Part shown: in pieces, positions 1 to 64,000 of the stretch
Position numbering within the stretch: position 1 is the stretch's first letter
How the letters are laid out: each line of letters starts with the position of its first letter
Assembly (NCBI GenBank): GCA_963664115.2
Contig: CAXWPJ010000005.1
Coordinates: 96,001 to 160,000, forward strand
Reading direction: 5' to 3'
Source: Terriglobia bacterium
Lineage (GTDB): Bacteria > Acidobacteriota > Terriglobia > 20CM-2-55-15
Length of the DNA stretch: 64,000 bases
The notes under the pieces: generated by a model
Database searches by the model: none
Seen by the model: the letters and a program-made list of their open reading frames with translations, nothing else
What the model was told of the DNA's origin: nothing
Program-made: the position numbers and the translations under genes

Positions 1-426
1 CCGGTCGAGGTTTCCGGAGTCCTCTCCCGCCTGGATAATGCTGACATACACGTCGTCAAACACCTCGGGGTGGCGTCCGAATGCGGCGGACATACTTGAA
101 CCTGCTTCGACACTCGCAAGCATGTCGCTGATGACGAGCTTCATCTTGACCTTGTCAGCGCCTTCCGCCAGATCCCAGAGCGTGGCTGTGAGTGAAATAC
201 CGACTGAGAGCATGGTTGCCATATCCGAGGTGAAATTCAGGACGTCTCGGGTCTTAATCCTTTCGAAGAGACGCCCGCTTTCCTCTTTCTTTTTTGCCGG
301 TCCGGCTTGGATCAGGAACAGATTCTGTGCGTCAAGCAGATCGGCGAGGATATCTTCGTCGTCGGCTTCCAGAACCCCTGTAACTGTTCGTCCGCCTTCA
401 TCTTTCGCTCTGTATTCAAATTCCAT
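1..426 (-). CDS. pilC: Type IV pilus/T2SS inner-membrane platform protein (PilC/GspF family), runs off the window edge
   Basis: Not in the ORF track. Manual translation from ATG 426: MEFEYRAKDEGGRTVTGVLEA...FTSDMATMLSVGISL...HPEVFDDVYVSIIQAGEDSGNLDR, typical T2SSF motifs. Lies 6 nt after the pilB stop. Confidence 0.9.
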   Translation of the reverse strand, partial: MEFEYRAKDEGGRTVTGVLEADDEDILADLLDAQNLFLIQAGPAKKKEESGRLFERIKTRDVLNFTSDMATMLSVGISLTATLWDLAEGADKVKMKLVISDMLASVEAGSSMSAAFGRHPEVFDDVYVSIIQAGEDSGNLDR

Positions 427-432
427 GTTCGT

Positions 433-2091
433 CTACACCGAGCGCGCTATTTCGTCGATCGTCGTAAGCCCTTTCCGGGCCTGCGCCAGTCCATCTTCCT
501 GCATGGTAATCATGCCCTCTTCTCTCGCCAGCTTGTGAACTTCGCTGGCGGCGGCCTGATCCATGATGGCCTTTCGGATATGTTCGTTCATCAGCATGAC
601 TTCCGAAACCGCTGTTCGGCCTCGATATCCGGTGTTTTCACAATTGCTGCATCCAGCGCCTTTGAAGAATTCGGCTTTTGGAGCGCTCATGCGCCGCAGG
701 AGTCGGGGATCGGGCTCTGTCGGTTCGCGGCAGAATTCACAGATCTGCCGGACCAGACGTTGGGCGATGATGCCGACCACTGAAGACGCCACCAGATAGG
801 GTTCCACTCCCATGTCCAGCAGTCGGGGAACCGTCGATGCGGCGTCGTTCGTATGCAGCGTGCTGAACACCAGCAAGCCGGTCAAAGCTGCCCGGATCGC
901 CGTGTCTACCGTCTCGTTGTCGCGCATCTCACCGACCAGCACGGTGTCGGGATCCTGCCTCAAGATTGCCCGGAGCCCGGCCGCGTACGTTAATCCCGCG
1001 CGGACGTTGATCTGCGATTGACGAATCAGAGGAAGCTCATATTCGACCGGGTCTTCCAGTGTAATGATTTTCCGTTCCGGTGTGCTAATTCTGAGCAGCG
1101 CCGCATAAAGTGTCGTCGTTTTTCCCGAACCCGTCGGACCCGTCACCAGAACGATCCCGTTGGGATGCTCGATTGCCTCAACCAGGCGCTCCAGGTTTGC
1201 TTCGGAAAAGCCGAGCTTTTCCAGGCCGATCGTCAGTTGTTCTTTGTTTAAGACGCGCAGAACGATGTTTTCACCAAAGATCGTGGGGAACGTGCCGATT
1301 CGAAGATCGATCGGCTTGCTATAGATTTCGATCGTGGCCTTACCGTCCTGAGGGAGGCGCGATTCGGAGATGTTGAGATTTCCCATGATCTTGATGCGGG
1401 AAAGGACTGCCCGTTCAAGTTTCTTGGGAATATAGGGGCCCTGGTGGAGTACGCCGTCCACTCGAAAACGGATGCGCATCATGTTTTTTTCGGGTTCGAA
1501 ATGTATGTCGGTCGCGCGCTTCCGAACGCCATCGATGATGATAGTGTCGATCAACTTGACGACAGGAGCGACCATAGCCAGATCTTCGCGGGTGTCACTT
1601 CCGGCAGCGTCAGCCTGGCTTGTGGCTTCCTTGATTAAATTTTCGATGTCTTCGGTTTCACGTCCGGCGCCGTAGTACTTGTCGATGGTCGTTAGGATGT
1701 CGAATTCGCTTGAAGACACAACTTTGACGAACTGTGCAGTCATCCGTCCGACGTCGTCGACCGCACCGACGTCGAGGGGATCAGCCATCGCGACGGTAAT
1801 CGATCCTTCATCGGACGAGACCGGGAACAACTTTTTGTCTCGCGCGTATTGCTCTGGAATCGATTCGATGATGGTGGGGTCGATGGATTGGAGGCGGAGA
1901 CTGATGTACTCGATTCCAGCGGCTTCGGCCAGGACGCGCGTCATTGCGTCCTCGGTGACCAGATTCAGGCGACGCATCACGACGCCGAGCCTGTCACCGC
2001 CGCGCGCCTGCTCGGCGAGTGCAAATTCGAGCTGGTCTTCGGAAATCAGACCGGCCCGAATCAACTGCTGTCCTGTTCTGTTGTCTGCCAT
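433..2091 (-). CDS. pilB: Type IV pilus/T2SS assembly ATPase (PilB/GspE) with N-terminal MshEN domain
   Basis: Walker A GPTGSGKTT, LRQDPD...GEMRD, His box STLHTN, tetracysteine CEFC...CSNC, N-terminal RxGxxLIxxGLI motif. Confidence 0.92.
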   Translation of the reverse strand: MADNRTGQQLIRAGLISEDQLEFALAEQARGGDRLGVVMRRLNLVTEDAMTRVLAEAAGIEYISLRLQSIDPTIIESIPEQYARDKKLFPVSSDEGSITVAMADPLDVGAVDDVGRMTAQFVKVVSSSEFDILTTIDKYYGAGRETEDIENLIKEATSQADAAGSDTREDLAMVAPVVKLIDTIIIDGVRKRATDIHFEPEKNMMRIRFRVDGVLHQGPYIPKKLERAVLSRIKIMGNLNISESRLPQDGKATIEIYSKPIDLRIGTFPTIFGENIVLRVLNKEQLTIGLEKLGFSEANLERLVEAIEHPNGIVLVTGPTGSGKTTTLYAALLRISTPERKIITLEDPVEYELPLIRQSQINVRAGLTYAAGLRAILRQDPDTVLVGEMRDNETVDTAIRAALTGLLVFSTLHTNDAASTVPRLLDMGVEPYLVASSVVGIIAQRLVRQICEFCREPTEPDPRLLRRMSAPKAEFFKGAGCSNCENTGYRGRTAVSEVMLMNEHIRKAIMDQAAASEVHKLAREEGMITMQEDGLAQARKGLTTIDEIARSV

Positions 2092-2790
2092 AATTCAAAA
2101 ACGAGATCCGACGTCTGACCACCACCCGCAGCAATGCGCATACCCCAGGCGGCACTTGACCGCACCGGGGCACTCGTCTCCAATCATTAGTTTACTGCAG
2201 CGCTAACACGCGCGGCCAGCAAACCAGATCGAAAACACAGCCACGACTGGTTAGGGAAACCGAGACTGAACGAGGTGTAAAACAGGCGGGCGCAAATCCC
2301 TTACAACTCAAACCACTATAGGTTTACAAGTCTAATGTTGTCAAGGGAATAACTTAAAAGGAGCTGGTCGCTGCGCGGCTCGGTCATGGGTCTGTGCGAG
2401 CGACGGCCTGAGTTGATGATCGTTCGAATCGTGGGCGATCTTCAGGTGAACTGCGTTTGGTCGACGTTCAGCCTTGCTCATCTACTTCTGAGCTCGTCAA
2501 TTTATAGTGTTGTCATGCTGGCGGATTTTTATTTTCTCAAGTTTCACATACGAATATGGGATTCGTCCGTCAAGTAATTGTAGGGCGTGAACCAAAGGCC
2601 TGACGCAGGGTTCGGATTTTTGACACTGGGTTTGGAGGTCGATTCGCTTAGTTCATCCCTAAGTAGCTCCACTATAAGGGATTGAGCTTGGGTCCGTCGG
2701 CAACGTTGGTCGCCCGAAACTGGCATTCGAACTGCTTGAACGACCATGGACGACGCGGGAGAGATCAACACAGGTGGTCTGGGAGGTCAC

Positions 2791-3216
2791 ATGATAGCCA
2801 TTGAGTTTCTGAGTGAATTTCGGAAAACGCAGGACGTTTTTAATTGGAAATATGTCGAAAACGGTCAGATCCGGGGTTTCCTGAAGTCAGGGGAGATCGC
2901 TGAGGCATTCGACCCGATTGCGGCGACGCTGTTCATCAATCGTCAGACCAACCACCAAGTATCCGATCCGGGCGAGGCTCTGGGACTCTCAGTGACGGAC
3001 AGCGAAGCGATCAACGATGCGGCAAACGGCAGCATTTGGAAATCCCTAGACGGCAAACTGGCGCTGGACGGTTTCGCCGCGTGGTTGAGAGATGAGATCG
3101 CTTTGGCTGTCGATCTGGAACCGTGTGAAGTCCCGCAGGCCACCCCGACCCAATTAACGGGAACTGCCGTTAATGCGGTGGAGTCGCTGCTCGAGCCGGA
3201 ACCGCAACACGTCTGA
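2791..3216 (+). CDS. Hypothetical protein
   Basis: ORF 2746-3216; GGAGG RBS favours ATG 2791; 37 nt upstream of the Clp-like ATPase. Confidence 0.65.
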   Translation: MIAIEFLSEFRKTQDVFNWKYVENGQIRGFLKSGEIAEAFDPIAATLFINRQTNHQVSDPGEALGLSVTDSEAINDAANGSIWKSLDGKLALDGFAAWLRDEIALAVDLEPCEVPQATPTQLTGTAVNAVESLLEPEPQHV

Positions 3217-3253
3217 GCGATTGCTCTATGCTTAATCCGTCAGTTGGGGTCAG

Positions 3254-4438
3254 ATGAATAGCGCAAGTAAACCTCAACCCGTGGTCCTCGATCCGGAGGC
3301 GCGCAGTCCTGAGCTCCTCGAGTTCGAGCAACGGCTTCGATCTCAGGTGATCGGCCAGGACCGCGCTGTACGTCGGATGGTAAACATGTACCAGGTCTTT
3401 CTAGCCGGGATGAACATGCCCGGTCGACCGGTCGGTACCATGTTGTTTCTTGGCCCCACAGGGTCGGGCAAGACCCGAGTCGTAGAAGCCGCTGCAGACA
3501 TCCTTTTCGGCAGCCCGCGCGCGTTCATAAAGATTGATTGTGCAGAGTTTCAGCACAGTCACGAGATAGCCAAGCTAATCGGATCTCCGCCGGGATACCT
3601 CGGACATCGGGAGACTCCACCGTTGCTGACTCAAGAGGCCCTCGATCAACACCATACGGATGAACTTAAGCTCAGTTTTGTCTTGTTTGATGAAATCGAG
3701 AAGGCAGACGATGCCCTCTGGCAGCTTTTGTTGGGCGTTCTCGACAAGGGGACGCTGACACTCGGTGACAATCGCCAGGTGGATTTTTCCAGTACACTGG
3801 TCTTGATGACGTCGAATCTGGGTGCGGCTGAGATGAGTGCCCTGATGGAAGGCGGAATTGGGTTCGCGAGTAACCCCGCCGAGCATGAGGATCTCACCCT
3901 GATCGACGAGAAGATTTACAGAACCGCGACTACGGTTGCCCGCAAGAAGTTCACTCCCGAGTTCATGAACAGGATCGATAAGGTTGTCGTGTTCCGGACT
4001 TTGACACAAGACCATCTCAAAGAGATTGTGGAGCTGGAACTGGATGACGTTCGAAGGCGAGTACTCGAATCACAGGCGGACAGGCAATTCATCCTTCACT
4101 GCTCTGACCGTGTTAAGAACTACTTCGTCGAGGAAGGGACGGATCTCCGATACGGCGCCCGACACCTCAAGAGAGTGATCGAACGTAATCTGGTGTTTCC
4201 GTTATCCAACTTGATTGCCACCGACCAGATTGAGTTGGGAGACGTTATCCGGGCGGATCTCGACGAAGAGACCCAGAGGCTCACGTTTGTCAGAGAACCG
4301 TCCGCCGCCTTTGTGGACACATTGGACCTTGCAAACAACCGGCCCTACAGTTTGATCGCTTCCGAACCGTCCGAGCTAACGGACGACACGGGTGCGCCCT
4401 CCCTGCCCTCCCCTCAGGGCATTCAGAACGTATGTTAG
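3254..4438 (+). CDS. Stand-alone ClpA/B/C D2-type AAA+ ATPase
   Basis: VIGQ, GPTGSGKT, LIGSPPGYLG pore loop, LFDEIEKA, MTSNLG, FTPEFMNRID, YGARHLKR; no N-domain or D1. Confidence 0.9.
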   Translation: MNSASKPQPVVLDPEARSPELLEFEQRLRSQVIGQDRAVRRMVNMYQVFLAGMNMPGRPVGTMLFLGPTGSGKTRVVEAAADILFGSPRAFIKIDCAEFQHSHEIAKLIGSPPGYLGHRETPPLLTQEALDQHHTDELKLSFVLFDEIEKADDALWQLLLGVLDKGTLTLGDNRQVDFSSTLVLMTSNLGAAEMSALMEGGIGFASNPAEHEDLTLIDEKIYRTATTVARKKFTPEFMNRIDKVVVFRTLTQDHLKEIVELELDDVRRRVLESQADRQFILHCSDRVKNYFVEEGTDLRYGARHLKRVIERNLVFPLSNLIATDQIELGDVIRADLDEETQRLTFVREPSAAFVDTLDLANNRPYSLIASEPSELTDDTGAPSLPSPQGIQNVC

Positions 4439-4773
4439 TCGGCCTCAATTAGTTAGACCGAGGTCACAGAGCGACGAGGACCTCCAGAATCGCTAATGCT
4501 GGAGGGCGCTTCTACCGATCTAGAGGTATGAGCCGGGTCGTACAGTTTCGTCTTCAGAGAGATGCCGCCGAAGAGTCCTCAGACCAAGGCCTTGTGGAGA
4601 ACGGAGATGACCGGACAGCCGCAGACATGGATTCCCCCGATGGGATCGAATTCGAGTGTCGATCTGGGCTGGACCCTTCTGAATGGGGCGTTCCCCGTGC
4701 CTTCTTCGTCGTTGCCGCCCCTGTCGAGAGAACCGTCGATTCCAACACTGCCTCCTAGTTGCGCCCGGGGGAC

Positions 4774-7452
4774 CTAGGCGTCCAGGACTTCGCGCATCCT
4801 GCCAGTCAAGGTTTCCTGACTGAAGGGTTTCTGGAGATAGTCCATTTCCGTGTCGGGGAGCCCGTGCCGGGCGATGAACTCACCCGGGTAGCCAGACATG
4901 TAGAGCACTTTCAGCGTGGGAACGAGGGCCCTCAGACGCTTTGCGAGCTCGGGGCCGCTCAGTTCCGGCATGATCACGTCCGTAAGCAGGAGGTCGATCG
5001 TTTCGGAGTCATCTTCTGCCATGCGGATTGCATCGCCTACATCGGATGCCTCAATAACCTTGTATCCGCTGGCTTCCAGAAATCGACGTGTCAGTCGCCG
5101 GACAGCCGGTTCATCCTCGACGATGAGCACGGTTTCCTTGCCCCGTCGGGGTGCATCGACGACGTAATCTTTTACCGGGACCTCTCTCCTTGATGCGCGA
5201 ATTGGCAGGTAGATTCGGAACGTTGTCCCTTTGCCCGGCTCACTATCTACACTGATATGACCGTCGCTCTGTTTGACGATGCCATATACGGTCGCGAGCC
5301 CCAATCCCGTGCCGCTACCGCGCGGTTTGGTTGTGAAGAAGGGTTCGAAGATTTGAGACAGCGTATCCGCATCCATCCCCTGACCTTCGTCCTTTACCGT
5401 AAGTAGCGCATAGCTTCCTTCTTTCGGGGCGGTGGGTTGGTGAGCCTCATCGTGATCGATGTGGACGTTTTCGGTTCGAATCGTGAGGCTGCCGCCGTCG
5501 GGCATGGCGTCAGCTGCGTTGATGACCAGGTTCGTAATGACCTGTTCGATGCGACTTCGGTCTCCTTCAATCTGTCCGAGCGTTGGACTGAGCGACGGTT
5601 CCAACTCGACATGCTCTCCGATCAACCTTCGAAGCATCTTCTCCAATTCGTCCACGATCAAATTTAAGTCGAGCGGCAGGGGATTCGGTATCTCATGACG
5701 ACTGAATGTCAGCAGCTGCATGGTGAGGCGGCTGGCCCGTTGGACGGCGCTGAATACTTCTTCGGTCATTTCCCGCTCTTCACTACCCTCAGGAAGAGCC
5801 GACTGTAGCAGGGCCGTGTAGCCTTGAATTGCGGTTAACAGGTTGTTGAAATCGTGGGCTATGCCACCCGCGAGTCGGCCGACCGTTTCCATCTTTTGCG
5901 ATTGACGGAGCTGCTGTTCAAGAGCCCGCCGCTCGCTGATGTCCCGCATAAAACTCTGATACACCTGTTGGCCGCCGTAACTGATCAGGCGAGTGTTGGC
6001 CTCCAAAGGAATGCGTTTACCGTCGCGTGTTTGGCCATCGATTTCGTACAAGCTGCTGTTGCCGGTGCGCGACTGGGTCAGTGCGCTTTCCACCCGGTCC
6101 CACTGATCGGAGGGATGGAGGTCACGGACCACCATCTTGCGCAGTTCGTTGGAAGAATATCCAAGGAGTTGCTCCGCTTTCTCGTTCACATCCCGAACGC
6201 GGCCGGTTTCCGGGTCGAAGAGAACAACGGCGTCACTGGCGTACTCGAACAAGCTCCTGTATTGCTCCTCAGAACGTTGAAGCGCTTCCTGTGCGAACTT
6301 GCGTTCCGAGATATCGGTGATAGTTCCGATCATGCGAACAGGCTCTCTCTTTGAGTTCCTCTCTGTTACACGCCCTCTCACGACCACCCATTTCCACTTT
6401 CCGAGTTCTGTTCGGATGCGGTATTCGGACTCGAACGCAGGCGTGTGACCTTCCAGGTGTAGTTGGAGTAGACGTTGGCGTGCGTCGTCGTCATCGGGGT
6501 GGATTCGAGATTTCCACATCGCGGTGTGGCCCGAGCGAGCATCGTCCCTGCGTGTTGTTTCTTCGAAGATTTCGGAAACACGCGCGCTGAAGACGATGTC
6601 GTCCGTTTTGAGATCCCAGTCCCAGAGGCCGTCCGATGCGGCTTCCAATGCGTATCGCAGGCGTTCTTCGCTCCGGCGCAGGACACCGACACTCCTCTGG
6701 CGTTCCGATGTCAGCCAGACTTGGCAGTGAATAAGTGAGCCATCGCCTCCCGACGGCATGGCCAGCAGTAGTGTCCCGCCAAAGAATCTTTCGTCCTGTC
6801 TTTTCATTCGCAGTTCGAATTGTTTCCTTTCCCCGTTGCTGAGGGCCGCGACTATTTCTTGACCCGGAAACTGCGGAGCCTTGCGAGCGAAAAAGAACGA
6901 AATGTGCCGTCCGACGGTACCTCGTTCGCTTGTACCGAAAATGTCTTCAGCGCTTGCGCTCCATCCGACAATCTCGCCTTTCAGGTCGCATTGGAAAAAC
7001 GCCACCGGTGGCCGGATCTCTTTATTTGCTGTCGAATTCTTGCTGCCTGATCCGGCGCCGGATTCGACAACGAATATGGCCGCAGCCTGACCGACACTTA
7101 GGCGCCGGGCACGAATCAAAGTCTGCTCCCGAAGGGAACCACTGGCCTCGGCCCGCAAGCGACACTCTCCGTGCTGACCCGATAAAACCCTATCCAGGGA
7201 GATGGCGAATGGCTTGGCCTCTTCGGCGTCGACGTCCCAGTTGTTCGCAGAGATGATTCGGTCTGTTGCGGTTCTTATGTTGTCCACTCGTATCGAAGGG
7301 TTGCTCTCCCAACTCTCGTTTACCAGGAGGACCTTCCCTTCCGAGTCGACCACCGCGATCGGGCTCTCAAGGGCATCGATAGTGGCGCGAACGAGAGCCA
7401 GCGAACCGGCCCAGCGATCGGGATCATTCATAGCCTGGGTGCCGTTCTTCAT
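4774..7452 (-). CDS. PAS/PAC hybrid sensor histidine kinase with C-terminal receiver
   Basis: Multiple PAS (DGLWDWD, IHPDD), H-box GIAHDFNNLL, G boxes FEPFFTTK/GTGLGL, receiver LLLTDVIMP...LQKPF. Confidence 0.93.
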   Translation of the reverse strand: MKNGTQAMNDPDRWAGSLALVRATIDALESPIAVVDSEGKVLLVNESWESNPSIRVDNIRTATDRIISANNWDVDAEEAKPFAISLDRVLSGQHGECRLRAEASGSLREQTLIRARRLSVGQAAAIFVVESGAGSGSKNSTANKEIRPPVAFFQCDLKGEIVGWSASAEDIFGTSERGTVGRHISFFFARKAPQFPGQEIVAALSNGERKQFELRMKRQDERFFGGTLLLAMPSGGDGSLIHCQVWLTSERQRSVGVLRRSEERLRYALEAASDGLWDWDLKTDDIVFSARVSEIFEETTRRDDARSGHTAMWKSRIHPDDDDARQRLLQLHLEGHTPAFESEYRIRTELGKWKWVVVRGRVTERNSKREPVRMIGTITDISERKFAQEALQRSEEQYRSLFEYASDAVVLFDPETGRVRDVNEKAEQLLGYSSNELRKMVVRDLHPSDQWDRVESALTQSRTGNSSLYEIDGQTRDGKRIPLEANTRLISYGGQQVYQSFMRDISERRALEQQLRQSQKMETVGRLAGGIAHDFNNLLTAIQGYTALLQSALPEGSEEREMTEEVFSAVQRASRLTMQLLTFSRHEIPNPLPLDLNLIVDELEKMLRRLIGEHVELEPSLSPTLGQIEGDRSRIEQVITNLVINAADAMPDGGSLTIRTENVHIDHDEAHQPTAPKEGSYALLTVKDEGQGMDADTLSQIFEPFFTTKPRGSGTGLGLATVYGIVKQSDGHISVDSEPGKGTTFRIYLPIRASRREVPVKDYVVDAPRRGKETVLIVEDEPAVRRLTRRFLEASGYKVIEASDVGDAIRMAEDDSETIDLLLTDVIMPELSGPELAKRLRALVPTLKVLYMSGYPGEFIARHGLPDTEMDYLQKPFSQETLTGRMREVLDA

Positions 7453-7482
7453 ATCTGTCTGAAAAGAATCTGTCTGAAAAGA
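7453..7482. repeat. 15-bp perfect tandem duplication ATCTGTCTGAAAAGA x2
   Basis: Read directly, immediately upstream of the kinase start. Confidence 0.9.
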
Positions 7483-7650
7483 ATTCCGGTTCCGCTAGTC
7501 AGACCGAAATCGAGGAGCCGCACTGAAGCGGTCTGCAAAATTTGCGCGGACTGGCATGCTAATGGACAAAATTTCCATATTCAAGTAGGAAATACAGTTA
7601 TCCAGCAGCCGGATTTCGGATATGTGATACAGGATGGGTTGATGCGTTGG

Positions 7651-9390
7651 CTAAGATCGTTTCTTAGCTTTCTCAATTCTGGCCCAAGTGTCTCGCAGCG
7701 TAACGGTTCGATTGAAGACGAGCGAACCCGGCACTGAATCGGTGTCCACGGCGAAATAACCCAGACGTTCAAACTGAAATCGATCTCCGGGTCTTGCCTT
7801 AGCTAGCGTGGGCTCTAGCTTGCACGTATTCACTACCGTGAACGACTCTGGATTGATACAGGCCGTAATATTTGCGTCCTCTCCCTCTTCAGGGTCTTCC
7901 TTCGTAAACAGCCGGTCATAGAGACGCACTTCGGCTGCTATTGCGTATGAGGCGGAAACCCAATGGAGGGTTGCTTTTACCCGACGGCCGTCAGGAGTGG
8001 TTCCCCCCCGTGTTAAGGGGTCGTAAGTGCAATGGAGTTCTATGATCTTGCCGTCGGGATCTTTGATTACATCGGCGCATGTGATCAAGTAACCGTAGCG
8101 GAGACGGACTTCGCGCCCCGGAGCCAAGCGGAAGAACTTCCGAGGCGGATCTTCCATGAAATCTTCGCGTTCGATGTAGAGGACTTTTGAGAATGGAACC
8201 TTCCGTGTCCCCATACTTTCATCTTCAGGATTGTTGATGGCGTCGAGTTCCTCGACCTGATCCTCGGGATAGTTGTCGATCACCACTCGTACCGGATTCA
8301 GGACTGCCATCACACGGGGCGATCGGTGATTGAGATCTTCCCGGATCGCGTGTTCCAGTTGAGCCAAATTGATGGTGTTGTCGCGCTTGGCTACACCGAT
8401 CCGTCCCCAGAAGTTGCGAATGGCTTCAGGCGTGTAACCGCGCCGACGCATTCCGCTGATCGTCGGCATGCGCGGATCGTCCCACCCATCGACGTGACCT
8501 TCTTCGACGAGCCGCAGGAGCTTACGTTTGCTCGTGACTGTATAGCTGAGGTTTCCCCGCGCGAACTCGATCTGCTGGGGGTGGCAATCGAGTTTCAGTT
8601 GGTTCAGAAACCAGTCATACAGGGGTCGGTGGTCTTCAAATTCCAGCGTACAAAGGGAATGGGTGATGCCTTCCATCGAATCCGACAGGCAGTGAGTGAA
8701 GTCGTACATCGGATAAATGCACCACTCCCCGCCGGCTCTGAAGTGCGCCGCATGCCGGATTCGGTATATCGTCGGGTCCCGCATGTTGAGGTTCCCCGAT
8801 GCCATATCGATTTTCGCCCGCAATACGTGCTCACCGTCGGTGAACGTGCCCTCCCGCATGCGGCGAAAGAGGTCAAGGTTCTCTTCTACAGATCGATCGC
8901 GATAAGGACTGTTCTTTCCGGCTTCGGTCAGCGTTCCCCTGTATTCCCGTGTTTGCTCTGGGCTCAAGCTACAAACGTAGGCTTTGTCCTTCTTGATGAG
9001 CTCGACCGCAAAGTCGTAGAGTTGTTCAAAGTAGTCCGATGCGTAGTAGAGACGGTCTTCCCAGTCGAATCCCAACCAGCGGACGTCACGCTGAATCGCC
9101 TCCTCGTACTCCGACTCTTCCCTGGTCGGATTCGTGTCATCGAAGCGGAGATTGCACAAGCCCTCATATTCGGCCGCGACACCGAAGTTCAGGCAGATGG
9201 CCTTGGCATGGCCGATGTGTAGATAGCCGTTGGGCTCAGGCGGAAAACGGGTGTGAACCTTACCTCCATTCTTCCCGTCTTGGAGGTCTTGAGCGATTCG
9301 CGATCGAATGAAATCGACGGGGGTCGTCGAGTTGGATGTTTCCCGAGAATGGTCTTTATTAGACGGCTCGTCGTTGTCCGGCGTGCGCAT
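7651..9390 (-). CDS. glnS: Glutamine--tRNA ligase
   Basis: [17 protein letters not shown] (HIGH), [22 protein letters not shown]. Confidence 0.97.
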
Positions 9391-9450
9391 GATTTTGCTA
9401 TCTCACTGGCGATTCTAGCATGCGGCCAACCGGGAAGGCGCCAGGACGCG

Positions 9451-10725
9451 TCAGTCCGTATTCCGGAGGATGCCCTTGAGCACGCTGAGGTCACCGTCGA
9501 TCTCTTCGGGGATCCCCAGCCCAAGAAGTTCCATGATGAGAGGGTAAATGTGCACGTTCTCAAAACTCGGGATCTCGGTTTCCTCGATGAGTGCCGGACC
9601 TCTTGCATAAAAGATGCCCTGCATTTCGGGGAATCGACGCGGGTCGTAGCCATGCGCGGCCGCGGATAAATCTCCCGTCATTTGTCTCAAGCGAATAGCG
9701 TAGGGAGCCTGAGCCTCGACAACTAGATCCCCGACCCGTTCATGAGTGAAATGCCAGTAATCCGGAGTGTCTTCCCTCCGGTAAACCCGGAAATTGTCTT
9801 CCTGATTTTTCAGATCGGAATAAAGCTTGGTGCCCCGCTCTGCATCATCGATGTAGAGGAAGCTATGGGCACCCGAACCGATGATACGCACGCCGCTTAA
9901 ATCGACGAGGTCATCCAGGTACACGATTTTCTCCGGATCGAGATCGACCATGCCATGATCGGAAACGACAAAAACGTTGAGGTCGATATCAAGAGTTTCG
10001 ATGCGATCGAATAGCGAACCGAGCTGACTGTCGAGGCGTTCGATCGCTCCCTGCAGTTCGGACGAGGTCGTTCCCGATGCGTGGCCCGCGGAGTCGATTG
10101 CGGAAAAGTAGAGTGTGATCAGGTGCGGCCGGTATTCACTCGGGTATGAAAGCCACTCCAGAACCGATTCGATGCGTTCCCCGTGTGGCACCGAGCCGTC
10201 ATAGCGGTGGTAGTAGGTGGGCCGTACGCCTTGGACGTCGGCTTCCGAGCCGACCCAAAAGTAGCTTGCCGCGACCATTCCCTGTTGTTCCGCTGCCACC
10301 CAGAGCGGAGTGCCGCCATACCAGGAACCGTCTTCGACGGTTTCGATGTTCCCCAGGCTGTACCTCTCCCCCCGTGCGCGGTCGAAGAAGTCGTTGGCGA
10401 CGATTCCGTGCCTGCCCGGATACATTCCGGTCGCGATTCCATAGTGATTGGGAAACGTTTCCGATGGATATCCCGGGATGAGACTTTCGGCCCGGACGCC
10501 CTCTTCGGCGAGACGCCTGAGGTTCGGCACGTTGTACATGTCGGTGTAGTCGTGGCGATACCCGTCGAGGGAAATCAGTAGAACGTAGGGCTTGTCCCTT
10601 TGCTCGGGTTCGTTGGCTCTTTGATAAGTTGCTTCCGGTTGCGAGGCCGCAACAGGGGTCCGTTCACAGCCCGATGTCAGCCAGGCGATTCCGAGGGCCA
10701 GTGTGATTCTGAGGGTTTTCTTCAT
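9451..10725 (-). CDS. Nucleotide pyrophosphatase/phosphodiesterase family lipoprotein
   Basis: LISLDGYR, PSETFPNH, SDHGM, AHGYD; signal MKKTLR...TSGC supports start 10725. Confidence 0.9.
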   Translation of the reverse strand: MKKTLRITLALGIAWLTSGCERTPVAASQPEATYQRANEPEQRDKPYVLLISLDGYRHDYTDMYNVPNLRRLAEEGVRAESLIPGYPSETFPNHYGIATGMYPGRHGIVANDFFDRARGERYSLGNIETVEDGSWYGGTPLWVAAEQQGMVAASYFWVGSEADVQGVRPTYYHRYDGSVPHGERIESVLEWLSYPSEYRPHLITLYFSAIDSAGHASGTTSSELQGAIERLDSQLGSLFDRIETLDIDLNVFVVSDHGMVDLDPEKIVYLDDLVDLSGVRIIGSGAHSFLYIDDAERGTKLYSDLKNQEDNFRVYRREDTPDYWHFTHERVGDLVVEAQAPYAIRLRQMTGDLSAAAHGYDPRRFPEMQGIFYARGPALIEETEIPSFENVHIYPLIMELLGLGIPEEIDGDLSVLKGILRNTD

Positions 10726-11011
10726 CCCGGTGCCCAACGGCACGGTATATGAATGCTTTCGTGGGGTCAAATGACAGTGAATTTGGGTAGTGGGCTTTTT
10801 TGAACACTGCAGGACAGCTCATACGGCCATCCATGGCCGAACGACCTCTACCCCCTGTAATCATCAAGATGACGGGGCGGATACGGACTGGGGACGTTGA
10901 AGCGCATTGATAATATCCGCGCCGGTCCCCCGATGCGGGCGGACAATCTGCGGAGCCCGCGCGTCAGTTTCAAAAAATGATCGGATTCTGGATACTGCTG
11001 TCGAAAAGTCT

Positions 11012-11911
11012 CTACATCAGCTCGGCAACAAATTGCCGCGTCACTTCGGCATCAATCTGGAGCGGTCGGTGAGCCAGGGGCCCCCCTGCGGCAAGTACCG
11101 GTTCGGCCTGATCGAGCGAGGGAAGGTCAGTCCGCTGGAAAAACTTTCCGATGAATATCTCGTCGCCCCAGATCAACGATCGTCGCATCGCATCATGCCA
11201 GTCCGTTGGATCGTAGCTTTCCTCGTCTTCGAGCTTCTTCACGCGCTCTCGGAACCAGTTATAGGTGTTGTCGTGGTTGTAAGTCACGCACGGACTGAAA
11301 ATGTCGATAAAGGCGAATCCCTTATGCTCGAAGGCCTGTTTGATGAGGTCGACCAGTTGTTTTGGCGCCCCACTGAAGGCGCGGGCGACAAAAGTCGCTC
11401 CGGATACCAACGCCAGCGCGACCGGGTTGATGGGTTCTTCGATGTTACCGGACGGCGCGCTCTTGGTCTTCATGCCGATGCGGCTGGTGGGCGATGTCTG
11501 GCCGGTGGTGAGTCCGTATATCTGGTTGTCCATGACCAGGTAGACGAGGTCCACGTTGCGGCGCATCGTGTGAATGAAGTGGTTGCCGCCGATACCAAAC
11601 CCGTCTCCGTCTCCGCCGGTTACCACGACACGCAGGTCGTGATTCGCCATTTTCACTCCTGTGGCGACAGCCAGCGACCGCCCGTGCAGTGTATGCATGC
11701 CGTAGGTTTCGATAAAGCCGGGCAAGTTGGAAGAGCAGCCGATTCCGCTAACCGTGACCACGTTGTGCGGTTGGATTTGGAGTTCGACAAGAGCCTTTTG
11801 AAGAGAAGACAGGACTCCAAAATCGCCGCAGCCTGCACACCAGTCGGGATCGACCGGTCCCTTGAAATCCTTGACGGTCAGCCTACCCTCGGGTTCTATC
11901 GTGGTCGTCAC
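11012..11911 (-). CDS. korB: 2-oxoacid:ferredoxin oxidoreductase beta subunit
   Basis: WCAGCGD, SGIGCS, HTLHGR, TPP motif GGDGD...DNQIYGLT, SPCVTYN. Confidence 0.93.
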   Translation of the reverse strand: MTTTIEPEGRLTVKDFKGPVDPDWCAGCGDFGVLSSLQKALVELQIQPHNVVTVSGIGCSSNLPGFIETYGMHTLHGRSLAVATGVKMANHDLRVVVTGGDGDGFGIGGNHFIHTMRRNVDLVYLVMDNQIYGLTTGQTSPTSRIGMKTKSAPSGNIEEPINPVALALVSGATFVARAFSGAPKQLVDLIKQAFEHKGFAFIDIFSPCVTYNHDNTYNWFRERVKKLEDEESYDPTDWHDAMRRSLIWGDEIFIGKFFQRTDLPSLDQAEPVLAAGGPLAHRPLQIDAEVTRQFVAELM

Positions 11912-11921
11912 ATCGTCCTCC

Positions 11922-13694
11922 TCAAACCTTTATTTCGTGCGTTGGTACGGACAAATTCGTCTTACCCGTGAGTTGTTCCTTCACGCTTTCTACGATGTGA
12001 TGGGGCATGAAGGGTTCCCCATCGTACTTGCGAATGTGGCCGTCGGCGACATAACTGGTTTCGCTCCGCAGGTATCGTGCAAACTGGCCGCTGTAGTTGT
12101 TCTCGACAATGATGGGGTGCTTCTCTGACCCGAGGATCTCCACGATGGCATCTCCGTGCAGGGGAACCAGCCATCGGATCTGTAACTGGTTTGCCGAGAT
12201 TCCTTCTTCCTTGAGCAGCTCGATCGCTTCTTGGATGACGCCCTGGGTGGAACCCCACCCGACAAGAGTCACGTCGGCTCCCGGCTCTCCGATCAGCTCG
12301 GGCGGTTGGACCGCGGCCTCGATTCCTTGCACTTTCCGCTGACGCTTGTCCATCATGTTTCGCCGCTTAGTTGGGTCGGTGAACTCGTCGCTGATCAACG
12401 TTCCATCTTCGTCGTGTTCATCAGTTGCGGCGGTGTGAATGTGGTGGGGCACACCCGGTACGGCGCGGGGAGAGACCCCGTTTTCGGTGAGGGCGTACCG
12501 TTTGTAGCCATTGGAGCCTGTGCTGGACATGATCAACTCTCCGCGATCGATTTCCACGTCGAAGTCGAGTTCTGCGGGCTCCACACTCCCGGTGCCTTCT
12601 GAGAGTAGCAGGTCGCCAAGGATGATTCCGGGACACTGGAACCGATCTGTCAGGTTGAAGATCTCAGGCACGATTTTGAAACAGTCCAGAACATCCGTCG
12701 GTGCGGCGATGACCCTGGGATAATCACCGTGACCGGCCCCAAGCATCTGCCAGAGATCGCCTTGCTCGGTTTTTGTCGGAACTCCCGTGGAAGGGCCCGC
12801 GCGCTGCACGTCGATCACCACAACAGGAGTTTCCATCATGGCCGACATGCCCAGGCCTTCGGTCATCAAGGCGAAGCCACCGCCAGAGGTCGCGCACATC
12901 GCCCGCACTCCAGTGTGGGCCGCGCCGATTGCCATGTTGATGACGCCGATCTCATCCTCGACCTGTCGCACCATAATTCCCGCCTCACGGGCGTGTGTAG
13001 CCATCCAGTGGAGGACACCCGTGGCCGGGCTCATCGGATAGGCGCAGTAAAATTTCACTCCGGCTGCCGCACCGCCCATTCCAAGAGCCATATTCCCCGT
13101 CAGCATGGCCTTGGGGTTTTCTGTCATCGGCAGGGGTTCCTCAAGGGGCTGAAAGTTTTTCGATGCGTGGTCATAGCCCGCCCGTGCGACGTCGACGTTT
13201 TCCTTTACAACGGCCTCTCCCTTCCGTTCGAACTGGGTTGTCAAAACATCTGCCAGCGGCTGAAAACTGACGCCCATCATGTTGAGGGCAGCGCCTAGAG
13301 CGAGCGTGTTCTGCGCTAGCTTGTTGCGGCTGTCGTTGGTGAGTTCCTTTACAGGAAGGGGGCAGAGTTGAACTCCATCAGCCGCATCCTGCGGTTGGAT
13401 TGCATCTCCGTTGTAAATGACAGCGGTCCCGGGGCCCATGAGCTTCAGATGGCGATCCATGGTGTCCTGATTGAGAGGAATCAACATATCGATCTTGTCG
13501 CCGAAGCTCGTCACAGGATCCACCCCGGTGCGTATTGTGAGCAGGGTATGACCGCCCCGGATGAGGGACTGATAGGCGTTGTATGCGTTCAGATGCAGGC
13601 CCCGCCGGACGAGGATGCGGGCAAAGATATTGCCCGGGGTGGCCACCCCCTGGCCAGCCGCTCCGCCAATCGCGATTGCAAGAGTCCGACTCAT
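11922..13694 (-). CDS. korA: 2-oxoacid:ferredoxin oxidoreductase alpha subunit (gamma-alpha fusion)
   Basis: GGAAGQG...IRGGH, YPMSP, EDEI, ATSGGG, QRAGPSTGVPTKTEQGD. Confidence 0.93.
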   Translation of the reverse strand: MSRTLAIAIGGAAGQGVATPGNIFARILVRRGLHLNAYNAYQSLIRGGHTLLTIRTGVDPVTSFGDKIDMLIPLNQDTMDRHLKLMGPGTAVIYNGDAIQPQDAADGVQLCPLPVKELTNDSRNKLAQNTLALGAALNMMGVSFQPLADVLTTQFERKGEAVVKENVDVARAGYDHASKNFQPLEEPLPMTENPKAMLTGNMALGMGGAAAGVKFYCAYPMSPATGVLHWMATHAREAGIMVRQVEDEIGVINMAIGAAHTGVRAMCATSGGGFALMTEGLGMSAMMETPVVVIDVQRAGPSTGVPTKTEQGDLWQMLGAGHGDYPRVIAAPTDVLDCFKIVPEIFNLTDRFQCPGIILGDLLLSEGTGSVEPAELDFDVEIDRGELIMSSTGSNGYKRYALTENGVSPRAVPGVPHHIHTAATDEHDEDGTLISDEFTDPTKRRNMMDKRQRKVQGIEAAVQPPELIGEPGADVTLVGWGSTQGVIQEAIELLKEEGISANQLQIRWLVPLHGDAIVEILGSEKHPIIVENNYSGQFARYLRSETSYVADGHIRKYDGEPFMPHHIVESVKEQLTGKTNLSVPTHEIKV

Positions 13695-14412
13695 TCAAAA
13701 TCTCCTTCGTCGATGCACACTATCGTGCGACAAGGTTTGGTTCGTAACGTGGGTTCTCACCGTACCTCGATCCTAATATCAACCTTGACGACAACTCTGT
13801 ACGCAGTACACGGGTAGGGTCGTGAACTCCCGTGCTTCAACTGCCGCTCATTGTATTCCAAACCGTGAGCCGTACTGGATTCGAATCATCGTTCCTCTGC
13901 TTGAAAGCCGAGTCTGACCCCTTAGTCTTCGATAATTTCAGCCGCTCAGGGTATGCAGGGTCGCACAAAACCGGACCAGTTTACCAGATGAGGGGGTCTC
14001 TGTCATCTCAGACCAAGCGGGTTGAACTCGATCGAACGCTTTTGCAATGAATAAGTTATTGTATCTAAGACAAGTTAAATCCCGTGCGCGATGGGCTCGG
14101 GGCCGCTGCTACCGGACGACGAGGCCCAAGCCCTTGCCAGAGGGTGAGACGAAGGTCATCGACCTCGACGAATACTGGCCCGCGACACCGCCAAACATCA
14201 TGAATTGAGGGGTCCATCCTCCGGTATCGACTAAGTGAGGGAATATCAACTCCGCGGTCGTCGTTTCTTTGAGATTATCGTAGCGTATCGGGATACGAGA
14301 TCGATCGTTGCAGGGGAGAACGGGTCATAAGATGCTGGAAAGATGGGATCCGGTTCAAGCGGCAGATCGCGTTGATCCACGATTTATTTTCAGGGGTTAG
14401 GAGTAAGCCGAC

Positions 14413-15111
14413 ATGAAAACACCCACGATCATCATCGAACACCGATTTAATGGGCCCGAAGGTTCAGCCAACGGGGGCTATACCTGCGGTCGGCTTGCCC
14501 AATTTATTGAAGGCCCGGCCCGGGTTCGACTCCGGGTGCCGCCGCCCTTGGATGTTGCATTCGAGGTCAGGCGAAGCGATTCGGGTGTGTCCATGGTTCG
14601 AGATGGCGATTTGATCGCCGAGGCGTGGCCTGGCAAACTGGAGCTTGAGGTTCCCGAACCCCCGACGATTCGGGAGGCGGAGGCGGCTTCGCGTGCCTAT
14701 ATTGGATTCAAATTCCATCGTTACACGACCTGTTTTGTTTGCGGTCCTGAACAGGCAAAGGGAGGACTCAGGGTCTTTGCGGGCCCGGTTCCGGGACGGG
14801 AAATGGTAGCTTCCCTCTGGCGGCCGGACCCATCGCTGGCTTCAGACGGAATCCATGTGAATCCCGTATTTCTTTGGTCCGTGCTCGATTGTCCGGGAGG
14901 GTTCGCGTTTCCCGAACCGGAGAAAGACGGCGTTCTTCTCGGAGAACTCTCCGTGGAACTGTTCGAGAGTGCGACTATCGGTGAGCCTCATGTCGTGATC
15001 GGCTGGGAGTTCCGTCGTGAAGGTCGGAAGCACCATACCGGTACGGCCCTGTTCTCAGAGTCCGGTGATTGCATCGGAGTGGGGCAGGGGATCTGGTTCG
15101 AGGTTCCCTGA
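14413..15111 (+). CDS. Conserved hypothetical protein, probable hotdog/thioesterase-like fold
   Basis: RFNGPEGSANGGY, CFVCG, LDCPGG motifs; AGGAG RBS. Confidence 0.7.
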   Translation: MKTPTIIIEHRFNGPEGSANGGYTCGRLAQFIEGPARVRLRVPPPLDVAFEVRRSDSGVSMVRDGDLIAEAWPGKLELEVPEPPTIREAEAASRAYIGFKFHRYTTCFVCGPEQAKGGLRVFAGPVPGREMVASLWRPDPSLASDGIHVNPVFLWSVLDCPGGFAFPEPEKDGVLLGELSVELFESATIGEPHVVIGWEFRREGRKHHTGTALFSESGDCIGVGQGIWFEVP

Positions 15112-15339
15112 GGCAGATCGATCGAGCTGTCGTTCCAGAATCGATCATTCTCATGGCGAATTTGGCCAATCCGGTTGGCTTTTACCGGTGTGTCCGAGGT
15201 GATATATAATGGTTGGCGAGTTTGTGAACGAGCAGGGCAGTTCCCTGCGGATCAGTGAAGATCCTCTGATTGCGGAAATTCCAACAGTCAAAATGTCGGG
15301 GGCTTTGATGCCATTAATCTCAGCTCCGGGGAGAAAGTT

Positions 15340-15786
15340 ATGAGATTGAAACCGTACTGTGTGTGTTTGACCTTGGTTTTGCTTTTGATGTCTGCTTGTG
15401 CCGCGGAGCCCGAGCCTGTGCCCGCGCCTCAACCGGAACCCGCAGCCGCTGAACCGGTGGTTGGGGATGTTGTGTTGAGCGGAACGTGGACGGGTGATTG
15501 GGGCCCCTCGCCTACTGATCGTAACGCCGTCGTCGTCGAGTTGGCTTGGGATGGTGCCACGTTGAGCGGTCAGGTGAATCCAGGACCGAATGCTGTCGAT
15601 TTGACGAGTGCGGCCTTCGATCCTGCTACGAACAATATAACGATGGAGGCCGACGCAGAAACTTTTCGCGGAACGCTGCACTATGTGATGGAAGGGACAC
15701 TGGACGGCAACACAATTTCCGGAACTTGGGGTCACGATGATGTGTTGGGTGACTTTACGATAACGATGGCTACGACAGAGGAATAG
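15340..15786 (+). CDS. Hypothetical lipoprotein
   Basis: Signal with MSAC lipobox-like motif, Pro-rich linker, beta-rich LSGTWTGDW domain. Confidence 0.7.
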   Translation: MRLKPYCVCLTLVLLLMSACAAEPEPVPAPQPEPAAAEPVVGDVVLSGTWTGDWGPSPTDRNAVVVELAWDGATLSGQVNPGPNAVDLTSAAFDPATNNITMEADAETFRGTLHYVMEGTLDGNTISGTWGHDDVLGDFTITMATTEE

Positions 15787-15898
15787 ATAAAGCCGGCGAG
15801 TTAGTTAGAGACCAATAAGATGCCCGATCCCGTTGTCGCCGTTTGAGCGAAAGTGAGGACAGTTAGCCTTCCCATCAACCCACTTCCTTGAGAACCCC

Positions 15899-16861
15899 AT
15901 GGTCTCGACTCAGGCGACGAGCGTTCAGGAACAAAGCCGTCGGGCTGAGCTTGTGCCCGCTTCTATTTATATCCTGATCGCCTGTCTGATCTGGGTGCCC
16001 CTCGTCTTCGTGATCACGGGACTGAATCCATTTCGTTTGTTCAATTCGATAGAGGCCCTTCTGGCGACGCTGATGTTCGTCGGTGGCGCGATGATTGCCA
16101 GTGCCACGGCTGTCGGTGGCGGGATCGTGTTCAATCCCATGCTCGGGCTGATCTTTGGCATTAGCGGTTTTTCGGCGCTCACACTCGCCGTCATCGTTCA
16201 GTGTACCGGCATGACAAGTGGCGCTTATGGCTGGTACAGGCAGGGTGAGTTTGCACGGGTCGACCGATCCCAACTGGTGGCGATGGCATTGTGCGCCTGC
16301 GGTTCGAGCGTGTTCTTTTCGCTGTTGTTTCTCCTGGCGATAACACGCCTGCCCTCGGGACCCCTGCTTTCTGCCATGAAGGCCGCGTCCGCGCTCGTTT
16401 CGTTTTATGTTGCGAAGTTGTTGTGGAATGAGATCAAGGATCGGCGGGGGGACGACCCTGGGATCGAGCAGGCCAGACCACTAACCGTGGACTGGAGGAT
16501 CTATCCGTGGATCACCGTCGGCGCCCTGCTTAATGTTACGACTGCAGTGGGAATATGGGGGCTGAGTTGTTCCCACATCATGAAGTATTACCCGGCGTCC
16601 GCAAAGCAGGCCATTGCCGTGGGCGTGATGATGCAGGCCGTTGCTGTCCTCAGCCAGACCGTGATCATTTTCTTATTCATGCTCGATTACGTGCTTGTGC
16701 CCATGGTGTGTGTGGGCGTGCTGATGACCCTGATCGGTGGTCGCCTGGCGGCATACATAATGACGCGCGGCTTTATCGAACCCTATGTCAAGCATGCCTT
16801 GACTCTGACGGCCCTGGGCATGGGCATGACGTCTCTGATTTTGCTGCTGTTGAGCTCTTGA
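15899..16861 (+). CDS. Sulfite exporter TauE/SafE (TSUP)-like membrane protein
   Basis: Many hydrophobic segments; AVGGGIVFNP, QCTGMTSGA. Confidence 0.7.
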   Translation: MVSTQATSVQEQSRRAELVPASIYILIACLIWVPLVFVITGLNPFRLFNSIEALLATLMFVGGAMIASATAVGGGIVFNPMLGLIFGISGFSALTLAVIVQCTGMTSGAYGWYRQGEFARVDRSQLVAMALCACGSSVFFSLLFLLAITRLPSGPLLSAMKAASALVSFYVAKLLWNEIKDRRGDDPGIEQARPLTVDWRIYPWITVGALLNVTTAVGIWGLSCSHIMKYYPASAKQAIAVGVMMQAVAVLSQTVIIFLFMLDYVLVPMVCVGVLMTLIGGRLAAYIMTRGFIEPYVKHALTLTALGMGMTSLILLLLSS

Positions 16862-16967
16862 CCTGGTGACGGAGATCGATTGTTGATGCGACAGGCCTGC
16901 AGATTTTCGCCAACAGTGCAATTCGGTCTCCGTCGCCAAACTTTGAAGAGACGCCGATGTCTGCTTG

Positions 16968-19454
<2,487 letters not shown>

Positions 19455-19524
19455 TTAACGACCGAGCAATATCTTGTGTCGTGAACTTCTGACCGAGGCC
19501 TCTCGCGTTAGCCACACCTTCCGA

Positions 19525-20388
19525 CTATCTCAATTCCGTCATGAATCCGGGAAGACCCCATTGCATCTGCAAGCTGTCGGGGGTGTATGCGGGATATTCC
19601 ATACCCAGAATTCTGCCGATTTCTTCCTGCGTTCTGCCCTCCCGTATCAGGCCCGTCACGCGGTCCCGCAACACGACTACGTTTTCCCTGTATGTTTGAA
19701 GGCCTGCAGGGTCGGTGACCGTACCGTGGCCCGGGATTACGGTGTCGAAGTCGAATTCCTCGAGCATCGCTTCGACACTGCTGGACCATTCGACGATGCT
19801 GCCGCCACCGTTGTAATCGATCAGGGGCGTTGTGCCGGCCATCATGTCGCCCATGTGAACGGTTCGCTGTGCCGGGAAGTAGATGATGGCATCACTATTG
19901 GTATGGCCACGGCCGAAGTGCCGGGCACGCACTTCTTGACCACCCAGGAATATAGACATTTCTTCAGTGAAGGCCAGGCGTGCGGGAACGATTCCCGGTG
20001 GGGCATTGGACTGTTTGTTTTCAAGGATGTTGGTTCGTGCATTCCGTGTAGAAATCACCTCGGCGACGGAGAGGAACCTTGAATTTCCCCCGCTGTGATC
20101 GGCGTGATAGTGCGTGTTGATCACGTACCGGACGGGCTCGTCTGTGACACTTCTGACGTTTTCCATGATCGCGTCGTAGTTTTGCTCGAACTTGTCGTCG
20201 ATCAAAATGACGCCCTCAGTCGTTACCAGAACCGCGACGTTTCCACCGCTGCCCACGATGTTGTAGAGATTGTCCGTGACCTCTGCAATTGTGAGCTGCG
20301 GGTTCCCCTGCTCCATCGCTCCGGTAACGGCCGCGAAACCGGCCCCTAGAATCGCCGCCAGACTGATGATCAGAATTCGTGTGTGCAC
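19525..20388 (-). CDS. Exported MBL-fold metallo-hydrolase (cyclase-like)
   Basis: INTHYHADHSGGN, GHTNSD, MGD, IPGHG; GTG 20388 with AAGGAGG RBS and signal peptide. Confidence 0.88.
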   Translation of the reverse strand: MHTRILIISLAAILGAGFAAVTGAMEQGNPQLTIAEVTDNLYNIVGSGGNVAVLVTTEGVILIDDKFEQNYDAIMENVRSVTDEPVRYVINTHYHADHSGGNSRFLSVAEVISTRNARTNILENKQSNAPPGIVPARLAFTEEMSIFLGGQEVRARHFGRGHTNSDAIIYFPAQRTVHMGDMMAGTTPLIDYNGGGSIVEWSSSVEAMLEEFDFDTVIPGHGTVTDPAGLQTYRENVVVLRDRVTGLIREGRTQEEIGRILGMEYPAYTPDSLQMQWGLPGFMTELR

Positions 20389-20717
20389 ATTGCCCTCCTT
20401 CGAGTCGCTTATTCGCGTATTGAACCCGGATTCTACAGCGACTTTCGTCCGGAATCCAAGAGTCGCGGGGGATTCCCCGATTAACCCATTCTGACTCCCC
20501 TGCAACGGGCGGGTCCCGACTGCGGACGCAGGGTATGGTGATCTTGAAAATCCAAGCTAAAAGGTGTCCAGAAGCCTAACAGCAAGTTATTATGAAATGA
20601 TGCGGATCGGGTTCTTTTACGCTTGACCGAACTTGCTGGCAAGACTACGATCCGTCGAAAACAGCAATCGTATGAAAGTGCATGAATTTGCCTAGCAGGA
20701 AAAGGGGGGTTGTAACC

Positions 20718-21193
20718 ATGAAGCTTCTTGTTTCTTTAGTATCGGCCGTTGTTCTCATGACGCTGAGTTCCCCGGCGTCGGCGCACCACTCGTTCAACAC
20801 GTTTTTTTCCATGGAGGGGACGGTCGAAATCGAGGGTCTCGTGAAGTCGTTCAAGCTCGTCAGTCCGCATTCGGAGATGATGGTCGAGGTCACCGAGCCG
20901 GATGGCACGATCGCACTCTGGCGGATTACGGCGAGAACCGGAGCGGTGAACGCGAGAAGGGCCGGTTGGAGGCCTGAGGACTTTATCGGCCATACGGTCA
21001 AGATCGAAGGCAACCCTGCCCGGAGGGAAGGCGCGACGGTTGGAGGCCTGAGGACTTTATCGGCCATACGGTCAAGATCGAAGGCAACCCTGCCCGGAGG
21101 GAAGGCGCGACGGCTATGGCGGCTGGAGTGGTGACTTTTCCGGATGGAAAGATCGTGTGTCTGGGAGGGTGTCCCGGGGTACCGGAACAGTAG
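20718..21193 (+). pseudogene. DUF6152-like exported protein, frameshifted by a 74-bp tandem duplication
   Basis: Signal ending ASA-HHS, SPH motif; removing one repeat copy restores ...ARREGATAMAAGVVTFPDGKIVCLGGCPGVPEQ* (TAG 21191-21193). Confidence 0.82.
20963..21110. repeat. 74-bp perfect tandem duplication with CGG microhomology
   Basis: Copies start at 20963 and 21037; CGG recurs at 21111. Confidence 0.93.
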
Positions 21194-21290
21194 AGCTCAA
21201 GCTAAGCAAAGGACTTAGACGACACAACGCGCCGTCCCCTGCGTCTGGGAAAAACTCAGCGCTTTGGCCGGGAGTAATTCAGGAGTAAGA

Positions 21291-22127
21291 ATGACGACGC
21301 GTGCGATCACGGAGACGGCGACGGGCAATGGAGAGTTGAAGGCGCCAATAGCGGGCGCCTTCTTGTGTCTGGTGCTTTTGTTTGGAACTGGAACCCCAGA
21401 CCTCGCGGCCCAGACTGACGAACAGTTCTTCAAGTCTTTCCCTTACATAGGTAACTGGGATGCCGGGGTCGGAAATCCTGATGGTCAGGATCGCGGAAAT
21501 TGCGGCGGCCGTCTCGGAGACTACGGCGAAAAATTGTTGAACTGTTCCCTGCCTGTCGACCAACTCCCGTTAAACAAGCGAGGAGAGGCATGGCTGAAGT
21601 TCATAGACCACCGTGCATCACCGGCCCTGTCGGAGTGCGCGGAGGTGGCCGTCCCGGCCTTGTTGGGCAGTGGGGTCTATATCTCTGGATATCCCGACCG
21701 ATTGGAGTTTCAGCACGGGGACCCATCGGGCCTGATTACCCGGCACATCTGGATGGATGGGCGCGGGCACCCGGAGGCCAGAAAGCTCTTCCAACACGGG
21801 CATTCCATAGGCTGGTGGGATGGAGATGATCTCGTTGTTGAAGCGACCAACTTCACATTTGATCCGGACGGCATCGATGATCACCTTCATATGGCCTCTT
21901 CTGTGCGAAAGAAGATCACCGAGCGCTATCAGATTATTGATGAGAACAACCTGAGGCTCGTAATCATTCTGGAAGATCCGACTTTTCTGACGCGGCCCTT
22001 CAAGTACGCTTATGTCCTGAACAAGCAGTCCGGGGGCCCCAATACCGCTTGGCGCGCCTGCGACCCTGCGGTGGCAAGGAACGAAGTAATATACGCCTAT
22101 CCCGGCGACAAGTATCCGGAGAATTGA
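21291..22127 (+). CDS. Exported hypothetical protein (DUF6152-partner family)
   Basis: RHIWMDGRGHP, GHSIGWWDGDDLVVE, ERY, EDPTFLTRP; signal peptide; AGGAG RBS. Confidence 0.82.
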   Translation: MTTRAITETATGNGELKAPIAGAFLCLVLLFGTGTPDLAAQTDEQFFKSFPYIGNWDAGVGNPDGQDRGNCGGRLGDYGEKLLNCSLPVDQLPLNKRGEAWLKFIDHRASPALSECAEVAVPALLGSGVYISGYPDRLEFQHGDPSGLITRHIWMDGRGHPEARKLFQHGHSIGWWDGDDLVVEATNFTFDPDGIDDHLHMASSVRKKITERYQIIDENNLRLVIILEDPTFLTRPFKYAYVLNKQSGGPNTAWRACDPAVARNEVIYAYPGDKYPEN

Positions 22128-22274
22128 CCTGATAGATAGAGTCTGGATTTGAACCCGAATGCGCCGCCTGAGACTATCGGGTCAGGCTTCTTTCTGTAAG
22201 CGAACCCCCGCGACCGGCTGGTTTTTACGGCGACGACCGATGAGACTCGAATCCATACTACGAGGAGAGAGGCT

Positions 22275-23375
22275 ATGACACGCTATCTGGCACCTGCGCT
22301 GTGCAGTGTTTTGCTGTTGTTCGGTTGGGCTCGGACTGCGAACGCCCAATCCGACGACGCCCAGACCCATGTCGCAGCAGCCCGTGCTGCTGTCGCACCG
22401 AGTGTTGAAAATCCGCTGCAACCCTTTCATGTTTTCGACCGTCTGCATGACCAGATGTGCGCGGAACCTACGCTGCCGGATGCGATGCGCCAGCAGGACC
22501 GAACGGCCGTACGGCCACGCGAAGACTGGTATCAACCACCGGCTATCATTTTTGACAACCTGTATTTTATCGGTACGAGCGGGGCGGGTGTGTTTGCGGT
22601 CAACACCTCCGAGGGGATTATCGTCATCGACACCAGTTACCACTACAGCAGCGAAGAATTAGTCCTCGGCCTGCTCCAGTTTGGCCTCGATCCCGAAGAC
22701 ATCAAGTACATCGTTGTCAGCCACGGTCATGACGATAGATTTTTTGGAGCCAGTGTTCTCCAGAAGTCGTACCCATCCGCAAGGATCGTGATGTCCGAAG
22801 CGGATTGGGAGGTTGTCGAAAACGACAACAATCCGGCGGAACTGAAACCGACACGGGACATGGTGGCAACCGACGGCATGCGGTTGACGCTCGGGGAGAC
22901 CACCGTCACGCTCTACGTCACGCCCGGCCATACTCCGGGTACGCTGTCGATGATCATTGAGCCGCTCTGGAATCAAAAGAGCGTGAATTCAGACGACGAT
23001 CGCCATGTGGCTGTTTTCTGGGGTGGCACCGACATCACCATCGGGCGACAGGGGGTCCGGTATTTCCCGGATGGAGTCACGATGATGGAGACCTGGGTCG
23101 CATCCACCGAGCGCTTTAAGAATATTGTGGCAGAGGCCGGTGTGGACACGATTCTCACCCAGACCGTGAGGCACGCCAATATGCTTGAAAAGATGCGCGC
23201 CTGGCGGATCATGAATCCCGACGAATCGGGCGGTGGAAATCCCGACGGGATCCTTGCCGAGGTGCAGAGATTAGAGGGGGAGCCTCATTCTTTCGTTAAC
23301 GCAGATGCGGTTGACCGATATTTCACAGTTCTTCTTGAATGCTATAAGGCGCAGCTGGCATGGAGGACTGAGTAG
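22275..23375 (+). CDS. Exported subclass-B3-like MBL-fold hydrolase
   Basis: FDNLYFIG, SHGHDDR, TPGHTPG; signal peptide ending ANA. Confidence 0.85.
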   Translation: MTRYLAPALCSVLLLFGWARTANAQSDDAQTHVAAARAAVAPSVENPLQPFHVFDRLHDQMCAEPTLPDAMRQQDRTAVRPREDWYQPPAIIFDNLYFIGTSGAGVFAVNTSEGIIVIDTSYHYSSEELVLGLLQFGLDPEDIKYIVVSHGHDDRFFGASVLQKSYPSARIVMSEADWEVVENDNNPAELKPTRDMVATDGMRLTLGETTVTLYVTPGHTPGTLSMIIEPLWNQKSVNSDDDRHVAVFWGGTDITIGRQGVRYFPDGVTMMETWVASTERFKNIVAEAGVDTILTQTVRHANMLEKMRAWRIMNPDESGGGNPDGILAEVQRLEGEPHSFVNADAVDRYFTVLLECYKAQLAWRTE

Positions 23376-23606
23376 CGTTATTGGAGAACGTGCTTCGAAT
23401 CGTGGGCCGGGAGCGCGCTCCGAAACTGTGGGATGCAGTGCGGGAACCCCGCCCCGCACTCCATCACCGCGGATCTCGTTTTTCTTTCGCATACTTGCCT
23501 TGTAGCGGCTTATGGTTTCCAATGACCGTTCTTTGAAGGCGACACAAACCTGAGGGTGCATCAGGTCTCGTTGTCGCTCCTAAGTAGTACCTCCAGATAA
23601 AAATAG

Positions 23607-24113
23607 ATGGAATCATTTTTTATCCTGCTGGAACAGAGTAGCTTGCCCGCGTGGATCCGCGAAGGCGGGACGCTCACGGGATATCCTCTCGTTCTCTTTT
23701 TGCACACGCTTGGCCTGAGCGTGCTCGTCGGTCTCAGCGTGGCACTGGATTTCCGGCTGCTCGGTTTTGCTCCTGGAATTCCGTTGCGGGCCCTGGTCAG
23801 AGCCTACCCCCTCATGTGGGCGGGGTTCGCGCTGAACGCTGCGACGGGTGCTCTGCTATTCGCCGCGGATGCCACAAGGCATTTCTCGAATCCGGCCTTT
23901 TTTGTGAAACTCGTTTGCGTCGCGTTCGCCGTCGTATGCCTGGTGCTGCTCCGGAACGTGGTGTCCCGGAAAAATTCTGCCGATGCAGGTCCTGTCGATG
24001 AGGGCCGGGTCGGGATGCGTGGCAAGGTGTTGGCGGCGTCGTCGCTGGGGGCCTGGTTTGTCGCTATTGGGGCTGCACGCCTCATGGCGTACATCAATGA
24101 GTTCATTCAATAA
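23607..24113 (+). CDS. DUF6644-like membrane protein
   Basis: About 4 hydrophobic segments; LHTLGL, LDFRLLG, TGALLF, NPAFFVKL, ARLMAY. Confidence 0.7.
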   Translation: MESFFILLEQSSLPAWIREGGTLTGYPLVLFLHTLGLSVLVGLSVALDFRLLGFAPGIPLRALVRAYPLMWAGFALNAATGALLFAADATRHFSNPAFFVKLVCVAFAVVCLVLLRNVVSRKNSADAGPVDEGRVGMRGKVLAASSLGAWFVAIGAARLMAYINEFIQ

Positions 24114-24181
24114 GCGTAAGCCAGCGTTGACGATCCTCTTCTGGGGCGCCGCAGCTGGCCGGCGCGTGTAGAAATCTAGAT

Positions 24182-25111
24182 ATGAACCTGGCACATTTGC
24201 ACGTTCTGCTCAATCACTTCCCGACCATCGGGACTGTTGTGGGTTTTGGACTCTTTCTGGTGGCGCTTGTCTGGAAGAGCGAGGACCTGAAACGCGCCAG
24301 CCTCGGCGTTTTCGTCGTAATTGCGCTCGTGTCGATACCTGCCTACCTGAGTGGAAATGCTGCTCAGCTGATACTTGAAGGTGCGCCGGACATTTCGGAA
24401 GCCACGATTGAAGCGCACGAGGACGCCGCGCTGCTGGCGTTCGTATTTATGGGGCTTACCGGGTTGGTCTCCTGGTTGGTGCTGTGGCAGTTTCGCCGGC
24501 TTTCGAATTTCGTTAATTGGAACATGCCGGCCGTCCTGCTTCTTTCAGCGGTGACCGTGGGGCTGATGGCAAGAGCTGCCAACCTGGGTGGTGAGATCAA
24601 TCATCCGGAAATTCGGCCGGACTCGGTAGCGGGGCCTGAAGCGGCATGGCTCCAGACTGCAGCGATCGCGTCGGCGTTCGTGTTCGACAACCCATGGGTG
24701 TGGCCGATCAACGAGATCTTCCATTTCGTGGGGCTTTGTATCCTGTTTGGCGTTGTATTGCTCGTCAACTTGAGATTGCTCGGAGTGATCAAGGGCGTTT
24801 CGTTCGCGGCCCTCCATCAAATGTTGCCGTGGGTGATCGTTGGTTTCGTCATCAATGTGGTAACCGGAATGCTGTTCTTCGTCGCAAACCATGCTCAGTA
24901 CGTTGCGAACCCCGCATTTCAATGGAAGATGGTCCTACTGCTGCTCGCTGGCGTCAACTTTCTCTACCTTACCGTTTATGACGAAGGGTGGGCCCTGGGG
25001 CCGGACGACAACCCTCCCCGACTGACCAGGGTATTAGCGGCGAGTTCGATTGTCTTCTGGGTCGGTGTAATATTCCTGGGACGGTGGCTGCCCTACATCG
25101 GCAGCGAGTGA
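24182..25111 (+). CDS. Membrane protein: His-containing DUF2231-like N-domain fused to a DUF6644-like domain
   Basis: HLHVLLNHFP, AHE, GGEINHPEI; C-half FHFVGL, NLRLLG, NPAFQWKM, GRWLPY. Confidence 0.68.
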   Translation: MNLAHLHVLLNHFPTIGTVVGFGLFLVALVWKSEDLKRASLGVFVVIALVSIPAYLSGNAAQLILEGAPDISEATIEAHEDAALLAFVFMGLTGLVSWLVLWQFRRLSNFVNWNMPAVLLLSAVTVGLMARAANLGGEINHPEIRPDSVAGPEAAWLQTAAIASAFVFDNPWVWPINEIFHFVGLCILFGVVLLVNLRLLGVIKGVSFAALHQMLPWVIVGFVINVVTGMLFFVANHAQYVANPAFQWKMVLLLLAGVNFLYLTVYDEGWALGPDDNPPRLTRVLAASSIVFWVGVIFLGRWLPYIGSE

Positions 25112-25236
25112 GCGCCAGGATGGAGACGATGGGGTGTCCAGACTTTGTCGCGCCCTTTAGGCTGTGATATACCTGTCGCCTGAATCCACCACACCTTGGG
25201 ATGCCTGTGTTTGTTGAGCTAATAAGGAGTTATGTG

Positions 25237-26427
25237 ATGAAGTATGCGCTTCCAGGCAGACGCTTTTGTGCCCCTCTTTTTACGACCGTTCTGGTCCTGA
25301 CGCTGACGGGGGGGTGCGCCTCCGACGCTGTCACCTCAGAGCCTGCTCCGGACGCGGTTGCAGATTCGGGCGTGCGCTTGTTCGAGACCGAAGATTACTC
25401 AATCCGTGTCGTAACACTCGCCGAGGGTCTGACCTATCCCTACGGCCTGGCGTTCCTGCCCGACGGCACGATGCTTCTGACCGAACTGGAAGGCCGGCTG
25501 CGCTACGTTCGCAACGGGATGTTGGAGCCGGAGTCGATCGCCGGCGTCCCGGAGGTGTATTACGTTCCCGGTCGCGGCGGGTTGATGGACGTCATTCTCC
25601 ATCCCGATTTCGAGGAAAACCAGTGGATCTATTTCACCTATGACAAAGCCGGTGAACTCGGAGCGACCCCGGCCGTGGCTCGGGGCACTCTGGACGGGAA
25701 TCAGCTTAGGGACGTGAAGGACATTTTCGTCGCCGACGCATGGGCGATGGCCGACGGGCATCTCTCTTCCTACATCCGGTTCACGCCGGACGGTATGTTG
25801 TATTTTTCGACTGCTGAGCGGAATGAGCCGATGCGTGCCCAGGATACGACTGACCATGCCGGCAAGCTCCTGCGGCTCCATGACGACGGCACTGTTCCCA
25901 GTGATAATCCTTTCGTGGGTCGTGAGGGCTACCGTGACGAAATCTTTGCCTACGGGCATCGCGACATCCATGGGATGACGGTCCACCCGGAAACAGGCGA
26001 AGTCTGGACAAACGAGCACGGAGACGAATTCAATATCGCGCGCCCCGGCCTCAACCATGGGTGGCCTTACGTTTCAACCCGAGGTCCGAGTGAGACGCCT
26101 GCGCCCGAGGGAGTTGAACTGACCGCACCGTACATGTACTGGAATCCGGGGATCAATGTTTCCGGAATGTTCTTTTACACTGGAGATACTTTTCCCGAGT
26201 GGAAGGGCGATCTCTTTGTGAGCGGTCTGGCTGGACAGCAGGTGCAGCGCATCACTTTCACCGAGGATCCTCCCGACACCAGCGTGCCTGCGTCGGGCGA
26301 AATCCGCGAACCGCTGTTCGATATTGGAACCCGGGTCCGTGATGCAAGGGAAGGGCCTGATGGCCTGATCTACTTTGTGACTGATGAAGCCGAGGGTCGT
26401 CTGATGCGGATTGAACCGGCGCCTTAA
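25237..26427 (+). CDS. GdhB/YliI-like (PQQ sugar dehydrogenase family) beta-propeller lipoprotein, atypical motifs
   Basis: LAFLPDG, GGLMDVILHPDF, GKLLRLHDDG, NHGWP, RVRDAREGPDG; lipobox-like TGGC. Confidence 0.85.
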   Translation: MKYALPGRRFCAPLFTTVLVLTLTGGCASDAVTSEPAPDAVADSGVRLFETEDYSIRVVTLAEGLTYPYGLAFLPDGTMLLTELEGRLRYVRNGMLEPESIAGVPEVYYVPGRGGLMDVILHPDFEENQWIYFTYDKAGELGATPAVARGTLDGNQLRDVKDIFVADAWAMADGHLSSYIRFTPDGMLYFSTAERNEPMRAQDTTDHAGKLLRLHDDGTVPSDNPFVGREGYRDEIFAYGHRDIHGMTVHPETGEVWTNEHGDEFNIARPGLNHGWPYVSTRGPSETPAPEGVELTAPYMYWNPGINVSGMFFYTGDTFPEWKGDLFVSGLAGQQVQRITFTEDPPDTSVPASGEIREPLFDIGTRVRDAREGPDGLIYFVTDEAEGRLMRIEPAP

Positions 26428-26449
26428 TCCGGGAACCGAACGAGCAGAA

Positions 26450-27928
26450 TCAAGATTTTCTTGGAGACAGCGATCCCCCGACGGCGATCGCGAGGTTTAC
26501 CGCTAAACCGTACAGGCCGGGGTGAAAACCCCACACCTTGCCTCCCACGACAAAATCGAAAGGTCCGAATGCGAGAGATAAGGCCACAATCAATCCCGCG
26601 ACCAGTCCGGTCAGTGTCGGTCCCGTCTTCAAGCCCGGCCAATGGATGCCGATCATGAACGCCGGAACGAGCTGAACCAGCACGTCGAACTTACGATCGA
26701 TCAGCGTGATCAGGGAAGTCTGGTCTTTCAGAAGAATGGCCAGTACGGCCAGTGCGGCGAGGACAGCCCAGGAACAACGTTTTCCGATCCGGGTGAGTCC
26801 GGACTCCGGCGCAGTCGGGCTGAAATGGACGCTATAAATGTCCTTAGTAAACATTGAAGATATCGAGAGCATTGCCGAGTCCGCTGTCGACATGAGCGCA
26901 GCCAGTACGGCACTGAAGATCAGGACGACGAGTCCGTAACCGAGAGCGGAGCTTTCCTGAACAACACGCAGGACGCGGGCCATCGCCTGGTCGGTCGCAG
27001 CACCTTCCAGTCCCGGGATGTAGGCCAGTGCGTAGATTCCGGCGACAACTGCGATCAGCGCAGTTGTAAATGGCAGAAAGGCCATGACGGCCATGCTGCG
27101 GTTCAACACCCGTTTCGATTTTGCGGCATAAATCCGTTGGATCGCGTGGGGATAGAGTGCTCCACCCAAGCCAACAATGAGGATGTAGCTGAGCCACTGA
27201 CGCTGCATGTCCGCATCGGGTGGCGCTATCCGCGCGACGTTCGCCGAGGTCGCAATGGCTTCTGTCGCCGCCGACAGCGGGCCGAACTGCTGGATCAGCA
27301 TCGCCAGCAAGACCAAGAACCCCAGCATCAACACGCCGCCCTGAAGGACGTCCGTCCATGCGATAGCGCGGATGCCGCCCAGAGTTCCATAAATCACCAT
27401 GATCAGTGTCAGGCCGAGCACGCCGTAGTTGTAAGCCACATCGCCATACGGTCCGGCAAAGCCCTGGAGGACCCGCCCCATTGTCATCAGTTGTGCCAGG
27501 AGATAGTTGTTCAGGGCTACGATCATCACGATAGAGGCCAGCAGCGAAAGGGGTGGGGACCCGAAACGCTCCCGCACGAAATCCACTGGTGTTACATATC
27601 CCCGCGCGCGCGCCAAGGTGTGCAGCTTGGGTGCAAAGATCAGATAGCAGACGATCATCGCCAGCATGTAGTGGACGGCGATGAGCCAGCCGAAACCTTC
27701 TCTGTAGGTCGCGCCGGCTACCCCGAATATTGTGTTGCCGCTGTACTGTGTCGCGTACAGCGTCAGGAAGAGAACAAAGAAGCCGAAACCCTGGCCTCCG
27801 AGGTAGAAATCCCGAAGGGTATCTTCGCGGCGTGCGTTGTAACCGAACCAGCCGATCAATATCAGGGAGCACAGATAGATGGCGACGAAAAACCACGCAC
27901 CGATGCCGAATGGTAGAACGTCGAACAT
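26450..27928 (-). CDS. Sodium:solute symporter family protein
   Basis: DFYLGG, ATQYSG, GGIRAIAWTDVLQG, QRIYAAK, AALMSTADS. Confidence 0.92.
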   Translation of the reverse strand: MFDVLPFGIGAWFFVAIYLCSLILIGWFGYNARREDTLRDFYLGGQGFGFFVLFLTLYATQYSGNTIFGVAGATYREGFGWLIAVHYMLAMIVCYLIFAPKLHTLARARGYVTPVDFVRERFGSPPLSLLASIVMIVALNNYLLAQLMTMGRVLQGFAGPYGDVAYNYGVLGLTLIMVIYGTLGGIRAIAWTDVLQGGVLMLGFLVLLAMLIQQFGPLSAATEAIATSANVARIAPPDADMQRQWLSYILIVGLGGALYPHAIQRIYAAKSKRVLNRSMAVMAFLPFTTALIAVVAGIYALAYIPGLEGAATDQAMARVLRVVQESSALGYGLVVLIFSAVLAALMSTADSAMLSISSMFTKDIYSVHFSPTAPESGLTRIGKRCSWAVLAALAVLAILLKDQTSLITLIDRKFDVLVQLVPAFMIGIHWPGLKTGPTLTGLVAGLIVALSLAFGPFDFVVGGKVWGFHPGLYGLAVNLAIAVGGSLSPRKS

Positions 27929-28137
27929 CAGTTCGTGTCGTCACTGGTCCAATAGACCCAGGCTGTAAAAAGAGAGGTCGCAAATACCGCACCCAGCGTC
28001 GCCAGCGACCACAGGGGAAATCCCAATACCTGCCGTACATCACCCCCAGGCCAGTACCATGGAATGACCAGCACGAGTAGGCCGAGGTATACGAATGCAA
28101 TCCAGCGGCGGGATCTCTTTTCTTGGGATTCTTTCAT
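27928..28137 (-). CDS. Small 2-TM membrane protein accompanying the SSS transporter
   Basis: MKESQEK...IPWYWP...VLGFPLW; stop overlaps the SSS start codon (TGATG). Confidence 0.75.
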   Translation of the reverse strand: MKESQEKRSRRWIAFVYLGLLVLVIPWYWPGGDVRQVLGFPLWSLATLGAVFATSLFTAWVYWTSDDTN

Positions 28138-28432
28138 TCGGAGTTCCTTTCGAAACGCCATGCGAGGGCGGCTGTGCCTGCAACTGGTTATCATAAATGG
28201 AGCCGGCATCCAAATCCTGGCCCCGTGTTTCTTGATCCGTCCAGGGCTCTGTCCTGATCGAGACATGCCCCCTCACTCCGAGCCTTTCGTCGGCTTGGGT
28301 GCGATCACTTCTATCGATCATGTGCTTCAGAAACGCGGCAAAGGATGGCCCGCGCCATGCTAGGATGCCCCCATCGAATAACAACGGACGTCTAAGAGTT
28401 CGCGCACTGTTCCGCGGATACAGGAGATTTTT

Positions 28433-29398
28433 ATGTCAAATAAAACGAGTCGGCGTGAGTTTGTACGCACGGCCGGTATCGCAGCTACGGGAATGATGGC
28501 AGCCGCACCTTCCGTCTCCAGCGCTACGCCTGCGCAGGCAACGGCCGCGACAACTTCGATGGGCGGAAGATTCCGGCAGATGCTCCAACAACCGGAACCG
28601 TTCTACTGCCTCAACTGTTTCGACGGCCCTTCGGCGCGGTTGGTTGAAATCGCAGGCTTCGAGTCGATTTTTCTTGGCGGTTCCCTCACCGCTCTGGAGA
28701 ATGGGCTTCCGGACTGGGGCCTGACGACGGTGACAGAGTTGCTCGACTTTGCTTCCCGAATCGCCGAGAACGTCAATATTCCGGTGCTTGGGGATGCTGA
28801 CAACGGCGGAGGAAACCCCTTGACCGTCTATCGCACGACGCAAGCATTCGAAAGAGCGGGGCTCGGGGGCGTGATGTTCGAGGATAGGATCCGGATCGAA
28901 CGGATCGGGCAGAGCGGGGACGTCATTGCTACCGACAAAATGGTCGACCGGATACACGCTGCCGTGGATGCGCGTTCCGATCTCGCGATCATTGCCCGTT
29001 CCGACGCTCTGGGGGCGGATCGCTCAATGGAAGAGGCCATCGAACGGGGTGTGGCTTACGCGGAGGCCGGTGCCGACGCCATCCTCTACCCCGGGGTGCA
29101 GCCGATCGAAACCACGCGACGGATAGCCGCCGCGCTTCCCAAACCCCTGTTGGCTCAAATCGGCCCGGGGATGGATGTCGCCTCGGCGAGGGATGCGGGA
29201 GTTCAGGTCCTTTTCTTTACCTCGATGATGCAGGACATCGCCCTGGCGGCTTACAATCAGGCCCTCACCGAATTGAGGACAACGGGAAAAGTTGACGCAA
29301 CATATGACGCCCACCGATTGCCCCGCGAGGTCACCAGGCAAATGGAAAACGCGGAAGCAATTCTCGAACGCGCCGCCCGATACAACGCTCTGCCGTAG
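28433..29398 (+). CDS. Isocitrate lyase/PEP mutase family protein with Tat signal
   Basis: SRREFV Tat motif; GLPDWG, DADNGGG, IIARSDA, YAEAGAD. Confidence 0.85.
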   Translation: MSNKTSRREFVRTAGIAATGMMAAAPSVSSATPAQATAATTSMGGRFRQMLQQPEPFYCLNCFDGPSARLVEIAGFESIFLGGSLTALENGLPDWGLTTVTELLDFASRIAENVNIPVLGDADNGGGNPLTVYRTTQAFERAGLGGVMFEDRIRIERIGQSGDVIATDKMVDRIHAAVDARSDLAIIARSDALGADRSMEEAIERGVAYAEAGADAILYPGVQPIETTRRIAAALPKPLLAQIGPGMDVASARDAGVQVLFFTSMMQDIALAAYNQALTELRTTGKVDATYDAHRLPREVTRQMENAEAILERAARYNALP

Positions 29399-29574
29399 CC
29401 GTTTTCGATATTACGATCCGTATCGTGGGAGCACGATTCTGAAGTCATTCTGTAGGTGCGGCCTATGACCGCACAGCTTTAGGACTTGTTGTGCGCTCGA
29501 GCAGGTTGTACTGGCCGCAGGACGGCAGGGCCCATGCTACGAAATGCCCGCACCTACAGTTGAGAAGAGAAGGG

Positions 29575-30579
29575 CTACTTCGCGCGGCCCATATAACCGG
29601 TGGCCAGCATCTGGATCTTATAGATCGTCTTCGTATTGTTTCTGTAGCCGTCGGCCAGGAGCAGTTCCTTCCCATTAGGGGCAAGACCGCCTCGGCCAGT
29701 GGCATAGAGCATACTTTTTCCGGGTCCGGAAAATGCGAGGCTGGCGACGTTCCGCGGCGTAGGAATGGTCCCGAGGTGCCCGCCTTCCGGGCTGAATACG
29801 TGGATCCCGGTGGCCTGGGTCGCCACGTAGAGTCGACCGGTCGAATCGACCACCATGCCGTCGCCGTTGCCGCTGGGCAGACTCACGAAGTTGTGTCTAT
29901 CACCGACCGCGCCGTCGGTCCCGATGTCAAATGCCACGATAACCTCGCGGTTCGTGACATAGAGCGTACGCTCGTCCGGGCTCAGCATGATCCCATTCGA
30001 GCGGATATCCTCACCCAGATTGATGACCTCGCCTCCGGGCTTGATCTGGTAGGGTGCGCCTGAGCTGAAGTACACCGCGCCGTTGCCTGCTGCCACGAGA
30101 TCATTGGGTCGTCCAAGTCCCTCGCCCTGATGGCTGTCTGCCAGGACCTTTCGCTGGTTTTCCGGATAGATGATGGAGATCATGCCTGGTTCCGTGCACG
30201 GCAGGTCCCCTCTTCCGGGGTCCGTGCACGTCCTTTGTGCCGCGATAAGGCGGCCCTGTGAGTCCATCGAAACCGAACCGCCTCCATGTGTGTCCCTGAC
30301 GTAGGCGGAGTCGAAGTCCCGCGCGTCCAGTTTGCGGATCGTGCTGGTCTGTTCCTGCGCAAACAAAAGACTGCCATCGGGAAGACCGAGGAGACCGTCC
30401 GCGTTATCGGTTCCTTGCCAGGCCTGCTGCCATTCGGTCCCTGCGGCGATAATGCCGGGGATCCCTGTCACTGTCACATCTCTGGGGAGCGTCTCGTCCT
30501 GGGGTGCGGCAACCGCGCCGAATGTGACGTTTGAGCCTAAGACACACCAGACGATTGCGAGCATTGCGTTCAATTTCAT
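29575..30579 (-). CDS. SMP-30/gluconolactonase family exported protein
   Basis: RPNDL, SNGIMLSPDERTLYV, GDGMVVDSTGRLYVA, LAFSG. Confidence 0.88.
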   Translation of the reverse strand: MKLNAMLAIVWCVLGSNVTFGAVAAPQDETLPRDVTVTGIPGIIAAGTEWQQAWQGTDNADGLLGLPDGSLLFAQEQTSTIRKLDARDFDSAYVRDTHGGGSVSMDSQGRLIAAQRTCTDPGRGDLPCTEPGMISIIYPENQRKVLADSHQGEGLGRPNDLVAAGNGAVYFSSGAPYQIKPGGEVINLGEDIRSNGIMLSPDERTLYVTNREVIVAFDIGTDGAVGDRHNFVSLPSGNGDGMVVDSTGRLYVATQATGIHVFSPEGGHLGTIPTPRNVASLAFSGPGKSMLYATGRGGLAPNGKELLLADGYRNNTKTIYKIQMLATGYMGRAK

Positions 30580-30998
30580 AGATCCTCCAAGTCCCTCGTG
30601 CCGGCTGCCGGTCGCTTGCTGTCGAGAGCGGTTGAACTGTGATTTATAGAGTGCGGCTTTTTCTCAATGTAGTTTGGCCGGTCGCGACATGCATCCATTC
30701 CCGGAAGAATACTCGCGGGTCGTCAGGCACAAATTAATGTGGCCATCATCATGTGTGTGAGCTGGGGCGTCAAGAGAAATTCCGTCCTTTATACGCCCTG
30801 GAACCCCTTTAACGATCCTCTCGTTCTTCTAGACGGTTCAACGGGGCTTTTTTGAGTGAGGCGGCGACGCTGTGATTGGTCCCAAAATCGAATCCTGAGA
30901 TCTGAAGAGTCGTCTCCGGGAAAAAGAGTTTACCGGTCGGTTTCGTGAGGGCATAGATCGCATATACAGTTTGGACTCAGTGTTCCCTAAACGTGAAA

Positions 30999-31028
30999 CT
31001 GGCCCCGGGTCTCACGACCCAGGGCCAG
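30999..31028 (-). terminator. Hairpin downstream of the TonB receptor
   Basis: CTGGCCC-C-GGGTC/TCAC/GACCC-A-GGGCCAG, followed by a short T tract on the minus strand. Confidence 0.55.
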
Positions 31029-31057
31029 CCTATCGAACAGGTGTTTTTCGCTCCGGT

Positions 31058-34000
31058 TTAGAAGATGAACTTCAGAGCGAATTGCATGATCCGAGGGTCC
31101 TCTGCCCCCCGAATTTGGCCGAAGGTGTTGCTTCTGTCGTGGCGCACCTGCGGAGCGTCGAACCGCGTGCTGTTGGTCAGGTTGAACGCTTCGGCCCGGA
31201 TTTCAAGCCGCTGCGCTTCCGTCAGCTGGAACGATCTTGACAGCGCCACGTCGAGTCCCCACCTGCCCGGGGCCCGAACGGCGCCCGCGCCCAGATTGCC
31301 CAGTGTACCGAGTGCCGGCGTCTCAAACGCGTCGGGGTTGAGATAGTTCTTAGGGTCGTTCTTGTCCCCATAGACATTATCCAACACCACATTGGGGCGT
31401 TGGTCGCGCATGAAGTTCCGCGCGGGGTCCCGGCGGTTCGTCACGGTTAACGCTCGACCCGTGTTGATCCTGAGGATGGGCGACAGCTGCCAGCCGGATG
31501 CGAGGACCTGCAGCGCCCGGTTGTTGAACTGCGGCGTCGCGGCCACTCCGGACAGATTGAAAAGATGCCGCGTGTCCCGGGCCGCAACCGAGCAGTCGCC
31601 ACGGCCGAACCTGCGGTTGTTCGCATCAATCCAACCGTTATCCGCGTTGCCACCGTTCACAACGTCCTGCTGCGGGTCGGTGATGCAATGGGACCAGGTG
31701 TAGTTTGCATTGAAGGAGATGCCGCTCACAGGGCGTCGCTGAACCGAGAGGACCAGACCGTTATAGCTGGCCGTGCCCCCGCTGTCGATCCGGCCTATGA
31801 TGCCGTACTTCTCCGAGATACTCTTGGGTACCACCGGGAAGATCGCCAGCATGCGCCGATCTATGCGATTGGACGTGGTTCTCGAGGAGCATTCCCTGCC
31901 CGGCCTGACCGTGAAATTAACGGTCGCCCCGTTCAAAAAGCAGTTTCCGTTGGCGTCGCCATTACCTGGAACGAAAATCACAGGATTGATATGCTGCGTG
32001 CCCCACAGATGACGTGTGGTGTTGCCGATGTAGTTCGCCTGTACCATCCAGTCGTTTCCAAACTGTCTCTGGACGCTCAGGTTCCACTGGGCCACCTTCA
32101 TGTTCGGCGTGTCGAAATCCATGGCCGTGGCGATGCCGTTATTGGTCCATGGTAGATCAACGGGAACGCCCCCACCGAAGGGCACCAAGCCCGGATCTCC
32201 GCCGGGGTGGTCCGCCCAGGGGTCCTCCCAATCGATATCGTCCAATTGAATCCGGTTGTTCCAGGGTGGCACGGTCGTCAAGCTCCGCTGGTAGATCGCG
32301 GCCGGATAGTCATAGAAGGTTCCCAACGACGCCCGAACCGAAGTGCGGCCGTCTCCGTTGACGTCCCACGCGAGCCCGACGCGCGGGGAGAAATTCTTCC
32401 ACTGATTGTTCTGCCCCTGGCCGTCCGGGAACCCGGGGTCCCCGTCGAAGGACAGGCCCGGCGGCGCGTTGATAAAGCGGGCGGTCTGGACGCCCGCTAG
32501 CATATCCGCCGCGCTGAAGTGAATCGAGGTGCCGTCCGTGTTGACCTGCGGGAAGAAGGGCTCCCACCGCACGCCGTAATTCAACGTCAGATTCTGAGTC
32601 ATCCGCCAGGTATCGGCGAAGTACATGTTGAAGTACTTGGACCGGTTGTGCTGCTCGATCGGGGCGCCGATTCGGAGTCGGGATGCCCTTCCCAGGAGAA
32701 AGTCCGCCAACCCCAAACCCGTCGTTTGGCCGTTGAACGTAAACGGCGCGGAATTGTTGGCGGTTGAAGCCGAGTCGATCCACCACCAGGCCGACGACAC
32801 GCCGAAGCCCAACTGATGGTCCCCGCTGATGACGCTCACATCATCGTTGAACGCGAACATGTTCATCACCATGGGCCCTACCGCGGTACCCACATCGAAC
32901 CCACCGTCGACATCAATGTTGGGAGTTTCCGGCAACATAAAAAATGACTTGATTCCCAGCAACCCGTTGCCGCAATTGCAGTTCGAAAAGTCCGGGCCGG
33001 TCTTGCCGCCGTCCAGATCATTGCCCGTGATGCGGAATGAATTGACGATGTTGGCGCCAAACAGATAGGTGCTCCCCAGCGTAAAGGCCTGGACCTGCGC
33101 GTCCGCCCCGTTGTTCACACTGAACAGGTTCTGGTTCAGGTCGAAGCCGGTCGGCACAAGACGGGATTCATACAAATACCGGGCAAACAACGAGTGGTTG
33201 TTGGTCACCTGATAGTCGAGCCGGCCGATGACCGCCTCAAAGTCGTCGTGCAGGGGATTGCCGTAGCTGACCTCGCCGCAGGGATCGTTCGACGACTGCA
33301 GAAACGACGCGAACTTGACAGCGGCAGGGCTGAACAAAGCCGGGTCGATCTGATTGTTGACGAACGGTGCATCAAGTGTCACCGCACGCCGGTTGCATCC
33401 GGCCCCGGCGAAGTCCCTGAAATCGCCGGCCAGCATTGCCTGGGTGGGCACAAACGCAAATTCTGCCGCAGGGTCCTGCCGGATCCGCGTCCCCTGGTAG
33501 CCCGCAAAGAAGAAGAGCTTGTTCGGGACAATGGGCCCGCCGATCGTGCCGCCAAACTGGTTGCGCTTGATGGTGTCGCGCTCTTTCTCGAAAGCGCCCC
33601 GAGCGTTGAACTTGCCATTCCTCACAAACTCGAACAAATTGCCATGGAACTGGTTCGTTCCGGATTTCGTCACCAAGCTCACGGTGCCGGCGGATTTCAC
33701 GCCCCCGGTGGCCGACGTGGCGCTGGTCTCGACCTTGAACTCCTGCATCGCGTCGGGAAACGGCATCGACAGGTAGGAGCCCTGGAAGGGGTTGTTGTGG
33801 TTCGCCCCATCCAGTGTGTAATTCAGTGCGGAGTTCAGCCCGCCGGCGACCGACACATTACCCCTGGCAAAGGGGTCTCTACGACTGCCCGTCAGCGTTG
33901 CCGCCGGGGCGACGCCGCCCGCCAGGGCGATCAACTCCACCACCGAACGCCCATTGAGTGGGAGTTCCAGAATCCGCTCATTCTCGATGATCTCCCCCAC

Positions 34001-34399
34001 GCCGATCGCCCGCGTTTCCACAAGCGCGGCGTTGGCCTGAACTTCAATGGTCTGCGTCACCTGTCCCACTTCCAACACCACGTTGATGACCGGAGTGGCG
34101 TTGACCTGCAGGACAATTCCGGTCTGCAGGAACGTCTGAAATCCCGGCAAAACCGCTTCCAGCTGATACGGACCCAATGGCAGGGCCGGCAGAATATAGG
34201 AGCCGGTTTCGTTCGTCACGACCGTTCGGGGGGCACCGGTGTCGGTTTTGGTAGCGGTCACCTCCACGCCAGGTATTAAGGCGCCGGTGGCATCGGTCAC
34301 GGTACCACCGATTTGAGCCGTCGCCTGCGCCCATACCGTGACACAGCTGAAAGCCAGAACCAGCGAAATACTGAATAGACTACTGAATCTACACTTCAT
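31058..34399 (-). CDS. TonB-dependent receptor with carboxypeptidase-regulatory-like N-domain (Oar-like)
   Basis: GTVTDATGALIPG, LPLNGR, TKSGTNQFHG, NFSPRVGLAW, C-terminal PRIMQFALKFIF; start ATG 34399 with GGAG RBS. Confidence 0.92.
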   Translation of the reverse strand: MKCRFSSLFSISLVLAFSCVTVWAQATAQIGGTVTDATGALIPGVEVTATKTDTGAPRTVVTNETGSYILPALPLGPYQLEAVLPGFQTFLQTGIVLQVNATPVINVVLEVGQVTQTIEVQANAALVETRAIGVGEIIENERILELPLNGRSVVELIALAGGVAPAATLTGSRRDPFARGNVSVAGGLNSALNYTLDGANHNNPFQGSYLSMPFPDAMQEFKVETSATSATGGVKSAGTVSLVTKSGTNQFHGNLFEFVRNGKFNARGAFEKERDTIKRNQFGGTIGGPIVPNKLFFFAGYQGTRIRQDPAAEFAFVPTQAMLAGDFRDFAGAGCNRRAVTLDAPFVNNQIDPALFSPAAVKFASFLQSSNDPCGEVSYGNPLHDDFEAVIGRLDYQVTNNHSLFARYLYESRLVPTGFDLNQNLFSVNNGADAQVQAFTLGSTYLFGANIVNSFRITGNDLDGGKTGPDFSNCNCGNGLLGIKSFFMLPETPNIDVDGGFDVGTAVGPMVMNMFAFNDDVSVISGDHQLGFGVSSAWWWIDSASTANNSAPFTFNGQTTGLGLADFLLGRASRLRIGAPIEQHNRSKYFNMYFADTWRMTQNLTLNYGVRWEPFFPQVNTDGTSIHFSAADMLAGVQTARFINAPPGLSFDGDPGFPDGQGQNNQWKNFSPRVGLAWDVNGDGRTSVRASLGTFYDYPAAIYQRSLTTVPPWNNRIQLDDIDWEDPWADHPGGDPGLVPFGGGVPVDLPWTNNGIATAMDFDTPNMKVAQWNLSVQRQFGNDWMVQANYIGNTTRHLWGTQHINPVIFVPGNGDANGNCFLNGATVNFTVRPGRECSSRTTSNRIDRRMLAIFPVVPKSISEKYGIIGRIDSGGTASYNGLVLSVQRRPVSGISFNANYTWSHCITDPQQDVVNGGNADNGWIDANNRRFGRGDCSVAARDTRHLFNLSGVAATPQFNNRALQVLASGWQLSPILRINTGRALTVTNRRDPARNFMRDQRPNVVLDNVYGDKNDPKNYLNPDAFETPALGTLGNLGAGAVRAPGRWGLDVALSRSFQLTEAQRLEIRAEAFNLTNSTRFDAPQVRHDRSNTFGQIRGAEDPRIMQFALKFIF

Positions 34400-34785
34400 T
34401 AATATCTCCTCCACTGAGAGAGCAAGCTGGATCGCGGCCACTCTTATTTGGCGAGTGGCACGCTCTCCTGCTTGACAGGCATCCCATCAATCTCACTGCA
34501 CTACATTTACACGAAACTTCGGAAAACTATACCCCACCGGGGTATGGTGTGCAACCCAAACTAAGGTGGCGCGGGAAGAGGTCTATTTCAATTTTCTGTG
34601 GGGCCCATAGACGCCGTTCGAGGCGGGAATCGCTTTGGACCGGAGATGCCGGGCATCAAGCTGATGAAAAAGGAGTTATACGTCAGGATGGGGAACGCTG
34701 AAACCCAAAGCAATTGGGTTTCAGCGAAGATCAGACCATTTTCCCAGAGTCAGTCGCTGAGAGAACGGCTGGGCCGTCCTCTCTA

Positions 34786-35877
34786 TTAGTCTGAAACGGG
34801 AGTTTTACCCAACAGTCGATCTAGTGTCGCCATGGGTCCGGCCGTATCCCAACCCTGCGGGCCGGGAAGCGTCTTGTGACGCACGACACCATCGGAATCG
34901 AGGACGTAAATGCGATCGGGGAAAGCGGCGTAAGTAATCTCAACCGCGTTGTCAAGCTTGTCGAGAACCGTCGGAAAACTCAGATCGAGGCTCGTCGTAC
35001 AGAGCTCCGCGACCGCTTCCCGCTGGTCATAGGTTTCTGTCTGGTTGACCTGGAGGCCACCGACGATGTTGCCCGGATGGGCCTCTTCGATGTAGACCAT
35101 CAGGAAATTAGCCTCATCCTTATACTCTTGATACCAATCTTCGGTGTCACCGACACCGGCTACGAAGGGGCCTCAGGTGTAACTCCCGAAGATTAGAACT
35201 GTAGGCCTGTTCCACAATGAGGACAGCTGGAGTTCTTTGCCGCCACTCATCCGGTTCAGGGCAAAGTCCGGTGCCTGATCGCCAATACCCGGGCCACGTA
35301 CGACCCGCAGCGAATCGTCGGCTTGCCGGCGGAATTTGCTGATGAACCGGCCGTTCTGCTCAACTGTGTCACCACCGCTCTTGGGCGTGAGAGACAGGGC
35401 ATAATCCGATTTGAAAGTCACCCAGGGCAGCTTGTCGAACTCGTTTCGAAATCCTCCGACCGATGAGTAGGCTTCCGACTCTTCATCGAACACCAGTTCC
35501 GCCGTGAATTTATCGAACACCTCGGATGCGGACAGCAGGGAATCACCCGCTTTCGTGTCGGGCAAATCCGAATGCTCCGGCAACTGCAAGTGGGCGTCAT
35601 AGGTGAACATGAACTGGACTGTTTCCCCATCCCCCGCGGCAAAAGCTTCAGCCCACTGGTCCCGCTGTTTGCGAATGCCGGCAACGTCGACCGAATCGAA
35701 CACGTCCGCCGGTACATTACCCATTTCCTGGGTTCCAATGAACACCGCATCCGGATCCCAGATTGTGTCTTCGTTCAGAACTGCGCTCGAAGGCACTGAG
35801 TTGGTCGCCACCTGATCCGTTGCCGTACAGCCTGCAACAACGGCCAGTAGGACGACGAGGCTTGCAGGAAATCGCAT
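34786..35877 (-). CDS. Predicted selenoprotein (363 aa): lipoprotein, NTF2/SnoaL-like domain + iodothyronine deiodinase-like domain; UGA 35173-35175 read as Sec
   Basis: ORFs 35173-35877 and 34786-35100 are in frame; joined they read PTVLIFGSYT-U-GPF...FLMVYIEEAHP...YAAFPDRIYV, matching deiodinase FGSCTUPxF / YIEEAH; SECIS-like hairpin follows the UGA. Confidence 0.88.
35139..35172 (-). promoter_or_regulatory. Bacterial SECIS-like element
   Basis: UGA-GGCCCCUUCGUAGC-CGGUGUC-GGU-GACACCG: perfect 7-bp stem with a G-initiated apical loop 22 nt after the UGA. Confidence 0.78.
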
Positions 35878-36174
35878 GAGCTACCTCACTGGTGATGATT
35901 GCTTGTTTTCAGTCACGAAACTACAGTGCCAAGAACATTATCACCTGCCTATTAAGCGGTCAATATTTTCGCGATACGGTCCTGGGTCGGGCGAGAATCC
36001 TGTTCGTGGTCTGCCTCCCATGCTGAATTTTCTGGGCCCGGTAAACGGCAGTGGTTGGACGGACCGCAGACCTCCGAATTCATGGACGAAGAAAAGGGTT
36101 CCCGGCGACGGCCCATCTTGAAGAATCAGTGCGTCGCTGTTGTCTCTCGAAGAATTTAAGGAGAATATAATCCG

Positions 36175-36203
36175 TTGACAGTTCAGCGTGGTCCAGCTAA
36201 ATT
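36175..36203 (+). promoter_or_regulatory. Sigma70-type promoter candidate
   Basis: TTGACA-17 nt-TAAATT, about 220 nt upstream of ATG 36424. Confidence 0.55.
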
Positions 36204-36423
36204 TCTAGGTTCGTTACTCGCGTCCACGATGCAACCGGTGTGCATCGACCGAAACGACATTCACGGGTGGCGTTAATAATGTACGCTGGAGCAGGTTGGC
36301 AGGGATCGCCAGCGACAGTTCCCGTGCGGACGGCGTTTCACGGGGCGGGCCTGATGGCGCCGCGCCATCATAAGTTTCCGGCGCACTCACTCTGGCGCGA
36401 AGAAAAATGGGGGTTTAACTACA

Positions 36424-37290
36424 ATGCAAAATCGAATCGCTGCCTGGATCGTGGCTGTGGTGTCGGTCCTGTGCCTGTCGGCCGCGCTGTCCCAGACGGT
36501 TCATGCGCAAGTCGACAGCGACGGCTGGAGGCCCTGCCCGCGCTGCCAGAACAATGCGGCCAGAGCCGAAGCCTGGGAAGCAAACAGAATCGACGAGATA
36601 ACGGAATACGACCGGCGTGATCTCACGGGCGTCTGGGGTTTTAACGGCGTAGGCGGGGCCTTCAGGAACAACGCGCCTCCGTTTACAGCTTACGGACAGG
36701 AGCTCCACGAGCAAACCCTGGGAGTGATGCCTGCGAACGGCAGGCTCCGCTACAATCAGGGCTCTGAGAAAGACTACTCCCTGCTGAACTGTAATCCGCT
36801 CGGCAACCCACGGCTGTATAACTACAACTACGGGTTTGAGTTTGTGATGCTGCCCGACAGGGTGCTCCAGTTCTGGGAATTGGATCACACCTGGCGCACC
36901 ATCTGGACGGATGGGCGGAGGCTTCCCGAGTTTGCCCCGGTCCCGAATTGGCTGGGGTGGAGCATCGGGCACTGGGAAGAGGACACCTTCGTTATCGAGT
37001 CCACCGGCTTTGATGAGCGCTCGTGGATCGAGAGAACCCCCGCCCGTGACGGCATGCCTGGCGGCGGCTACCCCCACTCCGAAGAGATGCGCGTCGTGGA
37101 ACGTTACACCCGCGACACCTACGGAACGCTCGAAGCTGACCTGACGATAACCGATCCGATGGTTTATACCGAACCGTGGGTAACGCCGACCGCCAGCATC
37201 GTGCTGGTTCCAGGCGCGGAACTGTGGGAGCATTTTTGTGTGCCGACAGAGTCGGACGCGTTTAACGAAGATTTCAGCGAAAGTGACTGA
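36424..37290 (+). CDS. Exported hypothetical protein (DUF6152-partner family)
   Basis: DLTGVW, CNPLGNPR, RTIWTDGR, GWSIGHWEEDTFVIES, HSEEMRVVERY, DPMVYTEPW, EHFC. Confidence 0.82.
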   Translation: MQNRIAAWIVAVVSVLCLSAALSQTVHAQVDSDGWRPCPRCQNNAARAEAWEANRIDEITEYDRRDLTGVWGFNGVGGAFRNNAPPFTAYGQELHEQTLGVMPANGRLRYNQGSEKDYSLLNCNPLGNPRLYNYNYGFEFVMLPDRVLQFWELDHTWRTIWTDGRRLPEFAPVPNWLGWSIGHWEEDTFVIESTGFDERSWIERTPARDGMPGGGYPHSEEMRVVERYTRDTYGTLEADLTITDPMVYTEPWVTPTASIVLVPGAELWEHFCVPTESDAFNEDFSESD

Positions 37291-37416
37291 CAGCCAGGTG
37301 CGATGGCTCCGTTGACCCCTGCATCTGCGCAACCGGTTAAATTGTTGACAGGTCAGTGGTCCCGGTGCTTATATGAGGTATGTAAAGTAATGGTATTTAC
37401 TTACAGGAGGTTTGTT

Positions 37417-37815
37417 GTGGATATTCGACGAGGATTGGTGGTTCTGGCAGTTGTCGTGGCGGTCTCTTCCATGCTCGGTAGCGTGGCTCTGGCGCACCAC
37501 GCCCGGTCTGCCTATAGCGAAGAAGATGTAACGCTTGAGGGCGTTGTGGTCGGTTTCACGTGGAGAAACCCGCACGTTCAACTCGCGTTCGACGTGACGG
37601 ACGAAAATGGCAAGACAGAAACCTGGAGAGGCGAATTGTCTGCTGTTACCTCGATGATTGCGGCAGGGCTGAATCGAAACACCTTCAAGGCGGGCGACGC
37701 GGTCAGGGTCGAGGCTCGGATCGCAAATTCCGGCGAGCCTTTTGCCGTTCTCGGTTCGCTCTGGAAGGATGGCACGAAGATTCTCGACGGTGAATACCGA
37801 AGCGAGACTCGCTGA
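37417..37815 (+). CDS. DUF6152-like exported protein
   Basis: ALA-HHA, GVVVGFTWRNPHV; GTG 37417 with AGGAGG RBS. Confidence 0.82.
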   Translation: MDIRRGLVVLAVVVAVSSMLGSVALAHHARSAYSEEDVTLEGVVVGFTWRNPHVQLAFDVTDENGKTETWRGELSAVTSMIAAGLNRNTFKAGDAVRVEARIANSGEPFAVLGSLWKDGTKILDGEYRSETR

Positions 37816-38060
37816 GCCGATAACAGGAACCTCCGAAAATACCTCGTCCGGGTATCCGGCTGGATCGCCTGGGCGAGGTTTTTCTTGTGCCCGAGAGCAC
37901 CTATCCTTCCGCTAACGCCACTTTGAAAACATCACCTTTCTAACTCCTTCCTTTTCTCAAAACCATTCTAATGTTCGCTCTGCATTTTCGAAGATGTTCT
38001 GTGCTGCAATAATGAAAATTCCGGGTGCTATACTCGGCGCTCATAGAGGAATTCTGTTGC

Positions 38061-38912
38061 ATGCAGATCGATCCTAAAAAGTGTGTGGCCTGTGCGAATT
38101 GCGTGACTGTGTGTCCGATGAGTGCAATCTATGTCGACACAGTGGCGAACCGCGCCAAGATCGACTACGACGAGTGCGTTGAGTGCGGATCGTGCTACCG
38201 CGGAATGAGCCAGGAGCATCTGAATCCGACCCTGGTCCGCGCGGTGCGCGGGCTCGCTAAGCTATTTCGATTCCGATTTGATCCGGAGCCGGACGTGTGT
38301 CCGACCGGAGCGTTTGTGATGGAAGATCTGGAATGGCCTCGGATTGCCCGCCGTGTGTTCAGCGACCCCGTCGTCGAGCACAAATCCACCGGGATCGCGG
38401 GACGGGGAACGGAGGAGGTTAAGACCAACGATGTCGCGCATCGGATAGGCGTTAACGAAGTCGGCTACGTCATCGAGTTCGGTCGACCCGGAATCGGTGT
38501 CCGATTCCACCAGATCCAATCGATGACGCTGGCGTTGGCCCGTATCGGAGTCGCTTTCGAAGCAAGTAACCCGATTACGCATTTGATGATCGATCAGGCT
38601 AGCGGTGCGCTCCAAGAGGATCTGCTCAACGAGAAGATTCTCTCAGCCATCGTCGAGATCAAAACACCACTCGCGGAAGTGAAGACAGTGCTCCACACGG
38701 TTTCGGATGTGGCGAAACAGATCGACACAGTCATCGCTGTCGGTGTGTCCACACGGTGCGACGAAACCGGAGAAGATCCTCGACTGGCACCGCTGCTCGA
38801 AGAACTCGGCTATCGCTTCGAACGTGCCAAGACCAACATGGGTCTGGGGCGGATCACCAACCTCGAGCTTAGGGAGGGTCAGGGTGACCAACACCTTGCA
38901 TCGGTCCGGTAA
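38061..38912 (+). CDS. 4Fe-4S dicluster-domain protein with uncharacterised C-domain
   Basis: CVACANCVTVCP and CVECGSC...VCP; GRGTEEVKTNDV, EFGRPG; ATG 38061 with AGAGGA RBS. Confidence 0.82.
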   Translation: MQIDPKKCVACANCVTVCPMSAIYVDTVANRAKIDYDECVECGSCYRGMSQEHLNPTLVRAVRGLAKLFRFRFDPEPDVCPTGAFVMEDLEWPRIARRVFSDPVVEHKSTGIAGRGTEEVKTNDVAHRIGVNEVGYVIEFGRPGIGVRFHQIQSMTLALARIGVAFEASNPITHLMIDQASGALQEDLLNEKILSAIVEIKTPLAEVKTVLHTVSDVAKQIDTVIAVGVSTRCDETGEDPRLAPLLEELGYRFERAKTNMGLGRITNLELREGQGDQHLASVR

Positions 38913-39555
38913 GGCAGACAGCTTCCGGGACGACTACATCATTTTCGCCATGCCGTCGAGGGGCAAGAATGATGTGGGGGCCATAAGGAAGCTCAAAAGC
39001 TTTCTGAAGATTTGTATTCGGCACGATCCGTCGAACATCGGTGCCTCCGGTCAGAGCAGCTATCGCCCCTCGAGCAACCTCAACCCTACCGTTCACTGGA
39101 GACGGGATATCGATCCTGACTTTGAAGGTGTCGTCGAAGGCGTGACAAAAAGTGGAACCGCGGCTGCCGTGTTCGACTCGCGTGAGAAGGCCGTGGCCTG
39201 CCTCCGCGATGTTATCGACCAAGATATGGGGCTCTCGATCAACATCAGCACCTCCGTAGACGGTGCCAGGCAAGCGGGCCTTCAGTGTGGCATCCCACGT
39301 CACAGCGTGGAGTACTCGCTCGGGTTTACAGACCCGAATGACCGTCTGCCGCGGGGTCAGATTCTCGAACTGGCCACGATGTGTGGCCACGGAATGGTTT
39401 CCTTCAACCTGGCGCAGAAGATGATCGACATGGTGCGGGAAGGCCGGCGGACTCCGGCCCAGGCCGTGGCCACTCTGACTCGTTTCTGCCCGTGCGGTGT
39501 CTACAACCCTTCGCGCGCGATCCGGTTGATCGAAGAAGCCTTAAGCCACCAGTAA
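38884..39555 (+). CDS. Hypothetical Cys/His-motif protein, partner of the Fe-S protein
   Basis: GTG 38884 with GGAGG RBS; TNTLHR, HSVEYSLG, MCGHGMV, CPCGVYNP. Confidence 0.75.
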   Translation: MTNTLHRSGKADSFRDDYIIFAMPSRGKNDVGAIRKLKSFLKICIRHDPSNIGASGQSSYRPSSNLNPTVHWRRDIDPDFEGVVEGVTKSGTAAAVFDSREKAVACLRDVIDQDMGLSINISTSVDGARQAGLQCGIPRHSVEYSLGFTDPNDRLPRGQILELATMCGHGMVSFNLAQKMIDMVREGRRTPAQAVATLTRFCPCGVYNPSRAIRLIEEALSHQ

Positions 39556-39689
39556 GGGTCGCTCTGCTAAGCGTGCGGTCCGCGCAAGCCGATCACCTGA
39601 ATTCCGATCCGACTCAGTAGGTGCGAGCTATGCCCGGCCAAAACAGAGATAGGGCTTACACTGCTCCTCTTTACAGACGTCGCCCCGGA

Positions 39690-41369
39690 TCAAGCTCCTC
39701 TTGGCCTACGGTTTGCCAGTGCAATTGCGATGGCCTGTCGTTCCTCGTTGTAGGGATCGTTCACTTGCCGGCACTCGTTGTTGAAGATCATCGTTGAGCG
39801 CGAGTCGAGATCGAAGGCCGGCCAATCGGACAACATTTCAGTATTCGGATTGCCTGTCCTTGCAAACGCCGCCCAGGCCGCGCTCATCTTGTCGGCAAGT
39901 GGCTGGACCTCGGGGCCCGTACCGACCATCGATGGTGACTGGCTTGCGGTGTCGAGGGCAAAGGGAATATCCATCGTGTGTGCAGCCCGGATAGTCCCGC
40001 CGCTGACCGGCGAATACCACTGGAAGTAGTATCGGTATACCGGTGCCCCGCCTTGCATTCTCTTGCGTTCCATTTCGAGATCGGTGCCCAGGCGGGCGCC
40101 GCCGGCATCGGAGGCCGCAATTAAATAGAGCTCGAGGTTGCTCGCCGCAGGCCTGTTCTTTCGGAATATGGCAGCCACGTCCCCGGCCGTTGAAGCGTCG
40201 ACTCTCAGGGTCTCCTGAAGGCGTCTTTGAAGGCCCGCTTCGTCGAGTTCGTCGTAGTTCATTTCCGCGTCCCAGGTGACCTCGGTCTCGGTGGATCCGA
40301 TCAGGAGCGGGATGTCGGCACAGAGTTCGCTGGCCTCAGGGTCGAAAACGTGTGTCGGCAGTGATGATCCGTCCGCTACGGGACCCAGACGGAACGGCAC
40401 GGCCCCTGGAGTAATCGTCAGATCGAGCAATTGTGCGACGGGTAAGTTCTGGATTTCGCCGATCCGGTTCCTGTCCAGTCCCAGATGGCCGAGGACAGCC
40501 TCCGCGCCCACGGCCGCGTCGCTGGCTGAGCCGCTCCGCACTGCGGATCCGCTCATCACGACGGCTTTGTGGAACAGGCCGCGGGCCGCAGGCATTCCCA
40601 TCAGCGTGCTGACTTTGCCTGCACCACCGGACTGACCCATGATCGTGACGTTTGAGGGGTCGCCGCCGAAGTTCTCGATGTTGTCCCGCACCCATTCCAG
40701 AGCGGCGACGAGATCTTTCATGCCGACGTTGCTCGACTCTGCGTATTTATCCCCGCCGATTTCAGACAGGTGGAGGAAGCCGAAGATGTTCAGGCGATGG
40801 TTGACGGTAACGGCGACGACGTCCTTCTTGCCGGCCAGAGCCGTCCCGTCGTAGTTGTCCCAGGACCCTGCGCCTCGGGAATAACCGCCTCCGTGAAACC
40901 ACACCATGACTGGCCGCCGCGTCCCGTCGTTCGTCGCCGGCGTCCAGACGTTCAGCATCAGACAGTCCTCGCTCATCGCCTCGCCCGGGTTCAAGGGCAC
41001 CGCCGCGGGAATGATTCGGTCACCCTCGGCCCGTATCTGAGGCGAACGCGGTCCCCATTCCAAGGCCTCACGCACGCCGGTCCATGGGGCCGGTTTCGCA
41101 GGGGACATGAAACGGCCGGGGCCCGCCGTCGAAGCGCCGTAGGGCAATCCCTTGAAGCTGTAAACGCCGTTATCGAAAAGGCCGCGGACTCTTCCTGAGG
41201 CTGTATCCGCGATTGCCTCGGCCGCGGTATCACCCCCGACATCACCGCCAGCCGGGCTGCATCCGGCAAGGCCGCCCCCCATCAGAACTCCCGCGGCGAG
41301 AGCGCTCCGTTTCAGGAAAGCCCGCCGGTCCATGCCGCGTACCATCTGTTCCCATTCCCGTGAATTCAT
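39690..41369 (-). CDS. Type-B carboxylesterase, Tat-exported lipoprotein
   Basis: DRRAFLK...LAGC, SEDCLMLNVW, WFHGGG, GQSGG nucleophile elbow, AAH. Confidence 0.92.
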   Translation of the reverse strand: MNSREWEQMVRGMDRRAFLKRSALAAGVLMGGGLAGCSPAGGDVGGDTAAEAIADTASGRVRGLFDNGVYSFKGLPYGASTAGPGRFMSPAKPAPWTGVREALEWGPRSPQIRAEGDRIIPAAVPLNPGEAMSEDCLMLNVWTPATNDGTRRPVMVWFHGGGYSRGAGSWDNYDGTALAGKKDVVAVTVNHRLNIFGFLHLSEIGGDKYAESSNVGMKDLVAALEWVRDNIENFGGDPSNVTIMGQSGGAGKVSTLMGMPAARGLFHKAVVMSGSAVRSGSASDAAVGAEAVLGHLGLDRNRIGEIQNLPVAQLLDLTITPGAVPFRLGPVADGSSLPTHVFDPEASELCADIPLLIGSTETEVTWDAEMNYDELDEAGLQRRLQETLRVDASTAGDVAAIFRKNRPAASNLELYLIAASDAGGARLGTDLEMERKRMQGGAPVYRYYFQWYSPVSGGTIRAAHTMDIPFALDTASQSPSMVGTGPEVQPLADKMSAAWAAFARTGNPNTEMLSDWPAFDLDSRSTMIFNNECRQVNDPYNEERQAIAIALANRRPRGA

Positions 41370-41555
41370 TTGCTGCTCCTAAACGTTGCCGGCCGGTGTG
41401 GCGATATCCAAATTTTGGAACACTATACTACCGCTTGGACCGAATCGTGAACGCAGGCGAAGGCTGCAGGACCACCGGTCAATTTTGTGTCGGTTGACTG
41501 TATGGGTCTGCTACCCTCCGCTTAACACAATCGCTAGAAATGTTACGTCACCACA

Positions 41556-41613
41556 ACGTCAGAAGGAGACACCCATGAGCTGCTACGTCAGAAGGAGACA
41601 CCCATGAGCTGCT
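41556..41613. repeat. 29-bp tandem duplication covering RBS and start codon
   Basis: ACGTCAGAAGGAGACACCCATGAGCTGCT at 41556 and 41585. Confidence 0.92.
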
Positions 41614-42660
41614 ATCGGATACCGATTTTCTTGAGTGTGTTCCTTGCAGCCAGCCCAACCGTGACTCGGGCGACGGCCCAATCCGCCGACGTTCATGTAG
41701 CCGCCGCCAGAACTGCGGCATTCGACCCGGGACTGCACGATTTCACGGGCACCTTTACTGCTGTTTGTGCCGAGCGTGAGCCGGGTACACAGGGTTTGCC
41801 AACACCGGGCGAACCTGCAGATTTCAACGCCCGGCCGATTCCGGAGCGTTCCGAATGGTACATGGAGCCGGTGAAGGTGTTCGACAACCTGTACAACGTC
41901 GGGACCATTTTCCATGTGTGGGCGGTGACAACGTCTGAAGGAATTATCCTGCTCAATTCGGGCAAAGACTACTCCATGGAAGGCGTTGTCGAAGGACTGC
42001 AGTTCATAGGTCTCGATCCGGCCGATGTCGAATATGTCGTCATCCTTGCGCCACACGACTTGCACTATGGGGCAGCCAAACTGTTTCAGGACCGTTATGG
42101 TTCGCGCATCCTGCTGTCCGAAGCCGATTGGAACATCATAGAAGAGACCGAATATGTTCCCGCGAGGCTCAAACCCAGGAAAGACATAGTGTTGATGGAC
42201 GGGCAGAAACTGACTCTCGGCGATACGACGCTGACCGTGCAGGTCACGCCGGGCCACGGCCCGGGCTCGCTTTCGATCCTCGTTAGAAGAGACCGAATAT
42301 GTTCCCGCGAGGCTCAAACCCCTGAGGGACGGCAACCAACGGCATCTGGGTGCGCTGGTTGGAGGTCGGGATTGGAACTTTCTGGAGGAAGGGCTTCACT
42401 ATTTTTCAAGTGAAGAAGAGGCCATAGCAACCTGGCAGGCATCGACCTCCCGGTTTCGGGACATAGCGGCGCGGGCCGGAGCCGATGTCCTTCTGGCGAC
42501 ACGTTCGCACCACGATCAATCAGATTTGAAAAACCGCGCTTTGCGCGCGCGCGGGCCGGGTGAGCCCCATCCCTATGTGGACAGGAATGCCGTCGGCCGC
42601 TACTTGACGGTGATCAGTGAATGCATGAGTGCCCAATTGGCGCGGAGAGCAGGGGAGTAG
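41604..42660 (+). pseudogene. B3-like MBL-fold hydrolase frameshifted by a 34-bp templated insertion
   Basis: 42285-42318 copies 42140-42173; deleting it restores ILVPLRDGNQRHLG...ECMSAQLARRAGE* (TAG ends 42660), collinear with the paralogues at 22275 and 44873. Confidence 0.85.
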
Positions 42661-43019
42661 TCTTGGCCCCTCTCTGTTTTCTTCCCGTGCACGAAGAAAA
42701 AGCGAACAGAGCTTGAAAATGGATGTCCGGCCTTTCCCAGCTTGAGCCATACCGGATTCCATCACCCTGTCGGGCGCATCCCCATCCTGTATTGCGCGGC
42801 AAGAGTTCAGATGCGGTTTGAGGATTATAGAATTGGTGCAAACATATCAATTGACACATAAAGATCGAGGATACTAGCATGACTTCGCATTGAATCTCAG
42901 GAAGACCGATGTCACACTGTGAACTGGCGTAGGCCACTCGAGCGAGTCGCACTTCTAATCGCCATTTTATCAGTTTAGAAATTTCCGGACATCGGACTTC
43001 ACGAGTGAAGGAGAGAGAA

Positions 43020-43472
43020 ATGAAACGTACTGTAATTGCACTGTTGGGATTCGCCTTCGTTGTCACGGTCGGGTCGATAGGTGCAGAACCCCTGCTCGCC
43101 CATCACGGCCGCGGGAATACTTATGAGACAGACGGGACGCACGAGATTCACGGTATTGTGAAAGAGGTGCGGTGGCGCAATCCCCACATCGCGTTCCTGG
43201 TCGATGTGACGGACGATAGCGGCGAGGTGGTCACCTGGGTTCTCGAGCACAGCAACGTCAGCACGCTCGCGCGCCTGGGCTACGGCCGGGCCACTTTGCG
43301 GCCCGGAATGGAAATAGACGTTGTAATGAATCCGTGCACCATGGACCGAACGTGCGGGCTTAACAGGGGCGTCACCCTGGAAGACGGTACGCAGATCTTC
43401 CTGCGAGGGGTGTCCGACGAAACGCCCGGGAGGCTCAATCCGCTTGGCGACACCCGGCAATCAGTTAACTAG
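43020..43472 (+). CDS. DUF6152-like exported protein
   Basis: LLA-HHG, GIVKEVRWRNPHI; ATG 43020 after AAGGAG. Confidence 0.82.
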   Translation: MKRTVIALLGFAFVVTVGSIGAEPLLAHHGRGNTYETDGTHEIHGIVKEVRWRNPHIAFLVDVTDDSGEVVTWVLEHSNVSTLARLGYGRATLRPGMEIDVVMNPCTMDRTCGLNRGVTLEDGTQIFLRGVSDETPGRLNPLGDTRQSVN

Positions 43473-43562
43473 CAGCGGAATCGCAAAGCTTAAGGCGTAT
43501 GGATCGTGCGCCTAGATATTTTGATTGTAAGAAATTGGAAGAGTTGATTTAAGGAGTCCCAA

Positions 43563-44432
43563 ATGCGAAATCGTTTAATGAGTTTTCTAGGCACCGTGGT
43601 GGGTTCAGCTTCCCTCCTGGTGGTTCCTGGTGCATTCCTGACGACATTTGCTCCGGTGGCTGCGGCGGAATGTATGGAACCGCAAAGCGGAGATGCCCGT
43701 GACTTTTCGGGGATCTGGTACCGCGACGAAGGCGATTGTGGTTTTGGCCCGCCGGGAAGCGCCCCGGACCTGACGCCGGACGGTGTAGAGGCGCTCATGA
43801 AGAACGTGCCGACTCGGCCCCGACATCCTCTGCATCTGGAGCGGGTGGGGGGAGATGAGAACGGCGCCGACTTCAAGCTATCGAACGACCCGGCCATGCA
43901 ATGTAATCCGAAAGGCCTGCCCCAGATGGTCGTCGATACGGCGCATGATCATCACGAAGTGGTTCAACTCGATAACAGAATCATTCAGCTCTGGCAGGAA
44001 GAGCGCTTGCCTCGAGAAATCTGGTTCGACGGTCGGGCGGTCCCGTCAGGCGATGACCTCCTGAACCTCGGACCTTCCTGGTATGGCATGTCGGTGGGGC
44101 ACTGGGAAGGCGACACCCTCGTTGTCGAGACGGTGGGACTGGATCCCCGGGCCTGGGTCGACATATACGGATACCCGAAGAGTGAAGACGCCCGCTTAAT
44201 CGAGCGCTACACCCGGCGTGGGGATACATTGGAAATGGTAGCCACGCTGATTGATTCAGCCTACTACACAGAAGATTGGGTTTCCGACACCAAGACATGG
44301 ACGTTGGAGCCGTCCGATGCGATAGCGGTCAACAATTTCGGCTGGTACGGGGTATACCCCAGTCTCGTCGATCTACTGTGTGCACCGATCAATGGCGACG
44401 GATCGGCGTCCAATCCTTTCGGTGGCGACTAA
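43563..44432 (+). CDS. Exported hypothetical protein (DUF6152-partner family)
   Basis: DFSGIW, DPAMQCNPKGLP, REIWFDGR, GMSVGHWEGDTLVVET, SEDARLIERY. Confidence 0.82.
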   Translation: MRNRLMSFLGTVVGSASLLVVPGAFLTTFAPVAAAECMEPQSGDARDFSGIWYRDEGDCGFGPPGSAPDLTPDGVEALMKNVPTRPRHPLHLERVGGDENGADFKLSNDPAMQCNPKGLPQMVVDTAHDHHEVVQLDNRIIQLWQEERLPREIWFDGRAVPSGDDLLNLGPSWYGMSVGHWEGDTLVVETVGLDPRAWVDIYGYPKSEDARLIERYTRRGDTLEMVATLIDSAYYTEDWVSDTKTWTLEPSDAIAVNNFGWYGVYPSLVDLLCAPINGDGSASNPFGGD

Positions 44433-44446
44433 TCAGTTCCTGTACT

Positions 44447-44494
44447 GTAAGCCCCCTCATTGCTCGGCTTTGAGGCCGAGTAGAGGGGGCTTAC
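44447..44494. terminator. Long hairpin between convergent genes
   Basis: GTAAGCCCCCTC...GAGGGGGCTTAC with inner stem CTCGGC/GCCGAG. Confidence 0.6.
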
Positions 44495-44872
44495 TCGCAG
44501 AGTTTGATTCTTGGTGAAGCCTAGAGCGGGAAGAGCGTTGTACTTCGAATAGCTCAAGGCCGAATTGGACACTGTGATTTGGCGATTTGGCCGGTTCGTC
44601 CCGCCGTTAGTTGCGTTTTTGCAAGACTCGCTCCCTTCCCGATCGCATTCTTCAACTCAGGGTTAAAGACTCTGGCTGTGTCGCTTAGTGTCCTGTCTGA
44701 AGTGCGCGGCTGATGTGAGGGAAGGAACTCAGTGTGGTCGTCGTTGCCTGATTCGATGTGCTTCTGACTCTATATGCAAGGGCCTGCTAACCGGGCAGGG
44801 TTGGATGTCGTTCGTCATTTCCCCGCACGGTCCCTCCGTGCGGGGTTCGGTGGGATCTTCTCCTTAGCTTTC

Positions 44873-45901
44873 TTAATCGGGCGCGTTTGCCAGCCAGGCC
44901 AGTTGCGCATCGGCACATTCGCCGACCACCGTCAGATGGCGCCTGACGGCTTCGCTGCTGACAAAGGGATGCGCGTCGCCTGGTAAACGAAAGTTGACTG
45001 CGTTGATTTTGTCCAGCGTCCGGTCGTGGTTCGTGTGGCTCGACAGATAAACATCAGCGCGAGCCCGTGCCGTTATGTCCCGAAAACGTTTGGCCGAGGC
45101 ACTGTAGGTTCGCAGAGCATCAGCGCGCTCTGAGAAATGCCGGTAGCCGAAGCCGTTCCCGCCCCAAAGGCTGCCAAGATGCCATCGGTCTCCATCTTTG
45201 AGTGGAACCAGCGTCGATATCGTGCCCGGAGTGTGACCGGGTGTGACGTAGAGAGTCAGCGTCGTATCCCCGAGCGTCAGTTCCATACCATCGGTGGCGA
45301 TCATGTCTTTTCTGGGCTTGAGCTCCGCAGCGTTGTTGTCATTGGCCATCACGTCCCAGTCCGCCTCCGACATGATGATGCGTGCGCCGTAAGTATCCTG
45401 GAGATATTTGGCACCCAGATAATGGTCGCCGTGGGCGTGCGCCACAATGACGTACTTGATATCAGCCGGATCCAGACCCAGTTGGGTGAGTCCCTCCGTG
45501 ATCTGCGCTTCAGCCATGTAATCGAAGGCCGTGTCGTGCAGGATAATGCCTTCCGAAGTCGTCACCGCCCACATTGACTGCAAATAGCTGCCGACGTAGT
45601 AGAGGTTGTCAAACAGTTGCGCGGGGGCCTCGTACCAGTCCTCGCGCGGCGGTATTGTGCGCGTGGTCGGCGCCGGAGTTGGAGCGGGTGTCGCTTGGGC
45701 GGCGGGTGCAGGCCGGGGAGGGGCCGGCTCCCTGCAAAGCCCATCGAATATCCAGGTGAAATCCTGTCCGGGGGCGTACGCTGCGGCCCTGGCCGCGGCG
45801 ACATGAGACTCAGCCGCACCGGCCTGGCCGAGCGCCTGACTTCGGTTCAAGCCACTCAGAAGCAGGACAGTGCAGAACATCGGTACCAGATGGCCCTTCA
45901 T
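44873..45901 (-). CDS. Exported subclass-B3-like MBL-fold hydrolase
   Basis: FDNLYYVG, HAHGDH, TPGHTPG, SSH; signal peptide. Confidence 0.88.
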   Translation of the reverse strand: MKGHLVPMFCTVLLLSGLNRSQALGQAGAAESHVAAARAAAYAPGQDFTWIFDGLCREPAPPRPAPAAQATPAPTPAPTTRTIPPREDWYEAPAQLFDNLYYVGSYLQSMWAVTTSEGIILHDTAFDYMAEAQITEGLTQLGLDPADIKYVIVAHAHGDHYLGAKYLQDTYGARIIMSEADWDVMANDNNAAELKPRKDMIATDGMELTLGDTTLTLYVTPGHTPGTISTLVPLKDGDRWHLGSLWGGNGFGYRHFSERADALRTYSASAKRFRDITARARADVYLSSHTNHDRTLDKINAVNFRLPGDAHPFVSSEAVRRHLTVVGECADAQLAWLANAPD

Positions 45902-46078
45902 TTTTATTGACTCCTTTGACTTCTCGCGCCCTCAGGCGAACTGCGTGCTTGCTGATTCGTGTTGGTTTCGGAGGCGAATTATATCAGATTGCACCTCATC
46001 AGCACCTTACTTGGCTACGCTCTCTGTGACACAAATCGCATGCGATTGGACCGATTGCTGTTGCTCCAACCCAAGCGC

Positions 46079-46993
46079 CTACTTCCTGATAATTTTTTTG
46101 ATTTTCCCGCCGAGCGTCCCGGTGTCAGCCAGGTACAACGCGCCGGTTTCTGGATCCAAAGTAATATTGTGTGGCCGGGCTTCGAGACCGCCGATCACCT
46201 CAATTGTCCGCCCGTCTTTCACGACCTTGATCCTCTCCCCGTCGGTATCACCGACGTAAACCGTATCGTCAGCATCCATCGTGAAGCCGGATCCCATGAT
46301 GAGGTCCAGATCGGGCCACTCTTCGATAAACGTGCCGTTTTGATCCCAAACCTGAATACGTGGCTCGTTGGAATGACCATCCAAAACGATCAGGCGACCT
46401 CGCGAGTCAATCTGGACCCCATGGATCTCTTCAAATTCGCCCGGTTCCTTTCCGGCAACGCCACCGATCACCTTAATGAAGGCTCCCTCGCTCGAAAAAT
46501 GTACGATCCGGTTGTTCCTGTAACCGTCCGCGACAAAGATATCGCCATTCGGAGCTACGGCAACGTCACTTGCGCGATTGAACGCGTCGGGCGAACTGTT
46601 GTTGCCCGCGACGCCTTTCGTGCCAAGCGCCATGACCTGCTGCCCGTCCATGGTGAATTTGTAGATCATCTGGCCACTTCTGTCTCCGATCCAGACGAAG
46701 CCTTCATGGTCGACATCGATGTTGTGCGAGTCGAGAAACAAACCCTCGCCCCAGGAGTCCTGGAGTTCTCCCTCGCGGTTGAAAATCAGGACTTGCGGAT
46801 CCGAGCGTTTCAACACGAGTATCGATCCCTTGCCATCGGCCGCTATCGACCTCGTATCGGACCTCTCGCCTCCCGCCGTGTTCACGTGGGGCGCCCCAAA
46901 GATGGTGGCCGTGTAGTTGCTGTTCGTAGTCTGGGCGAAAGCAGATGCACCCAACCCGAACACGACGCATGTCACACACATAAACTTTTTCAT
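46079..46993 (-). CDS. NHL-repeat (peptidyl-alpha-hydroxyglycine lyase-like) exported protein
   Basis: SHNIDVD, DVAVAPNGDIFVADGYRNNRI, IHGV, PHNI. Confidence 0.82.
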   Translation of the reverse strand: MKKFMCVTCVVFGLGASAFAQTTNSNYTATIFGAPHVNTAGGERSDTRSIAADGKGSILVLKRSDPQVLIFNREGELQDSWGEGLFLDSHNIDVDHEGFVWIGDRSGQMIYKFTMDGQQVMALGTKGVAGNNSSPDAFNRASDVAVAPNGDIFVADGYRNNRIVHFSSEGAFIKVIGGVAGKEPGEFEEIHGVQIDSRGRLIVLDGHSNEPRIQVWDQNGTFIEEWPDLDLIMGSGFTMDADDTVYVGDTDGERIKVVKDGRTIEVIGGLEARPHNITLDPETGALYLADTGTLGGKIKKIIRK

Positions 46994-47069
46994 CGAAACC
47001 CTCCGTCAATGGCGTCATTCAAAAATGTGGTCACTCGAATTTCCAGGGCCTGAACAAAACAGACCTCCA

Positions 47070-48287
47070 CTACTCCATCGGTTCGATCCGGCGAATCTGC
47101 CCAGCAGCATCAGGGTGACTGTAGCTGGTGAAGTAGATCAGACCATCGGGACCCTGCCGCACGTCGCGGAGCCATTCGCCAATAGCGCTGAACAGGTTTT
47201 CGCGAACATCCGTTCCGTCCGGGCTGAATGCGACGCGATGAAGCTGCTGGGTTGCCAGCCCGCCCACGAAGAGACTGCCCGTCCATTCGGGGAACCGGTC
47301 CCCAGTGTAGAACATCATTCCAGTTGGATGGATGTCTGGAGTGCGCCAGATGATTTCTCCCTCCGTCAGTTCAACTCCCTCGGGCCGGGGCAGTATGGGG
47401 ACCGGAGTCCCGCCGGCAGCGCTGCCGGACCCGCCCACCGAGGTGTAGGGCCAACCATAGTTGCCGCCGGGTGTGAGGATGTTGGCCTCGTCGCCGTGTT
47501 CCAGGTCCCAGACCTCCCCGGTTTCGGGATGAACGACCAGACCGTGCACGTTCTGATGTCCAATGGTGAATATTTCAGGACGGAATCCGTCGCGGCCCAC
47601 AAAAGGATTACCGGGCGCAGGAGTGCCGTCGTCGTTGAGACGCAGGATCTTACCCGCGTGGTCGTTCATTTGTTGGGCGCGCACGGTCTGGGGACCTCCG
47701 CCCCCAACGCTGACCGTCATGTACAACATGTCGTCCGGAGCGAATACGATCCGCGAGTTCTGACGTCCCATTGTCATGGCCCACGCGTCCGCCACGAACA
47801 ATTCCTCGAAGTCGTTCAGCGTCGTCCCGTCAAACGTACCGCGACCCAGGGCCATCGTGGTGCCGTCTGCGCCGGATATGTTGTAGGTGAGATACACCAG
47901 GTTGTTTTCTGCAAAGTTCGGATGAAGCTTAACGTCCATCAAGCCCTGTGAGGCGCCGGTGTGATTCACTTCCGGCACACCGCCGATGGGCTCCTGCTCT
48001 AGCTCGCCGTCACGAATGAGGCGTAAGCGGCCTTCCATCTCCGTAAAGAGCATGTCCCCGTCGGGCAGAAAGGCCATGGAATACGGGTAGGACAGACCGT
48101 CGGCGACCGTGACGACACGAATCTGGTACTCCGTCGTCTCGAATACCTGGGCTTCAGGAACTGCAGCGACATCGGGTGGATTCTCCGCCTCGGGGGCTCC
48201 GGGAGTACAGCCGACAGCCAGCGTCAAGAACAGGACGGCCCGGAATCCGATCGCGATGAAGCGCATCGGTGAGGACGGGTGTTTCAT
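47070..48287 (-). CDS. GdhB/YliI-like beta-propeller lipoprotein, atypical motifs
   Basis: MAFLPDG, GLMDVKLHPNF, GKILRLNDDG, NYGWP, RDVRQGPDG; lipobox AVGC. Confidence 0.85.
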   Translation of the reverse strand: MKHPSSPMRFIAIGFRAVLFLTLAVGCTPGAPEAENPPDVAAVPEAQVFETTEYQIRVVTVADGLSYPYSMAFLPDGDMLFTEMEGRLRLIRDGELEQEPIGGVPEVNHTGASQGLMDVKLHPNFAENNLVYLTYNISGADGTTMALGRGTFDGTTLNDFEELFVADAWAMTMGRQNSRIVFAPDDMLYMTVSVGGGGPQTVRAQQMNDHAGKILRLNDDGTPAPGNPFVGRDGFRPEIFTIGHQNVHGLVVHPETGEVWDLEHGDEANILTPGGNYGWPYTSVGGSGSAAGGTPVPILPRPEGVELTEGEIIWRTPDIHPTGMMFYTGDRFPEWTGSLFVGGLATQQLHRVAFSPDGTDVRENLFSAIGEWLRDVRQGPDGLIYFTSYSHPDAAGQIRRIEPME

Positions 48288-48421
48288 AGCCTACCTCCGT
48301 AACAATGAAATGGCTCTGGGTTCATAAATTTGGCGCGGAATATAACATGATCGATAGCCAGGCCGATTATAATTCCATCCCTGGCCAAAAGATTTGACTA
48401 TGTTGAGGTTGGAAGTTTACG

Positions 48422-49249
48422 ATGCGGGGCAATTTTAGGAGTATGCCAATGGCGAGCGCACTGAGGGTAGGAGCCACCTGCGGTTTCCTGGTACTGATAA
48501 TCGTGTTAGGGGGGGCGACGCTGGGGGCCCAAAGCGTTGAGCAGTTCGATAAGTCCTTTTTGTTTATCGGAAACTGGGATACCGGGATCGGGAACCCCGA
48601 CGGTCAGGATCGCGGGAATTGCGGCGGCCGCCTGGGAGACTACGGTGAAAAGCTGCTCAACTGCTCGTTGCCGGTTGACCAACTCCCTTTGAATCTGCGG
48701 GGGGAAGCGTGGCTCGAGTTCGCAGATCAACGCGCCTCACCGGCGCTGGCCGAGTGTGCGGAGGTGGCCGTGCCAGGCCTGGTGGCCGGTGGGGTCTACA
48801 TATCCGGATATCCGAACCGATTGGAGTTTCAGCATCCCGCTGAGGCGGGGACAATCGTTGGCCGGACCATCTGGATGGATGGTCGCGGACACCCGGAGGC
48901 TCGAAAGCTCTTCCAGCACGGGGATTCGATCGGCTGGTGGGACGGAGACGATCTGGTTGTCGAAACCACCAACTTCACATTCGATCCGGATGGTATCGAT
49001 GATCATCTCCACATGGCCTCTTCGGTGCGGAAGAGAGTGACCGAGCGCTACCGCATCATCGACGATGACAATCTGCGACTCATCATCACACTGGAAGATC
49101 CAGTGTTCCTGACCCGGCCGTTCACCTACGCGTACGTCTTGAACAGACTCGAGGGAGGGCCGCGGACGGGTTGGCGTGCCTGCGATCCCGAGGTTGCCAG
49201 AAACGAGGTTCTTTTCGCTTACCCTGGAGATAAGTATCCGGAGGACTGA
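48422..49249 (+). CDS. Exported hypothetical protein (DUF6152-partner family), close paralogue of 21291-22127
   Basis: Shares a 35-aa identical block GNPDGQDRGNC...QLPLN with 21291-22127. Confidence 0.82.
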   Translation: MRGNFRSMPMASALRVGATCGFLVLIIVLGGATLGAQSVEQFDKSFLFIGNWDTGIGNPDGQDRGNCGGRLGDYGEKLLNCSLPVDQLPLNLRGEAWLEFADQRASPALAECAEVAVPGLVAGGVYISGYPNRLEFQHPAEAGTIVGRTIWMDGRGHPEARKLFQHGDSIGWWDGDDLVVETTNFTFDPDGIDDHLHMASSVRKRVTERYRIIDDDNLRLIITLEDPVFLTRPFTYAYVLNRLEGGPRTGWRACDPEVARNEVLFAYPGDKYPED

Positions 49250-49406
49250 GTAAGAATAGGGTAAGAGTAAGTAGGGAAGAGTGGGTGGGGCAATGGAACC
49301 CGTCTCGCCCTGCCAGGACCAAGACCCGCCTGTTGTGTCACCAATCGATGCTCCCGTGCGTCGGACGAGTCCGTTCGGCCGCTTGATTCGTCCCGCCTGC
49401 GAATGC

Positions 49407-49434
49407 GCCCCCTTCATTAAGCCCCCTTCATTAA
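49407..49434. repeat. 14-bp tandem duplication GCCCCCTTCATTAA x2
   Basis: Read directly in the intergenic region upstream of hflK. Confidence 0.88.
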
Positions 49435-49605
49435 GTTGCGCCACAGCATAGGGTCGACTATCCTCAGATGTGTCCTGTTTCCTTTCAACTTCCTCTTGTT
49501 CTTGCGCACAGACCTCTGCGCGCTACTTCCTTCTCTGACAGGCAAACCGGGACGGGTCCCACACGTGTTGTCTCGTGCTCCCGTCTCTTTTAACGAGGTT
49601 CTAAG

Positions 49606-50625
49606 ATGAAAATCAGAGTGCTTGATAACGACATCGAGCTCCCAGACTTTGACCCGAAAAAATTCGGGGCGAGGCCGGTTCTGATCATTGCCGCGATTGT
49701 TTTCGGGCTGGCGATGGTCTGGAGCGCCGTGTATCAGATTGCGCCCGAAGAGGCCGGAGTCGTGCTCCGTCTGGGGCGCTTTGTCCGGACGACGGATCCC
49801 GGACTCCGCTTCAAGATCCCATTTCTCGAACAGGTTCAGAAAGTGCCGGTCCAGCGGCAGCTCAAGCAGGAGTTCGGCTTCCGGACTGTTACCGCGGGAG
49901 TTCAGAGTAATTTCACGACCGTCGGCTTGAACGACGAGTCGTTGATGTTGACGGGTGACTTGAACGTGGCCGTCGTGGAGTGGATCGTCCAGTACCGTGT
50001 GGCCGACGTCTACGACTACCTGTTTAAAGTGCGCAATGTCGAGGAAACATTCCGTGACATGAATGAAGCCGTCATGCGAGAGGTCGTCGGTGATCGTACG
50101 GTTACCGAGGTTCTCACGATCGGAAGGCAGGACATCGAGGTCACTGCGCAAGTCCGGCTGCAGAGGCTGAGCGATCAGTATGAGAACGGAATCCGGATCG
50201 AGCAGGTTGTGTTGCAGGACGTCAATCCGCCGGACCCGGTGAAACCTTCCTGGGACGAGGTGAACCAGGCACAGCAGCAACGGGACCAGTTGATCAACGA
50301 AGCGCTGACCGACTACAACAGCGTCATCCCCAGAGCCCGGGGTGAAGCCGAGCAGGCGATTCTTCAGGCGGAAGGGTACGCGGTGAACCGCGTCAATCGT
50401 GCAGAGGGTGATGCCGCCCGCTTTATAGCCGTCTATGACGAGTATCGCCAGGCTCCTGAAGTGACTCGCCGACGGATGTACCTGGAAACAATGTCGTCCA
50501 TGATGGCCCGTGTTCCCGGCAAGGTGATCCTCGACAGCAACGCCCAGGGCATTCTTCCGTTGCTTCCCCTCGATGGAATTACTAACCGGCTCGCCAGCAA
50601 CTCTCTGAATCAAGGAGGCAACTGA
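49606..50625 (+). CDS. hflK: FtsH protease modulator HflK
   Basis: GVVLRLG, MLTGDLN, LQDVNPPDPV, IPRARGEA, APEVTRRRMYLETM. Confidence 0.93.
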   Translation: MKIRVLDNDIELPDFDPKKFGARPVLIIAAIVFGLAMVWSAVYQIAPEEAGVVLRLGRFVRTTDPGLRFKIPFLEQVQKVPVQRQLKQEFGFRTVTAGVQSNFTTVGLNDESLMLTGDLNVAVVEWIVQYRVADVYDYLFKVRNVEETFRDMNEAVMREVVGDRTVTEVLTIGRQDIEVTAQVRLQRLSDQYENGIRIEQVVLQDVNPPDPVKPSWDEVNQAQQQRDQLINEALTDYNSVIPRARGEAEQAILQAEGYAVNRVNRAEGDAARFIAVYDEYRQAPEVTRRRMYLETMSSMMARVPGKVILDSNAQGILPLLPLDGITNRLASNSLNQGGN

Positions 50626-51563
50626 TGAAAGGCATGGCCAAAGCTCCACTATTGATATCGGCCGGTATCGTTGGATTGATTCTCCTCGGCAGTGGACTCT
50701 TTGTCGTGGACGAAACCCAGCAGGTGATCATCACGCAATTCGGCGACCCCGTCGGCGAAGCGATCACGACCCCGGGTCTCAAGTTCAAAATACCCTTTAT
50801 CCAGATGGCCAATTATTTCGACAATCGTTTTCTGGAATGGGACGGTGAACCGAATCAGGTGCCGACCCGCGACAAGCGGTTCATCTGGGTGGATGCCTAT
50901 GCACGCTGGAGGATCAGTGACCCCCTGATGTATCTGGAAAGACTCCGCGGGGATGAGAATACGGCCCAGTCGCGCCTGGACGATATTCTGGACGGCGAGA
51001 CGCGCAACGCTATTGCCCGCAACGATCTGCTCCAGGTGGTTCGGACCAGCAACCGGCAACCCGAGACGGTCGAAGGCGATCAAGAGGAAACCGGAATCCT
51101 CGACGAAATCACGACCGGCAGGGCGGACATCTCGGCGGGTATTCGAGAGACGGCTGCGCCACGGTTGGCCGAACTCGGGCTCGAACTCGTCGATTTTCAG
51201 ATCAAGCGGATCAATTACGTGGCAGAAGTGCAACAGGATGTATTCGCGCGAATGATCGCTGAGCGGCAACGAATTGCGCAACAGTACCGTTCAGAAGGTG
51301 AAGGAGAAGCAGCGCGCATCCGGGGCGAGAGGGAACGCGACCTCCAGGCTATCCAGTCGGAAGCCTACCGGCAGGCCGAGGAAGCTCGAGGCGTGGCTGA
51401 CGCTGACGCCTCGCGCATTTACGCGGATGCCTACAGCCGGGATGGTGGGTTCTATGAATTCACCAAGAGCATGGAGACCTTCGAGACCGCGATCGATCCC
51501 AATACGCTCATGATTCTGACGACGGATAATGCGCTGTTCAAGTATCTCAACCAGCCGCAATGA
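50625..51563 (+). CDS. hflC: FtsH protease modulator HflC
   Basis: QFGDPV, PGLKFKIPF, VDAYARWRI, RMIAER, YRSEG; overlaps the hflK stop. Confidence 0.93.
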   Translation: MKGMAKAPLLISAGIVGLILLGSGLFVVDETQQVIITQFGDPVGEAITTPGLKFKIPFIQMANYFDNRFLEWDGEPNQVPTRDKRFIWVDAYARWRISDPLMYLERLRGDENTAQSRLDDILDGETRNAIARNDLLQVVRTSNRQPETVEGDQEETGILDEITTGRADISAGIRETAAPRLAELGLELVDFQIKRINYVAEVQQDVFARMIAERQRIAQQYRSEGEGEAARIRGERERDLQAIQSEAYRQAEEARGVADADASRIYADAYSRDGGFYEFTKSMETFETAIDPNTLMILTTDNALFKYLNQPQ

Positions 51564-51588
51564 GAGACGTATTTTTCGCAAGGCGAAT

Positions 51589-51614
51589 AAAAAGGGCCGC
51601 TTGGCTGCGGCCCT
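51589..51614 (-). terminator. Intrinsic terminator of tRNA-Arg
   Basis: Minus strand AGGGCCGC-AGCCAA-GCGGCCCT-TTTT. Confidence 0.75.
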
Positions 51615-51617
51615 GAA

Positions 51618-51691
51618 TACGCCCGACAGGATTTGAACCTGTGACCTCTGGTTTCGGAGACCAGCACTCTATCCAGCTGAGCTACGGGCGC
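51618..51691 (-). tRNA. tRNA-Arg(CCG)
   Basis: GCGCCCGTAGCTCAGCTGGATAGAGTG-CTGGT-CTCCGAA-ACCAG-AGGTC-ACAGGTTCAAATCCTGT-CGGGCGTA; CCA not encoded. Confidence 0.96.
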
Positions 51692-51701
51692 GGACAGCTT
51701 C

Positions 51702-51730
51702 AGTCTAGGGATTGGGGAAACTTGCGTCAA
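51702..51730 (-). promoter_or_regulatory. Sigma70 promoter of tRNA-Arg
   Basis: TTGACG-17 nt-TAGACT, 10 nt upstream of the tRNA. Confidence 0.75.
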
Positions 51731-51850
51731 GACGATCCCTTGCCCCTCGAAACCGCAGGATCCCCTACGCTTTCTGTAAAGCTGCGGTCGAATTAGAATC
51801 TGGAAGACCTTGGAAAACGATGACGGGTGGACGCGCATGAGTGGACGGAA

Positions 51851-52981
51851 ATGAACGGCGAACTTGCAGACAGCCCTGAGCTCGAACAAAGCCCTGAGCT
51901 TCGAAAGAGCCGGGTTGCCACCAAGTACTGGCATGTTGTTGAAGATGGTCGTGTCCAGTGCGATGTCTGTCCGCGATTCTGCCGCTTGGGGGAGGGGCAA
52001 CGGGGATTCTGTTTTGTGCGTGCGCGTCACGAGGATCAGATCGTTCTGACGACATACGGTCGTTCCAGTGGTTTCGCGATTGATCCCATCGAGAAGAAAC
52101 CGTTAAATCACTTCCTGCCGGGCACGTCGGTTCTTTCCTTCGGTACCGCCGGCTGCAATCTGGGTTGCCGGTTCTGCCAGAACTGGGACATCAGCAAGTC
52201 GCGTGAGTTCGACACCCTTACCGTCGAAGCGTCTCCCGCGGCGATCGCCCGTGCGGCGGAATCGGAGGGTTGCCGGAGTGTCGCGTTTACCTACAACGAT
52301 CCCGTCATCTTTATGGAGTATGCGATCGACGTCGCGCGCGAATGCAGGAAGAGGGGTATACGGACCGTCGCTGTGACGGCCGGATACATTGCCGCCGAGC
52401 CCCGTAAGGAATTCTTCGAGTATATAGACGCGGCGAACGTTGACCTGAAGGCCTTCACGGAGAGTTTTTATTCAAAGATCTGTGCGGGACACCTGGACCC
52501 GGTGCTCGAGACGCTTCTTTACCTGAAGCGGGAGACGGATGTCTGGGTCGAACTGACGGACCTGCTCATTCCTGGTGAGAACGATGGTGATGACGAACTG
52601 GACCAGATGACTGCTTGGGTGGTGGACCATCTCGGAGTGGACACACCGCTGCACTTTTCGGCGTTTCATCCGGACTGGAAGCTCCTGGATCGTGGTCCGA
52701 CTCCCAGGGAAACCCTTATGCGCGCACGCCGGATCGCGATCGGAAACGGTTTGCGGTATGTCTACACGGGAAACATTCACGACGTTCAATCTGACACGAC
52801 CTATTGCCACGCTTGCGGGGGCAAGCTCATCGGTCGTGACTGGTACGAACTCCACGAGTGGAACCTGGACGAAAGTGGGCGATGCTCCGCCTGCCATGCG
52901 GCGTGTGCAGGGATCTTCGATCCGCTGCCAGGAAATTGGGGCCGGCGTCGGGACCCGGTCGAGATGGACAGATTTAGATGA
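51851..52981 (+). CDS. amrS: AmmeMemoRadiSam-system radical SAM enzyme
   Basis: CDVCPRFC, DPIEKKPLNHF, GCNLGCRFCQNW, VAFTYNDP, NVDLKAF; start 51851 or GTG 51827. Confidence 0.88.
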   Translation: MNGELADSPELEQSPELRKSRVATKYWHVVEDGRVQCDVCPRFCRLGEGQRGFCFVRARHEDQIVLTTYGRSSGFAIDPIEKKPLNHFLPGTSVLSFGTAGCNLGCRFCQNWDISKSREFDTLTVEASPAAIARAAESEGCRSVAFTYNDPVIFMEYAIDVARECRKRGIRTVAVTAGYIAAEPRKEFFEYIDAANVDLKAFTESFYSKICAGHLDPVLETLLYLKRETDVWVELTDLLIPGENDGDDELDQMTAWVVDHLGVDTPLHFSAFHPDWKLLDRGPTPRETLMRARRIAIGNGLRYVYTGNIHDVQSDTTYCHACGGKLIGRDWYELHEWNLDESGRCSACHAACAGIFDPLPGNWGRRRDPVEMDRFR

Positions 52982-53722
52982 CCTCGGAGCTTGACCTCGA
53001 GCGTCAGCATCATCCCGATGCGATTCGCGAGCGATTGGAGAGCCCCCGTTCCAACGTACGTCGCCAGCGCAGTGCTGGGAGCGATCGACGGGTCCGTGAC
53101 GACGTTTGCGATCGTGGCCGCATCGGTGGGCGGCGGACTCTCCGAATCCGTGATCATCGTATTGGGTCTGGCAAACCTGCTGGCGGACGGCTTCAGCATG
53201 GCTGTGGGCAACTACCATGCCACCGAGAGTCAGGTCCAGCGGATCGAGATGGCGCGCCGCGTCGAAAACGATCATATCGACAGGGTGCCGGAAGGCGAGA
53301 GGGAAGAAGTCCGCGTGATCCTGGAACGTAAAGGGCTTAGCGGGGAGTCTCTGGAGAACGCCGTAGCCGTGATTACCAGTGACCGCCGCCTGTGGGTGGA
53401 CACGATGGTGGCTGAAGAATGGGGACTGCCTGTATCGCACCCGTCGCCTTTCAAGGAAGCTCTCGCTACATTCGGCGCGTTCGGGGCGTGCGGCTTTCTT
53501 CCCCTGCTCCCCTTCCTTGTTCTGGGAGGGGACCTGCAGGGTCAGTTTGTGATCAGCGTCGGGCTGACAGGTTTCGCTTTTCTGGCAGTTGGCGTGTTGA
53601 AGGGGATTGTCCTGGATTCCTCACCCCTTCGGTCGGGGACTGTGACACTCATGACAGGCGGAATTGCCGCGGGATTGGCCTACGCTGTGGGAGCCTTCCT
53701 GCGTCTCTGGCTGGGAGCTTAG
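52978..53722 (+). pseudogene. VIT1/CCC1 family transporter with a single-base frameshift in a C-run
   Basis: ATG 52978 overlaps the upstream stop (ATGA) and gives MTSELDLERQHHPDAIRERLES; removing one C from 53043-53047 joins it to PVPTYVASAVLGAIDG...NLLADGFSMA. Confidence 0.8.
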
Positions 53723-53919
53723 ACCGGGCACTCGGAGGCAGAAGTTCGATGTGCAAAGGTTTAGTCACTGTTCCATCGGATCATCGACTGAACCTGAACG
53801 CACGGGCTCGCCGCTTAGTTCTCGGTTCCGTTCACCCGGACCGGCAAGCGTGGCACCGATTTTTGTCAGTGATGGGCCCGTCACTTGGCATTGAAAGTCG
53901 CCGCTTGGGATATTTGGGG

Positions 53920-53947
53920 TTGACACTCGGACCGACATCTTCATAAT
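53920..53947 (+). promoter_or_regulatory. Sigma70 promoter of the porin-amt-glnK operon
   Basis: TTGACA-16 nt-CATAAT immediately before the structured leader. Confidence 0.65.
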
Positions 53948-53960
53948 AGGGGGCGACAAA

Positions 53961-54028
53961 GATACAACGGAGTATCGTTTGTGTAGACGATGAAGTCTTC
54001 GGGAGGGTTGCCCCCGAGGGCTTTTTTT
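53961..54028 (+). promoter_or_regulatory. ANTAR-type dual hexaloop RNA + overlapping terminator (element 1)
   Basis: GATAC-AACGGA-GTATC, then AGAC-GATGAA-GTCT overlapping terminator AAGTCTTCGGG/CCCGAGGGCTT + T run. Confidence 0.8.
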
Positions 54029-54034
54029 GTTTAC

Positions 54035-54108
54035 GAGACATTGCTGTCTTCACCCGACAAAGGCGTCCATTCACACCCGGAATTGCGGGCGTGGTGGGCG
54101 TTTTTTTT
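54035..54108 (+). promoter_or_regulatory. ANTAR-type dual hexaloop RNA + overlapping terminator (element 2)
   Basis: GAGAC-ATTGCT-GTCTT, then GAC-AAAGGC-GTC overlapping terminator GGCGTCCATTCAC...GTGGTGGGCGTT + T8. Confidence 0.82.
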
Positions 54109-54178
54109 GTTTCAACTAAGTGTTTTTGTCACGCAACTATTTCGACGGTCGATTGACCCGTCGGTTGAGGGAAATCTA

Positions 54179-54997
54179 ATGAGAGCTAAGATTTGGACAC
54201 GAACCCTGGGATTGCTTCTGCTCGGCGGCTGTGTAGTGGGGACGGCCACAGCGCAAGACTCTATTTACTCGGCTTCAGGAGACGTCGCCGTGGTCAGCAG
54301 TTACGTCTGGCGGGGCCAGAGATTGACGGACGACCCGAGCCTCCAGCCTTCGATGACCCTGGGTATCGAAGGATTTGCGTTCAACGCGTGGGGCAGTATG
54401 GACCTGACTTCGTTTAATGACTTCAATGACGGTGATCCACGCGCAGGCAGGAACGCCGGTCTGAAAGGCCATTTCACCGAAATTGATTACACGTTTTCCT
54501 ACGACTATTCGTTCGAGGCGGTTTCAGTAGGAGCCGGCGCGATCATCTATACGTTTCCGGAGAGATTCGCGACGACTACTGAAATTTATGGGGCCCTCAG
54601 CTTCGATACCGTTCCGCTCGCTCCGAACATAACCCTCTATGTCGACGTGGATGAAACCAGCGCAAGAGGCGGCGACACGGGCCTTTATTTCCTGTTGGGT
54701 GCGGGACACTCCTTCCCCATAGACAACGATGTCGTTAGCAGTTTCGACGTGTCGGCTTCGCTCGGCTTCGCAAACGGGGGCTTTACAAAGTTCTACTACA
54801 GCGGGCTCGACAAGGCCGGAGCCCACGACGGGAGTTTGACAGCAAGCCTTCCGTTCACAATCAACGACAACTGGTCCGCGGGTGTGTGGTTAACCGTCAG
54901 CGGTTTGATCGGTGACGAAATACGGGCCAGTCAGTATACGGGCCCAGATGATGGGACTACGGTCTGGGGCGGTTTCAATCTCAGCCTGAGTTTCTAG
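54179..54997 (+). CDS. TorF-like putative outer-membrane porin
   Basis: Signal peptide, VSSYVWRGQRLT...QPS, EIDY, C-terminal Phe; usual context next to amt/glnK. Confidence 0.75.
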   Translation: MRAKIWTRTLGLLLLGGCVVGTATAQDSIYSASGDVAVVSSYVWRGQRLTDDPSLQPSMTLGIEGFAFNAWGSMDLTSFNDFNDGDPRAGRNAGLKGHFTEIDYTFSYDYSFEAVSVGAGAIIYTFPERFATTTEIYGALSFDTVPLAPNITLYVDVDETSARGGDTGLYFLLGAGHSFPIDNDVVSSFDVSASLGFANGGFTKFYYSGLDKAGAHDGSLTASLPFTINDNWSAGVWLTVSGLIGDEIRASQYTGPDDGTTVWGGFNLSLSF

Positions 54998-55105
54998 TTG
55001 AAGTTCTCGGTCTCGATCCGAAGGCGTATCGAGACCACTCACGTAGTTGGAGTTTTTAATTAATCCATCTCGTAAGAGGCAATCGTAAGAACGAGAAGGA
55101 GGCAC

Positions 55106-56425
55106 ATGTTTATCAAGCGTTGGACCGGTAGATTGATATTGCTGATGGCTGTCGTGGCCTGCATGAGCTCCCTGGCCCATGCGCAAGCGACCGCCGACGA
55201 AGCGATGTTCGTGGTGAACAACACCTGGATGATGGTGGCCACATTCCTGGTGTTCATCATGCATTTGGGTTTCGCCTGCCTGGAATCGGGTCTTGTGCAG
55301 GCGAAAAACACAGTGAACATCCTGTTCAAGAACATAATGATCGTAGCGATCGGTCTTCTGACCTACGCCATCATTGGTTTTAACCTCATGTATCCCGGAG
55401 AGTTTAATGGTTGGTTGGGACTTGGCGGCGATAAGGTCCTAACCACCGCGGCAGACGCTGCTGGAACACTCATCGGATACGCCGACGGGAATTACACGTA
55501 TTGGACTGATTTTCTCTTCCAGGGAATGTTCGCGGCGACCGGAGCCACGATTGTTTCGGGAGCCGTTGCGGGCCGGATCAAGTTACCCAGCTTCCTTGTG
55601 TTTACAGTTGTGTTCGTGGGCTTCGTCTATCCCTGGGTCGGTAGTTGGAAGTGGGGCGGCGGCTGGCTGGATCAGATGGGATTCTATGACTTTGCCGGGT
55701 CGACCCTGGTTCACTCGGTTGGAGGCTGGGGTGCCCTAGCAGGCGCGCTGCTGCTTGGACCCAGACTCGGTAAGTACTACGGAAACGAAGTGCGTGCGTT
55801 ACCGGGTTCCAACATGCCTCTGGCGACGATCGGTGTGTTCCTGCTTTGGATGGGTTGGTTCGGATTCAACGGCGGTTCAGTACTGTCTGCCGATCCCGGA
55901 CCTGTGTCCTTCACGCTCGTAACCACCTGCCTGGCCGCAGCAGCAGGTATCGTCGCGTCGTATATGACTTCCCAGATCGTGCAGAAGAAACCGGATCTTT
56001 CCATGGCGCTCAATGGCGCTCTGGCAGGTCTGGTCGGTATCACCGCAGGCGCCGATTCGGTTTCGGTGATGTCTGCAGTGATCATCGGATTGGTGGCTGG
56101 CGTGCTTGTTGTGCTGGCGGTTATCACGATCGATTCCAAGCTCAAGATCGACGATCCCGTGGGTGCGATCTCGGTGCACCTGGTGTGCGGTATGTGGGGC
56201 ACGCTGGCTGTAGGCATCTTCAGTGCCGATCACAGTGTTGTGACCCAGCTCATCGGCATCGCGGCTTACGGCGTTGTGACGTTTATTTCAGCTCTGGTGA
56301 TCTTTAGCGTAATCAAGGCGGTCATGGGCCTTCGTGTGTCAGCGGATGAGGAACAGAAAGGACTGGATATCGGGGAGCATGGTATGGAGGCGTATTCGGG
56401 CTTCCAGATACTCACAACCGATTAG
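55106..56425 (+). CDS. amtB: Ammonium transporter
   Basis: GFACLESG, FQGMFAAT, DFAGSTLVH, WFGFNGGS, DDPVGAISVH (twin His). Confidence 0.95.
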   Translation: MFIKRWTGRLILLMAVVACMSSLAHAQATADEAMFVVNNTWMMVATFLVFIMHLGFACLESGLVQAKNTVNILFKNIMIVAIGLLTYAIIGFNLMYPGEFNGWLGLGGDKVLTTAADAAGTLIGYADGNYTYWTDFLFQGMFAATGATIVSGAVAGRIKLPSFLVFTVVFVGFVYPWVGSWKWGGGWLDQMGFYDFAGSTLVHSVGGWGALAGALLLGPRLGKYYGNEVRALPGSNMPLATIGVFLLWMGWFGFNGGSVLSADPGPVSFTLVTTCLAAAAGIVASYMTSQIVQKKPDLSMALNGALAGLVGITAGADSVSVMSAVIIGLVAGVLVVLAVITIDSKLKIDDPVGAISVHLVCGMWGTLAVGIFSADHSVVTQLIGIAAYGVVTFISALVIFSVIKAVMGLRVSADEEQKGLDIGEHGMEAYSGFQILTTD

Positions 56426-56484
56426 TCGCGACAGCATCTGATCCGAGACTAGAACCAAAGCTTTAATCCGATGGAAGGTGTGAA

Positions 56485-56826
56485 ATGAAATTAGTTGTTG
56501 CATTGATCCAGCCCCACAAGCTCCCCGATGTGAAACAGGCGTTGTTTGATGCGGACATTCACAAGATGACGGTATCAAATGCCGTCGGGGCAGGCGAGCA
56601 GAAGGGATACGAGGAGGCCTATCGTGGTGTCATTCATACGATTAACCTCTTAAAGAAGGTGAAAATCGAAATTGCCGTTAACGACGACTTTGTCGAGCCC
56701 ACGGTGGAAGCCATCATTAAAGGAGCTCGAACAGGGAATATCGGCGACGGGAAGGTTTTTGTCCTAGATCTGCCCGACAGTATCCGAATCCGGACCGGCG
56801 AACGAGGGTCGGCGGCGATCGGGTAA
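56485..56826 (+). CDS. glnK: P-II nitrogen regulator
   Basis: T-loop GEQKG...[26 protein letters not shown]. Confidence 0.95.
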
Positions 56827-56991
56827 ACGGTAAACGGTCCAGTCGACGCGTAGCCTTGGCCGGCTAACAATTGGATGCAGTATCCCGCGCGTTCGGCTGG
56901 GCCGTTACACCTTACAGGTTGGGTTCGCTGATTTTGAATGAACCTGGCCCGCCCCGAAGCGACGAAGGGCCCGAAGCCTGGTCGCCTGGCG

Positions 56992-57849
56992 TCAGGCGAG
57001 TATTGAAGGCAGAAATGGGCCCGCCGGTTCTTTATACAGACCGAGGCTCATGTATGTCATCTGCTGTACGATTCGAAGGCCTTTAGAAAGGCACCAGCGA
57101 AACACTTCCCCGTTTCGGCTCGGCAAGAGGAAACCGGTGCCGGCGAACTCCCCCGCAGCTCCGATCAGCGCCTTCAGTGCTTCGTTCGTTTCCGCTACGG
57201 TGTGACCCCGGAAGCCAATACCAGTCGTGTAACCCAGAACTCGATCGTCGTGCTCGACCAGATGGGCAGTTCCAGCGGCGATCGCCTCCCCAAGTTCCCG
57301 GCTTCGATCGTATCCGTAGGAACGGCGACAGATTTCGTTGCAGGCGTTGACCTCGTTTTCCAGAACAGGCCGGACCCTGTACCCGGGCAATTCCAGACCG
57401 ATCGGCATGCCCTGCATATTGGCTAGATGTTCCCGGACTTCGAATCCCATTTTCGCGTACAGGGACAGAGATTGGTTGTTGTAGGCCGCTTGTACGAGTC
57501 GAACCCCGTCTTTGCTTTGTTGGTCAACGCGGTTCAGGGAATGTTCGATCAAGCGCCGACCGATCGAGCCGGCCTGAAGGGTCGGATCCACAGTGACGGG
57601 TCCGAGGCCGACGACGCTTGAACGTTCGTCCAGGAAGCAACTGCCGACCACCCGGCCCTCGCCCTCAGCAACCACTCCGTAGAAGCCTGGATGGGACAGG
57701 ATGGCGGTTATCGCGTCAGTCGCGTCTTCAGGCGAGCGCCAATCGGATGGGAAATTGTGCGTTTCGGCAACCGATCTGAACGCCTCATAGCAGATGTCGC
57801 CGCAAACAGGAGCATCGTCGAGGGTGGCGGGCCGGAGCACGACGTTCAT
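56992..57849 (-). CDS. GNAT family N-acetyltransferase
   Basis: VDPTLQAGSIGRRL, SLYAKMGF; ATG 57849 with GGAG RBS. Confidence 0.85.
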   Translation of the reverse strand: MNVVLRPATLDDAPVCGDICYEAFRSVAETHNFPSDWRSPEDATDAITAILSHPGFYGVVAEGEGRVVGSCFLDERSSVVGLGPVTVDPTLQAGSIGRRLIEHSLNRVDQQSKDGVRLVQAAYNNQSLSLYAKMGFEVREHLANMQGMPIGLELPGYRVRPVLENEVNACNEICRRSYGYDRSRELGEAIAAGTAHLVEHDDRVLGYTTGIGFRGHTVAETNEALKALIGAAGEFAGTGFLLPSRNGEVFRWCLSKGLRIVQQMTYMSLGLYKEPAGPFLPSILA

Positions 57850-57937
57850 TGTATTGCTCCGTTTATTTCTCCGGGTGAGGAGACCGGGATCTGCAAAAAA
57901 ATTCTCGATTTCAAGTCCGACCGTTGCAGCCAACGAA

Positions 57938-57980
57938 TACGCCCAGAGGGATTCGAACCCCCGACCTACGGATTCGAAGT
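57938..57980 (-). other. Displaced 3' fragment of tRNA-Arg(TCG), att site
   Basis: ACTTCGAATCCGTAGGTCGGGGGTTCGAATCCCTCTGGGCGTA runs from the anticodon loop to the discriminator; no D-arm or acceptor 5' strand upstream. Confidence 0.85.
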
Positions 57981-58382
57981 TATCTTAAGACGCTTATACC
58001 AGATATCACAGACTGATATTCTATTATACCGTCAACACTTTAGCTGGGTGTCGTATGAGTCGGTGTTACTCCATCCTACCCCATACTCCCCCCAAATCTC
58101 CCCACACGCCGACCTCACCAACCCCACGCACCGGACCTAATCGGCTCGCTCCGATCCACGCAAGCCCCTAACCCGCGTCTTATTGTCCGGTTACGTGATT
58201 TGGATCATTAATTAGATTAGACGCTCTATGGTTTTCAAAAAAATTGAGTCAAAAATCGGCATGTAAAAAGTTTCGCGTCGGCACACGCTCAGCACTGAGA
58301 ATCACGTCCTGTCCGATTTGCTTGCCGCTGGGGGCAAAACGCCCGACACTGAGGTTCATGATAAGGGTCACGCTTAGTTTCC

Positions 58383-59387
58383 ATGGAAATCGATGACATT
58401 AAGATTCGCCTGATCGACGACTCGGATTCGATCACGGAACTGACGGAGCTACTTCACCGGGCCTACAAGCCATTAGCCGATGATGGCATGCGTTACTTTG
58501 CGACTCATCAGACTGAGGATCAGACAAGGAAAAGAATCGCGAACGGACAATGTTACGTCGCCATTCTGGACGGGAAGATAGTTGGCAGCGTGACGTTCAA
58601 GTATCCAGTGGTGTTCGAGGGCAGTGACAAATCTCGTTGGTATAGCCGTCCCGATGTTGCGTATTTTGGCCAATTTGGAGTCGAGCCGCGCTTGCAGGGT
58701 CAGGGCATCGGCAGTCGGATGCTGAATTTAGTGGAGCGGACAGCTCGGGAGAGTGGAGCAAACGAACTGGCGTTCGACACATCCGAAAACGCCACTCGTC
58801 TCATCGAGTATTACTCCAAACGTGGATTCAGATTCGTGGAAGAGATCGACCATCGGCCTGTCGTGAACTACAAGAGCCTCATTATGAGCAAGCGTCTTGT
58901 GGATGTAAATGCGATGCTAATCAGACCGTTCATGGAGGGTGACGAAGCTGCGTTATGGACGGTGTTCTTTTCAGCGGTCCACGAAACCTCGTCTGCCGAT
59001 TACGCCCCCGAACAACTCGATGCGGGGGCACCAAGAGATATTGATCCGGCTAAGTGGGCCCAGCGCATGCAAGGTATTGCGCCTTTCGTCGCCGAATGTG
59101 ATGGCGACATCATTGGGTACGCAGATCTCCAATCAGACGGATACATCGACCACTTTTTTGTGTCACCTACAGTCGCTAGGCAAGGTGTCGGCTCGTTGCT
59201 CATGAAGAAGATTCACGAGGCTGCTATTGCTCAAGGGACTGACTCTTTGTCCGCCGAAGTCAGCGTGACAGCACGTCCATTTTTCGAGAAGTGGGGGTTC
59301 AAGGTGGACGCGGATCAGACAGTATCTATTGGTAGCGAAACCCTCAAGAACTTTCGTATGAGCAAGCAAGACCTGACTAGGACGTGA
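58383..59387 (+). CDS. Tandem two-domain GNAT acetyltransferase
   Basis: QGQGIG...YYSKRGF and RQGVG...FFEKWGF. Confidence 0.85.
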   Translation: MEIDDIKIRLIDDSDSITELTELLHRAYKPLADDGMRYFATHQTEDQTRKRIANGQCYVAILDGKIVGSVTFKYPVVFEGSDKSRWYSRPDVAYFGQFGVEPRLQGQGIGSRMLNLVERTARESGANELAFDTSENATRLIEYYSKRGFRFVEEIDHRPVVNYKSLIMSKRLVDVNAMLIRPFMEGDEAALWTVFFSAVHETSSADYAPEQLDAGAPRDIDPAKWAQRMQGIAPFVAECDGDIIGYADLQSDGYIDHFFVSPTVARQGVGSLLMKKIHEAAIAQGTDSLSAEVSVTARPFFEKWGFKVDADQTVSIGSETLKNFRMSKQDLTRT

Positions 59388-59419
59388 AGGTCCGAAACAA
59401 TTACATTCAGACTTTCATG

Positions 59420-59547
59420 AGGGCTGACGCGACTGACGAGGCTGACGGTCTGTTGGCAACTATCGCTACCCCCCCCCTCTCTTATTCCTTCTCTCTCTGA
59501 ACAGAAGAGAGTATGTAATCCATCGTCAGTAGCGTCAGCCCTGTCAG
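59420..59547. repeat. Inverted arrays of 9-bp-periodic CTGACG repeats
   Basis: CTGACG at 59424/59433/59442; CGTCAG at 59524/59533 and TGTCAG at 59542. Confidence 0.8.
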
Positions 59548-59790
59548 CCGAGGGGACAGCCAATGGCCAAATAGGGACGTACCCTCAAAGCAAGGTCTTT
59601 GCGCTGCCGAGGATCGCCAAATGCCCCAACTATAAGCAAAAATTGACCTTAAAGCCTCTGATAGCAAGCAGCAATTCTCAAGGTCCGACAATGTCGTTTC
59701 TCAGGACTTGAGAATTTGATAGCACCTAACTTCCTCCCTTAGTATTCTTTACAAAGATTTTCACAGCTTCTCAAACGGCACACTCAGATC

Positions 59791-62460
59791 ATGGAATCTG
59801 GCACCAAACTGGCTCACTACGAGATCCTGGCACTCTTGGGTAAGGGTGGAATGGGTGAAGTGTGGCGTGCGCGGGACACGAAACTCGGGCGCGAAGTTGC
59901 GATTAAGACGCTGCCTGAAGAGTTCGCTAAGGACGCAGACTGTCTCGCACGATTTGAACGTGAAGCGAAATTGCTTGCCTCGTTGAATCACCCGAACATT
60001 GCGGCGATATACGGACTGGAGGAACACGAAGGCACGCGCTTCTTAGTTCTTGAGCTGGTCGAGGGCGCCACGCTGGCTGATCAGATAAAGCGTGGTGCGA
60101 TTCCCGTTGAAGAATCGCTGAAGATTGCGCTTCAGATCGCCGATGCCCTCAAAGCGGCTCACGACAAGGGTGTCATCCACCGCGACCTGAAACCTCTGAA
60201 CATCAAAGTCACCGACGACGACAATGTGAAGGTGCTCGACTTTGGATTAGCTAAAGCGTTTGCCGGTGATGAGGTCGACGCAAGCGTATCGAACTCGCCA
60301 ACGCTGAGTATGGCGGCTACGCAGCAAGGAATGATCCTCGGCACCGCCGCCTATATGAGCCCTGAACAAGCCAAGGGCCGCGCAGTTGACAAACGCACGG
60401 ACATATTCGCGTTCGGCTGTGTCCTCTATGAAATGCTCACAGGCCGTTAGTCCTTCGGTAAGTCCGATGTGGCGGAGTCTCTCTCGGCCGTGATCAGCCT
60501 GCAGCCGGAGTGGGACACTCTGCCCCCTAATCTTCATCCACGACTTCGGGAAGTGGTGGAACGGTGCCTCGACAAGCGAGTCGCAACGCGTTTCCAGGAC
60601 ATCGGCGATGTAAAAGTGGACATCGAGAAGGTGCTGGCCGATCCGAGCGGCCTCCTCGTCCAGTCGGTTGGTGGGGTTGCTCACGCAGCACCGCAGTCGA
60701 AAGTGCCGTGGGTTGTCACGGGGGTTGCGCTCCTGATTGCGGTTGTCGCCAGTTGGTCGTCAGGACCAGCTTCGTCGAACCAGACTGCGGCACGTTTTGC
60801 AATCGATGTCAGTGGTGAGCTCCCCCCAAGGGTGGGGCATCTTCTCGCGCTGTCTCCCGACGGTCAGGAACTCGTCTACAGAGCCTTTACTGAGGAGGGA
60901 GACCAACTGTACCGTCGTCCCATAAACGGACTTGAAGCCGTACCGATCCGCGGCTCGGAGGATGCTCAATTTCCTTTCTTTTCGCCTGATGGCCAGTGGC
61001 TTGCATTCGGGAGTCCCGACGGTCTGAAGAGGGTTTCTTTGGCAGGAGAATCGCCGACAACGATCTGCGAATGTGGTGGCTTTGGTAGCACCTGGGGTCC
61101 CGATCAGACGATCGTGTTTTCAGATTCCAACACGCTCGCACTCTCGCGGCTATCGTTGACGGGAGGCGCTCCGGAGCAGCTGACCAGGCTGCAAGCCGGT
61201 GAGATATATCACGACGAGCCCGCGTTCCTGCCTGCTGGTGACGCGGTGCTATTCACGATCTGGTCAGGTTCGCTGGACACGGCCCAGATTGCAGTGGTAT
61301 CTCTGCAGACCGGAGAGAGAAAGGTGCTCGGTAACGGCTTCTTCCCTCGTTACTCGCCAACGGGTCATCTTCTCTACGCGCAGACTGGCGCATCGTTGTG
61401 GGCGGTCCCGTTCGATGAGTCCCGACTCGAGATTACCGGCAATGCACTTCCGGTGCTTGAGGGGGTTCGAATAGAGGGCGGTGGCGCGGTGCAATTCGCC
61501 CTCGCTGAGAGCGGAGCGATGACCTACATCCCGGCGGACATGGGTGACGGCGCAAGGGCGTTGGTATGGGTCGATCGCGCGGGGAGTGAAGAGCCTCTTC
61601 AAGGCGAGACACTCGCCTACGGCGGTGTACAGATTTCGCCCAATGGGATGAGAGTCGCTCTTGTTGTTCACGGTCCGGAGTCTCGGGAAGATTTGTGGCT
61701 GCACGACGTGGTGGGAGAAACAACAACGCCATTCACCTTCGATCCGACGACAGCCGACATGCAGCCGTTGTGGATGCCGGATGGGCAACACGTGGTGTTC
61801 CTTTCCGACCCGGAGGGGGTGTTTACGGTCTTTCGGCGACGTGCGGACGGCACGAATCAAGCAGAGAGCATCGCGACATTTGATGTTTTATCATTTCCGT
61901 TGCTGTCCTCTGTCTCGCCGGGCGGAGAGACGCTGGTGTACGCGGTGAGGCCGGAGACGGACTGGGACATCAGACAGCTTTCGCTGGCTGGCGAACCCAA
62001 TCCGCAGGCACTCCTTGACTCAGATTCAGGAGAGCGACACGCGCAAATCTCCCCAGACGGTCGCTGGATGGTCTATTCGTCCGACGAGTTAGGCCAACCA
62101 GAGATCTTGGTCAGGCCGTTTCCTAACGTCGCAGATGGAGGGCCATGGCGCGTGTCCCGAGCGGGAGGAGAAGAACCTATATGGTCCCCCAACGGAACTG
62201 AAATCTACTACCGCCAAGGGAGTAGAGTGATGGCGGCCTCGGTCGAGACGACTCCGGCCTTCGTGGCAACGCAGCAGAGAGAGCTGTTCTCCGGTCCTTA
62301 CCTGCGATCCTCTGGATTCCGTTCCCACACTTACGACATCGCGCCGGATGGCGAACGTTTTCTCATGATTCGCGAATCAGAGAACGACTCACGCGGGGGC
62401 GAGATCATCGTGGTCCTGAACTGGCTTGAAGAACTGAAGGAGCGGGTGCCTGTTCCCTGA
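59791..62460 (+). pseudogene. Ser/Thr protein kinase + TolB-like propeller, interrupted by in-frame TAG at 60448-60450
   Basis: GKGGMG, VAIK, HRDLKP, DFG, YMSPEQ; frame continues LTGR*SFGKSDVAESL into the 60469 ORF with PD40-like SPDG repeats. Confidence 0.88.
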
Positions 62461-62641
62461 TTTTCGAGGTCAAGTCCTGATAAATCATCTTCTCGGACAT
62501 TGAGAATTCGCGGAGAAGTGCCTAGGAACTGAAATAACGCCGGATTAGTAACGATAAGTCGCCAAGTGGCGAGTAATGCGCCGAAAACGTGCGCTTCTGT
62601 TCAACCGTCGGTCTCGCAAGGACGTGAATGGCGCTGTAGTC

Positions 62642-63001
62642 CTACCGGCTGAAGCCACCCACAGGCGACATGTAAACAGGGTCGAATCCGGCCAACGCTT
62701 CTTTAACCGTCGCGTTCGGTGAGCCGTATACAACCAAACGGACGGGTTTCAATACCTTTAGAGAGCGCTCGGCAAACCTCTCACTGAAGGTGCCGAGATG
62801 AGTCATCACCGCTGCAGAGTCAGCATATCGCTCGTAAATGTGGCACAGCTTGCCGTCCGCACTTGTACTCCACTCGTAATTCAGCGTGCTAGGTTCGTTC
62901 GCTTCCGTGGTTTTGACCATCTCTGCTAAGAGAGCTCGGAAGTCCTCCTCGCTTCCCGGCTGAATGTTCAGCTCCAGCATCCACGAGACATCTGTGGCCA
63001 T
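62642..63001 (-). CDS. Antibiotic biosynthesis monooxygenase (ABM)-like protein
   Basis: NEPSTLNYEW, IYERYADSAAVMTH; ATG 63001 with AGGAGG RBS. Confidence 0.8.
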   Translation of the reverse strand: MATDVSWMLELNIQPGSEEDFRALLAEMVKTTEANEPSTLNYEWSTSADGKLCHIYERYADSAAVMTHLGTFSERFAERSLKVLKPVRLVVYGSPNATVKEALAGFDPVYMSPVGGFSR

Positions 63002-63156
63002 GTACGGCCTCCTGTGAGTGTAAGGTGATTTTCTTGTCCTTGGTCGCGACGTTCGCCTACTGGCCAACGAGTGTAGCCCGTCAGAGCATTTCGTACGAAA
63101 TACCCTAAAAAACTAAGAGACACTTTTCTAATCAGAACGATCTGAAGGAGGATCGA

Positions 63157-63522
63157 ATGAGTGAGAAAGTGTCGGCAGAGAATCGGGTACGAGAGATTCG
63201 TCGAAAGACGCGCAAGAAGTACTCGTCTGAGGAGAAAGTGCGGATCGTGTTGGAAGGGTTGCGAGGCGAAGAGAGCATCGCAGAACTGTGCCGACGCGAA
63301 GGGATTCCGTCAAATCTGTATTACCGGTGGAGCAAGGACTTCCTGGAGGCGGGGAAGAAACGGCTGGCTGGGGACACGAAGCGGGAAGCGACATCGAGCG
63401 AAGTCACCGAGTTGCGGCAGGAAAACGATCAGTTGAAGCAGGTCGTGGCCGAAATACTGCTAAAGAATCGTTTTCTGAAAAAAACGTTGAACGTAACGGA
63501 CTCCGAGAGCATCGATATATGA
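63157..63522 (+). CDS. IS transposase OrfA (HTH)
   Basis: RKKYSSEEKVRIVLEG...IAELCRREGI...YYRW + leucine-zipper-like segment. Confidence 0.9.
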   Translation: MSEKVSAENRVREIRRKTRKKYSSEEKVRIVLEGLRGEESIAELCRREGIPSNLYYRWSKDFLEAGKKRLAGDTKREATSSEVTELRQENDQLKQVVAEILLKNRFLKKTLNVTDSESIDI

Positions 63523-64000
63523 GGCAATCGGGATCTGAGAAGCTGGAGACGATCCGAGTGGTGGAAGACTCGGAGTTGTCGGTGACAGCGACCCTCCGGG
63601 AGCTGGGCGTCCCCCGCAGCACGTTCTACGGTTGGTATCGACGATACAAAGAGCGTGGCGCAGCCGGCTTGTTAGATCGGCATTCCGGCCCCGGCTTCTG
63701 CTGGAACCGGATTCCGGGACCGGTGCGGGAACAGGTGGTCGAAACCGCGTTGAACCACCCGGAAGCCTCACCGCGGGAACTGGCCTGGCAGATCACCGAC
63801 ACCCAGGACTACTTCATCTCCGAATCCAGCGTGTATCGGATTCTGAAGAGATGCGACCTGATCACCAGTCCCGCATACATCGTGATGACGGCCAGCGATC
63901 ACTTCCAGCAGCCAACCCGGCGTGTGAACGAACTCTGGCAAACTGATTTCACTTACTTCAGGGTCGTCGGTTGGGGTTGGTACTACCTGTCGACCGTGCT
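63519..64000 (+). CDS. IS transposase OrfB (DDE integrase core), partial
   Basis: Manual translation MRQSGSEKLETIR...STFYGWY...SESSVYRIL...NELWQTDFTYF; not in the ORF track. Confidence 0.88.
   Translation, partial: MRQSGSEKLETIRVVEDSELSVTATLRELGVPRSTFYGWYRRYKERGAAGLLDRHSGPGFCWNRIPGPVREQVVETALNHPEASPRELAWQITDTQDYFISESSVYRILKRCDLITSPAYIVMTASDHFQQPTRRVNELWQTDFTYFRVVGWGWYYLSTV

Follow-up and report, generated by a model that had tools for sequence, protein, structure and literature searches.

A predicted selenoprotein gene of Terriglobia that joins a lipoprotein NTF2-like domain to a bacterial deiodinase-like domain

A family of bacterial deiodinase-like selenoproteins was predicted in 2005 by Zhang, Fomenko and Gladyshev (PMC1088965), who also describe a small apical loop bearing a G as a feature of bacterial SECIS elements. 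Reviews from 2022 and 2026 still list the family without a reaction and give its motif as UxxC (PMC9312934, PMC13188914), and we found no reaction assigned to these proteins in the literature searched. Animal deiodinases are described as recycling through their proximal cysteine (PMC12025243, PMC7506546, PMC9141512, in part). In the 2-Cys glutathione peroxidase PtGPX5, the resolving Cys92 sits in the helix equivalent to alphaD (available part of PMC7506546), and a TlpA-to-peroxiredoxin pathway of the envelope has been established in Caulobacter, where ScsB–TlpA feeds PprX (PMC3322552, in part). Among the papers listed by a literature search of mostly open-access main text, none described an NTF2, SnoaL or DUF4440 domain fused to a deiodinase domain; sequences of this kind may already be included in genome-wide tables of selenoproteomes.

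We describe such a fusion in a window of 64,000 nt from a Terriglobia bacterium (contig CAXWPJ010000005.1, positions 96,001–160,000). A standard ORF list splits the gene into 35173–35877 (234 aa) and 34786–35100. The first-pass annotation had proposed, leaving the strand unstated, that the two ORFs are one frame broken by the TGA at 35173–35175, and this was borne out on the minus strand. The plus strand of 34786–35877 is closed to translation, and reading from 35877 to 34786 with TGA as selenocysteine (U) gave a single 363-residue frame with one internal TGA, U235 (35175–35173). The translation places this TGA at the deiodinase catalytic position, in the context IFGSYT-U-GPF followed by YIEEAHP and YAAFPDRIYV, all as previously annotated. 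Judged from its sequence, the gene very likely makes a selenocysteine-containing, membrane-anchored two-domain enzyme with the following features.

34786–35877, minus strand: whole gene (lipoprotein, NTF2-like, deiodinase-like) with one in-frame TGA and a TAA stop at 34788–34786, from the translation with TGA as U
35883–35887, minus strand: ribosome-binding-site-like GAGGT, 5 nt 5′ of the ATG, from the sequence
35827–35877, minus strand: predicted lipoprotein signal peptide, lipobox VAG/C17, from the pattern, the kept lipobox and signal peptidase II in the genome
35302–35697, minus strand: remodelled DUF4440/TIGR02246 (NTF2-like) domain, residues 61–192, from profile, Foldseek (3rob) and model
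34813–35301, minus strand: deiodinase-like thioredoxin-fold domain, residues 193–355 (PF00837, 72 bits), from profile and structure matches
35173–35175, minus strand: TGA at the catalytic position, predicted Sec235, from the kept TGA and contigs
35142–35158, minus strand: SECIS-like 7-bp stem with a GGU loop at +22 to +24, from conservation
35077–35094, minus strand: YIEEAH motif (Dio3 Tyr197, Glu200, His202), then a shortened omega loop that lacks the DGW Trp, from the alignment
34999–35001, minus strand: Cys293 in helix alphaD, candidate resolving cysteine, from the alignment, the model and comparison with PtGPX5 Cys92
31058–34441, minus strand: downstream TonB-dependent receptor gene, a neighbour only, from the gene list, Pfam and comparison of loci

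Whether the TGA is read as selenocysteine is the central question, and the genome is well equipped to do so. The assembly (4.9 Mb, 97% complete) holds all four components that the first-pass annotation had proposed to search for, each above its cut-off: selA (432 bits), selB (384), selD (360 bits) and tRNA-Sec, that is, selC (71.6). Its selD itself has an in-frame TGA. Of the 35 genomes in one Terriglobia family, 10 carry the fusion, at 11 loci in all: nine are intact (in eight genomes) and two frameshifted (G001 and G003, of the window's genus). Four more loci come from metagenomes, and the contig scan yielded at least one full-length relative. TGA stands at the Sec codon in 11/11 genome and 4/4 metagenome copies, hence in 15 of 15 fusion DNA copies, and tRNA-Sec was detected in 32 of the 35 family genomes, including all 10 carriers. 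Across the class, a deiodinase-like match was obtained in 87 of 401 genomes (among them the unpublished G655, which enters no other result), and each of the 94 matches listed includes a TGA, counted anywhere in the match and not by position.

We consider it very improbable that the TGA is a true stop (with the gene split into two proteins or decayed to a pseudogene) or that it arose by a sequencing error. Database entries do call the two halves separately, the hairpin described below is not significant on its own, and there are frameshifted copies among kin. Against this, a stop would cut the thioredoxin fold precisely at the catalytic residue in every copy, and contigs from other runs carry the same codon. 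Runs X2 and X5, which belong to two studies, have contigs that cover the gene from end to end with a single differing letter, at 35252; because both keep TGA, and not TGC or TGT, the codon is not an assembly error, although X2 or X5 may be the source of the window DNA, so that they exclude an assembly slip but do not count as independent strains. A piece from run X20 was not counted as bridging the TGA, as it extends only 25 letters past it on one side. Cys forms of the deiodinase-like domain are also known (P0013–P0015, without the N-domain), and the catalytic site of Dio3 aligns with the TGA. No Cys form of the fusion turned up among 18 matches, 7 matches or the best 150 of 378, in searches that were not exhaustive.

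Among homologues, this column is TGA in the 15 DNA copies and Cys in P0013–P0015, but Gly in one cluster, so that an outcome named as refuting by the first-pass annotation (neither Cys nor TGA) is seen in part. There, P0009, P0176 and P0177 replace U-G-P-F with G-G-G-F in a full frame that keeps Cys293; one relative thus has a sense codon and reads through, which also argues against a true stop. Two cluster mates of these Gly variants end at the TGA site, and DNA for the variant was not found in 35 genomes. In the three proteins, Gly occupies both the Sec column and the position of the following Pro, and they represent either a natural Sec-less control or a pseudoenzyme. The annotation gap is systematic, in that 15 database entries of the N-terminal half end at the Sec codon. 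Taken as a sequence-based prediction, SelB would almost certainly read the stem-loop and insert selenocysteine, in a chain exported and lipidated at Cys17.

The proposed SECIS element, a perfect hairpin (CGGUGUC-GGU-GACACCG) at 35158–35142 whose loop begins 22 nt past the TGA, is present as annotated. Its stability did not exceed that of shuffled sequences (z 0.33), and stability was dropped as evidence in favor of conservation. A crude scan of the genome found 440 TGA sites that pass a hairpin-plus-motif filter; since the hairpin is unremarkable alone and such sites are this numerous, support for the element rests on its conservation. Across 16 related sequences (11 fusions and five EF-hand paralogues) the 7-bp stem was 99.1% paired, compared with 10%–56% for slid controls, and two stem pairs are altered on both sides. 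As the 16 sequences are kin, these double-sided changes probably represent two events and not ten. Among 25 conserved degenerate codon columns, just two (Val GTC and Asp GAC) show the same codon in every one of the 16 sequences, and both lie in the stem, where the silent base of the Thr codon tracks its pairing partner. The stem pairs 7/7 in the four metagenome copies. Pairing and silent-site constraint in relatives thus support the annotated element.

The same genome (G000) has three further TGA genes of the deiodinase-like type. One is an exported EF-hand fusion that shares the stem-loop (C12:268523–269032, minus strand), another is a copy frameshifted just 5′ of its Sec codon (C12:263859–264308, plus strand), and the third is a membrane-anchored U-P-V-F-C form (C2:768548–768976, plus strand). 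Eight sites picked by eye from the crude scan are likely hidden selenoproteins (C2:701068+, C9:74840−, C7:70656−, C5:202820+, C10:243789+, C12:463339−, C2:141203+ and C2:360043+). We take their motifs to be peroxiredoxin-, DsbA-, arsenate-reductase- and SelW-like. At C2:360043, a DUF3179-like gene with U-V-V-C immediately precedes a TlpA-like gene.

Residues 1–17 form a lipoprotein signal. The lipobox noted earlier (VAGC) places Cys17 after a hydrophobic stretch, and the pattern is kept in 21 of 22 fusion-type N-termini; with a signal peptidase II gene in the genome, lipidation is predicted. The N-terminal domain had been described as NTF2/SnoaL-like, a suggestion that profile homology, Foldseek and the model uphold even though the domain scores below its family cut-off. 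DUF4440 matched weakly in all eight aligned fusion members (best E 2.7e-6; 15.8 bits against a cut-off of 25.2). A profile of the domain finds stand-alone relatives at E 4e-13, among 378 proteins, and two of three such relatives tested pass the TIGR02246 cut-off. Foldseek matches the domain to 3ROB (E 6e-5), and the order of helices and strands in the model agrees with an NTF2-like fold. The VIA rows cover residues 179–362 only, and the fold assignment therefore rests on the DUF4440 matches, the profile search and Foldseek.

The likeness to the DUF4440/TIGR02246 (SgcJ/EcaC) NTF2-like proteins, with PDB 3ROB as the structure, is thus one of profile homology and fold, and 55 of 98 stand-alone relatives are also predicted lipoproteins. 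The fused domain differs in that it continues directly into the thioredoxin fold and in its residues: compared with 42 stand-alone relatives, it has lost the Arg-Gly pair and the Trp, Lys and Asn of the last strand, which are replaced, and has gained invariant Phe89, Phe91 and Phe178. Because polar residues are lost and Phe gained, the domain is likely non-catalytic, serving as a rigid hydrophobic pocket or dimer surface that would select or present a substrate.

The fusion forms a single clade, seen in the 10 carriers in one Terriglobia family and in sponge-metagenome data. With only 5–10 candidates scored per genome, none was found in 366 class genomes of other families or, outside the family, in 400 phylum genomes; the latter yielded five stand-alone-type matches, of which four were inspected and none was fused to a deiodinase domain. 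All or part of the stretch occurs in 20 runs from nine studies, and three of these runs are labelled sponge metagenome; runs with small word shares were left out of the habitat reading. In three RNA runs (two studies), contigs match part of the gene and part of the TonB receptor, although contigs cannot show transcription, strand or level.

The C-terminal domain was correctly described as deiodinase-like: it matches PF00837 at 72.1 bits (gathering score 27) and aligns with Dio3. Its score against NCBIfam NF038285 (deiodinase_rel) was 151.2 bits, under the 250-bit cut-off, as was that of the EF-hand paralogue (236.7). Animal deiodinases match its sequence far better (E 1.4e-36) than does any thioredoxin or peroxiredoxin (best E 5.5e-10), with Dio3 and Dio2 the closest solved structures. 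A first structure model was poor (pLDDT 61.5) and was replaced by one built from 63 sequences (pLDDT 78.2, pTM 0.78). The better model has no low-confidence linker between the two domains, which are therefore predicted to pack rigidly. Searches with the modelled C-domain gave Dio3 (Z 17.6, rmsd 4.0, 174 aligned), DsbE of the DsbE/TlpA type (Z 17.6, rmsd 1.9, 138 aligned), Bcp1 (Z 17.3, rmsd 2.2, 141 aligned) and AhpE (Z 17.3, rmsd 1.9, 142 aligned), which are ties at the level of this model (Z 17.3–17.6).

In a tree of 28 domains, without any animal sequence, the 13 NTF2-fused rows formed one supported clade (96/91), with six EF-hand-fused paralogues as its sister. The two share U-G-P; the Gly after Sec that had been flagged as unusual is real, and it is common to the EF-hand paralogue clade. 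A 7-residue loop deletion is common to ten tree rows. Like the bacterial deiodinase-like family as described, the window protein has a PF00837 match, a catalytic Sec and a SECIS with G in a small loop; it differs in its lipobox and NTF2-like fusion, its U-G-P-F, its shortened omega loop and its 151 of 250 bits against NF038285. On sequence grounds, we conclude that this is a real selenoprotein gene with a new architecture within a known orphan family.

We compared the active site with Dio3, using numbering counted from the alignment, conservation counts over 23 bacterial domains and residue roles from the available parts of PMC12025243, PMC7506546 and PMC9141512. The window protein and animal Dio1–3 (PDB 4TR3, 9H48) share the thioredoxin/peroxiredoxin fold with the deiodinase insertion and the S-x-T-U and Y-x-x-E-A-H motifs. 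Equivalents of Dio3 Ser167, Thr169, Tyr197, Glu200, His202, Gln218, Arg225 and Arg260 are kept; Ser232, Thr234, Tyr262, Glu265, His267 and Arg286 correspond to Ser167, Thr169, Tyr197, Glu200, His202 and Arg225, respectively. In contrast to the animal enzymes, Cys239 is absent, His219 is replaced by Thr and Arg275 by Pro, the Trp207 equivalent falls in the 7-residue omega-loop deletion, and a lipid anchor and NTF2-like domain take the place of the membrane helix. Dio3 Cys168 is also missing, its position being Tyr in 19 of 23 bacterial domains and Cys in none; Tyr for the proximal Cys, earlier regarded as unusual, is thus normal in the bacterial branch. Because none of the 23 has Cys there, this branch cannot recycle through a proximal cysteine. 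Nor has any of the 23 a Cys three residues past the site (U-G-P-F in the window protein), from which it follows that the tabulated UxxC motif describes another branch.

Another cysteine may take over this role. Cys293, which the animal enzymes lack in helix alphaD, is present in 21 of 23 bacterial domains, lies within helix 283–295 of the model and is the sole cysteine of the mature chain besides that of the lipobox. From the genetic features above (frame, TGA, machinery, stem-loop, lipobox and two domains) we infer every chemical step of the following cycle. Sec235 would be oxidised by its substrate, which, by analogy, could be peroxide or a related small oxidant, an identity we hold at slightly less than even confidence. 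Cys293 would then quite probably capture oxidised Sec235, in the manner of 2-Cys glutathione peroxidases, forming a selenenyl sulfide that a periplasmic CxxC thioredoxin would reduce. A TlpA/ResA-type thioredoxin, itself fed by CcdA, could recharge the enzyme. We give an even chance to this reading as a whole, an envelope Sec/Cys293 reductase acting on peroxide-type oxidants and recycled by CcdA–TlpA.

The position of Cys293 and the lack of a proximal Cys are in agreement with such a cycle, as is the near-equal structural match to Dio3, DsbE/TlpA, Bcp1 and AhpE. As in the 2-Cys glutathione peroxidases (PtGPX5; available part of PMC7506546), the catalytic residue lies at the beta1–alpha1 turn and the second Cys in an alphaD-equivalent helix. 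The window protein differs from these enzymes and from PprX in having deiodinase motifs, Sec and an extra domain but no GPx signature, and its LIFGSYTU, with Ser at −3 and Leu at −7, departs from the peroxiredoxin PxxxTxxC(U) motif (as defined in the accessible part of PMC13188914). Several points weigh against a peroxide-type reductase: the sequence is far nearer to animal deiodinases, with the Ser/Thr/Tyr/Glu/His network intact; alphaD of Dio3 has been argued to be rigid (PMC7506546, in part), and a resolving role for Cys293 needs this helix to unwind; the three full-frame Gly relatives still keep Cys293; and two same-genus copies are frameshifted.

The gene neighborhood bears on the electron donor. 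The first-pass annotation had linked the gene to the downstream TonB receptor, a link that proved weak. The receptor starts 344 nt downstream and is adjacent in only two of 11 other loci compared, both of the same genus, and promoter and terminator matches were at chance level; an operon was rejected on these grounds, and the receptor is probably not part of the system. At a metagenome locus (L114), a WCAPC TlpA/ResA-like gene ends 14 nt upstream of the fusion; within 4.5 kb there are also genes for a thioredoxin and for CcdA, as well as an ECF sigma/anti-sigma pair. At another (L115:765–2135, plus strand, cut by the contig end), a lipobox, WCAPC thioredoxin, NTF2-like and deiodinase-like domain with TGA are in one frame, directly downstream of a DUF3179 gene. 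Elsewhere in the window genome there are a CcdA-type gene and five matches to TlpA-like proteins, one of them 49% identical; a TlpA-like protein is encoded at G000:C2:186079–186624. Together with its export signal, the TlpA-type neighbor or fusion in these two relatives likens the protein to the envelope ScsB/CcdA–TlpA–PprX pathway of Caulobacter (PMC3322552, in part) and favors the CcdA–TlpA-fed reductase. On the other hand, this link comes from two of the 15 fusion loci, which share one assembly, and 12 other loci checked did not show it; PrxL, a peroxiredoxin-like client of TlpA/ScsB, is reported to lack detectable peroxidase activity.

Other gene pairs recur around the locus. A 4Fe-4S protein overlapping a second gene with Cys/His motifs and no Pfam match (window 38025–39555, plus strand) also flanks the locus in G001, G002 and G003, and in G003 it adjoins a remnant of the selenoprotein gene. 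Two alike pairs, each an exported protein without a Pfam match plus a DUF6152-type protein (window 36424–37815 and 43005–44432, plus strand), lie in the window; in G022 and G025, related pairs precede the fusion gene.

The first-pass annotation had inferred a reductive dehalogenase or redox enzyme; for dehalogenation we found no direct support, with five Dio3 equivalents missing. Under this alternative, which we consider unlikely, Sec235 would take iodine or bromine off a halogenated aromatic that the NTF2-like domain helps to hold, with the same Cys293/TlpA recycling. It draws on Dio3 and Dio2 as the nearest solved relatives by sequence, on the six residues that match the Dio3 network, on the packing of the two domains without a flexible linker (pTM 0.78) and on a long-loop sister copy in G002 (C1:731480–732508) that keeps the loop Trp and the His219 equivalent. 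One sponge-metagenome run holds six pieces at least 99% alike to the stretch, and sponges produce brominated metabolites (PMC12203066, in part), making bromo- and iodotyrosine derivatives candidate substrates. In the window's subgroup, however, the omega-loop deletion removes the Trp207 equivalent, with Thr for His219 and Pro for Arg275; scanning the neighbors brought up no recognisable gene for a dehalogenase or halogenase, and the 2005 paper expected a function other than thyroid-hormone deiodination (PMC1088965). Deiodinase-like TGA genes are, moreover, class-wide (87/401), and a sponge-specific chemistry is therefore not suggested. In its fullest form, in which a sponge-associated Acidobacterium strips bromine or iodine from host tyrosine metabolites between the NTF2-like pocket and a Sec235 recharged by CcdA/TlpA, we find the proposal decidedly doubtful.

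Sec235 and Cys293 could instead reduce disulfides, sulfenic acids, sulfoxides or selenium groups (e.g., selenoneine) in proteins or small thiols, as an envelope repair reductase. Pro320, invariant in 23/23 domains, occupies the Dio3 Phe258 position, which we take to be the thioredoxin cis-Pro site. Among the structural matches, folds of the DsbE/ResA type share the top rank, and periplasmic methionine sulfoxide reductases fused to TlpA are known. At L113:4922–7104 (plus strand), senA–senB, both above their cut-offs, begin 12 nt downstream of the fusion orthologue. We nevertheless rate this role as rather unlikely: the active site has no CxxC/UxxC pair, and senAB adjacency occurs at one of 15 loci, the senA-like gene of the window genome lying elsewhere (C4:129910–131157), with senB not matched by the L113 query.

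A ligand-binding or sensing lipoprotein, in which selenocysteine is dispensable or a regulatory relic, would account for the full-frame G-G-G-F variant in three database sequences whose mates end at TGA, for the polar residues lost and Phe gained in the N-domain, and for the ECF sigma/anti-sigma pair at L114. It appears improbable given that all 15 DNA copies retain the TGA, Cys293 and a stem-loop under silent-site constraint, and that the Gly form is one lineage whose DNA was not found in 35 genomes.

A candidate resolving Cys, a candidate electron donor to which gene fusion points, and a soluble lipoprotein that carries a pocket-type domain together allow the whole cycle to be set up in vitro, which would give the bacterial family predicted in 2005 its first testable mechanism. 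If peroxide reduction holds true, deiodinases would be tied to a peroxidase-like ancestry; if halide release does, this would be a new kind of bacterial dehalogenase, cobalamin-free and flavin-free, showing the reaction from which the thyroid-hormone deiodinases arose.
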